A stretch of DNA of 64,000 nucleotides. Source: Solirubrobacterales bacterium. Lineage in GTDB: Bacteria; Actinomycetota; Thermoleophilia; Solirubrobacterales; JBBDJG01. The DNA lies in the NCBI GenBank assembly GCA_038203635.1, contig JBBRDT010000002.1:5030-69029 (forward strand). The letters run 5' to 3'. Shown piece by piece: positions 1 through 64,000 of this stretch (position 1 is the first letter of the stretch; each line of letters opens with the position of its first letter). The notes under the pieces are model-generated. The model was not told where the DNA came from, made no database searches, and worked only from the letters and a program-made list of their open reading frames with translations. A program made the position numbers and the translations under genes.

Positions 1-18
1 TCGCGAGCAGCGTCCGGC

Positions 19-1500
19 ATGCCCTCGACGCGCTCGACGGAGAGGCGCCGATGGCCGCGACGAGCACCGATGGCAACGGGCTCGCAACGGCCACGGTTCT
101 CGATCCTCCCTGACCAACTGTCAGCTTTGCACTCCGATCAAGAGCTCCGCGTCGCAATCGTCGGCGCAGGACCGGCCGGCTTCTATGCCGCCGGGGCCCT
201 GCTCGCCACCGAGCGGCCAGTCCGCGTCGACCTGTTCGATCGCCTGCCGACGCCGTTCGGGCTGGTGCGCGCGGGCGTCGCGCCGGACCACCCGAAGATC
301 AAGTCCGTCGTGCGGGTCTACGAGAAGACCGCCGCAAAGGAGGGCTTCCGTTTCTTCGGGGGCGTCGAGCTCGGGCGCGACCTGCATCGCGCGGATCTCC
401 TCGAGCGCTACCACGCGGTGATCTACGCGATCGGCGCGGCGACCGACCGGCGCCTGGGGATCCCCGGAGAGGACCTGCAGGGGTCCGAGGCAGCCACGAC
501 CTTCGTGGGCTGGTACAACGGCCACCCCGACCACCCGGACCGCGAGTTCGACCTCGGCGACTGCGAGCGAGTGGTTGTGATCGGCAACGGCAATGTCGCA
601 ATCGACTGCGCGCGGATGCTGGCGCTGAGCGCCGATGAGCTGCGGAAGACCGATACGGCCGATCACGCGATCGACCTGCTGGCGTCCGATGCGGTCAAGG
701 AGATCGTGATCCTGGGCCGCCGCGGTCCGGTGCAGGCGGCCTTCACCAACCCCGAGCTGCTGGAGCTGGGTGAGCTCGAGCAGGCGGACGTGATCGTCGA
801 CCCGGCGGACCTCGAACTGGACGAGGCGTCGCAGGCCTGGCTCGACTCCGACGAGTGCAACAAGACCACGCGCGAGAACGTACGGATCCTGCGCGAGTAC
901 GCCGCGCGCGAGCCCGCCGGGAAGCCGAAGCGGATCATCTTGAGGTTCCTCACCTCCCCGGTCGAGCTGCAGGGGGATGGGCGGGTCGAGCGCATCGTGG
1001 TGGAGCGCAACCGCCTCGAGCCGCGTGACGACGGTTCACTGGCGGCACGGCCGACCGGCGACCGGGACACGCTCGACTGCAGCTTGGTGCTGCGCTCGAT
1101 CGGCTACAAGGGCATCGCGATTCCAGAGGTTCCGTTCGACGAGCGCCGCGGCACGATCCCCAACGTCGCAGGCCGTGTCGTCGACGGGGAGCACCACGTG
1201 ACAGGGGAGTACGTGACGGGCTGGATCCGCCGCGGCCCCAGCGGCGTGATCGGCACGAACAAGAAGGACGGGCAGGAGGCCGCGACCAGCCTGCTCGAGG
1301 ACGCCGAGGCCGGTCTGCTGAACACGCCGGTGACCGACGGCGACATCGCTGACCTGCTCGCCGAGCGCGGTGTCGAGCCCATCAGCTGGCAGGGATGGGA
1401 GCGCATCGACACGCACGAGCAGGACCTCGGCGCCGGCACCCGCCCACGTGTGAAGCTCACCCGCTACGAGCTATTGCACGGCGCCGCGCGAGAGAAGTAG
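19..1500 (+). CDS. FAD/NADPH-dependent ferredoxin reductase (FprA / adrenodoxin-reductase-like)
   Basis: 493-aa ORF. Has dinucleotide-binding motifs VAIVGAGPAGFYAA and VVVIGNGNVAIDCARM, typical of FprA-type reductases. An alternative ATG at 70 is plausible. Confidence 0.8.
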   Translation: MPSTRSTERRRWPRRAPMATGSQRPRFSILPDQLSALHSDQELRVAIVGAGPAGFYAAGALLATERPVRVDLFDRLPTPFGLVRAGVAPDHPKIKSVVRVYEKTAAKEGFRFFGGVELGRDLHRADLLERYHAVIYAIGAATDRRLGIPGEDLQGSEAATTFVGWYNGHPDHPDREFDLGDCERVVVIGNGNVAIDCARMLALSADELRKTDTADHAIDLLASDAVKEIVILGRRGPVQAAFTNPELLELGELEQADVIVDPADLELDEASQAWLDSDECNKTTRENVRILREYAAREPAGKPKRIILRFLTSPVELQGDGRVERIVVERNRLEPRDDGSLAARPTGDRDTLDCSLVLRSIGYKGIAIPEVPFDERRGTIPNVAGRVVDGEHHVTGEYVTGWIRRGPSGVIGTNKKDGQEAATSLLEDAEAGLLNTPVTDGDIADLLAERGVEPISWQGWERIDTHEQDLGAGTRPRVKLTRYELLHGAAREK

Positions 1501-1501
1501 G

Positions 1502-1541
1502 CCGTCATTTCCTTAGCCGGAAATGACGGGAGCTCCGAAGG
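1502..1541 (+). terminator. Post-gene hairpin (CCGTCATTTCC / GGAAATGACGG, loop TTAGCC) with conserved tail GGGAGCTCCGAAGG
   Basis: Perfect 11-bp stem starting 2 nt after the fprA-like stop. Same architecture as the elements at 20657 and 23096. Confidence 0.6.
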
Positions 1542-1612
1542 CTCGGGACAGGGAGCTCCCGGCTTTCTGCGCTTGCAGAAAGACGGAATTCCTGTTTAGA
1601 ACGGCTTAGTTC

Positions 1613-1939
1613 CTAAGCCGTTCTAAACGACTGGCCGCAGCCGCAGGCTGCGATGACCTTCGGGTTGTTCACCGCGAAGCCGGCGCCCTGCAGGCCCTCG
1701 ACGTAGTCCACCTCGGACCCGTCGACGAACTCGAGACTCTCGGAGTCGACCAGCAGGCGGATGTCGCTGTGCTCGAAGACCTGGTCGCCGTCGCGCTTCT
1801 CGTCAAACGCAAGCGCGTACTGGAAGCCCGAACAGCCACCGCCACGGACCGCGACGCGCAGACCGGCCTCGGGACTGTCGGCCTGGCCGTTCATGAGCTC
1901 CTTGACCTTTGTGGCGGCGATGTCGGTAAGCGTGACCAA
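1613..1939 (-). CDS. erpA: Iron-sulfur cluster insertion protein, HesB/IscA/ErpA family
   Basis: The C-terminal about 108 aa of ORF 1613..2323 match the A-type carrier pattern (GGGCSGFQY ... CGCGQSF). In-frame TTG at 1939 is preceded by GGAGG; the upstream part of the ORF is Arg-rich shadow sequence. Confidence 0.8.
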   Translation of the reverse strand: MVTLTDIAATKVKELMNGQADSPEAGLRVAVRGGGCSGFQYALAFDEKRDGDQVFEHSDIRLLVDSESLEFVDGSEVDYVEGLQGAGFAVNNPKVIAACGCGQSFRTA

Positions 1940-2059
1940 GTGAATGAAACCTCCGTTATTACTTCGGTGCCCTTCCGCACCGCCTTTAGCTGACGACAGC
2001 CGGAATACAGCCATTGTAGCGGTGCCCCGGCGCGACGCCCAACGTGGTAGAAGGGGCCG

Positions 2060-2923
2060 GTGCAGCGCGTCGCCCTCGTCTCCGATACGACCGCCTACCT
2101 GCCGGCGGAGCTGGTCGAGCGCCACGGCATACAGCTGGTGAGCCTCTACGTGAACTGGGAGGACGCCAGCGAGCGCGAGGCGGACATGCCGAACTTCGAC
2201 GACTTCTACGCCCGCCTGCGGCAGGCGGATCGGCTGCCCACGACCTCCCAGCCCTCGATCGGCGACTTCATCGAGGTGTATGAGCCGCTCGTACGTGACG
2301 GTCTCGACGTGGTCTCGGTCCACATCTCAGGAGGCATCTCGGGCACGGTGGAGTCGGCCCGCCAGGCCAAGGAGCAGCTCGCGGCCGGCACGGGAGTGGA
2401 CCGCATCACGATCGTCGACTCGGAGACCGCAGCCGGAGGCATGGCCTTCGCGGTGCTGGCCGGGGCCCGCGCCGCGCAGGCGGGAGCTTCAGCGGAGGAG
2501 GTCGTCCAGCGCATCCGCACGACGCGCGAGCACCTGAAGATGTGGTTCGCGGTGGACACGCTCGAGTACCTGCGCCGCGGCGGGAGGATCGGCGCCGCGT
2601 CGGCGTGGCTCGGCTCGGCGCTCAAGATCAAGCCGATCCTCACGCTCGAGCAGGAGATCACGCCGATCGAGCGGGTGCGCACAGGCGCCAAGGCGCTGCG
2701 GCGGTTGGTCGAGTACGCCGAGCAGCGGCATGTCGACGGTGCCGACGCGTGGGTCGTGCAGCACATCCGGGCGCCCGACGAGGCCGCCCAGCTGGTCGCG
2801 GAGGTCGAGAAGTTCATGGGCCACCCGCCATTGTTCGTGTCCGAGGTCGGGCCGGTGCTCGGGACGCACGTCGGGCCGGGTCTGCTGGGCATCGGCGGCG
2901 TGCCGCCGAGCGATCTCGAGTAA
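2060..2923 (+). CDS. DegV family fatty-acid-binding protein
   Basis: 287-aa ORF with GTG start. N-terminus VALVSDTTAYLP and overall length are typical of the DegV family. Confidence 0.8.
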   Translation: MQRVALVSDTTAYLPAELVERHGIQLVSLYVNWEDASEREADMPNFDDFYARLRQADRLPTTSQPSIGDFIEVYEPLVRDGLDVVSVHISGGISGTVESARQAKEQLAAGTGVDRITIVDSETAAGGMAFAVLAGARAAQAGASAEEVVQRIRTTREHLKMWFAVDTLEYLRRGGRIGAASAWLGSALKIKPILTLEQEITPIERVRTGAKALRRLVEYAEQRHVDGADAWVVQHIRAPDEAAQLVAEVEKFMGHPPLFVSEVGPVLGTHVGPGLLGIGGVPPSDLE

Positions 2924-2936
2924 ATCGCGCCCTGAG

Positions 2937-3149
2937 CTAGCGGCGGCGGCGGAACGCGGCCAACCCGCCGCCCACTACGAACCCGAGCACGGCGGCGCCT
3001 GCGATCGCGGCGTTGCGGTGCTCGTTGATCTGGCGGCGCCAGTCGGTGAGCACCTTGACCTTGGTGCGCAGCTCCTCCACCGACGTCGCCAGCTCGCGCC
3101 GGGTCCGTTCGATGGAGTGCTGGATCTCTTCGGGTGAGCGGGTGGGCAT
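2937..3149 (-). CDS. DUF3618-like small membrane-anchored protein
   Basis: ATG at 3149 lies 2 nt after the stop of the upstream gene. 70 aa: coiled-coil N-terminus plus a C-terminal TM (AIAGAAVLGFVVGGGLAAF). The longer ORF 2937..3383 overlaps the holin-like gene in another frame. Confidence 0.65.
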   Translation of the reverse strand: MPTRSPEEIQHSIERTRRELATSVEELRTKVKVLTDWRRQINEHRNAAIAGAAVLGFVVGGGLAAFRRRR

Positions 3150-3151
3150 GG

Positions 3152-3607
3152 CTACTTCTTCTTGACCTCTTCGGCCGGTGCGACGTAGGTCTCCAGCTCC
3201 GGGTGCTCGATGGCCTCCTTCGTGCGCTTCGCCTCCTCGATCGCCTTGTCGGGCGTCGGCGGCGCACCGGCCTTGAAGCTCCGGTAGGCGATGAAGCCGG
3301 CCAGGGCGGCGAGCACGAAGAGCAGGCCGGTGGTGATCAGGAAGCCGACCCAAAGCGAATCGAACAGGTCGTTGATCCCCCACGCAAGCGCGTGGAAGGC
3401 GAAGATCAGGCCGAGGAATACGAAGAACCCGGCCGCCGCCCCCACCGCCGCGCCGCGCGCGAGCTTCTGGATCTTGAGCTCGATCTCGGTCTTGGCGAGC
3501 TCGATCTCCTCGCGCACCAGCGTCGACGCGTTCTCGGAAATGCGGTTGACGACCTCCCCGAGGGAGCGGTCGACATCCTGCACGCCGTTTGTGCCGTCAG
3601 CCGGCAA
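3152..3607 (-). CDS. Holin-X / DUF1469 (phage holin family 3_6-like) membrane protein
   Basis: 151 aa, with an amphipathic N-terminus (LVREEIELAKTEIELK) followed by two TM helices. This pattern resembles the actinobacterial Holin-X family. Confidence 0.7.
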   Translation of the reverse strand: MPADGTNGVQDVDRSLGEVVNRISENASTLVREEIELAKTEIELKIQKLARGAAVGAAAGFFVFLGLIFAFHALAWGINDLFDSLWVGFLITTGLLFVLAALAGFIAYRSFKAGAPPTPDKAIEEAKRTKEAIEHPELETYVAPAEEVKKK

Positions 3608-3788
3608 GGCGCCTCAGGATCTTCGCCAGCAGGAAGCCACCTGCGAACGCCGCGCCCAGCAACACCTCGGGCTTGTCGGTCGCCGCGATCTGCGGTGTCG
3701 TGGCATGGGACCCGTTCACCGAGGCGGCATGCTCGTCGGCCGCGCTGATGATCTCGGGACTCACCTGCGTGCGGTCGTACTCGTTCAT
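3597..3788 (-). CDS. Small hypothetical membrane protein
   Basis: Internal ATG (MNEYDRTQ...) of ORF 3597..3869. Single C-terminal TM (LLGAAFAGGFLLAKIL). Overlaps the next gene's start by 11 nt, suggesting translational coupling. Confidence 0.5.
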   Translation of the reverse strand: MNEYDRTQVSPEIISAADEHAASVNGSHATTPQIAATDKPEVLLGAAFAGGFLLAKILRRLAG

Positions 3789-3804
3789 TTCGCGCTGTCC
3801 GCTT

Positions 3805-4071
3805 TCAATCGGGGGGGTCTTCGTCGAACACCCGGCGCCAGATCGCCGCCGCCACGCGGTTGGCCGCAATCGCGGCCAGTGCCCCGATGCCGGCGATCAG
3901 CCCGCTCCATATGAGGCGCTTGGCGAGGTCGTTGTCGCCCACGGCGCCGAAGTAAAGCAGAGGCCTGGGTCGGTCATTCGTCCAATTCCGTCTGCCCGGA
4001 GGCACGATGGGGGAAACAAATGTCAGGAGAAGCAAGCCCGGCGCGGACACGGAAGTCCGCTTCGGGCCCAC
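3805..4071 (-). CDS. DUF4235-like small membrane protein
   Basis: C-terminal part (LIWSGLIAGIGALAAIAANRVAAAIWRRVF) resembles DUF4235. The start codon is uncertain. Confidence 0.5.
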   Translation of the reverse strand: MGPKRTSVSAPGLLLLTFVSPIVPPGRRNWTNDRPRPLLYFGAVGDNDLAKRLIWSGLIAGIGALAAIAANRVAAAIWRRVFDEDPPD

Positions 4072-4133
4072 CCGCGCGGGCAGGGAAGCCCTGCGCGGGG
4101 GTTACGAGGAGAGAACCGAGGAATGAAGCGCCC

Positions 4134-5959
4134 ATGCGTCAGACGATCCGTCGTCCCCTGATCCCCTTTCTGCTGTGCGTCGCGGCACTCGTGGCCTGGC
4201 CGGCTCACGCGGCCGCCAACCACACCATCGTGGCAACCGACTTCAAGCTGACGGCATCCGACCACTCGGCCGGTGCAAGCCCGGACGCCTCGAGCTGGAC
4301 GACGCTCACCTATCCCGGCGTCGCGAACACGGATGACGTGAAGCACACCATCGGCCATTTCGCGCCGGAATGGTGGCAAACCCCGAGGCCGTCCCGAAGT
4401 GCCCGCGCGACGTGTACCTCGCCGACAACTGCCCGCCCGAGACGCTGATCGGGTCCAGCGAGGCGGATGTGCACACGCTGCCGCCGGTCGGCCCGATCCT
4501 GACCGAGCCCGGGCGCATCTACAACGTGGTGCAGCAGGGCAGCGAGGCCGGGCGCCTGGGCATCGTCGTCGACGCTGTCTCCAAGGTGTTCCTCGAGGCG
4601 GCGTTCTACGTGCGCAACACAGGCGACTACGGGCTGGACGGTGACCTCGACAATCTGCCGCGTACGATCGGCGGCATCGGCGACATTCAGATCCGCCGCC
4701 TGAAGTTCACGCTCTTCGGCACCGTGCAAGGACGGAAGTTCACGCGCGGTCCGACGTCGTGCTCGCTGAAGGTCTCCACCGGTGAGGGCGAGGCCTACGA
4801 CCACCCCGGGTTCGTTGCGGGCCCGGTCGACTCCTACACGCCGACGAACTGCGACAAGCTCCCGTTCGCACCGACGTTCGCAATGTCGGTCGGTGACAAG
4901 GGCAGCACCGGCGAGCGCGACAAGCCTCCCCTCAACGTGACCGTCACACAAGAACCGGGTGAGGCGGGCATCCTCGGCAACGGTGTAACGCTGCCGTTCG
5001 AGATCGGCCCGAACCTGCCCGCCTTCACGACCATCTGCACTCTCGCGCAGAGCGCCGCGAGCGCTTGCCCGCCCGGAGCCAAGATGGGCACCGCCATCGC
5101 TACCTCCGCGTTCGTCGACAAGCCGCTGACCGGAAACGTCTACGCCGTGGAGCAGGCCGGCGTACCGTACCTGCCGGGGCTCGTCGCGGATCTGCGCGGC
5201 CGCGTCAACGCGCAGATCAAGATCGCGACTCAGATCATCAACGGCAGGTACATCCGCTCAACGGTCACCGATGTGCCCGACCTGCCGGTGAGCAGCTTCT
5301 CGATGTCGCTGATCGGCGGCGACAAGGGACCGCTCGAATCCAAGTTCGACCTGTGCTTCAAGGACGCAAACAAGTTCCGGACCATGAACCCGGAGGTCAC
5401 CTTCACGGCGCACAGCGGCAAGCGCACCACCTCGAAGCCGCGGCTCGCCGTCATCGGTTGCCCGCCTGCCGCCACGGCTTCGCTGCGAGGCGCCGCCGGG
5501 CGCAGGGCGACGCTGAGGCTGACGGTGGAGCGGCACCCGGACGCAGACAACATCGAAGGACTGAGCGTCACGCTGCCGCGCGGCGTGACCCTCGTCGCGA
5601 AGCGCATGAAGGGCAAGGCGGTCGGCGTGAAGGGATCGGGAGCGAGCGGCGCCTCGGCCCGCGCGGCCGGCAAGCGCACTCTTCAGATCTCGAAGCTGAC
5701 CGGCAAGGGATCCCGCAAGGTGACCGTCACTCTGCGACGCGGAGCGGTGCGGCTGTCAGGCAAGGTGCGGAGGCTGGCCCGCAAGGGCAAGCGGCCGAAG
5801 GTGCGCATCAAGGTGCGTTCGCGGGACACGAAGGGAGTGCACCACGTGTCCCGGGTGAGCGTGAGCGCTAGGTGTAGTTCCTCACCACGTTTGTCATCCG
5901 GGCCCCCTTGGAGGCTGGGAGCTGCCAAAGCCACCCAGTCCCAAGGAGGACCCAGATGA
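4134..5959 (+). pseudogene. Secreted hypothetical protein, frameshifted near 4367 and with its 3' end altered by the IS481 insertion
   Basis: ATG at 4134 gives a signal peptide (MRQTIRRPLIPFLLCVAALVAWPAHAAA) in ORF 4020..4448. The body continues in another frame as ORF 4370..5959. The last about 29 codons are read from IS sequence. Confidence 0.55.
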
Positions 5960-6922
5960 AGCTTCACGCTAACGCCAAGACCTGTCCGAACAGTCGACGG
6001 TTGCTGGTCGATCGGATCCTGCTCGAGCATTGGCCGGTGAGGGCGGCGGCCATGGCCGCCGCCCTCACCGAGCGAACCGCCTTCCGGTGGCTTGCGCGGT
6101 GGCGTGCCGAAGGACAGCGCGGGTTGCTCGACCGCCCGTCGACGCCCAAGCGGATCCCCCACCGCACCGCCCCTGACCGGGTGCTGGCAATCACGCGCCT
6201 GCGCCGGCTGCGCATGACCGCGGCCGAGATCGCGGAGGTGCTTGGGATGGCGCTCTCGACTGTGTCTGCGGCGCTCAAGCGGATCGGCCTGGGCAAGCGC
6301 TCGCGGCTTGAGCCAGTCGAGCCCCCGAACCGCTACGAGCGGCAGCGCCCAGGCGAGCTCGTGCACCTGGACATCAAAAAGCTCGGTCGTATCCTGAGCG
6401 CCGGGCACCGCATGATCGGCTCGCGCAAGAGCCAGAAGAAAGTCGGGCCCAAGCGCCTCGGTGCGGCCGGCTGGGAGTTCGTGCATGTCTGCGTCGATGA
6501 CGCCACGCGGCTCGCCTACGCGGAAGTGCTGCCGAACGAGCGCGGCGCCAGCGCGGCGGCCTTCCTGCAGCGCGCGGTGGCCTGGTTCGCCGGCTTCGGG
6601 ATCGAGGTCGAGCTGGTCATGAGCGACAACGGCGCTTGCTATCGCTCGCACGTCCACGCAGCGGCCTGTCGCGAGCTGGGGGTTCGCCGCCACCTGTTCA
6701 CAAGGCCCTACCGCCCACGCACCAACGGCAAGGCAGAGCGCTTCATCAAGACGCTCACGGAGCGCTGGGCCTATGGCGCCATCTACGGCTCATCGGCCGA
6801 GCGAAGCACAGCGCTGCCCGGCTGGCTGACCCACTACAACTTCAATCGCAGGCACGGCTCCCTCGGCCACAAGCCGCCCGCAGCTCGGCTCGCCGAGCTG
6901 TACAACCTGGCTGGGAACTACA
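5873..6922 (+). mobile_element. IS481-family insertion sequence (1050 bp)
   Basis: Terminal inverted repeats TGTAGTTCC... (5873) and ...GGAACTACA (6922). Flanked by an identical 6-bp direct repeat GCTAGG (5867-5872 and 6923-6928), matching the NCTAGN target described for IS481. Confidence 0.9.
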
Positions 6923-6927
6923 GCTAG
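5956..6927 (+). CDS. IS481-family DDE transposase
   Basis: N-terminus MKLHANAKTCPNSRRLLVDRI plus an rve-type integrase core (HLDIKKL ... SDNG ... RPYRPRTNGKAERF). RBS AAGGAGGA at 5943-5950. The stop TAG lies in the duplicated target. Confidence 0.9.
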   Translation: MKLHANAKTCPNSRRLLVDRILLEHWPVRAAAMAAALTERTAFRWLARWRAEGQRGLLDRPSTPKRIPHRTAPDRVLAITRLRRLRMTAAEIAEVLGMALSTVSAALKRIGLGKRSRLEPVEPPNRYERQRPGELVHLDIKKLGRILSAGHRMIGSRKSQKKVGPKRLGAAGWEFVHVCVDDATRLAYAEVLPNERGASAAAFLQRAVAWFAGFGIEVELVMSDNGACYRSHVHAAACRELGVRRHLFTRPYRPRTNGKAERFIKTLTERWAYGAIYGSSAERSTALPGWLTHYNFNRRHGSLGHKPPAARLAELYNLAGNYS

Positions 6928-6935
6928 GCGCTGAC

Positions 6936-7991
6936 TCACTGGCAGTTGGGGTCGTCCCCGTCGATCAGCCCCGGCACACCCTCGTTGTCCTGGCCGTCGT
7001 TGCAGATGCCGGGCGCCGGTTCGGGCTCGGGCGCGGGCGTCGGCTCCGGGACGGGCGTGTTCTGCGGGGCCTCGCCCCGCTGTTCTGCGCATTGCTCGGC
7101 CTCGAGCTGTGAGCGCGGGGGATCGCACTGCAGGCCGGTCTGGGGCGCCGGCGCCGGCGTGGTCACCGTGGGAGGCCGTTCGGGCTCCGGGGGCGGTGGC
7201 TGGAACACGCGCACGATCGTCACGGTGGGAGGGTCCGGATATGCCTCGTAGCAGTTGCTGTAACGCCCGCGTCGGGTGCGCCTGATGAAGACCTCGTCGT
7301 AGTCACCGTTGCTGTAGTAGTCGCGGCGGTAATAGGTCTCGTCGTAGTCGCCCTTGTGCCGGTACTTGCACTGCCTCGGCGGTTTGTATGCCGGCGGACA
7401 GCTGCTGCACTTGGCACTCGGCGTGAACACCGCGGGCCCGAGCGGGTTCCCGCAGAAGCAGCGCACCACGGGCGTGCCGTATTTGTCGACGAGCACGGCG
7501 GTACCCGCCTGCAGGATGGCCTGGAACGGCACCGCCTGACCGTTCTTGTAGGCGTGGTTCGTGACCTGCGTGTCGCGGGTGAGGGTCACGGGATGCAGCT
7601 TCGCGATGTACTTGCGCACCGCGCGGAACGTGGGTCTCACTCCCAACACCCGGGCCCACTCCCGCATCACCCTGGGGTTCCGCTTCAGGAACCGGATCAG
7701 CTTGTCGCGGTCGCAGACCCGGTTTGACCCGCTGCCGCCGAAGGGCTGCTTGCTGCCGCTTCCGGCGGCCGGTAGTTCGACCTCCTCGTTGCCCTCGACA
7801 TCGGCCGGCTTCGTGAACGGGTCGGGCCCCGGGTCCTCAGGTTGCTGGAAGCTGACTGTCTGGAGGTCTGCCTTGTCGCCCGTGGCCGAATCGTCCGAGC
7901 CGCCGCAGCCCACGACCACCATCGCCACAGCGGTCAAGAGGAGCGCTGCGACAAGTCCTGCCCTGGCCAGGGTGATTTTCGGACGGGACAT
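6936..7991 (-). CDS. Putative lipoprotein with Pro-rich linker and C-terminal Cys/Asp-rich motif
   Basis: Signal peptide with a lipobox-like VVGC. C-terminal CNDGQDNEGVPGLIDGDDPNC motif. No family recognised. Confidence 0.6.
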   Translation of the reverse strand: MSRPKITLARAGLVAALLLTAVAMVVVGCGGSDDSATGDKADLQTVSFQQPEDPGPDPFTKPADVEGNEEVELPAAGSGSKQPFGGSGSNRVCDRDKLIRFLKRNPRVMREWARVLGVRPTFRAVRKYIAKLHPVTLTRDTQVTNHAYKNGQAVPFQAILQAGTAVLVDKYGTPVVRCFCGNPLGPAVFTPSAKCSSCPPAYKPPRQCKYRHKGDYDETYYRRDYYSNGDYDEVFIRRTRRGRYSNCYEAYPDPPTVTIVRVFQPPPPEPERPPTVTTPAPAPQTGLQCDPPRSQLEAEQCAEQRGEAPQNTPVPEPTPAPEPEPAPGICNDGQDNEGVPGLIDGDDPNCQ

Positions 7992-8009
7992 CTCGACGCA
8001 CGGCGCAAA

Positions 8010-8768
8010 CTAACCCGAAAGGGGGACAGAGTCGAGGAAGCGCCCCGAGAGCGCGCGGCCGAGGTCGTTCCATCGGAGGATCGCCGCACGGGTCTCGTGT
8101 CGCAGCGCCTCCGGATCGACCCCGATGCGCACCGCGTCCTCGTCCGAGCGGTAGTCGTCGATCCAGGCCTCGGCGTCCCCGGCGCTGACCTCCGCATGAA
8201 ACTGGATCCCCACGGCGTTCCCCGCCCGGTATGCCTGCAGGCATACGGCGCTGCGGGCGAGAGGAGTCGCCCCCGGTGGCAACGGGAACTCGTAGCTGTG
8301 CCATTGAAAGGCCTCGAATCGCCCCGGCAGCGAGCCGAGCACCGGGTCGGCCACCCCCTCGGCGGTCAGCTCGACCTCGTGCCAGCCGATCTCCGGGCGG
8401 CTCGCGCGCCGGGGCTGGGCGCCCGCGGCCTCCGCGAGCAGCTGCGCGCCGAGACAGACCCCGAGAGTGGGGACGCCGCGCTCCAGCAGGCCGCGCAACA
8501 GCGCCTTCACGTCTCGGAGCCATGCATGGCGTTCTTCGTGATCGGCGTGCATCGCGCCGCCGAACACCATCACCGCGTCGTAGGCCGAATGGTCGGCCGG
8601 AGGCGCACCGGTCTCGGCCGGCAGCCAGGTGTCGAGTGATATTCCACGCGCGCTTGCGGCGTCGGCGAACACACCGGGCCCGGCATCGCGCTGGTGGACG
8701 ACATTCAGGACTCGCACCGATCGCAGTTTGGCAATACGCTCCGCTCGTGGCGAGCGCGGATCGATCAC
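8010..8768 (-). CDS. Class I glutamine amidotransferase-like protein
   Basis: GVCLGAQLL nucleophile elbow and a downstream QFHAE-type His/Glu motif. An alternative GTG start at 8717 is possible. Confidence 0.75.
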   Translation of the reverse strand: MIDPRSPRAERIAKLRSVRVLNVVHQRDAGPGVFADAASARGISLDTWLPAETGAPPADHSAYDAVMVFGGAMHADHEERHAWLRDVKALLRGLLERGVPTLGVCLGAQLLAEAAGAQPRRASRPEIGWHEVELTAEGVADPVLGSLPGRFEAFQWHSYEFPLPPGATPLARSAVCLQAYRAGNAVGIQFHAEVSAGDAEAWIDDYRSDEDAVRIGVDPEALRHETRAAILRWNDLGRALSGRFLDSVPLSG

Positions 8769-9775
8769 CGGCCCTGACCGTCGCGATCACCGGCCCGACG
8801 GGTGACATCGGGCGCTCGGTGGTACGGGCGCTCGAACGGAGCCGGGAGGTCGGCCGGATCATCGGTATGGCGCGCCGCCCGTTCGATCCCGCCGACCACG
8901 GGTGGAAGCGCACGGAGTACCGGCAGGGGGACGTGCTCGATCGCGCCTCGGTGGATGAGCTGGTCGCAGAGGCCGACGTGGTGGTGCACCTCGCATTCCT
9001 GATCTTCGGCGGCCACGACGAGACCCGGGAGGTGAACCTGCGGGGCTCCCGGAACGTCTTCGAGGCAACGGTCGCGGCCCGCGCTAAGCGCCTGGTCTAC
9101 ACGTCATCGGTCGCCGCCTACGGGTTCCACCGCGACAACCCGGACGTGTTGACCGAGGACACCCCGCCGCTCGGGACGCCCGGCTTCTATTACTCCGCAC
9201 AGAAGGCTGAGCTGGAGCGGCTGCTGCAGGAGATCGCGGCGGACGCCCCGACCGACGTCTATGTGTTCCGGCCGTGCATCGTGGCCGGGTCGGACGCGCC
9301 CACGCTGATCGAGGGCTTCACCGGCCAGAAGGTCTTCGGCCGGACGGTGCGGCACGTGTGGCGGCTGCTCGAGGCGCTGCCCATCATCAGCCCCGTGTTG
9401 CCCGACGCCGGCGTCGCGTTCCAGCTGGTGCACCACGACGACGTCGCGAGCGCGGTGCGGGCCGCGGTGCTGGGCCGGGGCACCCCCGGCACGTACAACC
9501 TTGCTGCCGATGACGCGATCAGGGTCCGCGACGTCGCCAGCGCCCTCGGCTGGCAGTCCGTGCCGGTTCCCGGCGTCGCGCTCGAGGCCCTCGGCGAGGT
9601 CGTCTCACGCGTGCCCATGGCGCCTGCCGAAGCGGGATGGGTGGACGCCTTGCGCAAGCCCGTGCTGATGGACACCGCCAAGGCGCGGCGCGAGCTGCGC
9701 TGGCGAGTGCGACACGACGCTCGGGAAACGCTCGCGGAGACCGTCGCGGCGGCCCGTGAGGCCAGCATCATCTAG
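8747..9775 (+). CDS. NAD-dependent epimerase/dehydratase (SDR) family protein
   Basis: ITGPTGDIGRSVV Rossmann motif and a YSAQK catalytic motif. The ORF 8231..9775 upstream extension is Arg/Pro-rich and overlaps the divergent gene; start set at in-frame GTG 8747. Confidence 0.7.
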   Translation: MASADRSPALTVAITGPTGDIGRSVVRALERSREVGRIIGMARRPFDPADHGWKRTEYRQGDVLDRASVDELVAEADVVVHLAFLIFGGHDETREVNLRGSRNVFEATVAARAKRLVYTSSVAAYGFHRDNPDVLTEDTPPLGTPGFYYSAQKAELERLLQEIAADAPTDVYVFRPCIVAGSDAPTLIEGFTGQKVFGRTVRHVWRLLEALPIISPVLPDAGVAFQLVHHDDVASAVRAAVLGRGTPGTYNLAADDAIRVRDVASALGWQSVPVPGVALEALGEVVSRVPMAPAEAGWVDALRKPVLMDTAKARRELRWRVRHDARETLAETVAAAREASII

Positions 9776-9833
9776 CTCGTTAACGGGGATTTAACCGCCA
9801 CCTGAGCCGTTTTGCGCGGGATACTGGCAGCAA

Positions 9834-10292
9834 ATGCCGGAGCAGAATCTCGAGGTACTCGGCAAGGTCTACGACGCCTTCAACAGGCGGGACATGCCGG
9901 GGATGCTGGACTGCTTCGACTCCGGAATCGAGGTATCCGCGCCCGACGGTCTCGAGTACGCGGCGGTGATGATGCGCCTGCTCGGGCCGCGCGGAGTGGT
10001 GCTGCTCGACAGGTACCGCGGAAAAGACGAGGTCCGCCGCCTGTACGAAGCCCTGTGGACCATCTCGGCCCAATTCACGGTCGATGTCAAGGAATTCGTC
10101 GAGCATGAGGGAGCTGTGGTGGTCCCGGCCGTATTGCACGCGGTGACCGCGGACGCGGGTACCGAGGGCGAGGTGCACGTCGCGCATTTGTGGACTCTGG
10201 CCGCCGGCAAGGTCACCAGCCTGCGCATCTATGTTGATGTTGACCGTGCAAAGGCGGCGATTGGTCTGGGCGAGGGGGGACAGGAGGAGTAG
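9834..10292 (+). CDS. SnoaL-like / NTF2-fold protein
   Basis: 152 aa. N-terminus NLEVLGKVYDAFNRRDMPGMLDCF is typical of SnoaL/ketosteroid-isomerase-like proteins. Confidence 0.65.
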   Translation: MPEQNLEVLGKVYDAFNRRDMPGMLDCFDSGIEVSAPDGLEYAAVMMRLLGPRGVVLLDRYRGKDEVRRLYEALWTISAQFTVDVKEFVEHEGAVVVPAVLHAVTADAGTEGEVHVAHLWTLAAGKVTSLRIYVDVDRAKAAIGLGEGGQEE

Positions 10293-10367
10293 CATTGGCT
10301 GGCCTCCCCTAAATGGGTAAGGCCTCCCTAAATGGGCACGGGCGAGTTGGATGATCGTGAGCCCTTT

Positions 10368-10397
10368 GAAGCGCCCGGCGCATTTGCCGGGCGCTTC
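10368..10397. terminator. Bidirectional hairpin terminator
   Basis: GAAGCGCCCGGC GCATTT GCCGGGCGCTTC, a perfect 12-bp stem followed by TTTAATAT. Lies between convergent genes. Confidence 0.7.
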
Positions 10398-10463
10398 TTT
10401 AATATCGAGCGGGCTGCGCCCGCGCCTGCTGGAGCGCCGGCCTACGGCCGTCGCCTGATGTTT

Positions 10464-11375
10464 TCAGTGGAGGGCTACGACCTCGGGCCTGCGGCCCAGC
10501 ATTGCGAGCCCCCGTGCCTCCAGGCGGCGCACGCGGTCGCGGGAGATCTCCAGGCAGCCGGCGACGTCGTCGAGCGTGCGGGGGGTGCACCCGATCCCGT
10601 AGCGCAGCCTCAGGACGCGCCGCTCGGCTCGGGGCAGCTTCGCGAGCGCTCCGCGGACGGCCTCGTCGCGCAACAGGGACTCGACCTCTTCGTCGGGCTC
10701 CGAGGCGTCGCTTTCGAGCAGCTCACCGAATGGCGTGTGGCCGTCCTCTCCGACCGGCTTGTCGAGGCTTGCGACGGTGCGGGCGTACCCGCGCACGTCG
10801 TTCACCTGCGCGACCGGCATCTTTGCCACGGCGGCGACCTCGTATTCCGTGGGGGCGCGTCCGAGCTCGGCGGTCAGCGCGCGCTCGATCCGCGTGACCG
10901 CGCGCTCGCGCTCGACCATGTACACCGGCATCCTGATGATCCGTGCGCGGTTCGCGATTCCTCGCTCGATGGACTCTCGCACCCACCAGCTCGCGTAGGT
11001 CGAGAACCTGCAGCCCTTCCGCCAGTCGAACTTCTCTGCAGCGCGGATCAGGCCGATGATCCCCTCCTGGATCAGGTCGAGGATCGGCAGGTCCCGTCCC
11101 TGGTGCTTCTTCGCGATCGAGACCACGAGTCGCAGGTTCGAGTTGATCAGGCGCTCTCTGGCGGCGCGGTCTCCGTTCTCGATTCGCTTGGAGAGGTCGA
11201 CCTCCTCATCCGGCGTGAGCAGTCTGAAGCGCGCGATCTCGTTGAAGAACAGCTGGAGCGCGTCTGTGCCGCCGGTGCCGTGGGTCGATGCAGTGCGATC
11301 GGGGCCGCCTGAAGCACCGAGGCCCTCGAGCTCCTCCGACGCAATCCCGATCATGTCCTCCGAGCAGACCGTCAT
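10464..11375 (-). CDS. RNA polymerase sigma-70 family factor (principal-like / group 2 type)
   Basis: Regions 1.2 through 4.2 are recognisable: [53 protein letters not shown]. Confidence 0.9.
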
Positions 11376-11518
11376 TTTGCCGCCTTTTTGAAGCGTGCAT
11401 CATGGACCGGCTAGGACAGCGAGAGCCTACTCCTCGCAGGCCCCGGAATCAAAGGTTGGGTGAGCAGTCCTCAAACGGCCCTGTGGGATCGAGCGTGGAA
11501 GGGGCGGCGTCAGCTCAG

Positions 11519-12355
11519 CTACGCGAGGGCCAGCGAATCCGCCGGCTCGCCCTCGGCGCCGGCGTGCGCGCGCGGAGTGAACGTCAAGGCGGTGTAGATC
11601 GGGCGGCCGCCGGGGATGTCGGTGCCGTCGAGCTCCCGCGGCCGGTTGACGATTCGCGACTCGCACAGCTGGGTCGCAGACCCGCCTCCGTCGAGGTTGA
11701 TCGCGTCATGAGCACCAAGCGCCGCCATCAGCTCGGCCATCTCGCCGAGAGTGAGTCCGGCGTCGGCGGCGTTGCGGCCGTCGCAGGTAAAGGACAGGGC
11801 GATGCCCTCCCTCACCCCGAGTGCCGCCCGGGGATGGCGCTCCGCGGTGATGTCCGAGTCGAACTGCTCGGAGCCGGCAGAAAAACCCTCCGGGTCGACG
11901 CCGTCGCGCACGACCGCCTGCCCCTGCTCCACCAGCAGCGGGCCGGCCTGCAGCAGGTCGCCGCGCGGTACCGGCGGCAGGCTCTGCCGGCGGGCGATCC
12001 GCAGCGTCCCGCCCTCGATGTGCACGCACGAGCGGACGGTGTTCCAGGGCGCGATGAAAGGAACGGAGGCCCATGGGATCCCGCCCAGGCGCAGCTCGCC
12101 GAGTGGCAGCGCGCTCTCGCGCACGAAAAACCCGCCCACCAGCGCCTCCGTCACGCCCGAGCGCGCGCACCAGGACGCGAGCGGCTCGGCGTGCGGTAGC
12201 GCCACGACGCGCACCTCGGTCTCGCGCAGGTCGTAGACAGCCAGGTGCACCGTCGTGCCGAGACCGTCGCACAGCTCCACACGAAAGGTGGCGGAAACCG
12301 AGGAGCTCTGGCGCAGCTCGCCCGGGAGGGAGTTGGGCATGATCGCGGCCACCAC
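11519..12355 (-). CDS. Phosphodiester glycosidase (NAGPA/DUF2233) family protein
   Basis: C-terminal AINLDGGGSATQL motif, typical of the family. Confidence 0.7.
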   Translation of the reverse strand: MVAAIMPNSLPGELRQSSSVSATFRVELCDGLGTTVHLAVYDLRETEVRVVALPHAEPLASWCARSGVTEALVGGFFVRESALPLGELRLGGIPWASVPFIAPWNTVRSCVHIEGGTLRIARRQSLPPVPRGDLLQAGPLLVEQGQAVVRDGVDPEGFSAGSEQFDSDITAERHPRAALGVREGIALSFTCDGRNAADAGLTLGEMAELMAALGAHDAINLDGGGSATQLCESRIVNRPRELDGTDIPGGRPIYTALTFTPRAHAGAEGEPADSLALA

Positions 12356-12427
12356 TCCAAAGTAAGGAAATAGCGGGACTTTCGCCGCAAAAATCTCGGG
12401 AACATCCCGTGAACATCCGGTGACGCC

Positions 12428-13948
12428 CTACCGGTGCGCGATCGGTTGGCCGCGGGCCAGCACCTCTTCGTAGAGGGCCTCGAAGGCCCGGGCTGTCGAC
12501 TCCCACGAGTGAGACGCGCGGATCTGGCGATACCCGTTCTCGCCCCGCACGGTGCGGGCCTGCTCGCCGTTCACCGCCTCCACCAGCGCTTCCGTGAGGG
12601 CGCCGATCTCGTCGGGCGGGATCAGCCAGCCGTTGGGGCGGGCCGGATCGGTGTTGACGAAGGACACCGGCCCACCGCTGCGGGTCGCGATCACGGGAAC
12701 CCCACACGACATCGCCTCGATCAGCATCTGGCCGAACCCCTCACGCGCGGACGGTGCCACCATCACGTCGGCGCAGGTCAGGCCCTCCGGCAGCTCCGTG
12801 TGCCCGCGCCACCCGACGAAGAAGATGCCGGCCTCGCCGACCTCGCGGGCAACCGCGTACGGATGCTCGCCCTCCCACTCCCCGGGGAAGCCCCCCCACA
12901 GCACGAGCGGCGCCGGGGTCGTGAACCTGTCTCTCGCGCGCGCGTAGGCGCGCAGCAGGAGCGGGACGCGCTTCACCTCGGTGAACCGCCCCACGAACAG
13001 GAGCACGGGCGCATGGTCGCCAGGCGGCTCGACCTCGAACCAGCGCAGGTCTTCGTCGCGGTAGCGGATGGTGCCCGGCGTGCCCGACTCATCCCAACCC
13101 TGAGGTTCCTCCACCAGCCAGTGGCGCCAGCGCCGCAGGCGCTCGGAGCGGTCGAGTACCTGGCGGTCGAAGCGCTCGATGTCGACCCCGTTGGGGATCG
13201 ACTCCACGGTCTCGGGGGGCACGTCGAGCAACTCGCGCGCCGCGTCCCGCAGGTGAGGAGAGATCGCAACGATGCGACTCGACATGCGCGCCGCGTGGCG
13301 CAGGCGGCGGGCCCAGTGGTCGCCGAAGCGCCACTGCTCCCAGCGGGTCTCGCGCAGCACCCGGCGCTCCTCCGCGTCGAGGTCCGCCGAGGACACCGGG
13401 CGATCGCCCGACTCCGCCATCCCGGCGAGGTCGGTGCCGAGGATCCCGGCCAATCCCCGCAGCCGGTCGATGTGCTCCAGCAGCAGGATCTCCGTCCCAT
13501 GCAGGTGTGTGACGATCGGTAGTCCCGCAAACCGGCGTGTGACCGCCTCGTGGATCGGCGTCAGATGATGGAGGTGCGCGACGGCCGGCGGTTGCGACCA
13601 TGCCCGTTCCAGGACCTGTTCCCACGCCGCCGCGAGGAGGTCCCCCGCCGCGGGCGTCACCGCGGCGATCACCGGGTCGGGTGCGCCGGGCCGGTCTTCG
13701 AAGGAAGGGTGCATCGGCATGGCTGCCTCGACCGGATCATGGCCCCGTTCGTGTGCGGCCAGCGCGGGTCCGTAGTCGACCGGCGTCAGGCGGGGATGCT
13801 TGAAGAAGCTCTCCGCGTGGGTGCGGTCTCCCGGTATCCCGAGCGAACCGGCGACGAGTGCGACCGGCCACCCCGTGGCTTCGATCGCCGGCACGAGATA
13901 GCGCACCACCTGCGACGACCCGCCCCGTGGATAGAACAGCAGGGTCAT
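12428..13948 (-). CDS. GT-B glycosyltransferase (family 4/1-like)
   Basis: 506 aa. Has FVGRFTEVKR and the EGFGQMLIEAMSCGVPVIAT motif of retaining GT4 enzymes. Confidence 0.8.
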   Translation of the reverse strand: MTLLFYPRGGSSQVVRYLVPAIEATGWPVALVAGSLGIPGDRTHAESFFKHPRLTPVDYGPALAAHERGHDPVEAAMPMHPSFEDRPGAPDPVIAAVTPAAGDLLAAAWEQVLERAWSQPPAVAHLHHLTPIHEAVTRRFAGLPIVTHLHGTEILLLEHIDRLRGLAGILGTDLAGMAESGDRPVSSADLDAEERRVLRETRWEQWRFGDHWARRLRHAARMSSRIVAISPHLRDAARELLDVPPETVESIPNGVDIERFDRQVLDRSERLRRWRHWLVEEPQGWDESGTPGTIRYRDEDLRWFEVEPPGDHAPVLLFVGRFTEVKRVPLLLRAYARARDRFTTPAPLVLWGGFPGEWEGEHPYAVAREVGEAGIFFVGWRGHTELPEGLTCADVMVAPSAREGFGQMLIEAMSCGVPVIATRSGGPVSFVNTDPARPNGWLIPPDEIGALTEALVEAVNGEQARTVRGENGYRQIRASHSWESTARAFEALYEEVLARGQPIAHR

Positions 13949-14142
13949 CCCGACCCCTCCCTCCGGCGCGTCGTGACCGCGAACTGCGGCCCGGCTCGTC
14001 GCAGCGATTTCCCTTCCTCCTTTCCTACTGACCGGTAAGTCCGTTACAGATTTCTAGACTCCCTTTACACGTTTGGGGGGGAATGTTAGGGTCAGCCCTC
14101 TGACGCGATGTGCGCGCTGGGGGAGTCGCGCTGAGGGGAGCT

Positions 14143-14244
14143 ATGGCAAAGAAAGGCTTGACGGTGTCATTCGCTGCGATCGCCTTCGCTGTCGGCACAG
14201 CGCCGGCCACACTCTTCGGAGCCCGGGGAACCTCGGTTCCCTAG
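14143..14244 (+). CDS. Candidate 33-aa hydrophobic peptide (MAKKGLTVSFAAIAFAVGTAPATLFGARGTSVP)
   Basis: ATG preceded by GAGGGGAG at a 3-nt spacing. Sits in an otherwise empty 420-nt intergenic region with a hairpin terminator downstream. No homology recognised. Confidence 0.25.
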   Translation: MAKKGLTVSFAAIAFAVGTAPATLFGARGTSVP

Positions 14245-14313
14245 GCACGGAGGCGATCCGCCCACGCGATCCTCCCCTACTACAGCGCCGGCGGGTCAAA
14301 GAAGCAGAGCAGC

Positions 14314-14338
14314 GAGGGCCGGGCTTGTCCCGGCCCTC
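14314..14338. terminator. Hairpin terminator
   Basis: GAGGGCCGGG CTTGT CCCGGCCCTC, a perfect 10-bp stem 33 nt downstream of the minus-strand gene that ends at 14371. Confidence 0.7.
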
Positions 14339-14370
14339 GTGCTTCCGCGCCGCTGACGCGTCGCACGGCC

Positions 14371-16746
14371 CTACTGCGTGACGGCTTCGACCCAGTCGAG
14401 CGCCCTGTCGCACAGACTGTCTGCACGTGCCGGAGACAACCGCTCCACCTGCTGCGCGGACCGGGGAGCGAAGAACAGCGGGCCGAGGCTCGGCGCCGGG
14501 CCGCCGCTGCCCGGATGGAGTAAGCCGGTCTCGTAGTCGACGTCCAATTTGTGGCGGCCGGCTGTCAGCCGCACCGTGCCGAGCGGCTCGTACTGGCCGG
14601 TGTGGCTGAGCTGGTGGCGTTCCGACGCGATCCGCCGGCCGTCCACGCTGACCCTCAGGCGCCCGCGGAACGAGCCGCGGACGTACACGTCGTATTGCGT
14701 GGGCGCGGGCACGGTCAACTCGGCCGCCTGCCTGGCGCTCCCGTCCGGGATCACGGCTCCCAGCTCAGCGGGGTCCGAGCGCCACTGCGATCCGGCCGGC
14801 GCCGCCAGGCCCACCCTCACGGGCGCGGGCCGTGTCGCCACCGCGAGCCGGCCGCCCTGAGCGCGGGCGAGGCTCGCCAGCTGCTTGACGCTTTCGCACT
14901 GCACCGGAGCGGATGCGTGCGGACCGTAACCCAGCGGCAGGTGCTGGAGCACCGTGCGCTCGGTGCCCGGAGCGCGCTGCCAGACGTCGTAGTAGCGGCC
15001 GCTGCGCACCCTCGAGAAGATCGAGGGTGGCCGGCTTGCCACGGGGGAGCGGCGCAGCACCAGCGTGCGATAGACGAGCAGGCTCGCGTCGGCGAGCTCG
15101 TCGACGTCCGCAGCCTCCAGCTTTTCCAGCTGGCGTCCGCTGCGAAGCAGCACCGGCCTGCGGCGCAGCTCGGAGGCCCCCTCGGGGTCGCCTTTCCGGA
15201 GGAAGTGGCGCACGCCGTAGGGCTCGTACTCGGTCATCAGGATCGGGCCCTCCCCCGCGATCTCCTTGCCGATCTCCTCCAGCTCCTGGTGTCTGTCGCG
15301 CGGTGCGAGGTTCACCTCGTGGTAGGCGAGCGCGTTCGACCACACCACACCGGCGGCGATGACCGCGGCCAGCGTGGTTGCCTCGACCCGTCTTCCCCGG
15401 GCGGCAAGCGCGGCCGCTCCGGCCATTCCCGCGAGGAGGATCGCCGGCGAACCTGTGGCCAGCGCCTTGGCGCCGACCCACGGCGAGCCCAGGATGCTGA
15501 TGCCGAGCGCCCCTCCGACCGCGGCGATCACGTAGAGCAGGAGTTCCCATGCACGGCGGCGCCATGCCCACCACATGCCGGTGACGGCGGCGGCGAGCAG
15601 CAGCGCGATCAGGATGTAGGTGGGCGCGAGGTGGGCCGGCTCGAAGCGGAAGTCCCCGACCGGCCAGATACCGGCGAGCTGCAGGCGGCTGAGCGGTTCG
15701 ACCAGGTTTCCGAGCTCGGTCCCCCTGGTGAGCGTGCTGCGCGCAGCGGGTTCCAGGAAAGACTCCGCCTGCAACAGCGTGGGGGCCGCGAGCACAGCGG
15801 TCACGACCACGAACACGAGGCCGGCCGCGATCGCGGTCTTGCCGTCTCGTACCCGTGCGAGCACGATCGCGGCGGGGATCAGCACGGGCGCAAGCCAGAC
15901 GATGCCGCCAAAGCTGAGCACCGCGAGCAACGCGGCGCTCGTGACTGCGAGCGGCAACACCGAATACGCGCTGACCCGCTCCCGGAACAGGGGCACGAGG
16001 AGCGCCGCGAGCAGCGCGACGGCCCACGCTGCGGCGAGCTCCTTGACACCACCCCACAGCGAGTAGGCGAACAACAGGGCCGGCTGGCTCGCCACCGTCG
16101 CGGCCAGCGCGCGCAACGGCCGCGAGTCGATCACACGGCTCGCGAGGACATAGAGCGCGAGGCCCGTGTAGGCGGCCAGCAGGGCCATGTAGGGCTGGAA
16201 CACCCAGGCCACGTCCTGCCCGACCAGCTTGGCCCCGATCCCGAGTGGGGGAAACGCGCCCACCGGATATCCGATGCTGAGGTTGACGTCGAGCGCGGCC
16301 TCGTACGACGAGGGCGCCAATCCGTTCAAGTCCCGGCCGTGCTCCATCAGGCGGTCGGTCATGGCCAGCCACGTGGCGGTGTCGTCGAGCTTTATGTACC
16401 CGGCGAACGTGGCGTCCCCCGAGAGCACCACGGGTGCCGCGAGGAATCCGTACACGGCGCACCCCGCTGCCACCGCCCACCATTCGATGCCGCGATCGCG
16501 CCCCGGCAGGGACAGCGCGATGCCCGCGAGCGCCAGCGCCAGCACGACGGGCAGGGCGAGCTCGGCCGTGGCGTCCCAAGCCGTCGCGATGTGACTCGCC
16601 ACGAGCAGCACGGCAAAGCCGGCCGCCGGCAACAGCCCGGCCGGCAGCCGGACGCCCGTCGCCTGCTCGAGCAGCAGCGCGCAGCCGACCGACACCGCCG
16701 TCACCGCGAGCGGGAACGCAACCCAGCAGATCAAGAGAGAGGTCAT
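14371..16746 (-). CDS. Large polytopic membrane protein, possibly a GT-C-type glycosyltransferase, with an extracytoplasmic C-terminal beta-rich domain
   Basis: 791 aa with about 13 predicted TM helices in the first about 480 aa. Acidic loop motif IKLDDTATW after the early TMs. Soluble C-terminal about 300 aa. Confidence 0.6.
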   Translation of the reverse strand: MTSLLICWVAFPLAVTAVSVGCALLLEQATGVRLPAGLLPAAGFAVLLVASHIATAWDATAELALPVVLALALAGIALSLPGRDRGIEWWAVAAGCAVYGFLAAPVVLSGDATFAGYIKLDDTATWLAMTDRLMEHGRDLNGLAPSSYEAALDVNLSIGYPVGAFPPLGIGAKLVGQDVAWVFQPYMALLAAYTGLALYVLASRVIDSRPLRALAATVASQPALLFAYSLWGGVKELAAAWAVALLAALLVPLFRERVSAYSVLPLAVTSAALLAVLSFGGIVWLAPVLIPAAIVLARVRDGKTAIAAGLVFVVVTAVLAAPTLLQAESFLEPAARSTLTRGTELGNLVEPLSRLQLAGIWPVGDFRFEPAHLAPTYILIALLLAAAVTGMWWAWRRRAWELLLYVIAAVGGALGISILGSPWVGAKALATGSPAILLAGMAGAAALAARGRRVEATTLAAVIAAGVVWSNALAYHEVNLAPRDRHQELEEIGKEIAGEGPILMTEYEPYGVRHFLRKGDPEGASELRRRPVLLRSGRQLEKLEAADVDELADASLLVYRTLVLRRSPVASRPPSIFSRVRSGRYYDVWQRAPGTERTVLQHLPLGYGPHASAPVQCESVKQLASLARAQGGRLAVATRPAPVRVGLAAPAGSQWRSDPAELGAVIPDGSARQAAELTVPAPTQYDVYVRGSFRGRLRVSVDGRRIASERHQLSHTGQYEPLGTVRLTAGRHKLDVDYETGLLHPGSGGPAPSLGPLFFAPRSAQQVERLSPARADSLCDRALDWVEAVTQ

Positions 16747-16791
16747 CGTGAGCCTCGCGCCTTGTATCAGGGCGCGGGGCCGGCGGCTCCG

Positions 16792-17454
16792 CTATCCGAT
16801 CGGTCGCACGCGCCCGCTGCGGGCAAGGCGGCGTGCTTTCCGCGGCGAGGGGTCGTACACCTCGACCTGCACGTCCTCCCCGGGGAACGCGAGGTACACG
16901 CTGCTCGGCCGGTCGCGGCCGTACAGACCGATACCGCCGTTCGCCAGGCGGAAGGTCACCGCATCGGGTCGCCGCGCCAGCCTGCGCAGGCTCTGCAGGG
17001 CGCGGGGCCGGGGGTACGTGCCGATCGTCGTGTAGTCAGGCTGCCGATCGCCGATACGTATGCCTGGCGGGAGGTAGCGGAGGTAGACGTTTCCATCCGT
17101 GGGGCGGGTCAGCTCGTACGTGTGGTTCTCCAGCTCCCCGGCCCAATAGACCGGGTGACCTGTCCGATCCGGAAGCGTGCGGAGCTCGGCGATCGACGCG
17201 GCGGACGACACCGGGCCATCCGGCCCTGAGCTGTCGCCCCCGGCTTGCAGGACGAGCCAAACGCCGAAAACGAGGGCCAGGGTGACCGCGACGACGGCAC
17301 CCAGGCGGATCCGGCGGGCCGGTGTAGACCTCTCGGCGGGTACCCCGGCCGGCTGGGATCCGGGCGCGAGCTGGGAAGGGGAGTCCACTACGCGACGTAT
17401 CGGCGTGGGGCGGGGACCGCATGAGGTCCCCGAAACGAGACTGGGCATCGTCAC
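16792..17454 (-). CDS. Hypothetical single-pass membrane-anchored protein
   Basis: 220 aa, one TM (LGAVVAVTLALVFGVWLVL). 45 nt upstream of, and co-directional with, the 791-aa membrane protein. Confidence 0.55.
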   Translation of the reverse strand: MTMPSLVSGTSCGPRPTPIRRVVDSPSQLAPGSQPAGVPAERSTPARRIRLGAVVAVTLALVFGVWLVLQAGGDSSGPDGPVSSAASIAELRTLPDRTGHPVYWAGELENHTYELTRPTDGNVYLRYLPPGIRIGDRQPDYTTIGTYPRPRALQSLRRLARRPDAVTFRLANGGIGLYGRDRPSSVYLAFPGEDVQVEVYDPSPRKARRLARSGRVRPIG

Positions 17455-17579
17455 ATGACAATAGGTTCAGGATTCGGTACGGTCGGGTACTAAAGGCGCA
17501 TTCACCCTCAGCAGGCCGTTTCGCTATGGCGGCCGGGAGGGGTTCTCGGAAATGCGTTGTCAAAGGGAGGAGGCGCTAA

Positions 17580-18326
17580 ATGGCGCTCAGGTTGCGTACG
17601 GTTGTGCCGCTTTTGCTTGCGGTAGGTGTCGTTTTCATGATCGTCGTCGCGGAGCTCGCTTCTGCAGGTCATGTCCGACCGAAGGCTGCCAGTCCAATCC
17701 GGGTGTCGCTCGTTCCGGCGTTCGCCCCGTGTACTTCGCCGAACCGGACCCATGGGACGCCCTTGGCGGTCCCGTCCTGTAACCCGCCGGTCCAGGCATC
17801 GGACTCGATCACGGTCGGTGAGCCGTCCGCCAACGGCGCCGTGGCGAACAGCGTCGGGTTCGTGAAGCTAAAGGTCCTGGTCGGCGCGCCCGGCCCGCCG
17901 GACGACTCCGACGTCCTCATCACCGCGAGTGGCACCGACATCCGGTGCAGGGCGGGCACGACCGCCTGCGGCAGCGTAAACACCGTTGACGGAGCCGACT
18001 ACACCGGCCAGCTGCAGGGCACCGCCACGATCCGGATCTCGGACCACTACAACGGTGTCGCGTCCACCAACGGGTCCGACCCCGGCACGGCGGTCGACCT
18101 ACCGTTCCCCGTCTTGACGGGTTGTACGGCGACCCCCGATGCCGGGATCGGTGCGACCTGTCTCGCCAACACGTCCGCCAACGCAACCGTGCCGGGTGTC
18201 GTCAAGGACGGCAAGCGGTCGGTAGTCGAGATCGGCCAGCTGCAGGTCTTCGACGGCGGACCCGACGGTCTCGCCTCCACCGGCCCGAACAAGCTGTTCA
18301 CGATTCAGGGCCTCTTCATCCCGTAA
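17580..18326 (+). CDS. Secreted hypothetical Cys-containing protein
   Basis: RBS GGGAGGAGG. Signal peptide MALRLRTVVPLLLAVGVVFMIVVAELASA. No family recognised. Confidence 0.6.
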   Translation: MALRLRTVVPLLLAVGVVFMIVVAELASAGHVRPKAASPIRVSLVPAFAPCTSPNRTHGTPLAVPSCNPPVQASDSITVGEPSANGAVANSVGFVKLKVLVGAPGPPDDSDVLITASGTDIRCRAGTTACGSVNTVDGADYTGQLQGTATIRISDHYNGVASTNGSDPGTAVDLPFPVLTGCTATPDAGIGATCLANTSANATVPGVVKDGKRSVVEIGQLQVFDGGPDGLASTGPNKLFTIQGLFIP

Positions 18327-18352
18327 CGCACGACCACAGACTGATCGGCGAA

Positions 18353-18379
18353 CCGGGAGCGGGCACTGCCCGCTCCCGG
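18353..18379 (+). terminator. Hairpin terminator
   Basis: CCGGGAGCGGGC ACT GCCCGCTCCCGG, a perfect 12-bp stem 27 nt after the stop at 18326. Confidence 0.7.
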
Positions 18380-18479
18380 CCGCTGCTCCTGGCCCGTCTC
18401 GGGCGCACGCGCGAGATCCTGTCGCTGCACGAGACCGTCTAGCTCCCAGCACCTCTATATAGAGAGGTCAGTACAGAGG

Positions 18480-19226
18480 TCAGCGCCGCGGCTCGCGACT
18501 GCCGCCCTGCTCGCTGCCGAATGTGCGCCCTGTGTGGGCGGCCGCGGTGCCCAGCTCCATCTGCCGCACCGACGGATTCCCGGCGACACGTCCGATTACG
18601 TCACCGGTACGCGAGATGAAGAATGTCTCGGGGAGGCTCGTCACCCCATAGGCGTCCGCCACTCGGCCGGCGGCGTCCCGCACGAGGGGGTAGCTCAGGT
18701 CGTACTCGCGCGCGAACTTCAGGGCCGCCGCCGCCGGCTCGCCGACGCTGAGTCCCACGAACGCGACGCCGCGCCGGCCCCACCGCCGCCAGGTCGTCTC
18801 GATCAGGCGCGCCGCGGAGCGACACGGGCCGCAGCCGGAGGACCACACGTGGAGCACGACTGGAGATCCGCGCAGCCTGGTGAGAGCCAGAGACCCCCCG
18901 GCGACGGCCTGCTTGAGCGGGCGCGCCTGCGCAGGAGGCGATCCGTCATCGATCACTTCGACGGCGAAGCCCGGCGCCCGCACGGGGCGGCGCTGCTCGA
19001 CGGCTTTCGACAACGATTTGCCGCGCGCGTTCGCGGCCGGGGGGTTTCCCCCCTCCTGCTTCGGCGGCGCAGACGGCTGTTCGCCCGTTGCAGGCTTTTC
19101 CGGGGTCGGCCGCGCGGATTCGCTGCCCCCGTCCTCCCCTCCCGAGATCGTCAGCGCGATCACGATCAGCGCGATGCCCACGGCGATCGCCGCGCCGCCC
19201 ATCAGATAGGTATTTCGCTTGGACAT
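18480..19226 (-). CDS. TlpA/ResA-like membrane-anchored thiol-disulfide oxidoreductase
   Basis: Internal ATG at 19226 (MSKRNTYLMGGAAIAVGIALIVIAL as TM anchor). Thioredoxin motif WSSGCGPC. The upstream part of ORF 18480..19499 is Arg-rich. Confidence 0.75.
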   Translation of the reverse strand: MSKRNTYLMGGAAIAVGIALIVIALTISGGEDGGSESARPTPEKPATGEQPSAPPKQEGGNPPAANARGKSLSKAVEQRRPVRAPGFAVEVIDDGSPPAQARPLKQAVAGGSLALTRLRGSPVVLHVWSSGCGPCRSAARLIETTWRRWGRRGVAFVGLSVGEPAAAALKFAREYDLSYPLVRDAAGRVADAYGVTSLPETFFISRTGDVIGRVAGNPSVRQMELGTAAAHTGRTFGSEQGGSREPRR

Positions 19227-19379
19227 GGTGTTGTTTGGCAGGGCCCGGGGAGGGCCGCGCCACGAGTCGCGCTCGCCGAAAATACCCGAGCGCCGTCCCG
19301 GCCGTGCGGGTCGCCGTCGCCGTGCATGGTCGCGGCTCTCGGCATCTTTCGTGTCCCGCCAGGCGCTATCCTTCGCCAA

Positions 19380-19404
19380 CCGCGCTCGGCGCGCGGTCTT
19401 TTTT
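19380..19404 (+). promoter_or_regulatory. Terminator-like hairpin plus T6 in the rpmG leader
   Basis: CCGCGC TCGGC GCGCGG TC TTTTTT, 34 nt upstream of the rpmG ATG. There is no upstream + strand gene for it to terminate. Confidence 0.4.
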
Positions 19405-19437
19405 CGTCTACCCCGGCCCGACCGGCCCTCCTGAGAT

Positions 19438-19602
19438 ATGGCACGCGGAGAAGTTCGAATCGCGGTAACCCTCGCTTGCGAGGAGTGCAAACGCCGCAAC
19501 TACCAGACCAACAAGAACCGGCGTAACGACCCGGATCGAATCGAGATGCGCAAGTTCTGTCGCTGGTGTGGTCACCACACCGCGCACAAGGAAACGCGCT
19601 AG
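19438..19602 (+). CDS. rpmG: 50S ribosomal protein L33 (zinc-ribbon type)
   Basis: Manual translation gives [54 protein letters not shown]. Below the 60-aa ORF-track cutoff. Conserved position before secE. Confidence 0.9.
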
Positions 19603-19622
19603 GCCCCTGGAAGGGCACCCGG

Positions 19623-20120
19623 ATGGCGAGAACACGGCAGAAGCGCAAGGCGAAGCAGCGCCAGCAGCAGCAACAGCAGCAGGCGACCCGTCGCGACGCG
19701 ACCGTCAAGCAGCAGCCGGCGAATCCCGCCGAGGAGGCGGCGATCCAGACGGCAGATGCACTGGAGGCGGCCGACGAGCTGGAGGAGATCGCGGCCGGCC
19801 AGGAGCCGGTTGCCGAGGTCGCTCCTCAGGAGGAAACCAAGGAACCCGAGGAGCGCAAGCCGCGCCGCGCTGCCGTCGAGCGCAAGGAGCCCCGCCGCGA
19901 GCGGAAGCCCGCCCCGGAGAAGCGCAAGGAGGGGCGCCGGCGCGGCCGGGTCGCCAACTTCCTGGTCCAGGTGTGGGCGGAGCTGAGGCGTGTTCAGTGG
20001 CCGGACCGCAACCAGGTGACACAGGCCACGGGCGTGGTCGTCGTCTTCTGCTTCCTCGCCGGTGCGTTCCTTGCGTTCTGGGACTTCGTCTTCGGCGAGC
20101 TCGTCACATCAATACTCTGA
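19623..20120 (+). CDS. secE: Preprotein translocase subunit SecE with a long charged N-terminal extension
   Basis: C-terminal FLVQVWAELRRVQWP plus a TM helix. ATG at 19623. Located between rpmG and nusG. Confidence 0.85.
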   Translation: MARTRQKRKAKQRQQQQQQQATRRDATVKQQPANPAEEAAIQTADALEAADELEEIAAGQEPVAEVAPQEETKEPEERKPRRAAVERKEPRRERKPAPEKRKEGRRRGRVANFLVQVWAELRRVQWPDRNQVTQATGVVVVFCFLAGAFLAFWDFVFGELVTSIL

Positions 20121-20132
20121 TCCGCTGAGAAC

Positions 20133-20654
20133 ATGTTTCGCTGGTACGTCATAAACACATATTCCGGCCACGAGAACAAGGTCAAGCACAACATCGAGCA
20201 CCGTGTGTCGACCATGGAGCAGCAGTCGAACATCCGCCAGGTGGTCGTCCCGACCGAGCAGGTCTCGGAGATGAAGAACGGCCAGAAGGTGCAGACGGAG
20301 CGCCGCACGATGCCCGGCTACGTGCTCGTCAACATGGAGATGAACGACGACACGTGGACCCTGGTCAAGAACACGCCCGGAGTGACGGGGTTCGTGGGCT
20401 CTCGCGACAAGCCGCTGCCGCTCAGCAAGCCCGAGGTCGACCGGCTCATGCACCGCGAGACGGCCGAGCGCCCCCGCACGCGCGCCCAGTTCTCCATCGG
20501 TGAGTCCGTGAAGGTGATCTCCGGCCCGCTCTCGGACTTCTCCGGCGAGATCGCCGAGATCAACGAGGACGCCGCGAAGCTGAAGGTCCTGGTATCCATC
20601 TTCGGCCGCGAGACGCCGGTCGAGGTCGGCTACGACCAGGTGAAGAAGATATGA
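20133..20654 (+). CDS. nusG: Transcription termination/antitermination factor NusG
   Basis: WYVINTYSGHENKV NGN domain and a KOW domain. Conserved synteny. Confidence 0.97.
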   Translation: MFRWYVINTYSGHENKVKHNIEHRVSTMEQQSNIRQVVVPTEQVSEMKNGQKVQTERRTMPGYVLVNMEMNDDTWTLVKNTPGVTGFVGSRDKPLPLSKPEVDRLMHRETAERPRTRAQFSIGESVKVISGPLSDFSGEIAEINEDAAKLKVLVSIFGRETPVEVGYDQVKKI

Positions 20655-20656
20655 GC

Positions 20657-20696
20657 CGGATTTCGCTTAGCCGCGAAATCCGGGAGCTCCGAGGGT
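20657..20696 (+). terminator. Post-gene hairpin (CCGGATTTCGC / GCGAAATCCGG, loop TTAGCC) with conserved tail GGGAGCTCCGAGGG
   Basis: Perfect 11-bp stem starting 3 nt after the nusG stop. Second copy of the element family. Confidence 0.6.
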
Positions 20697-20706
20697 TCTA
20701 AGACCG

Positions 20707-21132
20707 ATGGCCAGAAAAGTTCTCACCATGATCAAGCTCCAGATCCCCGCCGGTGCGGCGAACCCTGCACCGCCCGTCGGCCCTGCGCTGGGTCAGCACG
20801 GGGTCAACATCATGGAGTTCTGCAAGGCCTTCAATGCCCAGACCCAGGCCGACGCCGGCACCATCATCCCGGTCGAGATCACGGTCTTCGAGGACCGCTC
20901 GTTCACGTTCATCACCAAGACGCCCCCGGCGGCCGTGCTGATCAAGCAGGCGATCGGCCTCGAGAAGGGCTCCGCCGAGCCGCACCGTGACAAGGTCGGG
21001 ACGATCAGCCGCGACCAGGTCCGCCAGATCGCCGAGACCAAGCTTCCGGACCTGAACGCGCACGACGTCGACCAGGCGATGAAGATCATCGAGGGCACGG
21101 CCCGCTCGATGGGTGTGGACGTCAGAGCATGA
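20707..21132 (+). CDS. rplK: 50S ribosomal protein L11
   Basis: Sequence ([35 protein letters not shown]) and synteny. Confidence 0.98.
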
Positions 21133-21845
21133 GCAAGCACGGGAAGCGCTATCGGCAACTGCGTGAGCTCATCGACCGCACTCAGCACTACGAGCCCTCC
21201 GAGGCCGTCTCGCTCGTCAGGCAGATGCAGACCGCGAAGTTCCCGGAGTCGGTGGAGGCCCACATCCGCCTCGGCGTCAACGTGCGCCATGCCGATCAGC
21301 AGGTGCGCGGCACGATGACTCTGCCCCACGGTCTCGGCCGTGACGTGACGGTGGCCGTGTTCGCCCAGGGCGACAAGGCGCGTGAAGCCGAGGCAGCCGG
21401 CGCAGACGTCGTGGGGGCCGATGACCTCGCCGAGCGCGTGCAGGGCGGCTGGACGGACTTCGACGTGGCGATCGCGACGCCGGACATGATGCCCGTCGTT
21501 GGGAAGCTCGGCCGGGTGCTTGGTCCTCAGGGCAAGATGCCGAACCCGAAGGTCGGGACCGTGACGGACGATGTCGGCCGCGCGGTCGAGCAGGCCAAGG
21601 CAGGGCGTGTCGAGTACCGCACCGATCGCACCGGGATCATCCACATGGTGATCGGCAAGGCCGACTTCGACGACCGCCGGCTGCTCGAGAACTACGCGGC
21701 GCTGATCGACGAGGTCGTGCGGGCCAAGCCGGCCGCCGCAAAGGGGCGCTACATCCGTACGGTCACACTGAGCACCACGATGGGCCCCGGCGTACACGTC
21801 GATCCCACCAGAACTCGAGACCTGTTGGAGGAAGCGGCCGCGTAG
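21129..21845 (+). CDS. rplA: 50S ribosomal protein L1
   Basis: Sequence and synteny. ATGA overlap with rplK. Confidence 0.98.
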
Positions 21846-21999
21846 TACCATCGCACGCCCCACAGCGAGAGCTTGCTCGCCCGAGACGGTCGGCTGCCAC
21901 GCGGCATGAGTCCGGCCCAGGCGGAGGCAACGGAGAGTTGGTCCGTTTTCCTACCCGCCTGCGTGCGGGTTTTTGTGTCCCCGGGACCCGAAAGCGACG
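21846..21999 (+). promoter_or_regulatory. rplJL leader with attenuator hairpin (CCCGC CTGCGT GCGGG TTTTT at 21954-21974)
   Basis: 154-nt untranslated spacer before rplJ, containing a stem-loop plus T-run. The position corresponds to the known L10 autoregulatory leader. Confidence 0.6.
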
Positions 22000-22704
22000 A
22001 TGAGAAAAGAACAGAAGGCCCAGAAGATCGATGAGATCGCCGCCCACCTCGGGGAGGCGCAGGCCGTGTACGCCGTCGACTACCGGGGCCTGAGCGTCCC
22101 GCAGGCGGCTGAGCTGCGGGCGAGCCTGCGCGAGCACGATGCCACGTTCCGAGTGGTGAAGAACACGCTCACGCTGCGGGCCGCCGACAAGGCCGGCATG
22201 GACCAGCTCAAGGAGCTGGTCGCCGAGGGACCGACCGCGCTCACATTCGTGCGGGGGGACGTCGCCCTCGCGGCGAAAGTCCTGGACACCTTCTCGCGCC
22301 AGGCCGATGTCCTGCAGTTCAAGGGCGGCCTGATGGACGGCCGCGCGCTGGAAGCGGACGAGATCCGCCAGCTCGCGCGCCTGCCGAGCCGCGACGTGCT
22401 CGTCGCCCAGTTCGCCGGAGTGGTCGCGTCTCCGATCACCGGTCTCGTGCGCGGCCTCGGGTCGCTGCTCGGGGGGCTGGCGGTGGCCCTGGGGCAGATC
22501 CAGTTGCAGCGGGCATCCGAGGCGCCGGCGGCAGAGGCGCCCGCAACCGAGGTAGCCCCGGTAGCCGAAGAGGCTCCGGCAGCCGAGGAGACCCCAGAGG
22601 CAGCAGCCGAGGAGCCGGCGGCAGACGCTCAGCAGGAGCCAGATTCAGATTCAGAGTCAGATTCAAATTCGGATCCAGAGGATGCCGAGAAGGAGGCGCA
22701 ATAG
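22000..22704 (+). CDS. rplJ: 50S ribosomal protein L10 with an acidic C-terminal tail
   Basis: ATG at 22000 ([14 protein letters not shown]...). L10 core followed by about 60 aa rich in Ala/Glu/Pro/Asp/Ser. Confidence 0.93.
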
Positions 22705-22706
22705 CA

Positions 22707-23093
22707 GTGGCTACCAGTACGCAGGAATGGATCGAGGAGCTCAAGGCGATCTCCGTGATGGAGCTCGCCGAGCGGATCAAGGCACTTGAGGAGGAGTTCG
22801 GCGTCTCGGCGACCGCCGTTGCGGCGGCAGCGCCCGCGGCGGGAGGCGCCGCGGATGGCGACGGCGCGGGCGAGGAGGAGAAGACCTCCTTCGATGTCGT
22901 CCTGACGTCCCCGGGCGACAAGAAGATCCAGGTGATCAAGGTCGTCCGGGCCGCAACAGGCCTGGGGCTCAAGGAGGCCAAGGCGCTCGTCGACGAGGCG
23001 CCCAAGGCCGTCAAGGAGGGTCTCGACAAGGACGAGGCCGAGAAGCTCAAGGGCGAGCTCGAGGAGGCCGGCGGGCAGGTCGAGGTCAAATAA
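22707..23093 (+). CDS. rplL: 50S ribosomal protein L7/L12
   Basis: GTG start with AGGAGG RBS. C-terminal domain [27 protein letters not shown]. Confidence 0.98.
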
Positions 23094-23095
23094 AA

Positions 23096-23135
23096 CCGGA
23101 ATTTGCCAAGCGGCAAATTCCGGGAGCTCGAAGGG
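23096..23135 (+). terminator. Post-gene hairpin (CCGGAATTTGCC / GGCAAATTCCGG) with conserved tail GGGAGCTCGAAGGG
   Basis: Perfect 12-bp stem starting 3 nt after the rplL stop. Third copy of the element family. Confidence 0.6.
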
Positions 23136-23282
23136 TCCGTCTTCAGGCGAGGCGCGGCCGTCTCGTTTGACCCTTCGGAAACGCAGAACCCTTTGGTACT
23201 ATGTGCGGTCGCGCCGTAGTTTTGCCTGCCCTTTCGCCCAAACGCAATTGCCCGTTTGAGCCGGACTTAGAGGAGCCGCCAG

Positions 23283-26200
23283 TTGGCACGTCTGGACGTT
23301 GCACGCCAGCGTAGAAGTTTCGCGTCCCTTGAAAATGCACTAGAGCTTCCCAACCTGATCGACATACAGCGCAGTTCCTTCGAGTGGCTCACCGACCCAC
23401 AGAAGGGCGGGCTGCGCGAGACGATCGACGACATCTCGCCGATCACCGACTACACCGGCAACCTCGGAATCGTCTTCGGTGAGCTGTGGTTCGACGATCC
23501 CCCGGCCTCCATCGAGGAGTGCCGTGAGAAGGACATGATTTATTCGCGGCCGCTGAACATGAAGGTCGCGTTCCAGAACCGTGACACGGGCGAGATCCGT
23601 GAACAGACCGTTTTCATGGGCGACTTCCCGTGGATGACGGACTGGGGCACGTTCATCATCAACGGCACCGAGCGCGTGGTCGTCACGCAGCTCGTGCGCT
23701 CACCCGGCGCCTACGTGATGGAGCCCAAGGACCGTGAGAAGCAGGTCCTGATCGCCAACCTGATGCCGGCGCGTGGCTCCTGGCTCGAGCTCGAGATCGA
23801 CAAGAAGGGCCGGGTCTACGTCCGCGTCGACCGCAAGCGCAAGCTGCCCGTGACCGTGCTGCTGCGCGCGATCGGGATGGAGAAGGACGGCAAGAAGCTC
23901 GAGAGCGACGAGGAGATCCTCTCCATCTTCGACAACTCGATCTACATCAGGAACACCCTCGACTCCGACCCGGAGACCATCAAGTCGGAGGAGGGCGCGC
24001 TGATCGAGCTGTTCAAGAAGCAGCGCCCCGGCGAGCCACCCTCGCTGGACGCTGCCAAGAACCTGCTCAACCAGCTGTTCTTCGACCCGAAGCGCTATGA
24101 CCTCACGCGGGTCGGCCGCTACAAGCTGAACTCCCGCCTCGGTCTCGACGTGGACCTCGACACGCGGGTCCTCACACGTGAGGACATCATCGCGCTGGTG
24201 CGCGAGCTGGTAACCGTGCCCCGGCTGCTGAAGGGCCGTCGTGGTGAGCCCGCCATCTCCGAGGAGGTGGAGGCGATCAAGGACTACGCCGCCGAGGCAC
24301 AGGACGCTTCGTGGGTGTCGATCATGGACCACCTCGACGAGTACGAGCACTTCGGCAACCGGCGGCTGCGTACGGTCGGCGAGCTGATCCAGGAGGCATT
24401 CCGGATCGGGCTGTACCGCATGGAGCGGGTCGTGCGCGAGCGCCTCACCACCGAGGACGCCGACACGATCACGCCGCAGACGATCATCAACATCCGCCCG
24501 GTGGTGGCAGCCCTGAAGGAGTTCTTCGGCTCCTCGCAGCTGTCTCAGTTCATGGACCAGACGAACTCCCTGGCCGGCCTCACCCACCGCCGGCGCCTGT
24601 CGGCGCTGGGCGCGGGCGGCCTGACCCGGGAGCGTGCCCCGATCGAGGTGCGCGACGTGCACCCGACCCACTACGGGCGCATGTGCCCGATCGAGACCCC
24701 GGAGGGGCCGAACATCGGCCTGATCGGGTCACTCTCCTCGTACGCGACCGTCTCGGAGCACGGCTTCGTCCAGACGCCCTACCGGGTGGTCAAGGACGGT
24801 GTCGTCACGAGCAAGATCGTGTGGCTCGACGCCACCCAGGAGGAGCAGAGCATCATCGCCCAGGCGAATGCCGAGGTGGACGCGAAGACGAACAAGCTCA
24901 AGGGTCCGCAGGTGATCTGCCGCTCGGGCGAGGAAGAGGTCGTGACCGCGGCTCCCAAGCAGGTCGGTTTGATGGACGTCTCGCCGACGCAGATCTGGTC
25001 CGTGGCGACTGCTCTGATCCCGTTCCTCGAGCACGACGACGCGAACCGGGCCCTGATGGGCTCGAACATGCAGCGCCAGGCCGTGCCGCTGCTGCGCCCC
25101 GAGGCGCCGCTGATCGGCACCGGCATGGAGGCACGTGCCGCGATCGACACGGGTGACGTGGTCATCGCCGCCGAGACCGGCGAGGTGTCCTACGTGGACG
25201 CGGAGCGGATCGTGGTCGGCAAGAGCGACCACGAGCTCGCCAAGTTCATGCGCTCGAACCAGGGCACGCTGATCGACCAGCGGCCGCTGGTTCGCGTCGG
25301 CGACAAGGTGAAGCAGGGCGAGGTGCTCGCCGACGGCTCCTCCACCAACGCCGGCGAGCTGGCGCTGGGCAAGAACGTGACAGTCGCATTCATGTCGTGG
25401 CAGGGCTACAACTTCGAGGACGCGATCGTGATCTCGGAGCGACTCGTCAAGGACGACGTCCTCACCTCGATCCACATCGAGGAGTACGAGATCGACGCGC
25501 GCACCACGAAGCTGGGCGACGAGGAGATCACCCGCGACATCCCGAACCGCTCGGAGGAGTCGCTGCGCAACCTCGACGAGCGTGGTGTCGTGCGGGTCGG
25601 GGCCGAGGTGGCCTCCGGCGATCTGCTGGTGGGCAAGGTCACACCGAAGGGCGAGACCGAGCTGACCGCGGAGGAGAAGCTGATCCGCGCGATCTTCAAG
25701 GAGAAGGCACGCGAGGTCCGCGACACGTCATTGAAGGTCCCGCACGGTGAGGGCGGCGTGGTGATCGACGTAAAGATCTTCTCCCGCGACGGAGGGGACG
25801 ACCTCCCCCCGGGAGTGAACGACCTCGTGCGTGTGTACGTGGCCAGCAAGCGCAAGATCGCCGAGGGCGACAAGCTCGCCGGCCGCCACGGCAACAAGGG
25901 CGTGATCTCCAAGATCGTGCCCGAGGAGGACATGCCGTTCCTCGAGGACGGCTCCCCTGTCGACGTGATCCTGAATCCGCTGGGCGTGCCGAGCCGCATG
26001 AACGTCGGCCAGATCCTGGAGACGCACCTCGGGTGGGTCGCAGCCAACGGCTGGTACGACGACGGCTCGGAGGCCTACAAGCAATCGAAGTCCAACGGCG
26101 GCAAGGTGTTCGTCGCCACGCCGGTATTCGACGGCGCAACCGTCGAGCAGGTGGATGAGGCTCTCGTGCGCTGGCAGCAGGAGTCGGGATCGAAGATCCA

Positions 26201-26882
26201 GTTCGAAGTGGACGACAACGCGCGGACAGGCGCCCGCTGTTCAGGCAAGGTCACGCTGTACGACGGACGGTCGGGCGAGCCCTACGAGTCGCAGGTGACC
26301 GTGGGCCAGATGTACATCCTGAAGCTGCTCCACCTCGTGGACGACAAGATCCACGCGCGCTCGACCGGCCCGTACTCGCTCGTCACCCAGCAGCCGCTGG
26401 GCGGTAAGGCGCAGTTCGGGGGACAGCGCTTCGGCGAGATGGAGGTATGGGCGCTCGAGGCCTACGGCGCCGCCTACACGCTCCAGGAGATGCTGACTGT
26501 GAAGTCCGACGACACGGTGGGCCGCGTGAAGGCGTACGAGGCGATCGTGAAGGGCGAAAACATCCCCGAGCCCTCCATCCCGGAGTCGTTCAAGGTGCTG
26601 CTGAAGGAGATGCAGAGCCTTTCGCTGGACGTGAACGTCGTGTCCGAAGAGGGCACCGACATCGAGATCCGCGAGGAGGAGGACGACCTGCTGCGGGCTG
26701 CTGAGGAGCTCGGCATCGACCTGTCGGGCGTGCGGGCGACCGACAAGGACGGCAAGCAGCCGAAGAACACCCCCGCCGACGAGGCGGAGGAGGCAGAGGT
26801 CACCGAGGACGACCTGGCGGCGGAAGAGATCGAGGCGAAGCCGGTGTCCGAGGCGGCGCCGGAGGTGGTGGAAGAGGAATAG
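23283..26882 (+). CDS. rpoB: DNA-directed RNA polymerase subunit beta
   Basis: 1199 aa, TTG start with GAGGAG RBS. Unmistakable RpoB sequence. Confidence 0.99.
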
Positions 26883-26981
26883 GCCGTTACGCCGTTACGC
26901 CGTGCGCCGGAAAAAGCGGCGAACGGCGAACGGCGCACGGCGCACTTGGGGCGAAATCAGCGACTGACCAAAGGAACACAC

Positions 26982-31040
<4,059 letters not shown>

Positions 31041-31047
31041 AAGAAAA

Positions 31048-31075
31048 CCCGGCCGCCGGTAAGCCGGCGGCCGGG
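31048..31075 (+). terminator. Hairpin terminator after rpoC
   Basis: CCCGGCCGCCGG TAAG CCGGCGGCCGGG, a perfect 12-bp stem 8 nt after the stop. Confidence 0.75.
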
Positions 31076-31099
31076 TAGCGCTAGGGACGAGCTGGCTTA

Positions 31100-31648
31100 C
31101 TACAGCCCGCTCGTCCCGTTCTGCAAGCCGTCCGCCCAATGAAAGAGCCGTTCGACGTGCTCTTCGGTCATGCCCTCATGCCTGACCGTCTCGATGATCA
31201 ACGTCGGGGCGGGGCGCCCCTCGGCCCAGGCATGGCACGCGTCGTCGACGTTGTCGTCGATCCATGCGAGTGGCCTGGTGTCGCCGGCGTGCGCCGCGAT
31301 CGCATCGATCTTCCAGTGCGCGGCACCAGCGGCGATGCGGCCGTCGAAGGTCAGGTAGGGAAGGTGCCCGGGCAGCTCGAGCAGGTGGGGGAGGTAGTCG
31401 TTGGCGGTCTCCTCCCAGCCCGTGGCCCAGATCAGCTCGTAGCGCTCCGCAAGCCTGCGCAGGTGGCGGCTGCAGGCCGCCGATATGTAGTGCATCACCC
31501 CGTTGATCGAGTGCAGCCGACCAGGAGGGCAGTTCGCAAAAGGGGCATTTCCGGGGGCCAATCCATAGCCTTCGCGAAATCCGAAAAGACTGATGACCCC
31601 GTCGACATCGACGAACAGCAGGGGTTTTTGTGAAATGTGTGTATCCAT
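31100..31648 (-). CDS. HAD-superfamily hydrolase-like protein
   Basis: Internal ATG at 31648 gives MDTHISQKPLLFVDVDGVISLF (DxDGV motif I). C-terminal WIDDN motif. Confidence 0.65.
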   Translation of the reverse strand: MDTHISQKPLLFVDVDGVISLFGFREGYGLAPGNAPFANCPPGRLHSINGVMHYISAACSRHLRRLAERYELIWATGWEETANDYLPHLLELPGHLPYLTFDGRIAAGAAHWKIDAIAAHAGDTRPLAWIDDNVDDACHAWAEGRPAPTLIIETVRHEGMTEEHVERLFHWADGLQNGTSGL

Positions 31649-31845
31649 CGTCACATGCACACGGTTGCGCGGCGAGCAAACTGTGTGAGACTGTGGTGCA
31701 GGGGGTATCCCTTCCCCCATCTGGACGCTTGTCTAGTCTCCGGCGGATCTCGTCAAGCGCGAAGGGTACGACGCCGAGATCTAGAACAACGTCCCAGACG
31801 GCTTTGGGCGCGAATGCCGTCAGGCCGAATCCTCTTACCATTTAG

Positions 31846-32715
31846 ATGACCGTACAAATCGGACTCCTGCTCGCGCTCGTTTGCGCCCTCGCCACGAACC
31901 TCGCGTTCCTGTGGAAGCACAAGGGCGCGACTCAGGCGCCGGACGTCGACATCCGCCACCCGCTGGGCAGCATCACCGGCCTGTTCTCGTCCAAGTGGTG
32001 GACGATCGGCTTCGCGGTGGCCCTCGGTGCGTGGGCACTGCACGTTGCCGCGCTGGCCCTGGCTCCCATCTCCCTGGTCCAGGCCGTGATCTCCGGCGGA
32101 CTCGTGTTCCTGGCAGTGCTCGCGGACCGCTGGTTCGGCTTCCACCTGGGCAAGCGGGAGTGGATGGGCGTCGCGCTGACCGCCATCGGCCTCGCGTTCC
32201 TGGGCCTCACGGTTCAGACCGGGGCGGAGGGGACGCACTCGAGCTACTCGATCTCCGGGATGATCGCCTTCGAGGGCGCCATGGTATTTCTCGGTGCGCT
32301 GCTTCTGCTCACGCACCGTGTGCAGCCTCACCATCACCACCGCGGCCTGATGCTCGGCGCCGCCGCGGGAATCCTGTTCGGGGTGTCCGACATCTCGATC
32401 AAGGCGCTCACCGGCACGGTGCCGGGCGACTTCATGTCCATCTTGAGCCCGTGGACGATGGTCGCCGTCATGGCCTCGATCGCGGCCTTCTACGCATCGG
32501 CCCGCGCCCTTCAGGTGGGTGAGGGCGTGGCCGTGATCGCGCTCACCTCGGTCGCGGCGAATCTCAGCGCCATCCTCGGCGGCATCTTCGTGTTCGGCGA
32601 CCCGATGGGTAGCGACGCGTTCGAGATCGTCGCCCGCGGCATGGCCTTCGCGATGGTGCTCGTCGCGACCGCGCTGATGCCTGCGCCCATGCGCGCAGCT
32701 TCCCGCACGGCATAG
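31846..32715 (+). CDS. DMT-superfamily (NIPA/EamA-like) integral membrane protein
   Basis: 289 aa with about 9 TM helices. ALALAPISLVQAV motif resembles NIPA-like transporters. Confidence 0.6.
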   Translation: MTVQIGLLLALVCALATNLAFLWKHKGATQAPDVDIRHPLGSITGLFSSKWWTIGFAVALGAWALHVAALALAPISLVQAVISGGLVFLAVLADRWFGFHLGKREWMGVALTAIGLAFLGLTVQTGAEGTHSSYSISGMIAFEGAMVFLGALLLLTHRVQPHHHHRGLMLGAAAGILFGVSDISIKALTGTVPGDFMSILSPWTMVAVMASIAAFYASARALQVGEGVAVIALTSVAANLSAILGGIFVFGDPMGSDAFEIVARGMAFAMVLVATALMPAPMRAASRTA

Positions 32716-32763
32716 CCGCTACAGGGCGGTCGACAAGCGCCCTGCTGCTACCCTTCCCGCCGC

Positions 32764-33159
32764 ATGCCAAGCATCAGTCAGCTGGTCCGCAAGGGCCGCA
32801 AGCCTCCGCGCAAAAAGGTCTCGACGCCCGGTCTGAAGTCCAGCCAGGGCGGCAAGCGCCGGCTCGCGGCGCCCCAGCGCAGGGGCGTGTGCACACGTGT
32901 GTACACGGCCACGCCCAAGAAACCGAACTCGGCGCTGCGCAAGGTCGCGCGAGTGCGGCTCACGAACGGGATGGAGGTGACCGCCTACATCCCGGGCGAG
33001 GGACACAACCTTCAGGAGCACTCGGTCGTGCTCGTGCGTGGCGGCCGTGTGAAGGACCTGCCGGGCGTGCGCTACAAGGTGGTGCGCGGCACGCTCGACG
33101 CGGCCGGCGTCTCGGACCGCAAGAAGGCGCGCTCGCAGTACGGCGTGAAGGCCGCTTAG
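32764..33159 (+). CDS. rpsL: 30S ribosomal protein S12
   Basis: [27 protein letters not shown] core. About 7 extra residues near the N-terminal loop. Confidence 0.98.
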
Positions 33160-33165
33160 ACCCAA

Positions 33166-33636
33166 GTGCCGCGCCGCGGAGACATCGCCCCCCGGACCCT
33201 CGAGCCGGACAAGGTCTACAACAGCCGCCTGGTCCAGCAGGTGATCAACAAGGTGATGATGGGCGGGAAGAAGTCGACGGCGGAGAAGATCACCTACGAG
33301 GCGCTCGACATTCTCGCCAAGCGCACCGGCAAGGAGCCGGTGGAGGCGCTCGAGCAGTCGATCAAGACCCTGACCCCGGTACTCGAGGTCCGCTCGCGCC
33401 GGGTCGGCGGCGCCACCTACCAGGTTCCCGTCGAGGTTCCGGCCCGTCGGGCGCGCACGCTGGCGGTGCGGTGGCTGGTCGAGTTCTCACGCAGGCGCCG
33501 CGAAAAGACGATGGCCCAGCGGCTGGCCAACGAGCTTGCCGACGCGGGCGAGCAGCAGGGCGATGCTTACAAGCGGAAGGACGACATCTACCGCATGGCG
33601 CAGGCCAACAAGGCCTTCGCGCACTATCGCTGGTAG
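33166..33636 (+). CDS. rpsG: 30S ribosomal protein S7
   Basis: GTG start. Sequence and synteny. Confidence 0.98.
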   Translation: MPRRGDIAPRTLEPDKVYNSRLVQQVINKVMMGGKKSTAEKITYEALDILAKRTGKEPVEALEQSIKTLTPVLEVRSRRVGGATYQVPVEVPARRARTLAVRWLVEFSRRRREKTMAQRLANELADAGEQQGDAYKRKDDIYRMAQANKAFAHYRW

Positions 33637-33655
33637 TCCGTTGGGCCGGTCGCCC

Positions 33656-33709
33656 GGGGACCCTCCTCGGAGACCGGGAAACCGTTTTTAGTCTCCGATG
33701 AGGGTCCCC
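33656..33709 (+). terminator. Long compound hairpin after rpsG
   Basis: GGGGACCCTC..CGGAGAC (loop containing TTTTT) GTCTCCG..GAGGGTCCCC, starting 20 nt after the rpsG stop. Confidence 0.65.
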
Positions 33710-33812
33710 GGCCGCCCGGCTACGCCCCGGCGCCTCGTCGAACTTTCCCTCGTTGCACCCACCCCCCGGGTGTGAAGAGGGGAAGTTCGGGCCGTTCCGT
33801 AGCACCGCCTCC

Positions 33813-35171
33813 TTACCCACTTGGTTTACGTCTGCTCGAGTGCCGCGGGCGCCGGCCCCCCGCCTCCTCCGCAAGCTCCGCAGCGAGCGTTTCCAGATCC
33901 CGTCCGTGTGGTTCTAGCTTCACTACGGTGAAAGCGATGCCGACCAGCAGTGCGGAGGCTGCCAGGAACAGGAATGACGGCGCCAAGGCGTCGAGGGTTG
34001 CTTCGGGGTCCACCAGGTCGCCGGTGCCCGCCACCAGTGCGATGACCAGCGGGCCGATGATGCGACCGAGGCCGCTGACAGCCCAGGCGAGCCCCATCCC
34101 GTGTGTGCGGAGGCTCGTGGGGAACACCTCGGGCGTATAGGGCGCGAGGTTGGCGAAGCCCCCGTCCACGAAGAACGCGGCCGGGATCAGGGCGAGCAGG
34201 AACAGCGGCGCTCCGGCCACCTCCGTGTCGCTGCTGAACGCGGCGAGCACGAGGGGCGGCACCGCGCCGAAGCCCATTAACAGGCCGCACGTCCGGCGGC
34301 CGACCCGCTGTGGCACGAACGAGAAGAAAAGGCGCCCGGCAAACGAGCCCAGCGCGACGAGCAGGAACAGGAGCGCGGCCGTGTCGCTGCTGATGTCCAG
34401 TATGCGCTCGAGGAACGTCGGCCCCCAGAGCACCAGCCCGGAGACGGCGATCGACGCGCCCAACCACGCGAGCACGGTGACCAAGACGCTGCGGCGGTAT
34501 CGCCACAGGTCCGAGTAGGCATCGCCCGCCGACGGCGGCGTGGGCGTCTCGAGCGTGAGCTCCTCCTCGGGGCGCTCGGTCAGCCACGCGACGACCCGGC
34601 GCGCTTCTCGCAGGCGTCCCCGGTCCGCCAGCCAGCGCGGGGACTCCGGCACGTATGAGGCGATGAAGAAGACCAGCAGTATGGGCAGCAGCCCGATCGC
34701 GAACGCGATCCGCCATGGCAGCAGCGCCGCCACGATGGCGGCCACCATGATGCCCACGGGGACCATCGCGGTGGTAACGAACCCGACCACCCGGGTGCGC
34801 AGGCGTGTGGGGGTGAACTCGAGCGCTAGCGGGACGGCGATCACCGCGACGCCCGCGACTCCGGCCCCGACCACCAAGCGCAGCACAGCGATGTACCACC
34901 AGCCGCCCTCGGGAGCGAGCGCGAGCGCGCCTGTCGCCAGCGAGAAGGTGACGATGCCGGCCATCAGCGGAACCCGCCGGCCCACACGGTCCCCGAGGCG
35001 GCCCCAGACGATGCTGCCGCCGATCGCGCCGACTCCGGCACCCAGCAGCATCGCGGCGGCCTGCCCGAACGTCAGGTCCCAATCGTCGGCGAGGTCCGGG
35101 ACGACGAACGCGATCAGGAAGAAGTCGAACAGGTCCAGCACCGCGCCGACCATCACGGCTCCCGCGAGCAC
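33813..35171 (-). CDS. MFS transporter
   Basis: 452 aa, 12 TM helices. GRLGDRVGRR motif between TM2 and TM3. Confidence 0.85.
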   Translation of the reverse strand: MLAGAVMVGAVLDLFDFFLIAFVVPDLADDWDLTFGQAAAMLLGAGVGAIGGSIVWGRLGDRVGRRVPLMAGIVTFSLATGALALAPEGGWWYIAVLRLVVGAGVAGVAVIAVPLALEFTPTRLRTRVVGFVTTAMVPVGIMVAAIVAALLPWRIAFAIGLLPILLVFFIASYVPESPRWLADRGRLREARRVVAWLTERPEEELTLETPTPPSAGDAYSDLWRYRRSVLVTVLAWLGASIAVSGLVLWGPTFLERILDISSDTAALLFLLVALGSFAGRLFFSFVPQRVGRRTCGLLMGFGAVPPLVLAAFSSDTEVAGAPLFLLALIPAAFFVDGGFANLAPYTPEVFPTSLRTHGMGLAWAVSGLGRIIGPLVIALVAGTGDLVDPEATLDALAPSFLFLAASALLVGIAFTVVKLEPHGRDLETLAAELAEEAGGRRPRHSSRRKPSG

Positions 35172-35233
35172 GTAGAAACGACGCGTCAGCGGAGCCTCGT
35201 CGAGCGCCTGCAGAAAGGGCGTGCCCGCGGGCG

Positions 35234-35842
35234 TCAGGAGTCCCTTCGGCGCCGCCCCGCGCCGTGCGAGAGCTGCCAGGCGACCGCCGCCGCCCCGGCG
35301 AGGGCCAAGACCGCGCCGATCAGCTCCACCCAGAAGCCGGCCTGCGCCTCGGCCTCACCGGTCTCGATCTCGCTGGTGAGGCCCGAAGAGGTCACGTCGG
35401 GGACGTCGCCGACCAGCACGATGCCCAACGCGATCACGGCCAGCGCCACGGCGGCCCAGGCCGGCAGTCGCTGCCGCGTCGAGCGCGCGAGCAGCGCGCC
35501 GCCCGCGATCACGACGCCGATCACCCCCAGCGCCCAGGTGTGCTGGTCGGCCCCGGACTGGATCGAGCCGGCGGCGTTCGAGGTCGCGCCTCCGGGAGTC
35601 ACGATCCGATAGAGGTCCAGCGTCTCGGCGTACAGGAGCAGCAGGCCGCCCACCACGGCCAGCACGGTGGCGGCTTCCAGCGAGTGTCGGCTCAGCAAGC
35701 GGAAGGGCGCGCCCGCGGCTCGTTCGAGCGCCGCCTCCGCGGTCCGCAGGAAACCCCCGCGCGGGGATGTCGCCGGGGGCTCTGAGCCGCTCTGGGCCTG
35801 GTTTTTTGGCATCAGGCCTCTGCTATCCTTTTCGGACCTCAC
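35234..35842 (-). CDS. Hypothetical 4-TM membrane protein
   Basis: 202-aa ORF with hydrophobic segments. Alternative ATG at 35812. No family recognised. Confidence 0.5.
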   Translation of the reverse strand: MRSEKDSRGLMPKNQAQSGSEPPATSPRGGFLRTAEAALERAAGAPFRLLSRHSLEAATVLAVVGGLLLLYAETLDLYRIVTPGGATSNAAGSIQSGADQHTWALGVIGVVIAGGALLARSTRQRLPAWAAVALAVIALGIVLVGDVPDVTSSGLTSEIETGEAEAQAGFWVELIGAVLALAGAAAVAWQLSHGAGRRRRDS

Positions 35843-35961
35843 GGGCGCACCGGTTGCGCGTCCGAAGCGCTGCAGGGGAGCCGCTTCGGGGGGAATTGCC
35901 CGGGAGTCCCCGAAATGGATTCCGACCGCACATAGGTCCGCCTGCCGGCCTTCTGCAAGTC

Positions 35962-35985
35962 GGGGCCCGCGAGGGCTCCTTTTTT
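35962..35985 (+). promoter_or_regulatory. Terminator-like hairpin plus T6 in the fusA leader
   Basis: GGGGCCC GCGA GGGCTCC TTTTTT, 30 nt upstream of the fusA ATG. No upstream co-directional gene. Confidence 0.4.
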
Positions 35986-36015
35986 GCCTAGAACCAGCCG
36001 ATTCATTAGGAAGTC

Positions 36016-38124
<2,109 letters not shown>

Positions 38125-38269
38125 AGAAACGCCGGATATAGGGCCGGTTGCCCGGTTCGGCACCCGAATACAGCTATATTTTCGCGGTTGGCCCGCGTGC
38201 TGCCTCAGCGGCCACACGCCTGCCCTTGCCGTGAACCAAGCCCGTCTATCGAGACCAAGGAGCTAGACA

Positions 38270-39457
<1,188 letters not shown>

Positions 39458-39461
39458 TTCT

Positions 39462-39496
39462 GAGAGGCCGCTGGAAAGCGGCCTCTCCTGGTTTTC
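39462..39496 (+). terminator. Intrinsic terminator after tuf
   Basis: GAGAGGCCGC TGGAAA GCGGCCTCTC followed by CTGGTTTTC. Confidence 0.8.
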
Positions 39497-39531
39497 AGAA
39501 GCACGTCGGCAAGGAATTGATTGATACGACC

Positions 39532-39560
39532 GGGGCGGGGCCCTGACAGGGCCCCGCCCC
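39532..39560 (+). repeat. Perfect 12-bp palindromic hairpin flanked by a 9-bp direct repeat
   Basis: GGGGCGGGGCCC TGACA GGGCCCCGCCCC. TACGACCGG occurs at 39525-39533 and again at 39564-39572. Confidence 0.6.
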
Positions 39561-39601
39561 TAGTACGACCGGAACACAGAGAAAAGAGACAGCCGAACAC
39601 A

Positions 39602-39922
39602 TTGGCCGCAATACCTCAGAACAAAATCCGCATCAGGTTGAAGGCGTATGACCACGACGCCATCGACCGCGCGGCCGCCGAGATCGTCGAGACGGCCGAA
39701 CGCACCGGCGCGACGGTTGCCGGTCCCGTGCCGCTGCCCACGGAGAAGAACGTGTACGTCGTGATCCGCAGCCCCTTCAAGGACAAGGACTCGCGGGAGC
39801 ACTTCGAGATCCGCACGCACAAGCGGCTGATCGACATCCATCAGCCCAGTCCGAAGACGGTGGATTCGCTTCAGCGGCTGGACCACCTCCCCGCCGGAGT
39901 GGACATCGAGATCAGGCTTTGA
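39602..39922 (+). CDS. rpsJ: 30S ribosomal protein S10
   Basis: In-frame TTG at 39602 gives [18 protein letters not shown]..., matching canonical S10 length. The longer ORF start at 39521 would run through the hairpin. Confidence 0.93.
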
Positions 39923-40548
39923 TGTCTGGGCTGCTGGGCAAGAAGCTGGGCATGACGCAGATCTTCACCGAAGAGGGTGAGCGGATCTCCGTGACGGTGA
40001 TCGAGGCCGGACCCTGCGCCGTGACGGCGGTGCGCGATGTCGAGCGCGATGGCTACCGCGCGGTGCAGATGGCGTTCGGTGAGACGAAGGAGGCGCGGCT
40101 GACCAAGCCGCAGCGCGGTCACCTCAAGCGCGCCGGCGTCGGCCCCCTGCGACATCTCGCCGAGTTCCGGGTCTCGAACAGCGACGATCGCGCCTACGAG
40201 ATCGGTCAGAGCCTCGGCGTCGCGGACCTCTTCGAGAAGGGGCAGCGGGTGAAGGTCAGCGGCCGGTCCAAGGGCAAGGGCTTTCAGGGCACGATCCGGC
40301 GCCACGGCTTCTCGCGTGGTCCGGTGAGCCACGGGTCGCACAACGTACGCGCGCCCGGCTCGATCGGAGCGAGTGCCACCCCGTCACACGTCATGAAGGG
40401 CACTCGGCTGCCCGGCCAGATGGGCAACAGCCGCGTCACTCAGCCGGGCCTGATGGTCGTCGACGTCGACGCCGATCGAAATCTCCTACTTCTCAAGGGC
40501 GCGGTCCCGGGGCCCGAAGGTGCCGTCGTCGAGGTACGCGATGCCTGA
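39919..40548 (+). CDS. rplC: 50S ribosomal protein L3
   Basis: Sequence and synteny. Confidence 0.98.
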
Positions 40549-41203
40549 GACCGCACTCAGCGCCGCGCGCCTGGGCGGACAGGGCTCGGTCGAGCTCCCC
40601 GCCGACATCTTCTCCGAGCCCTTCCACAATGCAGTGGTGTACGAGGCGGTACGTGCGGAGCAGCTCGCGCGCCGCCGCGGTACCGCTTCGGCCAAGACAC
40701 GCTCCGAGGTGCGCGGCGGCGGTGCCAAGCCGTGGCGCCAGAAGGGAACCGGCCGCGCACGCGCGGGGTCGACCCGGATGCCGCACTGGACCGGCGGGGG
40801 AGTGGCGTTCGGCCCCAGCCCGCGCGGCTACACGGTGAAGGTCAATCGCCGGGCACGCAGGCGTGCCCTGCGGGCGGCGCTCAGCGTGCACGCGCGGCGC
40901 GGGAGCATCGCGGTGGTCGACGCCTCCTCATATACGGAGCCGTCGACGAGCACGGCCGTAAAGGCGCTGGACACCCTCGAGGGACCACGCAAGGTCCTCG
41001 TGCTGCTGGGCGAGGACGAGGCCGCGTGCGCGAAGTCGTTTCGCAACATCTCGCGCGTCGTGGTCCTGGAAGCGCGTGACGCCGGCGTGGCCGACGTCGT
41101 AGGGGCGCGCACGCTCGTGCTGTCCGAGGCGGCGCTTGCCGACCTCGCAAAGGTCGCGGCCGAGCCGCAGCAACGCGTCGCAGTCCAGCAGGAGGCCGCG
41201 TAG
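40541..41203 (+). CDS. rplD: 50S ribosomal protein L4
   Basis: ATG at 40541 overlaps the rplC stop. KPWRQKGTGRARAGS motif. Confidence 0.96.
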   Translation: MPETALSAARLGGQGSVELPADIFSEPFHNAVVYEAVRAEQLARRRGTASAKTRSEVRGGGAKPWRQKGTGRARAGSTRMPHWTGGGVAFGPSPRGYTVKVNRRARRRALRAALSVHARRGSIAVVDASSYTEPSTSTAVKALDTLEGPRKVLVLLGEDEAACAKSFRNISRVVVLEARDAGVADVVGARTLVLSEAALADLAKVAAEPQQRVAVQQEAA

Positions 41204-41503
41204 ATGGATTCCCGCCAAGTGCTTCGCAGTCCGGTGATCTCCGAGAAGAGCTACGCGCTGATCGCGGACAACAAGTACACCTTCCGAGTCCACTCCGACG
41301 CGCACAAGACGGCGATCCGCGCCGCCGTGGAGGAGATCTTCGGCGTACGCGTGACCCAGGTGCGCACGATGAAGATGAAGTCCAAGCCAAAGCGGCGGGG
41401 ATGGACCAAGGGCCGCACGCGCCAGTGGAAGAAGGCGATCGTCGAGCTCGCGCCCGGCGACCGCATCGAGCTGTTCGAAGGAGCGGCGGCCTCGGCCGAG
41501 TAG
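41204..41503 (+). CDS. rplW: 50S ribosomal protein L23
   Basis: Sequence and synteny. Confidence 0.97.
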   Translation: MDSRQVLRSPVISEKSYALIADNKYTFRVHSDAHKTAIRAAVEEIFGVRVTQVRTMKMKSKPKRRGWTKGRTRQWKKAIVELAPGDRIELFEGAAASAE

Positions 41504-41506
41504 CGC

Positions 41507-42346
41507 ATGGCGATCAAGAAGCACAAGCCGACAAGTCCCGCGCGCCGTTTTGCCACCTGGCTGGTGCGCGAGGAGCTGACCCGCTCGGAACCCGAGAAGT
41601 CACTCGTGAAAGGGAAGGCCAAGAGTGGGGGGCGCAACACGCACGGCCGCATCACGAGCCGGCACCGCGGTGGCGGCGCGAAGCGCCGGTACCGCCGGAT
41701 CGACTTCAAGCGCCGCAAGGACGGCGTGCCCGCGAAGGTCGCGGCGATCGAGTACGACCCCAACCGTACGGCTCACATCGCGCTGCTCCATTACAGAGAC
41801 GGCGAGAAGCGCTACATCCTCGCGCCGCAGCGTCTTACGGTGGGCATGGAGGTGAGCTCCGGCGATACGGCCGAGATCCAGGTCGGCAACTCGCTCCCGC
41901 TGGGCCGGATCCCGACGGGGACTGTGGTCCACAACGTCGAGTTGACGCCCGGCCGGGGCGGGCAACTCGGGCGTTCTGCCGGTGCTGCGATCCAGCTTGT
42001 GGCCAAGGAGGGACGTACGGCGACCCTGAGGCTGCCCTCGACTGAGATGCGCATCGTGTCGGCCGACTGCCGCGCGACGATCGGCACCATCGGCAACGCC
42101 GACCACGAGAACGTCACGATCGGCAAGGCCGGCCGCAGCCGTCACAAAGGCATCCGCCCCCAGACCCGCGGCACGGCGATGAACCCGGTCGACCACCCGC
42201 ACGGTGGTGGCGAGGGGAAGACCACGGCCGGCCGCCATCCTGTGACGCCGTGGGGCGTTCCGACGCTCGGCTACCGCACGCGCAAGAAGGGCAAGCAGTC
42301 CGACAAGTACATCGTGCGCGGCCGGCGCAGAGGGAAGAGGCGATAG
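41507..42346 (+). CDS. rplB: 50S ribosomal protein L2
   Basis: Sequence ([18 protein letters not shown]) and synteny. Confidence 0.99.
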
Positions 42347-42361
42347 TGGTGGCCCCCCCCC

Positions 42362-42530
42362 GGACGTCCCGCGCGAAATGGCGGCCGTCGGATGCCGCCA
42401 TGCGGCGTCCTCGGTCGGCGCAATGGCACCGCCATTGCACCCTCCAGGCGCCGCCAGGCGCCGTGCGAGCGCGAAGCGCGAGATCCTTGCGTGGCGACCC
42501 CGACGCCGCGCCATTTCACGCGCGACGCCC
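42362..42530. repeat. Inverted-repeat-flanked structured insert between rplB and rpsS
   Basis: A 22-nt segment (42362-42383) is complementary to 42509-42530 at 19 of 22 positions. Internal hairpins ATGGCGGC/GCCGCCAT and GCAATGGC/GCCATTGC, plus tandem CCAGGCGCCG x2. Confidence 0.55.
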
Positions 42531-42546
42531 GGATGAGGACCACTAG

Positions 42547-42828
<282 letters not shown>

Positions 42829-42830
42829 CG

Positions 42831-43496
42831 ATGGCGGACGAGAAAGACAAGCAGGACAAGGAGCCGCCGGCGGCCAAGAAGCCCGCCGCGAAAAAGCCCG
42901 CCGCCGAAAAGAAGCCGGCCGCCGCAAAGAAACCGGCTGCGAAGCCGAGGGCGCGCAAGGCCGCTGCCGCGAAGGCCGAGCCGGCCGAGCAGAAGACGAC
43001 GGCCGAGGCCAAGGAGACGACGACCGAGCCCAAGCCTGCCCGCAAGCCTGCCGCGCGCCGGTCCGCTGCGAAGAAACCTGCTCCGAAGGACAAGGCTCCG
43101 GCGAAGGCCGAGTCGCCGAAGGCGGAACCCGCGCGCAAGCCCGCGCTGCCCCAACGTCCGCTGGTGCGCGCACAGGCGAAGTACGTGCGGTCCTCGGCGC
43201 GCAAGGCACGGCTGGTCATGGATCACGTGCGCGGACGCCCGGTCGCCGACGCACGCGCCCTGCTGCGTCACAGCCCGCGTGGCGTCGCGCGCGACGTGGA
43301 GCGGCTGCTGAACTCGGCGATCGCCAACGCGGAGAACAACCATGACCTCGTGGGCGACGATCTTTACGTCAAGGAGATCTACGCTGATGAGGGCCCGACG
43401 CTGCGCCGCTTCCGCCCGCGGGCGCAGGGGCGCGCGACGCGTATTCGCAAGCGCACGAGCCATCTGACCGTCGGGCTATCGACGAAGGAGACTTAA
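42831..43496 (+). CDS. rplV: 50S ribosomal protein L22 with a Lys/Ala/Pro-rich N-terminal extension
   Basis: ATG at 42831, 3 nt after the rpsS stop. About 105 aa of [11 protein letters not shown]-type repeats, then the L22 core ([14 protein letters not shown]...). Confidence 0.9.
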
Positions 43497-44264
43497 GTGG
43501 GACAGAAGGTTCATCCAGAGGGATTCCGGGTCGGCTACATTCACGATTGGAAGTCGAACTGGTTCAACGAGCGCGAGTTCGCCGACTACCTGCTCGAGGA
43601 CATCAAGATCCGCGAGCACATCGAGGGGAAGCTCGGGCATGCCGGCCTGTCCGACATCCGCATCCGCAAGGACAAGAACGAGGTCACCGTGGACATTCAC
43701 ACGGCCCGGCCCGGAATCGTGATCGGCAAGTCCGGCAGCGAGGTCGACGCGCTGCGCCGCGACCTCCACAAGATGACGTCGAAGCAGGTGCGGGTGAACA
43801 TCCTCGAGGTCAAGCGCCCGGAGCTGGACGCGAAGCTCGTGGCCCAGTCGATCGCCGAGCAGCTCCAGAACAGGGTGGCGTTCCGACGCGCGATGAAGCG
43901 CGCCCTGACGTCCGCAATGCGCTCCGGCGCCACCGGTGTGCGGGTACAGGTGTCCGGGCGGCTCGGCGGTGCGGAGATGGCACGCACGGAGGGCTACTCG
44001 GACGGCCGGGTCCCGTTGCACACGCTGCGTGCGGACATCGACTACGGGCTGTACGAGGCGAAGACCACTCACGGGCGCATCGGCGTCAAGTGCTGGATCA
44101 ACAAGGGCGAGGTCATGCCCGAGGGCTACCTCACGACCGACGGCGTCGACTCGCCGCTACCCCAGCGTGGACGCGGGTCGCGTGCGCGTGGCGCCGGCGA
44201 CGGGCAGTCCGGCCAGGGCGGCGGGGATTCCAGGCGCGGCGGCGGCGGGCGGAGAGGCCGTTAG
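43497..44264 (+). CDS. rpsC: 30S ribosomal protein S3
   Basis: GTG start immediately after the rplV stop. KH domain sequence. Arg/Gly-rich C-terminal tail. Confidence 0.98.
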
Positions 44265-44678
44265 ATGCTGAGCCCCAAGCGCGTCAAGCACCGCAAGCAG
44301 CACCGCGGGCGACGAGCCGGCATGTCGAAGGGCGGCACCACCGTGCAGTTCGGCGAGTACGGCTTGAAGTCGCTGGACGCCGCCTGGATCACGGACCGGC
44401 AGATCGAAGCGGCTCGTATCGCGATGACCCGCAAGATCAAGCGCGGTGGGAAGGTCTGGATCAACATGTTTCCGGACAAGCCGGTGACCAAGAAGCCGGC
44501 CGAGACCAGGATGGGGTCCGGCAAGGGGTCGCCCGAGTTCTGGGTGGCGGTGGTGAAGCCCGGCCGCGTGATGTTCGAGCTGGCCGGCGTCCCGGAGGAC
44601 CTGGCCCGTGAGGCGATGCGCCTGGCCGGCCACAAGCTCCCCGTACACACCAAGTTCGTGATGCGCGAGGACCAATAA
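44265..44678 (+). CDS. rplP: 50S ribosomal protein L16
   Basis: Sequence and synteny. Confidence 0.98.
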
Positions 44679-44679
44679 T

Positions 44680-44895
44680 TTGAAGACGAAGGAAGTGAGA
44701 AACCTCGACAACGAGCAGTTGGTCGACAAGGTGCGCGAGTTCCGCGAGGAGCTGTTCAACCTGCAGTTCCGCAACTCCACGGGCGAGCTGGAGAACACCG
44801 CCCGCCTGCGGGAGGCCAAGCGCACGCTCGCTCGCACGCTGACGATTGCCCGCGAGCGCAACCTGGACATCGAAATCGAGCTTCGGAAGGCATAG
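44680..44895 (+). CDS. rpmC: 50S ribosomal protein L29
   Basis: TTG start. Sequence and synteny. Confidence 0.95.
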
Positions 44896-44905
44896 GCAAC
44901 ACGTG

Positions 44906-45556
44906 ATGGCGGAAGACGAAAAGGACCAGCAGCCCACAGAGGCAGAGGCCCCGGCTGAGGCAGAGGCCCCGGCTCCGGAAGAGCCCGTGGCGGAGACTCC
45001 CGCCCCGGAGCCGGAGCCGGAAGCGCCCGCCGCCGCGCCGGCTCCCGCCGCCGAGGCCGAGCCCCCCGCACCGCAGCTGTCTCCGAAGGAGCGCCGCCGC
45101 CTTGCACGCTCCACCGCCACCGGCCCCGGCGGCCCGCCCAGATCTCTGGAGGACCGCCTGCGCGAGCGCGCCGAGGGGCGCGCGCGGAAGGCAAAGGAGC
45201 GCACGCGCTGGCGCGCGAAGCGGAAGGCCCGTGATTCTGAAAAAAACCGTGATTCTGTAAGCAGAATCACGGGTGGGCAGCAGGACAGCCCTTCGGCCCC
45301 GCAGGAGAGTGTCGCGCGCAAGACGCGCCAGGGCGTGGTCGTGTCGAACAAGGCGGACAAGACGATCACCGTCCGCATCGACCGCGTCGCCCGGCACCGG
45401 GTCTATGGAAAGGTCATGCGGGAGACCGGCACGCTGCACGCCCACGACGAGCGCAACGAGGCGAACGAGGGCGATGTCGTGCGGGTCGGCGAATCGCGCC
45501 CGCTGTCGCGTACCAAGCGCTGGCGGCTGCTCGAAGTCCTCGAGAAGGCCCGCTAG
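44906..45556 (+). CDS. rpsQ: 30S ribosomal protein S17, with an apparent 135-aa low-complexity N-terminal extension
   Basis: S17 core ([23 protein letters not shown]...) begins near 45313. The only in-frame canonical start after the rpmC stop is the ATG at 44906. Confidence 0.8.
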
Positions 45557-45567
45557 GGGGGCGTCAC

Positions 45568-45936
45568 GTGATCCAGGCTGAGACAAGGCTGAAGGTGGCC
45601 GACAACACCGGCGCGCGAGAGCTGCTTTGCATTCGCGTGAAGGGTGGTTCGCGGCGCCGCTACGCAGGCGTCGGCGACGTGATCGTCGGCACCGTCAAGA
45701 GCGCTACTCCACAGGGTGCGGTCAAGAAGGGCGAGGTCGTGCAGGCCGTCGTGGTCCGCACGCGCCGTCAGCTGGGTCGCAAGGACGGGACCTACATCGC
45801 GTTCGACGAGAACGCCGCCGTGCTGATCGACGCCGCGAACAATCCCCGCGGCACCCGCATCTTCGGACCTGTGGCGCGCGAGCTGCGCGAGCGTAACTTC
45901 ATGAAGATCGTCTCCCTCGCCCCGGAGGTCCTGTAA
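45568..45936 (+). CDS. rplN: 50S ribosomal protein L14
   Basis: GTG start. [18 protein letters not shown]. Confidence 0.98.
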
Positions 45937-45938
45937 CG

Positions 45939-46283
45939 ATGGCCGCCAAGGTGCGACGTGGCGACACGGTCGCGGTGGTCGCCGGCAAGGACTCCGGCAA
46001 GCAGGGACGTGTCCTGCGTGTGGACCCGAAGAAGGAAAGGGTCTTCGTCGAGGGCCTCAACATGGTCAAGCGTCACCAGCGCCCACGCTCGCTGAAGGAC
46101 ACGCAGCGCGGAGGCAAGGTGGGCGGCGTGATCGAGAAGGAGGGCCCGATCCACATCTCGAACGTGATGCTCGTGGATCCGCGCGACAACAAGCCCACAC
46201 GTGTGCGCATCGAGCGAACCGACGAAGGCAGACGCGAGCGCGTCACCGTCCTGTCCGGCCAGAAGCTCCCGGAGTCGAGCTAG
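45939..46283 (+). CDS. rplX: 50S ribosomal protein L24
   Basis: KOW motif sequence and synteny. Confidence 0.97.
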
Positions 46284-46288
46284 GTCTG

Positions 46289-47041
46289 ATGCCGGCCCGA
46301 CTCAGCGAGCGATATGAGAGCGAGATCAAGCCGCAGCTGATGGAGCGGTTCGGGTACTCGAGCGTCATGCAGGCGCCCCGCGTGCTGAAGATCACGGTCA
46401 ACATGGGTGTGGGCGAGGCGAAGCAGGACAGCAAGATGCTGGATGCGGCCGCCGAGCAGCTCGCCACGATCGTGGGACAGAAACCTGCGGTGCGGCGGGC
46501 GAAGAAGTCCATCGCCGGGTTCAAGCTGCGTGAGGGAATGCCCGTCGGGGTGGTGACGACGCTGCGGCGGGACCGCATGTGGGAGATGCTCGACCGGCTG
46601 CAGTCGATCGCGATCCCGCGGATCCGAGACTTCCGGGGCCTCAACCCGCGCTCGTTCGACGGCCGCGGCAACTACACGCTCGGCCTCCGCGAGCAGATCA
46701 TCTTTCCCGAGATCGACTACGACTCGATCGACCAGGTCCGTGGCCTGAACGTCACGATCACGACTTCGGCCGAGACCGACGACGAGGCCCGCGAGCTCCT
46801 GCGGCTGCTGGGGATGCCGTTCCGCGCCGAGGAGCGCGGCCCGACCGCCGCGGAGGTCCGCCAGGCCCAGCAGCTTGCGGACGAGAAGCGCGCGGCCGAG
46901 CAGCAGGCGACCGAGCAGCTCAAGGCCGAGCGCGGCGAGACTGAGGAAGACGAAGGCGCAGAGACTGATTCAGGTGACGGGGCCGCGGGGGGAGGCTCCG
47001 AAGGAGCCGATGGGGGCCAAGCCCCCTTAGGGAACGAATAG
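46289..47041 (+). CDS. rplE: 50S ribosomal protein L5 with an acidic C-terminal tail
   Basis: L5 core to about aa 181 (…LLGMPFR), then about 68 aa of Glu/Ala/Gln/Gly-rich tail. Confidence 0.95.
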
Positions 47042-47047
47042 GAGACC

Positions 47048-47233
47048 ATGGCAAAGACATCACAGAGAGTCCGCCAGCAACGCGGGAGCAAGTTCAAGAC
47101 ACGCAACTACAATCGCTGTCGCCGGTGTGGGCGCGCGCGGGCGTATTACCGGAAGTTCGGCCTGTGCCGCATCTGCCTGCGGGAGATCGCCCACCAGGGC
47201 ATGATCCCCGGCATGACCAAGTCCTCCTGGTAA
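47048..47233 (+). CDS. rpsZ: 30S ribosomal protein S14 type Z (zinc-binding)
   Basis: 61 aa with CRRCGR ... CRIC motifs. Confidence 0.96.
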
Positions 47234-47246
47234 GTCGGAGAAAGCT

Positions 47247-47675
47247 TTGACCGATTCAGTCGCAGACTTCCTGACGCGCCTTCGAAACGCGATCCACGCG
47301 GACCATGACGACGTCGTGGTCCCGGCCTCGCGGATGAACCAGGAGCTCGCCCGCGTGCTGCAGCAGGAGGGCTACGTCCTCGGGTTCGCGGTCGAGACGA
47401 CGGATCGCCCGCCCGGGTCGAGCAGTCACAAGACCACCGCGGAGTTCCAGGCGCTGCGAATCCGGCTCAAGTACACCGAGGACCGCGAGCCGGTGATCAG
47501 CGGCCTGCGGCGCATCTCGACTCCCGGCCGCCGCCAGTACACGAACGCCGACCAGCTTCCCCGCGTGCAGGGCGGCATGGGCACCGCGATCCTGACCACC
47601 TCGAAAGGCGTGATGACCGCCTACCAGGCACGTGACGCGCGTGTCGGGGGCGAAGTTCTCGCCCACATCTGGTGA
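47247..47675 (+). CDS. rpsH: 30S ribosomal protein S8
   Basis: TTG start. [13 protein letters not shown]. Confidence 0.97.
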
Positions 47676-47679
47676 GCAT

Positions 47680-48213
47680 GTGAGCAGGATCGGCAGACTT
47701 CCAATCCAGATCCCCGACGGCGTCGAGGTCCAGCTCGAGACCGGGTTGGTGCGCGTGGCGGGTCCCAGGGGCAGGCTCGAGCAGGTGGTGTCGCCGGAGC
47801 TGTCGTTCGAGCGCGAGGACTCCACGCTCGTGGTGAAGCGCCCAACGGATCGCGGGGAGCATCGTGCCCTGCACGGACTCACGCGCAGTCTCGTCAACAA
47901 CATGGTCGAGGGCGTCACCAACGGCTTCGAGAAGCGGCTCGAGATCCAGGGCGTCGGGTATCGCGCGCAGCTAAAGGGCAACACCCTGGAGCTGGCGCTC
48001 GGCTTCTCCCATCCCGTGCGCTTCGACGCGCCCGACGGGATCGAGTTCGACGTCCCGGCGCCCACGCAAGTCATCGTGCGCGGCATCGACAAGCAGGCGG
48101 TGGGCGAGGTCGCCGCGCGAATCCGCAAGTTCAGGCCGCCCGAGCCCTACAAGGGCAAGGGTGTGCGATACGTGGGTGAGCATGTCGCGCGGAAGGTGGG
48201 CAAGCGCGCATGA
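47680..48213 (+). CDS. rplF: 50S ribosomal protein L6
   Basis: In-frame GTG at 47680 ([17 protein letters not shown]), just after the rpsH stop. Confidence 0.96.
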
Positions 48214-48569
48214 CGACTGCGACCATCGAGAAGCGCGCGCGCCGCGACCGCAGGCGCCGGCGCATCCGCGCACGGGCGATCGGCACCGCTGAGCGCCCGC
48301 GGCTGTCGGTCTTCCGCTCGAATCGCGGGTTGGTTGCCCAGCTGGTCGACGACGACCGCGGGCACACGGTCGCCTCGGTCCGGTGGTTCGAGCAGGAGCT
48401 GCGCGATCTCAAGGCGATGGAGCAGGCCAAGCGCGTCGGGGAGTTGCTGGCGCAGCGGGCCGGCGAGGCCGGGATCGAAGCGTGCATCTTCGATCGCGGC
48501 GGTTACAAGTACCACGGTCGTGTGAAGGCGCTGGCCGACGGCGCCCGCGAAGGCGGCCTCAAGTTTTGA
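48210..48569 (+). CDS. rplR: 50S ribosomal protein L18
   Basis: Sequence and synteny. Confidence 0.97.
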
Positions 48570-48607
48570 CCTTTTTTCTAGACGGACCCCTTTAGTACCC
48601 TCAGCAA

Positions 48608-49189
48608 ATGGCTCGAGACGATCGCATCAACCCACAGGGACTCGATCTCCAGGAGCGGGTCGTGGCCATCAACCGTGTCGCGAAGGTGGTCAAGGGCGGC
48701 CGGCGCTTCTCTTTCACGGCGCTGGTCGTGGTCGGCGACGAGGATCAGATCGTGGGCGTCGGCTACGGCAAGGCCAACGAGGTCCCGCTCGCGATCCAGA
48801 AGGCCGTCGAGCGCGGGAAGAAGAGCCTGTTCCGGGTGCCCAAGCACCATCAGACGATCACGCATCAGATCATCGGCCGCTACGGCTCCGGAAAGGTCCT
48901 CTTGAAGCCTGCCTCGGAGGGAACCGGCGTGATCGCGGGTGGCCCTGTACGAGCCGTGCTCGAGCTCGCGGGGATCAAGGACGTGCTTTCGAAGAGCCTC
49001 GGCACCCAGAACCCGATCAACCTCGTGAAGGCGACGGTCGAAGGACTCCGCTCCCTGAAGCGCCCGGAGGAGATCGCTGCGCTGCGCGGCAAGACCGTCG
49101 CACAGGTGCTCGGCCTGCAGGAGCGGCCCGCTGCGACGACGGAGAGCACCGTGACTGCCGCGGCACCTGCAGCGGCGGCGGCGGAGTAG
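48608..49189 (+). CDS. rpsE: 30S ribosomal protein S5
   Basis: Sequence ([20 protein letters not shown]) and synteny. Confidence 0.98.
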
Positions 49190-49195
49190 CTGATC

Positions 49196-49396
49196 GTGTC
49201 CGCGAAGCTGTTGATCAGCCAGCGCCGCAGCTCCGCGGGTGCAAACCGGCCGCAGCGTGAGACGCTGCGCACGCTCGGCCTGCACGGCATCGGTACCTCG
49301 ACGGAGCGACCCGACGGGCCCGCGCTGCGTGGCATGCTGCGGCGCGTGGCACACCTCGTGGAGGTGCAGGAGAACAAGGGGGCGGCGAATGCCTGA
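49196..49396 (+). CDS. rpmD: 50S ribosomal protein L30
   Basis: GTG start. Sequence and synteny. Confidence 0.93.
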   Translation: MSAKLLISQRRSSAGANRPQRETLRTLGLHGIGTSTERPDGPALRGMLRRVAHLVEVQENKGAANA

Positions 49397-49907
49397 CGAC
49401 GCGGACATCGGCCTTCACACCCTGGCACCGCCACGCGGCGCACACAAAGCCCGCAAGCGCGTTGGCAGGGGCGAGGGCTCGGGTTACGGCAAGACCTCGG
49501 GACGCGGCCAGGGGGGCGCGGGATCGCGCTCCGGCAGCAAGCGCAAGGCCGGGTACGAGGGCGGCCAGATCCCCCTGCACATGCGGATGCGCAAGCTGCG
49601 CGGCCCGCACATGAAGAAGTCGATGCCCTTCGAGCCGTTCCGGACTCACAACCAGCCCGTCAACCTCGAGGACCTGAACCGCTTCGAGGACGGCGCAGAG
49701 GTCACTCCCGCGACGCTCCGTGCCCGCGGCCTGGCCACGCACAAGGACACCCCGGTGAAGATCCTCGCTCGTGGTGAGGTGACGCGCAAGAACCTCGTCG
49801 TGTCGGCCCACTCCTTCAGCGCGAAGGCGCGTGAGGCGATCGAGGCTGCCGGCGGCACGTGCACCGTCATCGAGAAGAAGCAGCCTTGGAGGCGCAGCAA
49901 ATCATGA
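49389..49907 (+). CDS. rplO: 50S ribosomal protein L15
   Basis: ATG at 49389 overlaps the rpmD end. KRVGRGEGSGYGKTSGRG motif. Confidence 0.95.
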   Translation: MPDDADIGLHTLAPPRGAHKARKRVGRGEGSGYGKTSGRGQGGAGSRSGSKRKAGYEGGQIPLHMRMRKLRGPHMKKSMPFEPFRTHNQPVNLEDLNRFEDGAEVTPATLRARGLATHKDTPVKILARGEVTRKNLVVSAHSFSAKAREAIEAAGGTCTVIEKKQPWRRSKS

Positions 49908-51175
49908 TCGCCACGATCGCCAACTCGTTCAGCGTTCCCGAGATCCGGCGAAAGATCCTGTTCACGGCTGCGATCCTGACGCTCTACCGCCTGGGCGCGG
50001 TGGTCCCGGTCCCGGGCGTCGACATCGACGCGGTGAAGAACGTCGGGGACAGCTTCAACGGGTCCAACATCCTCGGGTTCCTGAATCTCTTCTCCGGCGG
50101 CGGCCTGCAGAACTTCGCGGTCTTCTCGCTGGGCATCATGCCCTACATCACCGCATCGATCATCCTGCAGCTGTTGACGGTTGCGGTGCCCTCGCTCGAG
50201 AAGCTCCAGAAAGAGGGCGAGGTCGGACAGCAGAAGATCACCCAGTACACGCGCTACCTGACCGTGGCCCTGGCGGCGGCGCAGTCGCTCGGCTTCGTGT
50301 TCCTGTTCCGCACGATCGGCGACCAGTCGGGCGAGAGCATCGTGGGCACGCTCACCTTCGGCAAGCTCTTCATGATCATGGTGACGCTCACCGCCGGCTG
50401 CACGCTCCTGATGTGGATGGGCGAGCTGATCACCCAGCGCGGCATCGGGAACGGGATCTCGCTGATGATCTTCGCCTCGATCATCTCCGGGCTCCTGCCC
50501 GGCATCCAGGCCTGGTGGACCAACCCGGACCAGGTGTTCGTGGTGATGATGCCGTTCATCGCGCTCGCCGTGATCGTGGGCATCGTGTTCATCCAGGAAG
50601 GACAGCGGCGGATTCCCGTGCAGTACGCGAAGCGGGTCGTCGGGCGCCGCATGACGAGCGGCGGCTCGACCTACCTGCCCCTGCGCGTCAACATGGCCGG
50701 CGTGATCCCCGTGATCTTCGCGGCCTCGATCATGGCCTTCCCGCCGACCATCGGAGAGCTGACGCAGGCGAACTGGGCGCAGGACATCTCGGCGTTCTTC
50801 AGTCCCAACGGATGGGCGTTCATCGTCGGGGAGTGCTTCTTCATCTTCATCTTCACGTACTTCTATACGGCCGTGACGTTCAACCCGGTGGACCAGGCCG
50901 ACAACCTGAAGAAGTACGGGGGCTTCATCCCTGGCGTACGTCCCGGGCGCCCGACGGCCGAGTACCTGGATCGCATCCTGGCCCGCCTCACGTTCCCTGG
51001 CGCGATTTTCCTTGCCGCCGTGGCGGCCTTCCCCACGCTGCTTTTCAACCAGACCGGCGCCAACTTCTATTTCGGCGGCACCTCGCTGCTGATCGCGATC
51101 GGCGTCGCGCTGGACACGGTGAAGCAGCTGGAGGCGCAGCTCATGATGCGCAACTACGAGGGCTTCTTGAAATAG
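49904..51175 (+). CDS. secY: Preprotein translocase subunit SecY
   Basis: ATG at 49904 (ATGA overlap with rplO), RBS GGAGG. 10-TM SecY sequence. Confidence 0.97.
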   Translation: MIATIANSFSVPEIRRKILFTAAILTLYRLGAVVPVPGVDIDAVKNVGDSFNGSNILGFLNLFSGGGLQNFAVFSLGIMPYITASIILQLLTVAVPSLEKLQKEGEVGQQKITQYTRYLTVALAAAQSLGFVFLFRTIGDQSGESIVGTLTFGKLFMIMVTLTAGCTLLMWMGELITQRGIGNGISLMIFASIISGLLPGIQAWWTNPDQVFVVMMPFIALAVIVGIVFIQEGQRRIPVQYAKRVVGRRMTSGGSTYLPLRVNMAGVIPVIFAASIMAFPPTIGELTQANWAQDISAFFSPNGWAFIVGECFFIFIFTYFYTAVTFNPVDQADNLKKYGGFIPGVRPGRPTAEYLDRILARLTFPGAIFLAAVAAFPTLLFNQTGANFYFGGTSLLIAIGVALDTVKQLEAQLMMRNYEGFLK

Positions 51176-51182
51176 CCCGGCT

Positions 51183-51857
51183 GTGCCCGAGCTGAACCTC
51201 ATACTGCTCGGTCCGCCCGGTGCCGGGAAGGGGACCCAGGCGGAGCGTCTCGTGGAGGACTTCGGCCTTCCGTACGTTGCCACGGGCAACCTCCTGCGCA
51301 CGGCCGTGACCGATCAGACCGAGCTCGGTCTGAAAGCCAAGGAGTACATGGACCGCGGCGACCTCGTGCCCGACGACCTGATCATCAAGATGATCCTGCA
51401 GTACCTGGAGGACCAGGACACGACCAACGGCTTCATCCTGGACGGCTTTCCGCGCACGGGGGGACAGGCCGAGGCGCTCGAGAAGGAGCTCGACAAGCGC
51501 AACCGCTCGCTGACGGCGGCACTGCTGATGGAGGTCGACGAGGACACCGTCGTCGACCGGCTGTCGGGCCGCCGCATGTGCGTCAAGGGCCAGCACAACT
51601 TCCACATGAAGTTCGACCCTCCCAAGCACCCGGAGCGCTGCGACATGGACGGCAGCCGCCTGGTGCAGCGCGACGACGACAAGCCGGAGGTGATCCAGCA
51701 CCGCCTCCAGCAATACCACGAGAAAACGGAACCCCTCATCGAGTATTACGACCGCAAGGGGATGCTCCGGCGCATCGACGCGTCGCGGGATCCCGAGAAG
51801 GTGAGCGACCAGATCCGCGCGACGCTGGCCAGCCTGAAGTTGGAAAACTCCGTCTAG
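51183..51857 (+). CDS. adk: Adenylate kinase
   Basis: GTG start. LILLGPPGAGKGTQA P-loop. Long lid domain. Confidence 0.97.
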   Translation: MPELNLILLGPPGAGKGTQAERLVEDFGLPYVATGNLLRTAVTDQTELGLKAKEYMDRGDLVPDDLIIKMILQYLEDQDTTNGFILDGFPRTGGQAEALEKELDKRNRSLTAALLMEVDEDTVVDRLSGRRMCVKGQHNFHMKFDPPKHPERCDMDGSRLVQRDDDKPEVIQHRLQQYHEKTEPLIEYYDRKGMLRRIDASRDPEKVSDQIRATLASLKLENSV

Positions 51858-51859
51858 GG

Positions 51860-52633
51860 ATGATCGTTCACAAGACACCCGAGGAGATCGAGGTCGTGGC
51901 GGAGGCCGGCGAGATCGTCGCGGGTTGTCTGGCCATGCTGCGCACGATGTGCCGGCCGGGCACGACGACGGCGGAGCTCGACAAGGCGGCGGACAAGTTC
52001 ATCCGGGCGCGTGGAGGCGAGCCGGCCTTCAAGGGCTATCGCGGCTTCCCGGCATCGATCTGCACCTCCCCGAACTCCATGGTGGTCCACGGCATCCCCG
52101 GGGACTACGAGCTCACGTCCGGAGACGTGCTCTCCATCGACGTCGGGGTCGAGTACGAGGGCTGGGTCGCCGACGCCGCCCTGACGGTGGCGCTGCGCCC
52201 GGTCAGCCCGATCGCTGCGCGCCTGCTGAAGGCGACGCGCGAATCGCTGGAGGCAGCGACCGAGCAGGCCGTGGCCGGGAACCGGCTGGGCGACGTGTCC
52301 CATGCGGTGCAGGAACGCGTCGAGCGCGACGGCCTGTCGGTGATCCGCTCGCTGGTCGGGCACGGGATCGGGCGCCAGATGCACGAGGACCCGCAGGTGC
52401 CCAACTTCGGCGAGCCGGGCCGGGGCATGGTGCTCGAGGAGGGCATGGTCTTCTGCGTCGAGCCGATGGTGTGCGCCGGCGGGCACGCGGTCCGGATGGG
52501 GGACGACAACTGGGCGATCTACTCCCAGGACGGGTCCCTCACGGCCCATTTCGAGCACACGATCGCGGTGACGGCGGAGGGGCCGCGGATCCTCACGCCG
52601 TGGCATCTGAAGGAGGATCGCGCCGCCGCCTGA
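51860..52633 (+). CDS. map: Type I methionine aminopeptidase
   Basis: ATG at 51860 (MIVHKTPEEIE...). The upstream part of ORF 51578..52633 overlaps adk. Confidence 0.96.
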   Translation: MIVHKTPEEIEVVAEAGEIVAGCLAMLRTMCRPGTTTAELDKAADKFIRARGGEPAFKGYRGFPASICTSPNSMVVHGIPGDYELTSGDVLSIDVGVEYEGWVADAALTVALRPVSPIAARLLKATRESLEAATEQAVAGNRLGDVSHAVQERVERDGLSVIRSLVGHGIGRQMHEDPQVPNFGEPGRGMVLEEGMVFCVEPMVCAGGHAVRMGDDNWAIYSQDGSLTAHFEHTIAVTAEGPRILTPWHLKEDRAAA

Positions 52634-52753
52634 CATGGATGGCCCTCTGCTAGCATCTCCGGGTCGCGCTCGGCGTCATTTTGAGCCGCGATGTAGGGCT
52701 CGCCGGCCCAACTCCTGGGGTCGGCAGGGCTATCTCTCGAGAAACGGACGGTC

Positions 52754-52867
52754 GTGAAGGTACGCGCCTCGGTAAAGCCCATGTGCGAGAAATGCAAGGT
52801 GATCCGCCGCCGCGGGGTGGTGCTGATCATCTGCCAGAACCCGCGTCACAAACAGCGGCAAGGTTAG
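52754..52867 (+). CDS. rpmJ: 50S ribosomal protein L36 (zinc type)
   Basis: Manual translation from the GTG gives [37 protein letters not shown]. Below the ORF-track cutoff. Confidence 0.92.
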
Positions 52868-52873
52868 GTAGGA

Positions 52874-53254
52874 ATGGCAAGAATCGCAGGGGTCAACATC
52901 CCTCTCAACAAGCGAATCGAGATTGGGCTCACCTCTATTTTCGGGGTGGGTCGCTCGCGTTCGCTCGAGGTGCTGGCCAAGACCGGGATCGAGCCCGACA
53001 CCTACGTCAAGGATCTGACCGACGACGAGATCATCAAGCTGCGCGAAGCGATCGACGACGATCTCGTGGTCGAGGGCGATCTGCGGCGCGAGCGCTCGCA
53101 GGACATCAAGCGGCTCACCGAGACCGGGACGTACCGGGGCCAGCGTCACCGGCGCGGCCTGCCGGTGCGCGGCCAGCGCACGAAGACGAACGCACGCGGC
53201 CGCAAGGGCCCCCGCCGCGGCCAGGTCGCCCAGAAGAAGAAGGTCTCCAAGTGA
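52874..53254 (+). CDS. rpsM: 30S ribosomal protein S13
   Basis: Sequence and synteny. Confidence 0.98.
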
Positions 53255-53277
53255 GCCGGAAGGAGATCGCCTAACCC

Positions 53278-53676
53278 ATGCCCCAGGCAAGACCGGGACG
53301 GCCACGCGGCCGGCGCCGTGTGCGCAAGAACATCCCCGTGGGCCAAGCCCACATCAAGACGTCTTTCAACAACACGATCGTCACCCTCACCGACCGCGAA
53401 GGCAATGTGATCGCGTGGGAGTCGGCCGGGGGCGCCGGGTTCAAGGGATCCCGCAAGTCCACCCCCTTCGCCGCGCAGGTGACCGCCGAGGCGGCCGCCA
53501 GGAAGGGCATGGAGCACGGATTGCAGAAGGTCGAGTGCCACGTCAAGGGCCCCGGCTCGGGACGCGAGACAGCTATCCGCTCGCTGCAGGCAGCGGGGCT
53601 CGAGGTGACCGGTGTGAAGGACGTGACCCCGCAGGCCCACAACGGCTGCCGCCCACGGAAGCGCCGCCGGGTTTAG
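53278..53676 (+). CDS. rpsK: 30S ribosomal protein S11
   Basis: Sequence and synteny. Confidence 0.98.
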
Positions 53677-53695
53677 CGACAGAGGCTTTTCAACC

Positions 53696-54316
53696 ATGGC
53701 AAGAGACATCGGACCACAGTGCAAGCAGTGCCGCCGTGAGGGGCAGAAGCTGTTCCTCAAGGGCGAGCGCTGTCTCACGGACAAATGCGCTGTGGAGAAA
53801 AGGCCGTATCCGCCCGGCGATCACGGTCGTGGCCGCGTGCGGGCATCCGAGTACCGCCATCAGCTGCGCGAGAAGCAGAAGGCGCGCCGCTATTACCAGG
53901 TGCTCGAGAAGCAGTTCCGCAACTACTACTTCAAAGCCAGCCGTCAGGCGGGTGTGACAGGCGAGAACCTGCTGCGCCTGCTCGAGCGGCGACTCGACAA
54001 CGTGCTCGTGCGGCTGGGCTTCGCGGCCTCGCGGCGTCAGGCGCGCCAGCTCGTCAACCACGGCCACTTCATGGTCAACGGGCGGCGTGTGAACGTGCCC
54101 TCTTACCAGGTCAAGCCGGGCGAAATCATCTCGGTGCGAGAGAGCTCGAGTGCGATCCCCCTGATTCGTGAGGCCACGGAGGGCACGGCGACTGTTCCGG
54201 CCTGGCTACAGGCCGACTACGACTCGCTGACGGCGAACGTGCTGCGGCTCCCCGAGCGGGACGAGATCAGCGCTCCCGTGCAAGAACAGCTCATCGTCGA
54301 GCTGTATTCGAAGTGA
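53696..54316 (+). CDS. rpsD: 30S ribosomal protein S4
   Basis: Sequence and synteny. Confidence 0.98.
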
Positions 54317-54408
54317 CTTTCGGTCGTATCCCGGTACGCCGTCCTTAAGCAAAACCGGTCGCGGCCTTGGCCGCGAGCGGCCTTCATTCCAGTTCGGAGG
54401 AACATCAC

Positions 54409-55374
54409 ATGTTGGACTTTCAGATTCCCAAGATCACAGCCGAGCAGATCCAGGACAACAAGGGCAGCTTCACGGTCGAGCCACTCGACCGGGGCTTCGG
54501 CTACACGTTCGGCAACTCCCTGCGCCGCGGGCTGCTGTCGTCCCTCGTGGGCGCAGCCGTGACGTCCGTGCGCATCGAGGGGGTGGCGCACGAGTTCTCG
54601 ACGATCAAGGGAGTGAAGGAGGACGTCACCGACATCGTGCTCAACCTCAAGGACGTGGTCTGCCGTATGCACACGGACGCGGGCGAGGTCGAGGCACCAT
54701 TGATCGCTACCGGTCCGGGTGAGATCACGGCGCGTGACATCGACCTCCCGTCCGGCGTGGAGATCCTCAACCCGAACACCCACATCGCGACGCTCGAGAA
54801 GAAGGCGAAGCTCGAGATCTACCTGACGATCGGCCGGGGTCGCGGCTACCGCCCCGCGGAGGGCAACAAGTCCGACGACCAGCCGATCGGCGTGATCCCG
54901 ATCGACTCCATCTTCTCGCCGGTACGGCGGGTCAACTACAACGTCGAGGCCGCTCGCGTCGGCCAGCGGACCGACTTCGACAAGCTCACGCTCGACATCG
55001 AGACGGACGGCTCGGTCGACCCGCAGGCCGCGTTGCGCGAGGCCGCCGAGGTCCTGATCCAGAGCCTGTCCATCTTCACCGACCCGAGCCGCATCGAGGG
55101 CCTGCGACTGCCGCCCGGCGATGGTGGCGGTGAGGTGACCGGTGGCCTTTCGGCGGTGCCGGCGGCCGACGGGATGGACGACATCCTGATCGAGGAACTC
55201 GAGCTGGGCGTGCGCTCCTACAACTGCCTGAAGCGCGCGGGCATCCAGACGATCGGCGATCTCGTCCTGAAGTCCGAGAACGAGCTAAGCGCGATCCCGA
55301 ACTTCGGGCGCAAGAGCATCGAAGAGGTCAAGGAGACCCTGCGCGTGCGGGGGCTGGGCCTCCGAGATGACTGA
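54409..55374 (+). CDS. rpoA: DNA-directed RNA polymerase subunit alpha
   Basis: ATG at 54409 with GGAGG RBS. C-terminal ELELGVRSYNCLKRAGI domain. Confidence 0.98.
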   Translation: MLDFQIPKITAEQIQDNKGSFTVEPLDRGFGYTFGNSLRRGLLSSLVGAAVTSVRIEGVAHEFSTIKGVKEDVTDIVLNLKDVVCRMHTDAGEVEAPLIATGPGEITARDIDLPSGVEILNPNTHIATLEKKAKLEIYLTIGRGRGYRPAEGNKSDDQPIGVIPIDSIFSPVRRVNYNVEAARVGQRTDFDKLTLDIETDGSVDPQAALREAAEVLIQSLSIFTDPSRIEGLRLPPGDGGGEVTGGLSAVPAADGMDDILIEELELGVRSYNCLKRAGIQTIGDLVLKSENELSAIPNFGRKSIEEVKETLRVRGLGLRDD

Positions 55375-55420
55375 GGTGTGGGCGAAGCCCACTAGATATT
55401 CGGACTAGACTGCCCAAACG

Positions 55421-55774
55421 ATGCGGCACCAGAAGAAAAGGAACAAGCTCTCCCGCGACGCGGGGCACCGCAAGGCATTGATCCGCAATCTCTGCCGGCA
55501 GGTGCTGCAGCACGAACGCGTGCGTACCTCGCAGGCGAAGGCGAAGGTGATCAAGCCGGAGGTGGAGAAGCTGATCACCCTGGCCAAGCGCGGTGACCTG
55601 CACGCCCGGCGTCAGGCTTTGGCGGAGCTGAACCAGGACAAGTTCGTTGTGCACAAGCTGTTCGAGGAGATTGCTCCTCGGTACGTGGATCGGCCTGGTG
55701 GTTATACGCGGATCTGGAAGCTGGGGCCGCGCCGCAGTGATTCGACCGAGATGGTCTATTTGGAGCTCGTTTAG
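55421..55774 (+). CDS. rplQ: 50S ribosomal protein L17
   Basis: Sequence and synteny. Confidence 0.98.
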   Translation: MRHQKKRNKLSRDAGHRKALIRNLCRQVLQHERVRTSQAKAKVIKPEVEKLITLAKRGDLHARRQALAELNQDKFVVHKLFEEIAPRYVDRPGGYTRIWKLGPRRSDSTEMVYLELV

Positions 55775-55787
55775 CGCAGGCCTCCGG

Positions 55788-55840
55788 GGGGAGGGGTCTG
55801 CTGCTGACCCTCTTTTTTAGTCAGCATCAGACCCCTCCCC
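55788..55840 (+). terminator. 21-bp stem hairpin after rplQ
   Basis: GGGGAGGGGTCTGCTGCTGAC (loop CCTCTTTTTTA) GTCAGCATCAGACCCCTCCCC with one mismatch. No trailing T-run. Confidence 0.6.
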
Positions 55841-55853
55841 CTGCGGCCTTCAG

Positions 55854-56594
55854 GTGACCGTTCTCCGGCTTACGCTCGAATACCACGGTGGCGGCTTCAA
55901 GGGCTGGGCCGCTCAGCCGGGGCTGCGCACCGTCGAGGGCGTCCTCTCCGATGCGCTGGCAGCACTTCTCCCTACCCCACCCGCCTTTTCCGTCGCCGGG
56001 CGCACGGACACGGGCGTTCATGCTCGGGGCCAGGTGGTCAGCTTCTCTTGCAAGGGGGTCGAGACTGGTGGTTTGCTGCGGTCTCTGAACGGCATCCTGC
56101 CTCACGATGTTGCCGTGACCGCTGTGGAGCCGGTGCATGACGGCTTCGATGCCCGGCGTGATGCTCGGGCGCGGACCTATTGCTATCGCGTGCTGGCGCG
56201 GCAGGCTCGGAGCCCGTTCCTGCGAGACCGGGCGCTCTGGTGGTCCCGGCCGCTCGATGCAGGCGCCCTCGATCGATGTGCGGCTGCTCTGCCGGGGACG
56301 CACGACTTCACCGCCTTCACTCCAACGCAGACGGAGCACGTGCGCTTCGAGCGAGATGTGTTCCTGGCCGAGTGGCGCCGAGACGGCGAGGTGTTCGAGT
56401 TCTGGATCGAAGCGGACACGTTCATGCGGCACATGGTCCGTGTGCTCGTCGGCACGATGCTCGAGGTGGCGGAGGGCCGGCGCGAGGTTGGTGACTTCGC
56501 CCGCCTGCTGCAGGGCGCGGAGCGCGCGCAGGCGGGGCCGACCGCGGAGCCGCATGGCCTGTGCCTCGAGCGTGTCTCCTACCCCGCTCACTAA
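55854..56594 (+). CDS. truA: tRNA pseudouridine(38-40) synthase TruA
   Basis: GTG start. YHGGGFKGWAAQPG and GRTDTGVHA catalytic Asp motif. Confidence 0.95.
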   Translation: MTVLRLTLEYHGGGFKGWAAQPGLRTVEGVLSDALAALLPTPPAFSVAGRTDTGVHARGQVVSFSCKGVETGGLLRSLNGILPHDVAVTAVEPVHDGFDARRDARARTYCYRVLARQARSPFLRDRALWWSRPLDAGALDRCAAALPGTHDFTAFTPTQTEHVRFERDVFLAEWRRDGEVFEFWIEADTFMRHMVRVLVGTMLEVAEGRREVGDFARLLQGAERAQAGPTAEPHGLCLERVSYPAH

Positions 56595-56607
56595 CATTGC
56601 CCGTCGG

Positions 56608-59495
<2,888 letters not shown>

Positions 59496-59547
59496 CCCGA
59501 GGGCGCCGATTCCCCGGTTCAGACGCTCACCCCACGATCGCGAGATC

Positions 59548-60822
59548 CTGCGACTGGGGCTTCCCGCGCTCGGCGCACTGGCCGCGGAGCCGCTCTACCT
59601 GCTCGTCGACACCGCAATCGTGGGGCACCTCGGCACACCGGAGCTTGCCGCGCTCGCCCTCGCAGGGACGCTCCTCACCGGCGCGTTCACGATCTTCAAC
59701 TTCCTGACCTACGGCACGACGGCCCAGGTCGCGCGCTATCACGGTGCGGGCCGGCAACGCGAAGCGGGCACGCTCGGCGCGCAGGCGTTCTGGCTCTCGC
59801 TCGGGATCGGGATGGGACTGCTGGTGCTTGCGCAGCTGCTCGCGCGCCCCGCCGTCGAGCTGATGGGTGGTGAGGGGCAGACCGGGGACCTCGCCGTCAC
59901 CTACCTGCGCATTGCCGCGGCGGGGCTTCCATTCGCCCTGATCGCGCTGGCGGGGCAAGGCTTCCTGCGTGGCGTCTCGGACCTGCGTACGCCGCTCGTG
60001 ATCGTGGTCGCGGCAAACGTGGCGAACGTCGTGCTCGAGGTGATGTTCGTGTACGTGTTCGACTGGGGTCTCACCGGATCGGCATGGGGGACGGTGATCG
60101 CGCAGGCGGGGATGGGCGTCGCGTTTGCGTATCGGCTGCTTGGTTGGGACGCTGCGAGCCGCCGCCCGAGCCGGCAGCTGATGCAGCCGCTCGTCCGGAT
60201 CGGCCGGCACATCTTCGTACGCACCGCGTCGCTGTACGCCTCGTTCCTGGTGGCGACCGCGGTGGCGGCTCGCATCGGGGATGCGTCGCTCGGCGCTCAC
60301 CTGATCGCGTTCCAGCTGTTCGTCTTCATCGCGCTGGTCCTGGATGCGGTCGCGATCGCGGGACAGGTGATCGTCGGTCGATCGCTCGGAGCGGGGGACG
60401 TGACCACGGCGCGCGAGGCGGGGCGGCGCATGATCGGCTGGTCGGTGGCAGCCGGCGCCGGCTTTGCGCTGCTGCTCGCCGCCCTCGTGGGCGTGCTGCC
60501 CGCGGCGTTCACGGACGACCAGGCCGTGATCGACCGGGCGGAGGCAGTCTGGCCGCTGTTCGTGCTCATGCAGCCGATCGCGGGAGCGGTGTTCGCACTC
60601 GACGGAATCCTGATCGGCGCCGGTGACACGCGCTACCTGATGTGGTCCATGGCGTTCGCTGCGCTCGTGGTGTACGCACCGATCGCGCTCGCTGCCCTGG
60701 CATTCGACTGGGGGCTCGTAGGGGTCTGGTGCGGGCTTTGCGCGTTGATGGCCGCCCGTCTGGCGACGCTCGGTGTCCGGTTTGCCGGCCGCGCGTGGGC
60801 GGTGACCGGCGCGCCGGCCTAG
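59548..60822 (+). CDS. MATE family (DinF-like) efflux transporter; start codon unresolved
   Basis: Conserved N-terminus REILRLGLPALGALAAEPLYLLVDTAIVGHLG lies upstream of the first canonical start (GTG 59620). CTG at 59548 or 59554 and ATT at 59509 are the only in-frame candidates after the stop at 59452-59454. Confidence 0.8.
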   Translation: MRLGLPALGALAAEPLYLLVDTAIVGHLGTPELAALALAGTLLTGAFTIFNFLTYGTTAQVARYHGAGRQREAGTLGAQAFWLSLGIGMGLLVLAQLLARPAVELMGGEGQTGDLAVTYLRIAAAGLPFALIALAGQGFLRGVSDLRTPLVIVVAANVANVVLEVMFVYVFDWGLTGSAWGTVIAQAGMGVAFAYRLLGWDAASRRPSRQLMQPLVRIGRHIFVRTASLYASFLVATAVAARIGDASLGAHLIAFQLFVFIALVLDAVAIAGQVIVGRSLGAGDVTTAREAGRRMIGWSVAAGAGFALLLAALVGVLPAAFTDDQAVIDRAEAVWPLFVLMQPIAGAVFALDGILIGAGDTRYLMWSMAFAALVVYAPIALAALAFDWGLVGVWCGLCALMAARLATLGVRFAGRAWAVTGAPA

Positions 60823-62639
60823 TGCTGGCCGGGGCCGGGTCCGGAGTACGACGCCAGCAACGACGCGATGTGGTCCTGGATGCGGCGCCCTGCCCAGACG
60901 TTGATGCGATTCATGAGCAGCGCGAACGTGATCGGGTCGCCGTCCGGAGCCTTGCAGTATCCGGCGAGCGCCGTGACGCCGGAGAGCGTGCCTGTCTTTG
61001 CCCGGCAGCGCCCCGAGGCGCGCGTTCCGCGCATGCGCTTGTGGAGCGTTCCCGTTTTTCCCGCCAGCGGGAGCGATCTGTAGAAAGCGTCGAACCAGGG
61101 CTGCCCGCGGGCGTCCAGCAGGAGGCGCCCGACATCGCGCGGAGCCACGAGGTTCGCGCGTGAGAGGCCGGACCCGTCCGCGACCGTCGGGCTGAAGCCC
61201 GCCTCGCGCGCGTACGCGCTCGCAACGCGAGCGCCCGCCGAGGTGGAGCCCGTACCGCCCGCGCGTGCCCCGAGGCCCTTTAGCAGCATCTCCGCGAAGT
61301 AGTTGTCGGACATGTGGTTGGTGTGGCGCACGATGCTCGCGAGTGGAGGGGACTCGACCACCGCGATCGTGCGGGCGTCCGCGGGCGCCGGCGCGACGCG
61401 CACCGGACGTGGGATCGCGACGTCCTCGCGCCGCAGCGATGCGCGCAGACGATCCGCTGCGAACGCCGGCGGGTTGGTCTGCCAGCCCCTGCTGAACGGC
61501 AGCAGCGAACCGCGGTTGAACGCCAGCGCAGACAGCGGCCCGACGTAGGGCGAGATCCCGAAGCCGCTGGCCGGCCCTCCCCGTCGCTGGTCGAAGAAGC
61601 TCTCGTCGCCCCAGACCCGGCCGTTGACGCGATCGAGGCCGGTATCGGCGACCCGGCCCGCGAGCCTGTGGAGCGCCTTCGTATCGAAGGTCGGGTCCCC
61701 CGACCCGTGCAGGTAGAGGTCGCCCTCGAGCGTCCCCTCGGTCACCTCGCCGTCCGCGACCACGGCCGTCTCGAAGCGCGCCTCGGTCCCCAGCCGGTCG
61801 AGCGCCGCTGCCGTCGTCAGCAGTTTCTCCACCGATGCCGGGACCCGGCGGTACGCCGCCCGCAGTTCGAAGACCGTGCGGCCCGTGCCCCCGTCATGCA
61901 CCCACGCGCCCGAGTAGCCGCCCGCGGCGCGCATCTCGCGCGAGAGCGCGGCTCGCAGGGTGCCGGGCTCGTGGATCGCAGCCGCAGCGGTTGCCGCCAG
62001 CGACATGAGCAGGGTGAGGGTGAGGAGGAGCGTGGCCACCCATCCGCGCTGGATCGCGGCAACGGCGGCCTGCGTACGGTTGACCGCACCGGTCCGCTCC
62101 AGCACGCTCGAGACATGGGCACGCACAGTCCGCTCGGTGATCCCGAGACGGGACGCGATCTGCGTGTTGTCGAGGCCCTCGACGATCAGCTCCAGCACCT
62201 CGTGTTGCCGGGGGGTCAGTGATGGGCGGTGCGGCGGCTGGCCGCCGGCGCTGGCGCTTCTTATAGCAATGGACAACTCCGCCAGAGTGCAGTTCTTCGG
62301 CAGCAGGGCCCGCGCTCCCAGCTGCGCCGCGGCCAGCGCGTCGGCCGGCTCGGCACGCTCCGCGAGCACGATCACAGCCACGCCGCGGCCCGCGAGCGTG
62401 CGCAGCTCGGACGGGACCGGCGACTCGAGGATCGCGATGTCCGCGCCGCGCGGGACGCGCGGGGACGCGCCGTCGTGCGACGTCCAGACGCGGGCGCCGC
62501 GACTTGCGAGCAGCGCGGCGAGAGCGCTCACGTACAGGGCGTGGCGCCCGCGTACGAGCAGGCCGATGCCTGCCAGACGGGTGTCGGCTTCTTTGCTGAT
62601 GGCGGCGAAGCGGTCGAGTGAGGCGCTGCGACGCTGCAC
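60819..62639 (-). CDS. Single-ORF fusion: degenerate receiver-like domain + LuxR-type HTH + TM segment + PBP4-type D-Ala-D-Ala carboxypeptidase/endopeptidase (peptidase S13)
   Basis: 606 aa with no in-frame stop. HTH LTPRQHEVLELIVEGLDNTQIASRLGITERTVRAHVSSV. Hydrophobic WVATLLLTLTLLMSLAATAAAA. PBP motifs SVEK, SDN, KTGT. Confidence 0.75.
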   Translation of the reverse strand: MQRRSASLDRFAAISKEADTRLAGIGLLVRGRHALYVSALAALLASRGARVWTSHDGASPRVPRGADIAILESPVPSELRTLAGRGVAVIVLAERAEPADALAAAQLGARALLPKNCTLAELSIAIRSASAGGQPPHRPSLTPRQHEVLELIVEGLDNTQIASRLGITERTVRAHVSSVLERTGAVNRTQAAVAAIQRGWVATLLLTLTLLMSLAATAAAAIHEPGTLRAALSREMRAAGGYSGAWVHDGGTGRTVFELRAAYRRVPASVEKLLTTAAALDRLGTEARFETAVVADGEVTEGTLEGDLYLHGSGDPTFDTKALHRLAGRVADTGLDRVNGRVWGDESFFDQRRGGPASGFGISPYVGPLSALAFNRGSLLPFSRGWQTNPPAFAADRLRASLRREDVAIPRPVRVAPAPADARTIAVVESPPLASIVRHTNHMSDNYFAEMLLKGLGARAGGTGSTSAGARVASAYAREAGFSPTVADGSGLSRANLVAPRDVGRLLLDARGQPWFDAFYRSLPLAGKTGTLHKRMRGTRASGRCRAKTGTLSGVTALAGYCKAPDGDPITFALLMNRINVWAGRRIQDHIASLLASYSGPGPGQH

Positions 62640-62699
62640 CCGCCTAGAAAATGAGAATGCGCCTCCATCCCTGAAGACGCATCACCATGGTAGGCGGGC

Positions 62700-62717
62700 G
62701 GGATGGCGCGCGCCATC
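62700..62717. terminator. Perfect palindrome GGATGGCGC/GCGCCATCC downstream of the R2-like gene
   Basis: 9+9 bp palindrome, 27 nt after the minus-strand stop at 62744. Confidence 0.5.
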
Positions 62718-62743
62718 CTTTCCTGCCGACTGCCGACTGCCCA

Positions 62744-63664
62744 CTACGCGCCGGCCGGCACGAGACCGATGACCTTCAGGCGACGCGTCAGCGCCTGGGC
62801 GGCGAAGTCGCGCGTGTCCTCGATGTTCACGCCGAAGAACTCGTAGTCCGGCTCGTCCTTGGCCCACGGCGGCGTCAGTACCTCGTCAGCGATCTCGAGG
62901 GCCTCGGTGAGCGTGCGCTGGATCGTCTCCTTGTAGCGCGGGTCCTCTGCCACCGCATCGCGCAGGAAGCGGGCGCCGAACGCGACGTGACGATGCTCGT
63001 CGCGAGCCACGAGGTTGAAGCCGCGCACGAATCCGGGCAGGGTGCCCTCGCGCTCGTTGAAGTCGATGATGAAGTGCTGGCCGGTGAGTGCCAGCATGCC
63101 CTCGATGACCATGTGGTAGAGCGTGATCGCCTCGACCAGCGCGCCCATGTTCGTCGGGTCTTCGGCCAGCGTGCGCACTCGCGCGCCCAGCATCTCGTCG
63201 AAGAGCACGTTGAATGCCGGGTTGAGGTGCTTCTCGGTCTCCTTCAAGCGTGCCGCGAGGTTGTCTGAGTCAAGCACGCCGACCTCGCCATAGAAGCGAT
63301 CGAAGAAGCGCACGTGACGGGCCTCGTCTGCGATCTGGGTCGCGAGGAAGACCTGCATGTCCTTGGTGGGCGCCGCGCGCATCATCGGCCCCAGCTCCTC
63401 GGTCACCTTCTGCTCGCCGATGAAGAACGCGGAGAGGCCGTACATCCGCTGGAACCGCTCCTCGGCGGGAAATCCGGCCCAGTGCTCGCGGTCCACCGAA
63501 AAGTCGAGTTCCTGCGTGAGCCACTGCTGGCGCTCCCACAGCTCATACAGCGCGCGATAGTCGAGCAGCTCGGTCTGGCCGCGATCAGCCGACTCCAGCA
63601 GGGCCGGGTCGGCGGTCTCCGAGAAGAAGTCGGTGAGTTCGATGCGAGAGCTGAGCGTGGTCAA
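62744..63664 (-). CDS. Ferritin-like di-metal protein of the ribonucleotide reductase R2 / R2-like ligand-binding oxidase type
   Basis: Metal ligand motifs FFIGEQ, ADEARH, VIEG, ARDEHRH. TTG at 63664 is preceded by GGAGGA; the ORF extends to a GTG at 63730. Confidence 0.75.
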   Translation of the reverse strand: MTTLSSRIELTDFFSETADPALLESADRGQTELLDYRALYELWERQQWLTQELDFSVDREHWAGFPAEERFQRMYGLSAFFIGEQKVTEELGPMMRAAPTKDMQVFLATQIADEARHVRFFDRFYGEVGVLDSDNLAARLKETEKHLNPAFNVLFDEMLGARVRTLAEDPTNMGALVEAITLYHMVIEGMLALTGQHFIIDFNEREGTLPGFVRGFNLVARDEHRHVAFGARFLRDAVAEDPRYKETIQRTLTEALEIADEVLTPPWAKDEPDYEFFGVNIEDTRDFAAQALTRRLKVIGLVPAGA

Positions 63665-63820
63665 TGATCCTCCTGCGCGCCGGATTGCTTCGTTGCCCGA
63701 CAGCCTACCGCCGTCTCCAGCAGCGTCCACTTACTGACCGGCCGGTTTGCCCGGCGTGCCGCGGGGTAGGCCGGAAGTTCGCGAATGGGCGCTAACTCCC
63801 TGGTAATGTGCGCCTATGCC

Positions 63821-64000
63821 ATGGGCGACGTAGTCGAACTCGAGTCATCTGCGCCCGGCTCGGCGGGCCCCAAGCGGTCGAGCATCCAGAAGGCTCAGAG
63901 GCGACGCGGCGGTCGCTCCAAGACGGCCCTCGTGCTCGGCGGCGGCGGCTTCACGGGTGGCGTATACGAGATCGGCGCGCTGCGCGCGCTCGATCTGTTG
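63821..64000 (+). CDS. Patatin-like phospholipase (5' fragment, truncated by the window end)
   Basis: Manual translation gives [10 protein letters not shown]...[27 protein letters not shown], containing the patatin oxyanion GGGxxG motif. Confidence 0.7.

What the first reader, a model, noticed from the sequence alone, without database searches (positions are those of the whole stretch)
1502..1560. Recurring post-gene module: AT-cored hairpin followed by a conserved GGGAGCTCCGARGG tail (three copies)
Three genes are each followed within 2-3 nt of their stop by a perfect 11-12 bp hairpin: the fprA-like gene (1502-1541), nusG (20657-20696) and rplL (23096-23135). The stems differ in sequence but share the pattern CCG-N2-ATTT-N2-3. 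Two of the three share the loop TTAGCC. Each hairpin runs directly into the same tail: GGGAGCTCCGAAGG, GGGAGCTCCGAGGG and GGGAGCTCGAAGGG. The tail core GGAGCTCC is itself palindromic. At the first locus a second GGGAGCTCCC copy (1551-1560) could pair with it. Stem sequence varies while structure, loop and tail are kept, so this looks like a selected RNA or DNA element rather than a generic GC-rich terminator. Possibilities include a lineage-specific terminator class, a protein-binding site or a REP-like element. A similar hairpin also occurs inside the rpsQ extension (45247-45272).
Basis: seen in the sequence. Interest (0 to 1): 0.6.

Follow-up and report, generated by a model that had tools for sequence, protein, structure and literature searches.

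The report
Stop-codon hairpin repeat family, Solirubrobacterales
The three hairpin-plus-tail modules are real copies of an apparently undescribed ~55-base palindromic DNA repeat that one family of uncultured soil actinobacteria carries in dozens of copies right behind stop codons; it behaves like REP or TRIT elements, not like a gene-specific regulator or an ordinary terminator.

Summary
Observation confirmed and extended. The three sites belong to a genome-wide family. There are about 35 solid copies in this 3.3-Mb MAG and 6-91 matches in relatives.

The unit, in order:
- stop codon;
- A-rich lead ending in GG;
- perfect 11-bp hairpin with loop TTAGNC (or c-AAGC-g);
- tail GAGCTC-Y-G-W-GGG.

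Main results:
- All 7 exact tails in the genome follow such a hairpin.
- 21 of 35 copies start 9 nt or less after a real ORF's stop (2.4% at random positions).
- The model matched 13 of 17 other genomes of the window's own family of Solirubrobacterales. It matched 0 of 23 in sister families and 0 of 150 sampled across the phylum.
- Orthologous sites show gain, loss, inversion and replacement between congeners, and tandem duplications occur. It therefore turns over as repeat DNA.
- No RAYT/Y1 transposase exists in any of 18 genomes, so it is not a REP/RAYT system.
- On the gene's sense strand there is no U-tract, and copies sit 23-37 nt before the next start codon. A sense terminator is unlikely.
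- The U-rich run lies on the antisense strand.

The scan noted this same family before on another piece of this genome, and similar families in other Solirubrobacterales genomes.

The parts
1498..1547 (+). Copy 1a: stop TAG (1498-1500), g, 28-nt hairpin 1502-1529 (11-bp stem, loop TTAGCC), tail GAGCTCCGAAGGCTCGGG 1530-1547. It follows the 499-aa 'fprA-like' ORF.
   Evidence: CM 58.6 bits, E 5.5e-8. G003 keeps an identical hairpin at the orthologous site and G004 lacks it.
1549..1586 (-). Copy 1b, inverted relative to 1a. On the minus strand it reads CCGTCTTTCTG cAAGCg CAGAAAGCCGG (1586-1559) plus tail GAGCTCCCTG (1558-1549). It lies 26 nt after the stop of the convergent gene 1613-2323(-). Its tail is the 'second GGGAGCTCCC'.
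   Evidence: (E 4.3e-4). G004 keeps it with one compensatory pair change, G003 lacks it, and G002 has a TTAGCC-loop copy there instead.
20652..20699 (+). Copy 2: nusG stop TGA (20652-20654), g, hairpin 20656-20683 (CCGGATTTCGC TTAGCC GCGAAATCCGG), tail GAGCTCCGAGGGTTCT. The rplK ATG is at 20707, 23 nt after the hairpin.
   Evidence: (59.2 bits). Among 80 related nusG loci only the closest relative, L071, has it.
23091..23139 (+). Copy 3: rplL stop TAA (23091-23093), aa, hairpin 23096-23123 (12-bp stem, loop AAGC), tail GAGCTCGAAGGGTCCG. On the minus strand the hairpin is followed by TTTTATTTGA.
   Evidence: (48.9 bits). The generic terminator scan calls it only on the minus strand. In G004 the copy after rplL is inverted.
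45247..45272 (+). Weak or sister-family hairpin CCGTGATTCT gTAAGC AGAATCACGG preceded by A7, with no GAGCTC tail. It lies in a frame that stays open through it (the putative S17 N-terminal extension).
   Evidence: (E 0.033).

Best explanation
**What it is (shown)**
The modules are copies of a small repeat family of about 55 nt that turns over as DNA and is confined to one family of uncultured soil Solirubrobacterales.
- Each unit has an A-rich lead ending in GG, a perfect 28-nt palindrome (11-bp arms, 6-nt centre TTAGNC or cAAGCg) and a conserved asymmetric tail, GAGCTC-Y-G-W-GGG.
- Copies are gained, lost, inverted, swapped for other sub-types and tandemly duplicated between close relatives.
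- No RAYT, TnpB or IS110 gene tracks their distribution.

**How it is maintained (inferred)**
- The mechanism of spread is unknown.
- The near-perfect Watson-Crick symmetry of the arms is kept at the DNA level, for example by one arm templating the other through quasi-palindrome correction. Stepwise RNA compensation is the less likely route.

**Why it sits where it does (inferred)**
- Copies survive almost only directly behind stop codons, in the orientation that puts the A-rich lead next to the stop.
- In that orientation the sense RNA carries a stable hairpin (about -20 kcal/mol) with no U-tract, so it does not terminate the operon.
- The sense hairpin most likely acts as a 3'-end barrier or processing point, as REP and TRIT elements are thought to.
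- The opposite strand reads hairpin plus U-rich run. That is the geometry of an intrinsic terminator, and it can stop convergent or antisense transcription at the gene border.
For: **Family and anatomy**
- nhmmer and covariance-model searches give about 35-41 copies.
- The consensus comes from 77 copies in 7 genomes of 3 genera.
- A makes up 52-67% of positions -7 to -3, against 13-20% after ordinary stop codons in this genome.
- Tail position +7 is a pyrimidine in 66 of 67 copies and +8 is G in 65 of 67.

**Position and polarity**
- 24 of 35 copies have the ORF end on the lead side. Only 3 have an ORF end on the tail side alone.

**Range**
- Own family f1: 13 of 17 other genomes. Sister families: 0 of 23. 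Phylum sample: 0 of 150.
- Record titles name uncultured Solirubrobacterales MAGs.

**Turnover at orthologous sites**
- The nusG-rplK spacer is normally 0-38 nt. It holds the element only in this genome and its closest relative.
- After rplL: same orientation with a different stem in G003, inverted in G004, not found in G001 and G002.
- Site 1 shows independent presence, absence and replacement of both copies.
- Tandem duplications of 35-78-nt units occur.

**Pairing**
- 97% of cells are paired, and 7 of 11 pairs change on both sides.
- Most changes are transversion swaps (GC<->UA, AU<->UA, CG<->GC).
- Only 7 of 770 internal pairs are non-Watson-Crick, and only one of those is G.U on the sense strand.
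- The L071 orthologue differs by two compensatory pairs, while its loop and GAGCTCC are unchanged. Its flanking genes are 91% identical.

**Not a sense terminator**
- 0 of 77 copies have at least 5 T in 8 on the sense side, against 32 of 77 on the antisense side (51 of 77 with at least 4 T).
- The generic scan calls the rplL copy only on the minus strand.
- At least 6 copies lie 23-37 nt before the next start codon.
- Mycobacterial RNA polymerase needs a U-tract but tolerates imperfect ones (PMC3993855).

**No transposase**
- PF01797: 0 of 18 genomes, with positive controls.
- TnpB in 3 of 18 and IS110 in 7 of 18, neither tracking the element.
- The genes next to the tails are unrelated housekeeping genes.
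Against: - Every statement about what the hairpin does on RNA is inference.
- Selection alone does not easily explain why copies start 0-9 nt after the stop and not anywhere in the 3' spacer. No insertion mechanism, target-site duplication or clean empty site was found.
- Strong conservation of the asymmetric loop and tail across three genera, and an identical hairpin at site 1 in G000 and G003 despite about 83% flank identity, could mean a trans-acting factor reads them. That would be a dedicated function and not a tolerated repeat.
- Only 10 of 35 copies have a convergent gene for the antisense terminator to serve.
- Members were found partly by their pairing, so the pairing percentages are somewhat circular.
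Confidence: 0.6

Rival explanations
1. A dedicated, factor-dependent RNA 3'-end signal, which is the first reader's 'lineage-specific terminator class'. The sense-strand hairpin, its UUAGNC loop and the GAGCUCYG tail would be read by a lineage-specific protein or RNase. Candidates are RNase III on the stem, RNase E just 3' of the stem, or a pause at the invariant Y-G step 7-8 nt after the stem. This would form or process mRNA 3' ends right after the stop codon.
For: - Loop and tail are conserved across genera while the stems vary.
- Polarity relative to the upstream gene is strict.
- The orthologous copy in L071 keeps loop and tail while its flanks diverge.
- TRIT, the closest analogue, now appears to be processed and not to act as a terminator (PMC13714241).
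- The rplL-rpoB spacer is a classic attenuator and processing site in E. coli (own knowledge).
Against: - Orthologous sites lack the element in most congeners, and after rplL in G004 it is inverted. Neither is expected of a required signal.
- The stems contain almost no G.U pairs, and the changes are mostly transversion swaps.
- A tail-less subfamily exists.
- Match counts range from 6 to 91 among relatives.
- No RNA data were available.
Confidence: 0.2
2. A DNA-level recognition site. The 11-6-11 palindrome plus asymmetric tail would be the folded single-strand or duplex substrate of an unrecognised recombinase or nuclease. Such an enzyme might be HUH-like, reading a hairpin with a cleavage site in the 3' flank, or Xer-like, using a 28-bp core. 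It would insert and move the copies.
For: - The 28-bp 11+6+11 geometry.
- Near-perfect Watson-Crick arms with no G.T preference.
- An asymmetric conserved centre and 3' flank.
- Gain, loss, inversion and replacement at the same sites.
- Tandem arrays.
Against: - No Y1 transposase occurs in 18 genomes.
- TnpB and IS110 do not co-vary with the element.
- No shared gene lies next to the copies.
- The arms differ between copies, which argues against sequence-specific arm binding.
- No target-site duplication was seen.
Confidence: 0.15
3. Chance resemblance among ordinary independent terminators.
For: Within the window alone the tail pattern with 2 mismatches is not above expectation.
Against: - 7 of 7 exact tails follow the hairpin.
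- p~1e-53 for GAGCTC directly after the hairpin.
- 0 matches in 150 other genomes of the phylum.
- The same consensus appears in three genera.
Confidence: 0.01

Closest known systems
TRIT (Tuberculosis Rho-independent terminator motif) of Mycobacterium (Gardner et al. 2011, PMC3152330)
   Same: - A conserved sequence-plus-structure hairpin motif in an actinobacterium.
- Roughly 150 copies per genome (147 in M. tuberculosis).
- Restricted to one lineage.
- A very narrow position relative to the stop codon.
- No canonical U-tract role established. Mapped termination sites hardly overlap TRITs (bioRxiv 10.1101/2022.06.01.494293), and processing by RNase III is now suggested (PMC13714241).
   Different: - TRIT starts inside the CDS, around -8. 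This element starts +1 to +9 after the stop.
- TRIT is described as largely bidirectional and palindromic. This element is polar, with an asymmetric tail and an A-rich lead.
- The taxon differs.
- No sequence relationship was shown: the model found nothing outside the window's own family.
REP / REPIN / BIME elements of Proteobacteria, mobilised by RAYT
   Same: - Short extragenic palindromes in tens to hundreds of copies.
- Mostly at gene 3' ends.
- Variable between close relatives.
- Found in clusters and tandem arrangements.
- Thought to act as mRNA 3' stabilisers.
- In E. coli many lie within about 15 nt of stop codons (Liang, Rudd & Deutscher 2015; own recollection, not checked here).
   Different: - No RAYT/Y1 transposase in any of 18 genomes.
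- The conserved flank is a 3' GAGCTC tail, not a 5' GTAG head.
- The stems are perfect and vary between copies, whereas REPs have imperfect stems around a master sequence.
- Most copies are singletons, not inverted doublets.
Neisseria DNA-uptake-sequence inverted pairs and Correia elements at gene 3' ends (as summarised in PMC13714241)
   Same: Lineage-specific repeated sequences that end up forming the hairpins at gene 3' ends. Presence differs between sister species at the same gene.
   Different: - DUS hairpins have a fixed arm sequence and a U-tract, and they act as terminators.
- Correia elements are about 100-160 nt long with terminal inverted repeats and target duplications.
- Neither description fits here.
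MIRU (mycobacterial interspersed repetitive units; own knowledge)
   Same: Small repeats inside operon spacers of an actinobacterium, oriented with the flanking genes and lying close to stop and start codons.
   Different: - MIRUs are 46-101-bp tandem units carrying small ORFs, not single perfect hairpins.
- The short-ORF feature was not tested here.

Membership tests
REP/REPIN-RAYT system | Many dispersed short extragenic palindromes | tested here: met
   About 35-41 copies in G000 and up to 91 or more matches in G011.
REP/REPIN-RAYT system | A RAYT (Y1 HUH transposase, PF01797) encoded in the genome | tested here: not met
   0 of 18 genomes of the family, including the complete G011. Control genomes gave matches.
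REP/REPIN-RAYT system | Conserved 5' tetranucleotide head (GTAG-type) next to an imperfect palindrome | tested here: not met
   The 5' side is an A-rich lead ending in GG. The conserved flank is the 3' GAGCTCYG. The stems are 99% Watson-Crick.
TRIT | Conserved hairpin motif with a narrow distribution at stop codons | tested here: met
   21 of 35 copies start 9 nt or less after a stop, against 2.4% of random positions.
TRIT | Motif overlaps the end of the CDS (about -8) and is largely bidirectional | tested here: not met
   Copies start 0-9 nt after the stop and are polar.
TRIT | Sequence homology to the Mycobacterium TRIT model | not testable with these tools
   No TRIT model or consensus was at hand. 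Rfam gave no match. R1 found nothing in 150 genomes of the phylum.
Canonical intrinsic terminator of the upstream gene | Hairpin followed at once by a U-rich tract on the sense strand | tested here: not met
   0 of 77 copies have at least 5 T in 8 on the sense strand. The tail is GAGCTCYG.
Canonical intrinsic terminator on the opposite strand | Hairpin followed by a U-rich tract | tested here: inconclusive
   32 of 77 copies have at least 5 T in 8 and 51 of 77 have at least 4 T. The rplL copy is called on the minus strand. No RNA ends are available.
MITE | Terminal inverted repeats with target-site duplication and a parent transposon | tested here: inconclusive
   No duplication is visible at nusG|rplK, rplL or site 1, but the empty sites are too diverged to align. 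No parent element was found.
CRISPR array | Repeats separated by unique spacers | tested here: not met
   The arrays are whole-unit tandem duplications, 98-99% identical including the 'spacers'.

The most novel reading that the evidence does not exclude
The conserved loop and tail could be the handles of an unknown, RAYT-independent machinery specific to this lineage. Such a machinery would place, invert and renew perfect hairpins exactly at translation stop sites. That would amount either to a new way of mobilising small palindromes or to a factor-dependent system for forming 3' ends. Solirubrobacterales may use the same principle with several different hairpin families.
Probability: 0.15. 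Interest if true: 0.8.

Novelty: new variant of a known kind. Interest (0 to 1): 0.45.

Why it matters
If the reading holds, one family of abundant soil actinobacteria carries its own REP/TRIT-like element. That element has three unusual traits: it is placed within a few bases of stop codons, it has a fixed polarity, and its arms change yet stay perfectly symmetric. No known REP transposase is present.

- It offers a second actinobacterial case beside TRIT for asking how such motifs shape mRNA 3' ends in high-GC genomes that have few canonical terminators.
- It raises the open question of what spreads these palindromes.
- In practice, these repeats explain variable spacers in otherwise conserved ribosomal-protein operons. 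They should not be annotated as gene-specific regulators or terminators.

Tried and rejected
- **Window-only significance.** The tail pattern with mismatches is not above chance within the window, so I moved to the whole genome.
- **Rfam.** No family matched at gathering score for the window. A permissive search around site 1 gave only spurious miRNA hits on the neighbouring 16-bp palindrome.
- **RAYT/IS200 (PF01797).** None in 18 genomes.
- **TnpB (PF07282) and IS110 (PF01548).** Present in a few genomes, but not co-distributed with the element.
- **Copies as terminator ends of a shared gene on the tail side.** The neighbours are unrelated housekeeping genes.
- **A second mini-hairpin in the tail (GAGCUC-YGW-GGGYUC).** The 5' half is invariant, one pair is mostly unpaired, and there is no covariation. 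Not supported.
- **CRISPR-like arrays in G011.** They are plain tandem duplications.
- **A-rich lead as the ordinary post-stop context.** Rejected.
- **Element supplies the gene's stop codon.** At nusG and rplL the protein C-termini and stop positions are the same with and without the element. The idea is therefore not needed there. It is still open elsewhere, because a TGAATAGG lead recurs at unrelated loci.
- **Crude GC3-based gene calls.** Too noisy for a clean operon classification, so I used direct ORF-end tests instead.
- **Literature searches for this lineage.** Nothing relevant found.

Full report
**1. The observation**

Each is a perfect hairpin of 28 nt in total: 11-bp arms with the loop TTAGCC, or 12-bp arms with the loop AAGC. 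Each starts 1-2 nt after a stop codon and runs straight into GAGCTC(C)GARGG.

The 'second GGGAGCTCCC' at 1551-1560 is the tail of a fourth copy on the minus strand (1549-1586). That copy belongs to the convergent gene 1613-2323(-).

Within the window alone the tail is not statistically remarkable. In the whole 3.33-Mb, 69% GC assembly it is:
- All 7 exact tails follow an AT-cored hairpin.
- A sequence-only nhmmer profile and a covariance model each recover about 35-41 copies.
- 20 of 35 hairpins are followed by exact GAGCTC, against 7.7e-4 per position.

**2. Anatomy**

I compared 77 copies from seven genomes of three genera. The unit reads:
- stop codon;
- an A-rich lead (A is 52-67% at positions -7 to -3), usually ending in GG;
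- an 11-bp stem;
- the loop TTAG(C/G/A)C, or cAAGCg;
- the second arm of the 11-bp stem;
- the tail GAGCTC-Y-G-W-GGG-YYCG.

Tail position +7 is a pyrimidine in 66 of 67 copies and +8 is G in 65 of 67.

The lead is not the normal context after a stop codon, where A is only 13-20% at every position.

A subfamily with the stem CGGGATTTCC lacks the tail.

The stems differ between copies yet remain paired. 97% of cells are paired, and 7 of 11 pairs change on both sides. Only 7 of 770 internal pairs are non-Watson-Crick. Part of this is circular, because members were found partly by their pairing. The sequence-only search, however, returns the same set.

**3. Position and polarity**

- 24 of 35 copies have a long, high-GC3 ORF ending 30 nt or less before the hairpin on the same strand. 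For 21 of 35 the distance is 9 nt or less. Random positions give 6.6% and 2.4%.
- 10 of 35 also have a convergent ORF ending 5-26 nt beyond the hairpin on the tail side. Only 3 have that alone.
- TAA stops are over-represented next to copies: 7 of 24, against 8.5% genome-wide.

**4. Who has it**

Record titles of the closest loci name uncultured soil Solirubrobacterales MAGs. The model matches:
- 13 of 17 other genomes of the window's own family;
- 0 of 23 genomes from the five sister families of the order;
- 0 of 150 genomes sampled across the phylum.

Match counts run from 6 to 43 within the genus, and reach at least 91 in a complete genome of another genus.

**5. Behaviour at orthologous sites**

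*nusG-rplK.* In 69 related loci this spacer is mostly 0-38 nt. The element is present only here and in the closest relative, L071. Congeners have -1, 22, 80 or 87 nt, and the 87-nt spacer holds a different palindromic repeat.

In L071 the flanking genes are 91% identical. Its hairpin differs by two compensatory pairs and one mismatch. The loop and GAGCTCC are unchanged, while the sequence beyond the tail has diverged.

*After rplL.* G003 has a copy with a different stem and loop. G004 has the copy inverted, so the T-rich side follows the hairpin on the sense strand. G001 and G002 have no copy.

*Site 1.* G003 keeps copy 1a with an identical hairpin but lacks 1b. G004 lacks 1a and keeps 1b with one compensatory change. 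G002 has a TTAGCC-type copy where this genome has the AAGC type.

*Tandem duplications.* Whole units of 35-78 nt are tandemly duplicated. They are not CRISPR-like.

Taken together, this is the behaviour of repeat DNA that turns over quickly, not of an ancestral regulatory site.

**6. What moves it**

This is unknown.
- No Y1/RAYT transposase occurs in any of the 18 genomes, and the positive controls worked.
- TnpB and IS110-type genes occur sporadically and do not track the element.
- The genes beside the tails are unrelated housekeeping genes.
- No target duplication is visible, though the empty sites are too diverged for a clean test.

Two features fit maintenance of symmetry at the DNA level better than stepwise RNA compensation: transversion swaps dominate the paired changes (GC<->UA, AU<->UA, CG<->GC), and G.U pairs are almost absent. 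One arm templating the other, as in quasi-palindrome correction, would produce this. That is an inference.

**7. What it does**

On the sense strand no copy has a U-rich run after the stem (0 of 77 with at least 5 T in 8). On the antisense strand 32 of 77 do, and 51 of 77 have at least 4 T. The generic terminator scan calls the rplL copy only on the minus strand.

At least six copies lie 23-37 nt before the next co-directional start codon. One of these is nusG|rplK, where relatives have almost no spacer.

Mycobacterial RNA polymerase does not terminate at hairpins that lack U-tracts. It does terminate at imperfect U-tracts, helped by NusG (PMC3993855).

My best reading follows. All of it is inferred.
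- The orientation we see is the one that does not terminate the host transcript.
- On the mRNA the hairpin, at about -20 kcal/mol, acts as a 3' barrier or processing point directly after the stop codon.
- On the other strand it can stop convergent or antisense transcription at the gene border.
- Where termination is tolerable, as after rplL in G004, the other orientation occurs.

This reading does not explain the placement within a few bases of stop codons, or the strong conservation of loop and tail. A trans-acting reader of loop plus tail therefore remains a live rival.

**8. Comparison with known systems**

TRIT of Mycobacterium is the nearest described thing.
- It has 147 copies, conserved sequence and structure, a very narrow position at the stop codon, and is restricted to its genus (PMC3152330).
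- It shows little overlap with mapped termination sites (bioRxiv 10.1101/2022.06.01.494293).
- It is now suggested to be an RNase III substrate (PMC13714241).

This element differs in three ways: its position (after the stop, not overlapping it), its polarity, and its taxon.

REP/REPIN elements share the lifestyle, but the defining RAYT is missing.

Rfam holds nothing like it. Literature searches for this lineage found nothing relevant.

**9. Earlier notes of this scan**

The same family was noted before on another piece of this genome, as two inverted copies around a monooxygenase (e1-2311411). I saw those copies myself at C1:61684 and C1:63247.

Several other hairpin repeat families next to stop codons were reported from other Solirubrobacterales genomes. 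I re-tested range, turnover and RAYT absence independently for this family.

**10. Verdict**

The 'REP-like element' reading is supported, and the 'terminator of the upstream gene' reading is not. Function and mode of spread remain open.

Interest is moderate. It is a new variant of a known kind of element, and the scan has already met it repeatedly in this order.

Noticed in passing
window 1594-1628: A 16-bp perfect palindrome (GTTTAGAACGGCTTAG ttc CTAAGCCGTTCTAAAC). Its right arm is the last five codons plus the stop codon of the minus-strand gene 1613-2323. It is kept in G003 and G004, apparently with matching changes in both arms on a quick look. So this is a gene-specific hairpin that overlaps the stop codon, placed just before the family copy.
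   Followed up: partly
window 45231-45282; also seen at three other gene ends of the genome: A sister set of post-stop hairpins: A-rich lead, GC-rich 9-11-bp stem, apex CTG-(T/C)AAGC-AG, then GTTGG or GTGGG. The 'rpsQ extension' hairpin is of this type. The 5' arm CCGTGATTCTG is also directly repeated just upstream. The frame of the putative S17 extension stays open through it.
   Followed up: partly
L002 (G004) nusG-rplK spacer; compare window 26883-26945: In G004 the nusG-rplK spacer (87 nt) holds a different palindromic repeat built from GTTACGC-type 8-mers. This may be another dispersed repeat family.
   Followed up: no
whole genome G000: Stop-codon usage is unusual for a 69% GC genome: TGA 48%, TAG 43%, TAA 8.5% among 1501 high-confidence ORFs.
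   Followed up: no
G000:C29 near 8840-8870(-), C12 near 22455-22485(+), window 23195-23210: Several copies are followed within 20-35 nt by a -10-like box (TATACT, TACAAT, TACTAT). In two cases the box lies only 4-7 nt before the next start codon, which suggests leaderless transcripts starting just after the element.
   Followed up: no
G000:C10:21521-21649(-), C5:6243-6317, C83:1307-1387, C79:14234-14302, C3:13554-13647; G011:C1:13346-13674 and 2023565-2023906: Tandem arrays of partial or whole units with periods of 35, 37, 43, 73 and 78 nt. Some units begin in the loop, so later units lack the 5' arm.
   Followed up: partly
G000:C11:41668-41880(+), C13:371-583(-), C141:1773-2198(-), C112:1314-1640(-): Two TnpB-like (Cas12f1-like_TNB) and two IS110-type transposase matches in this genome. 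They are unlinked to the hairpin family as far as I checked.
   Followed up: no
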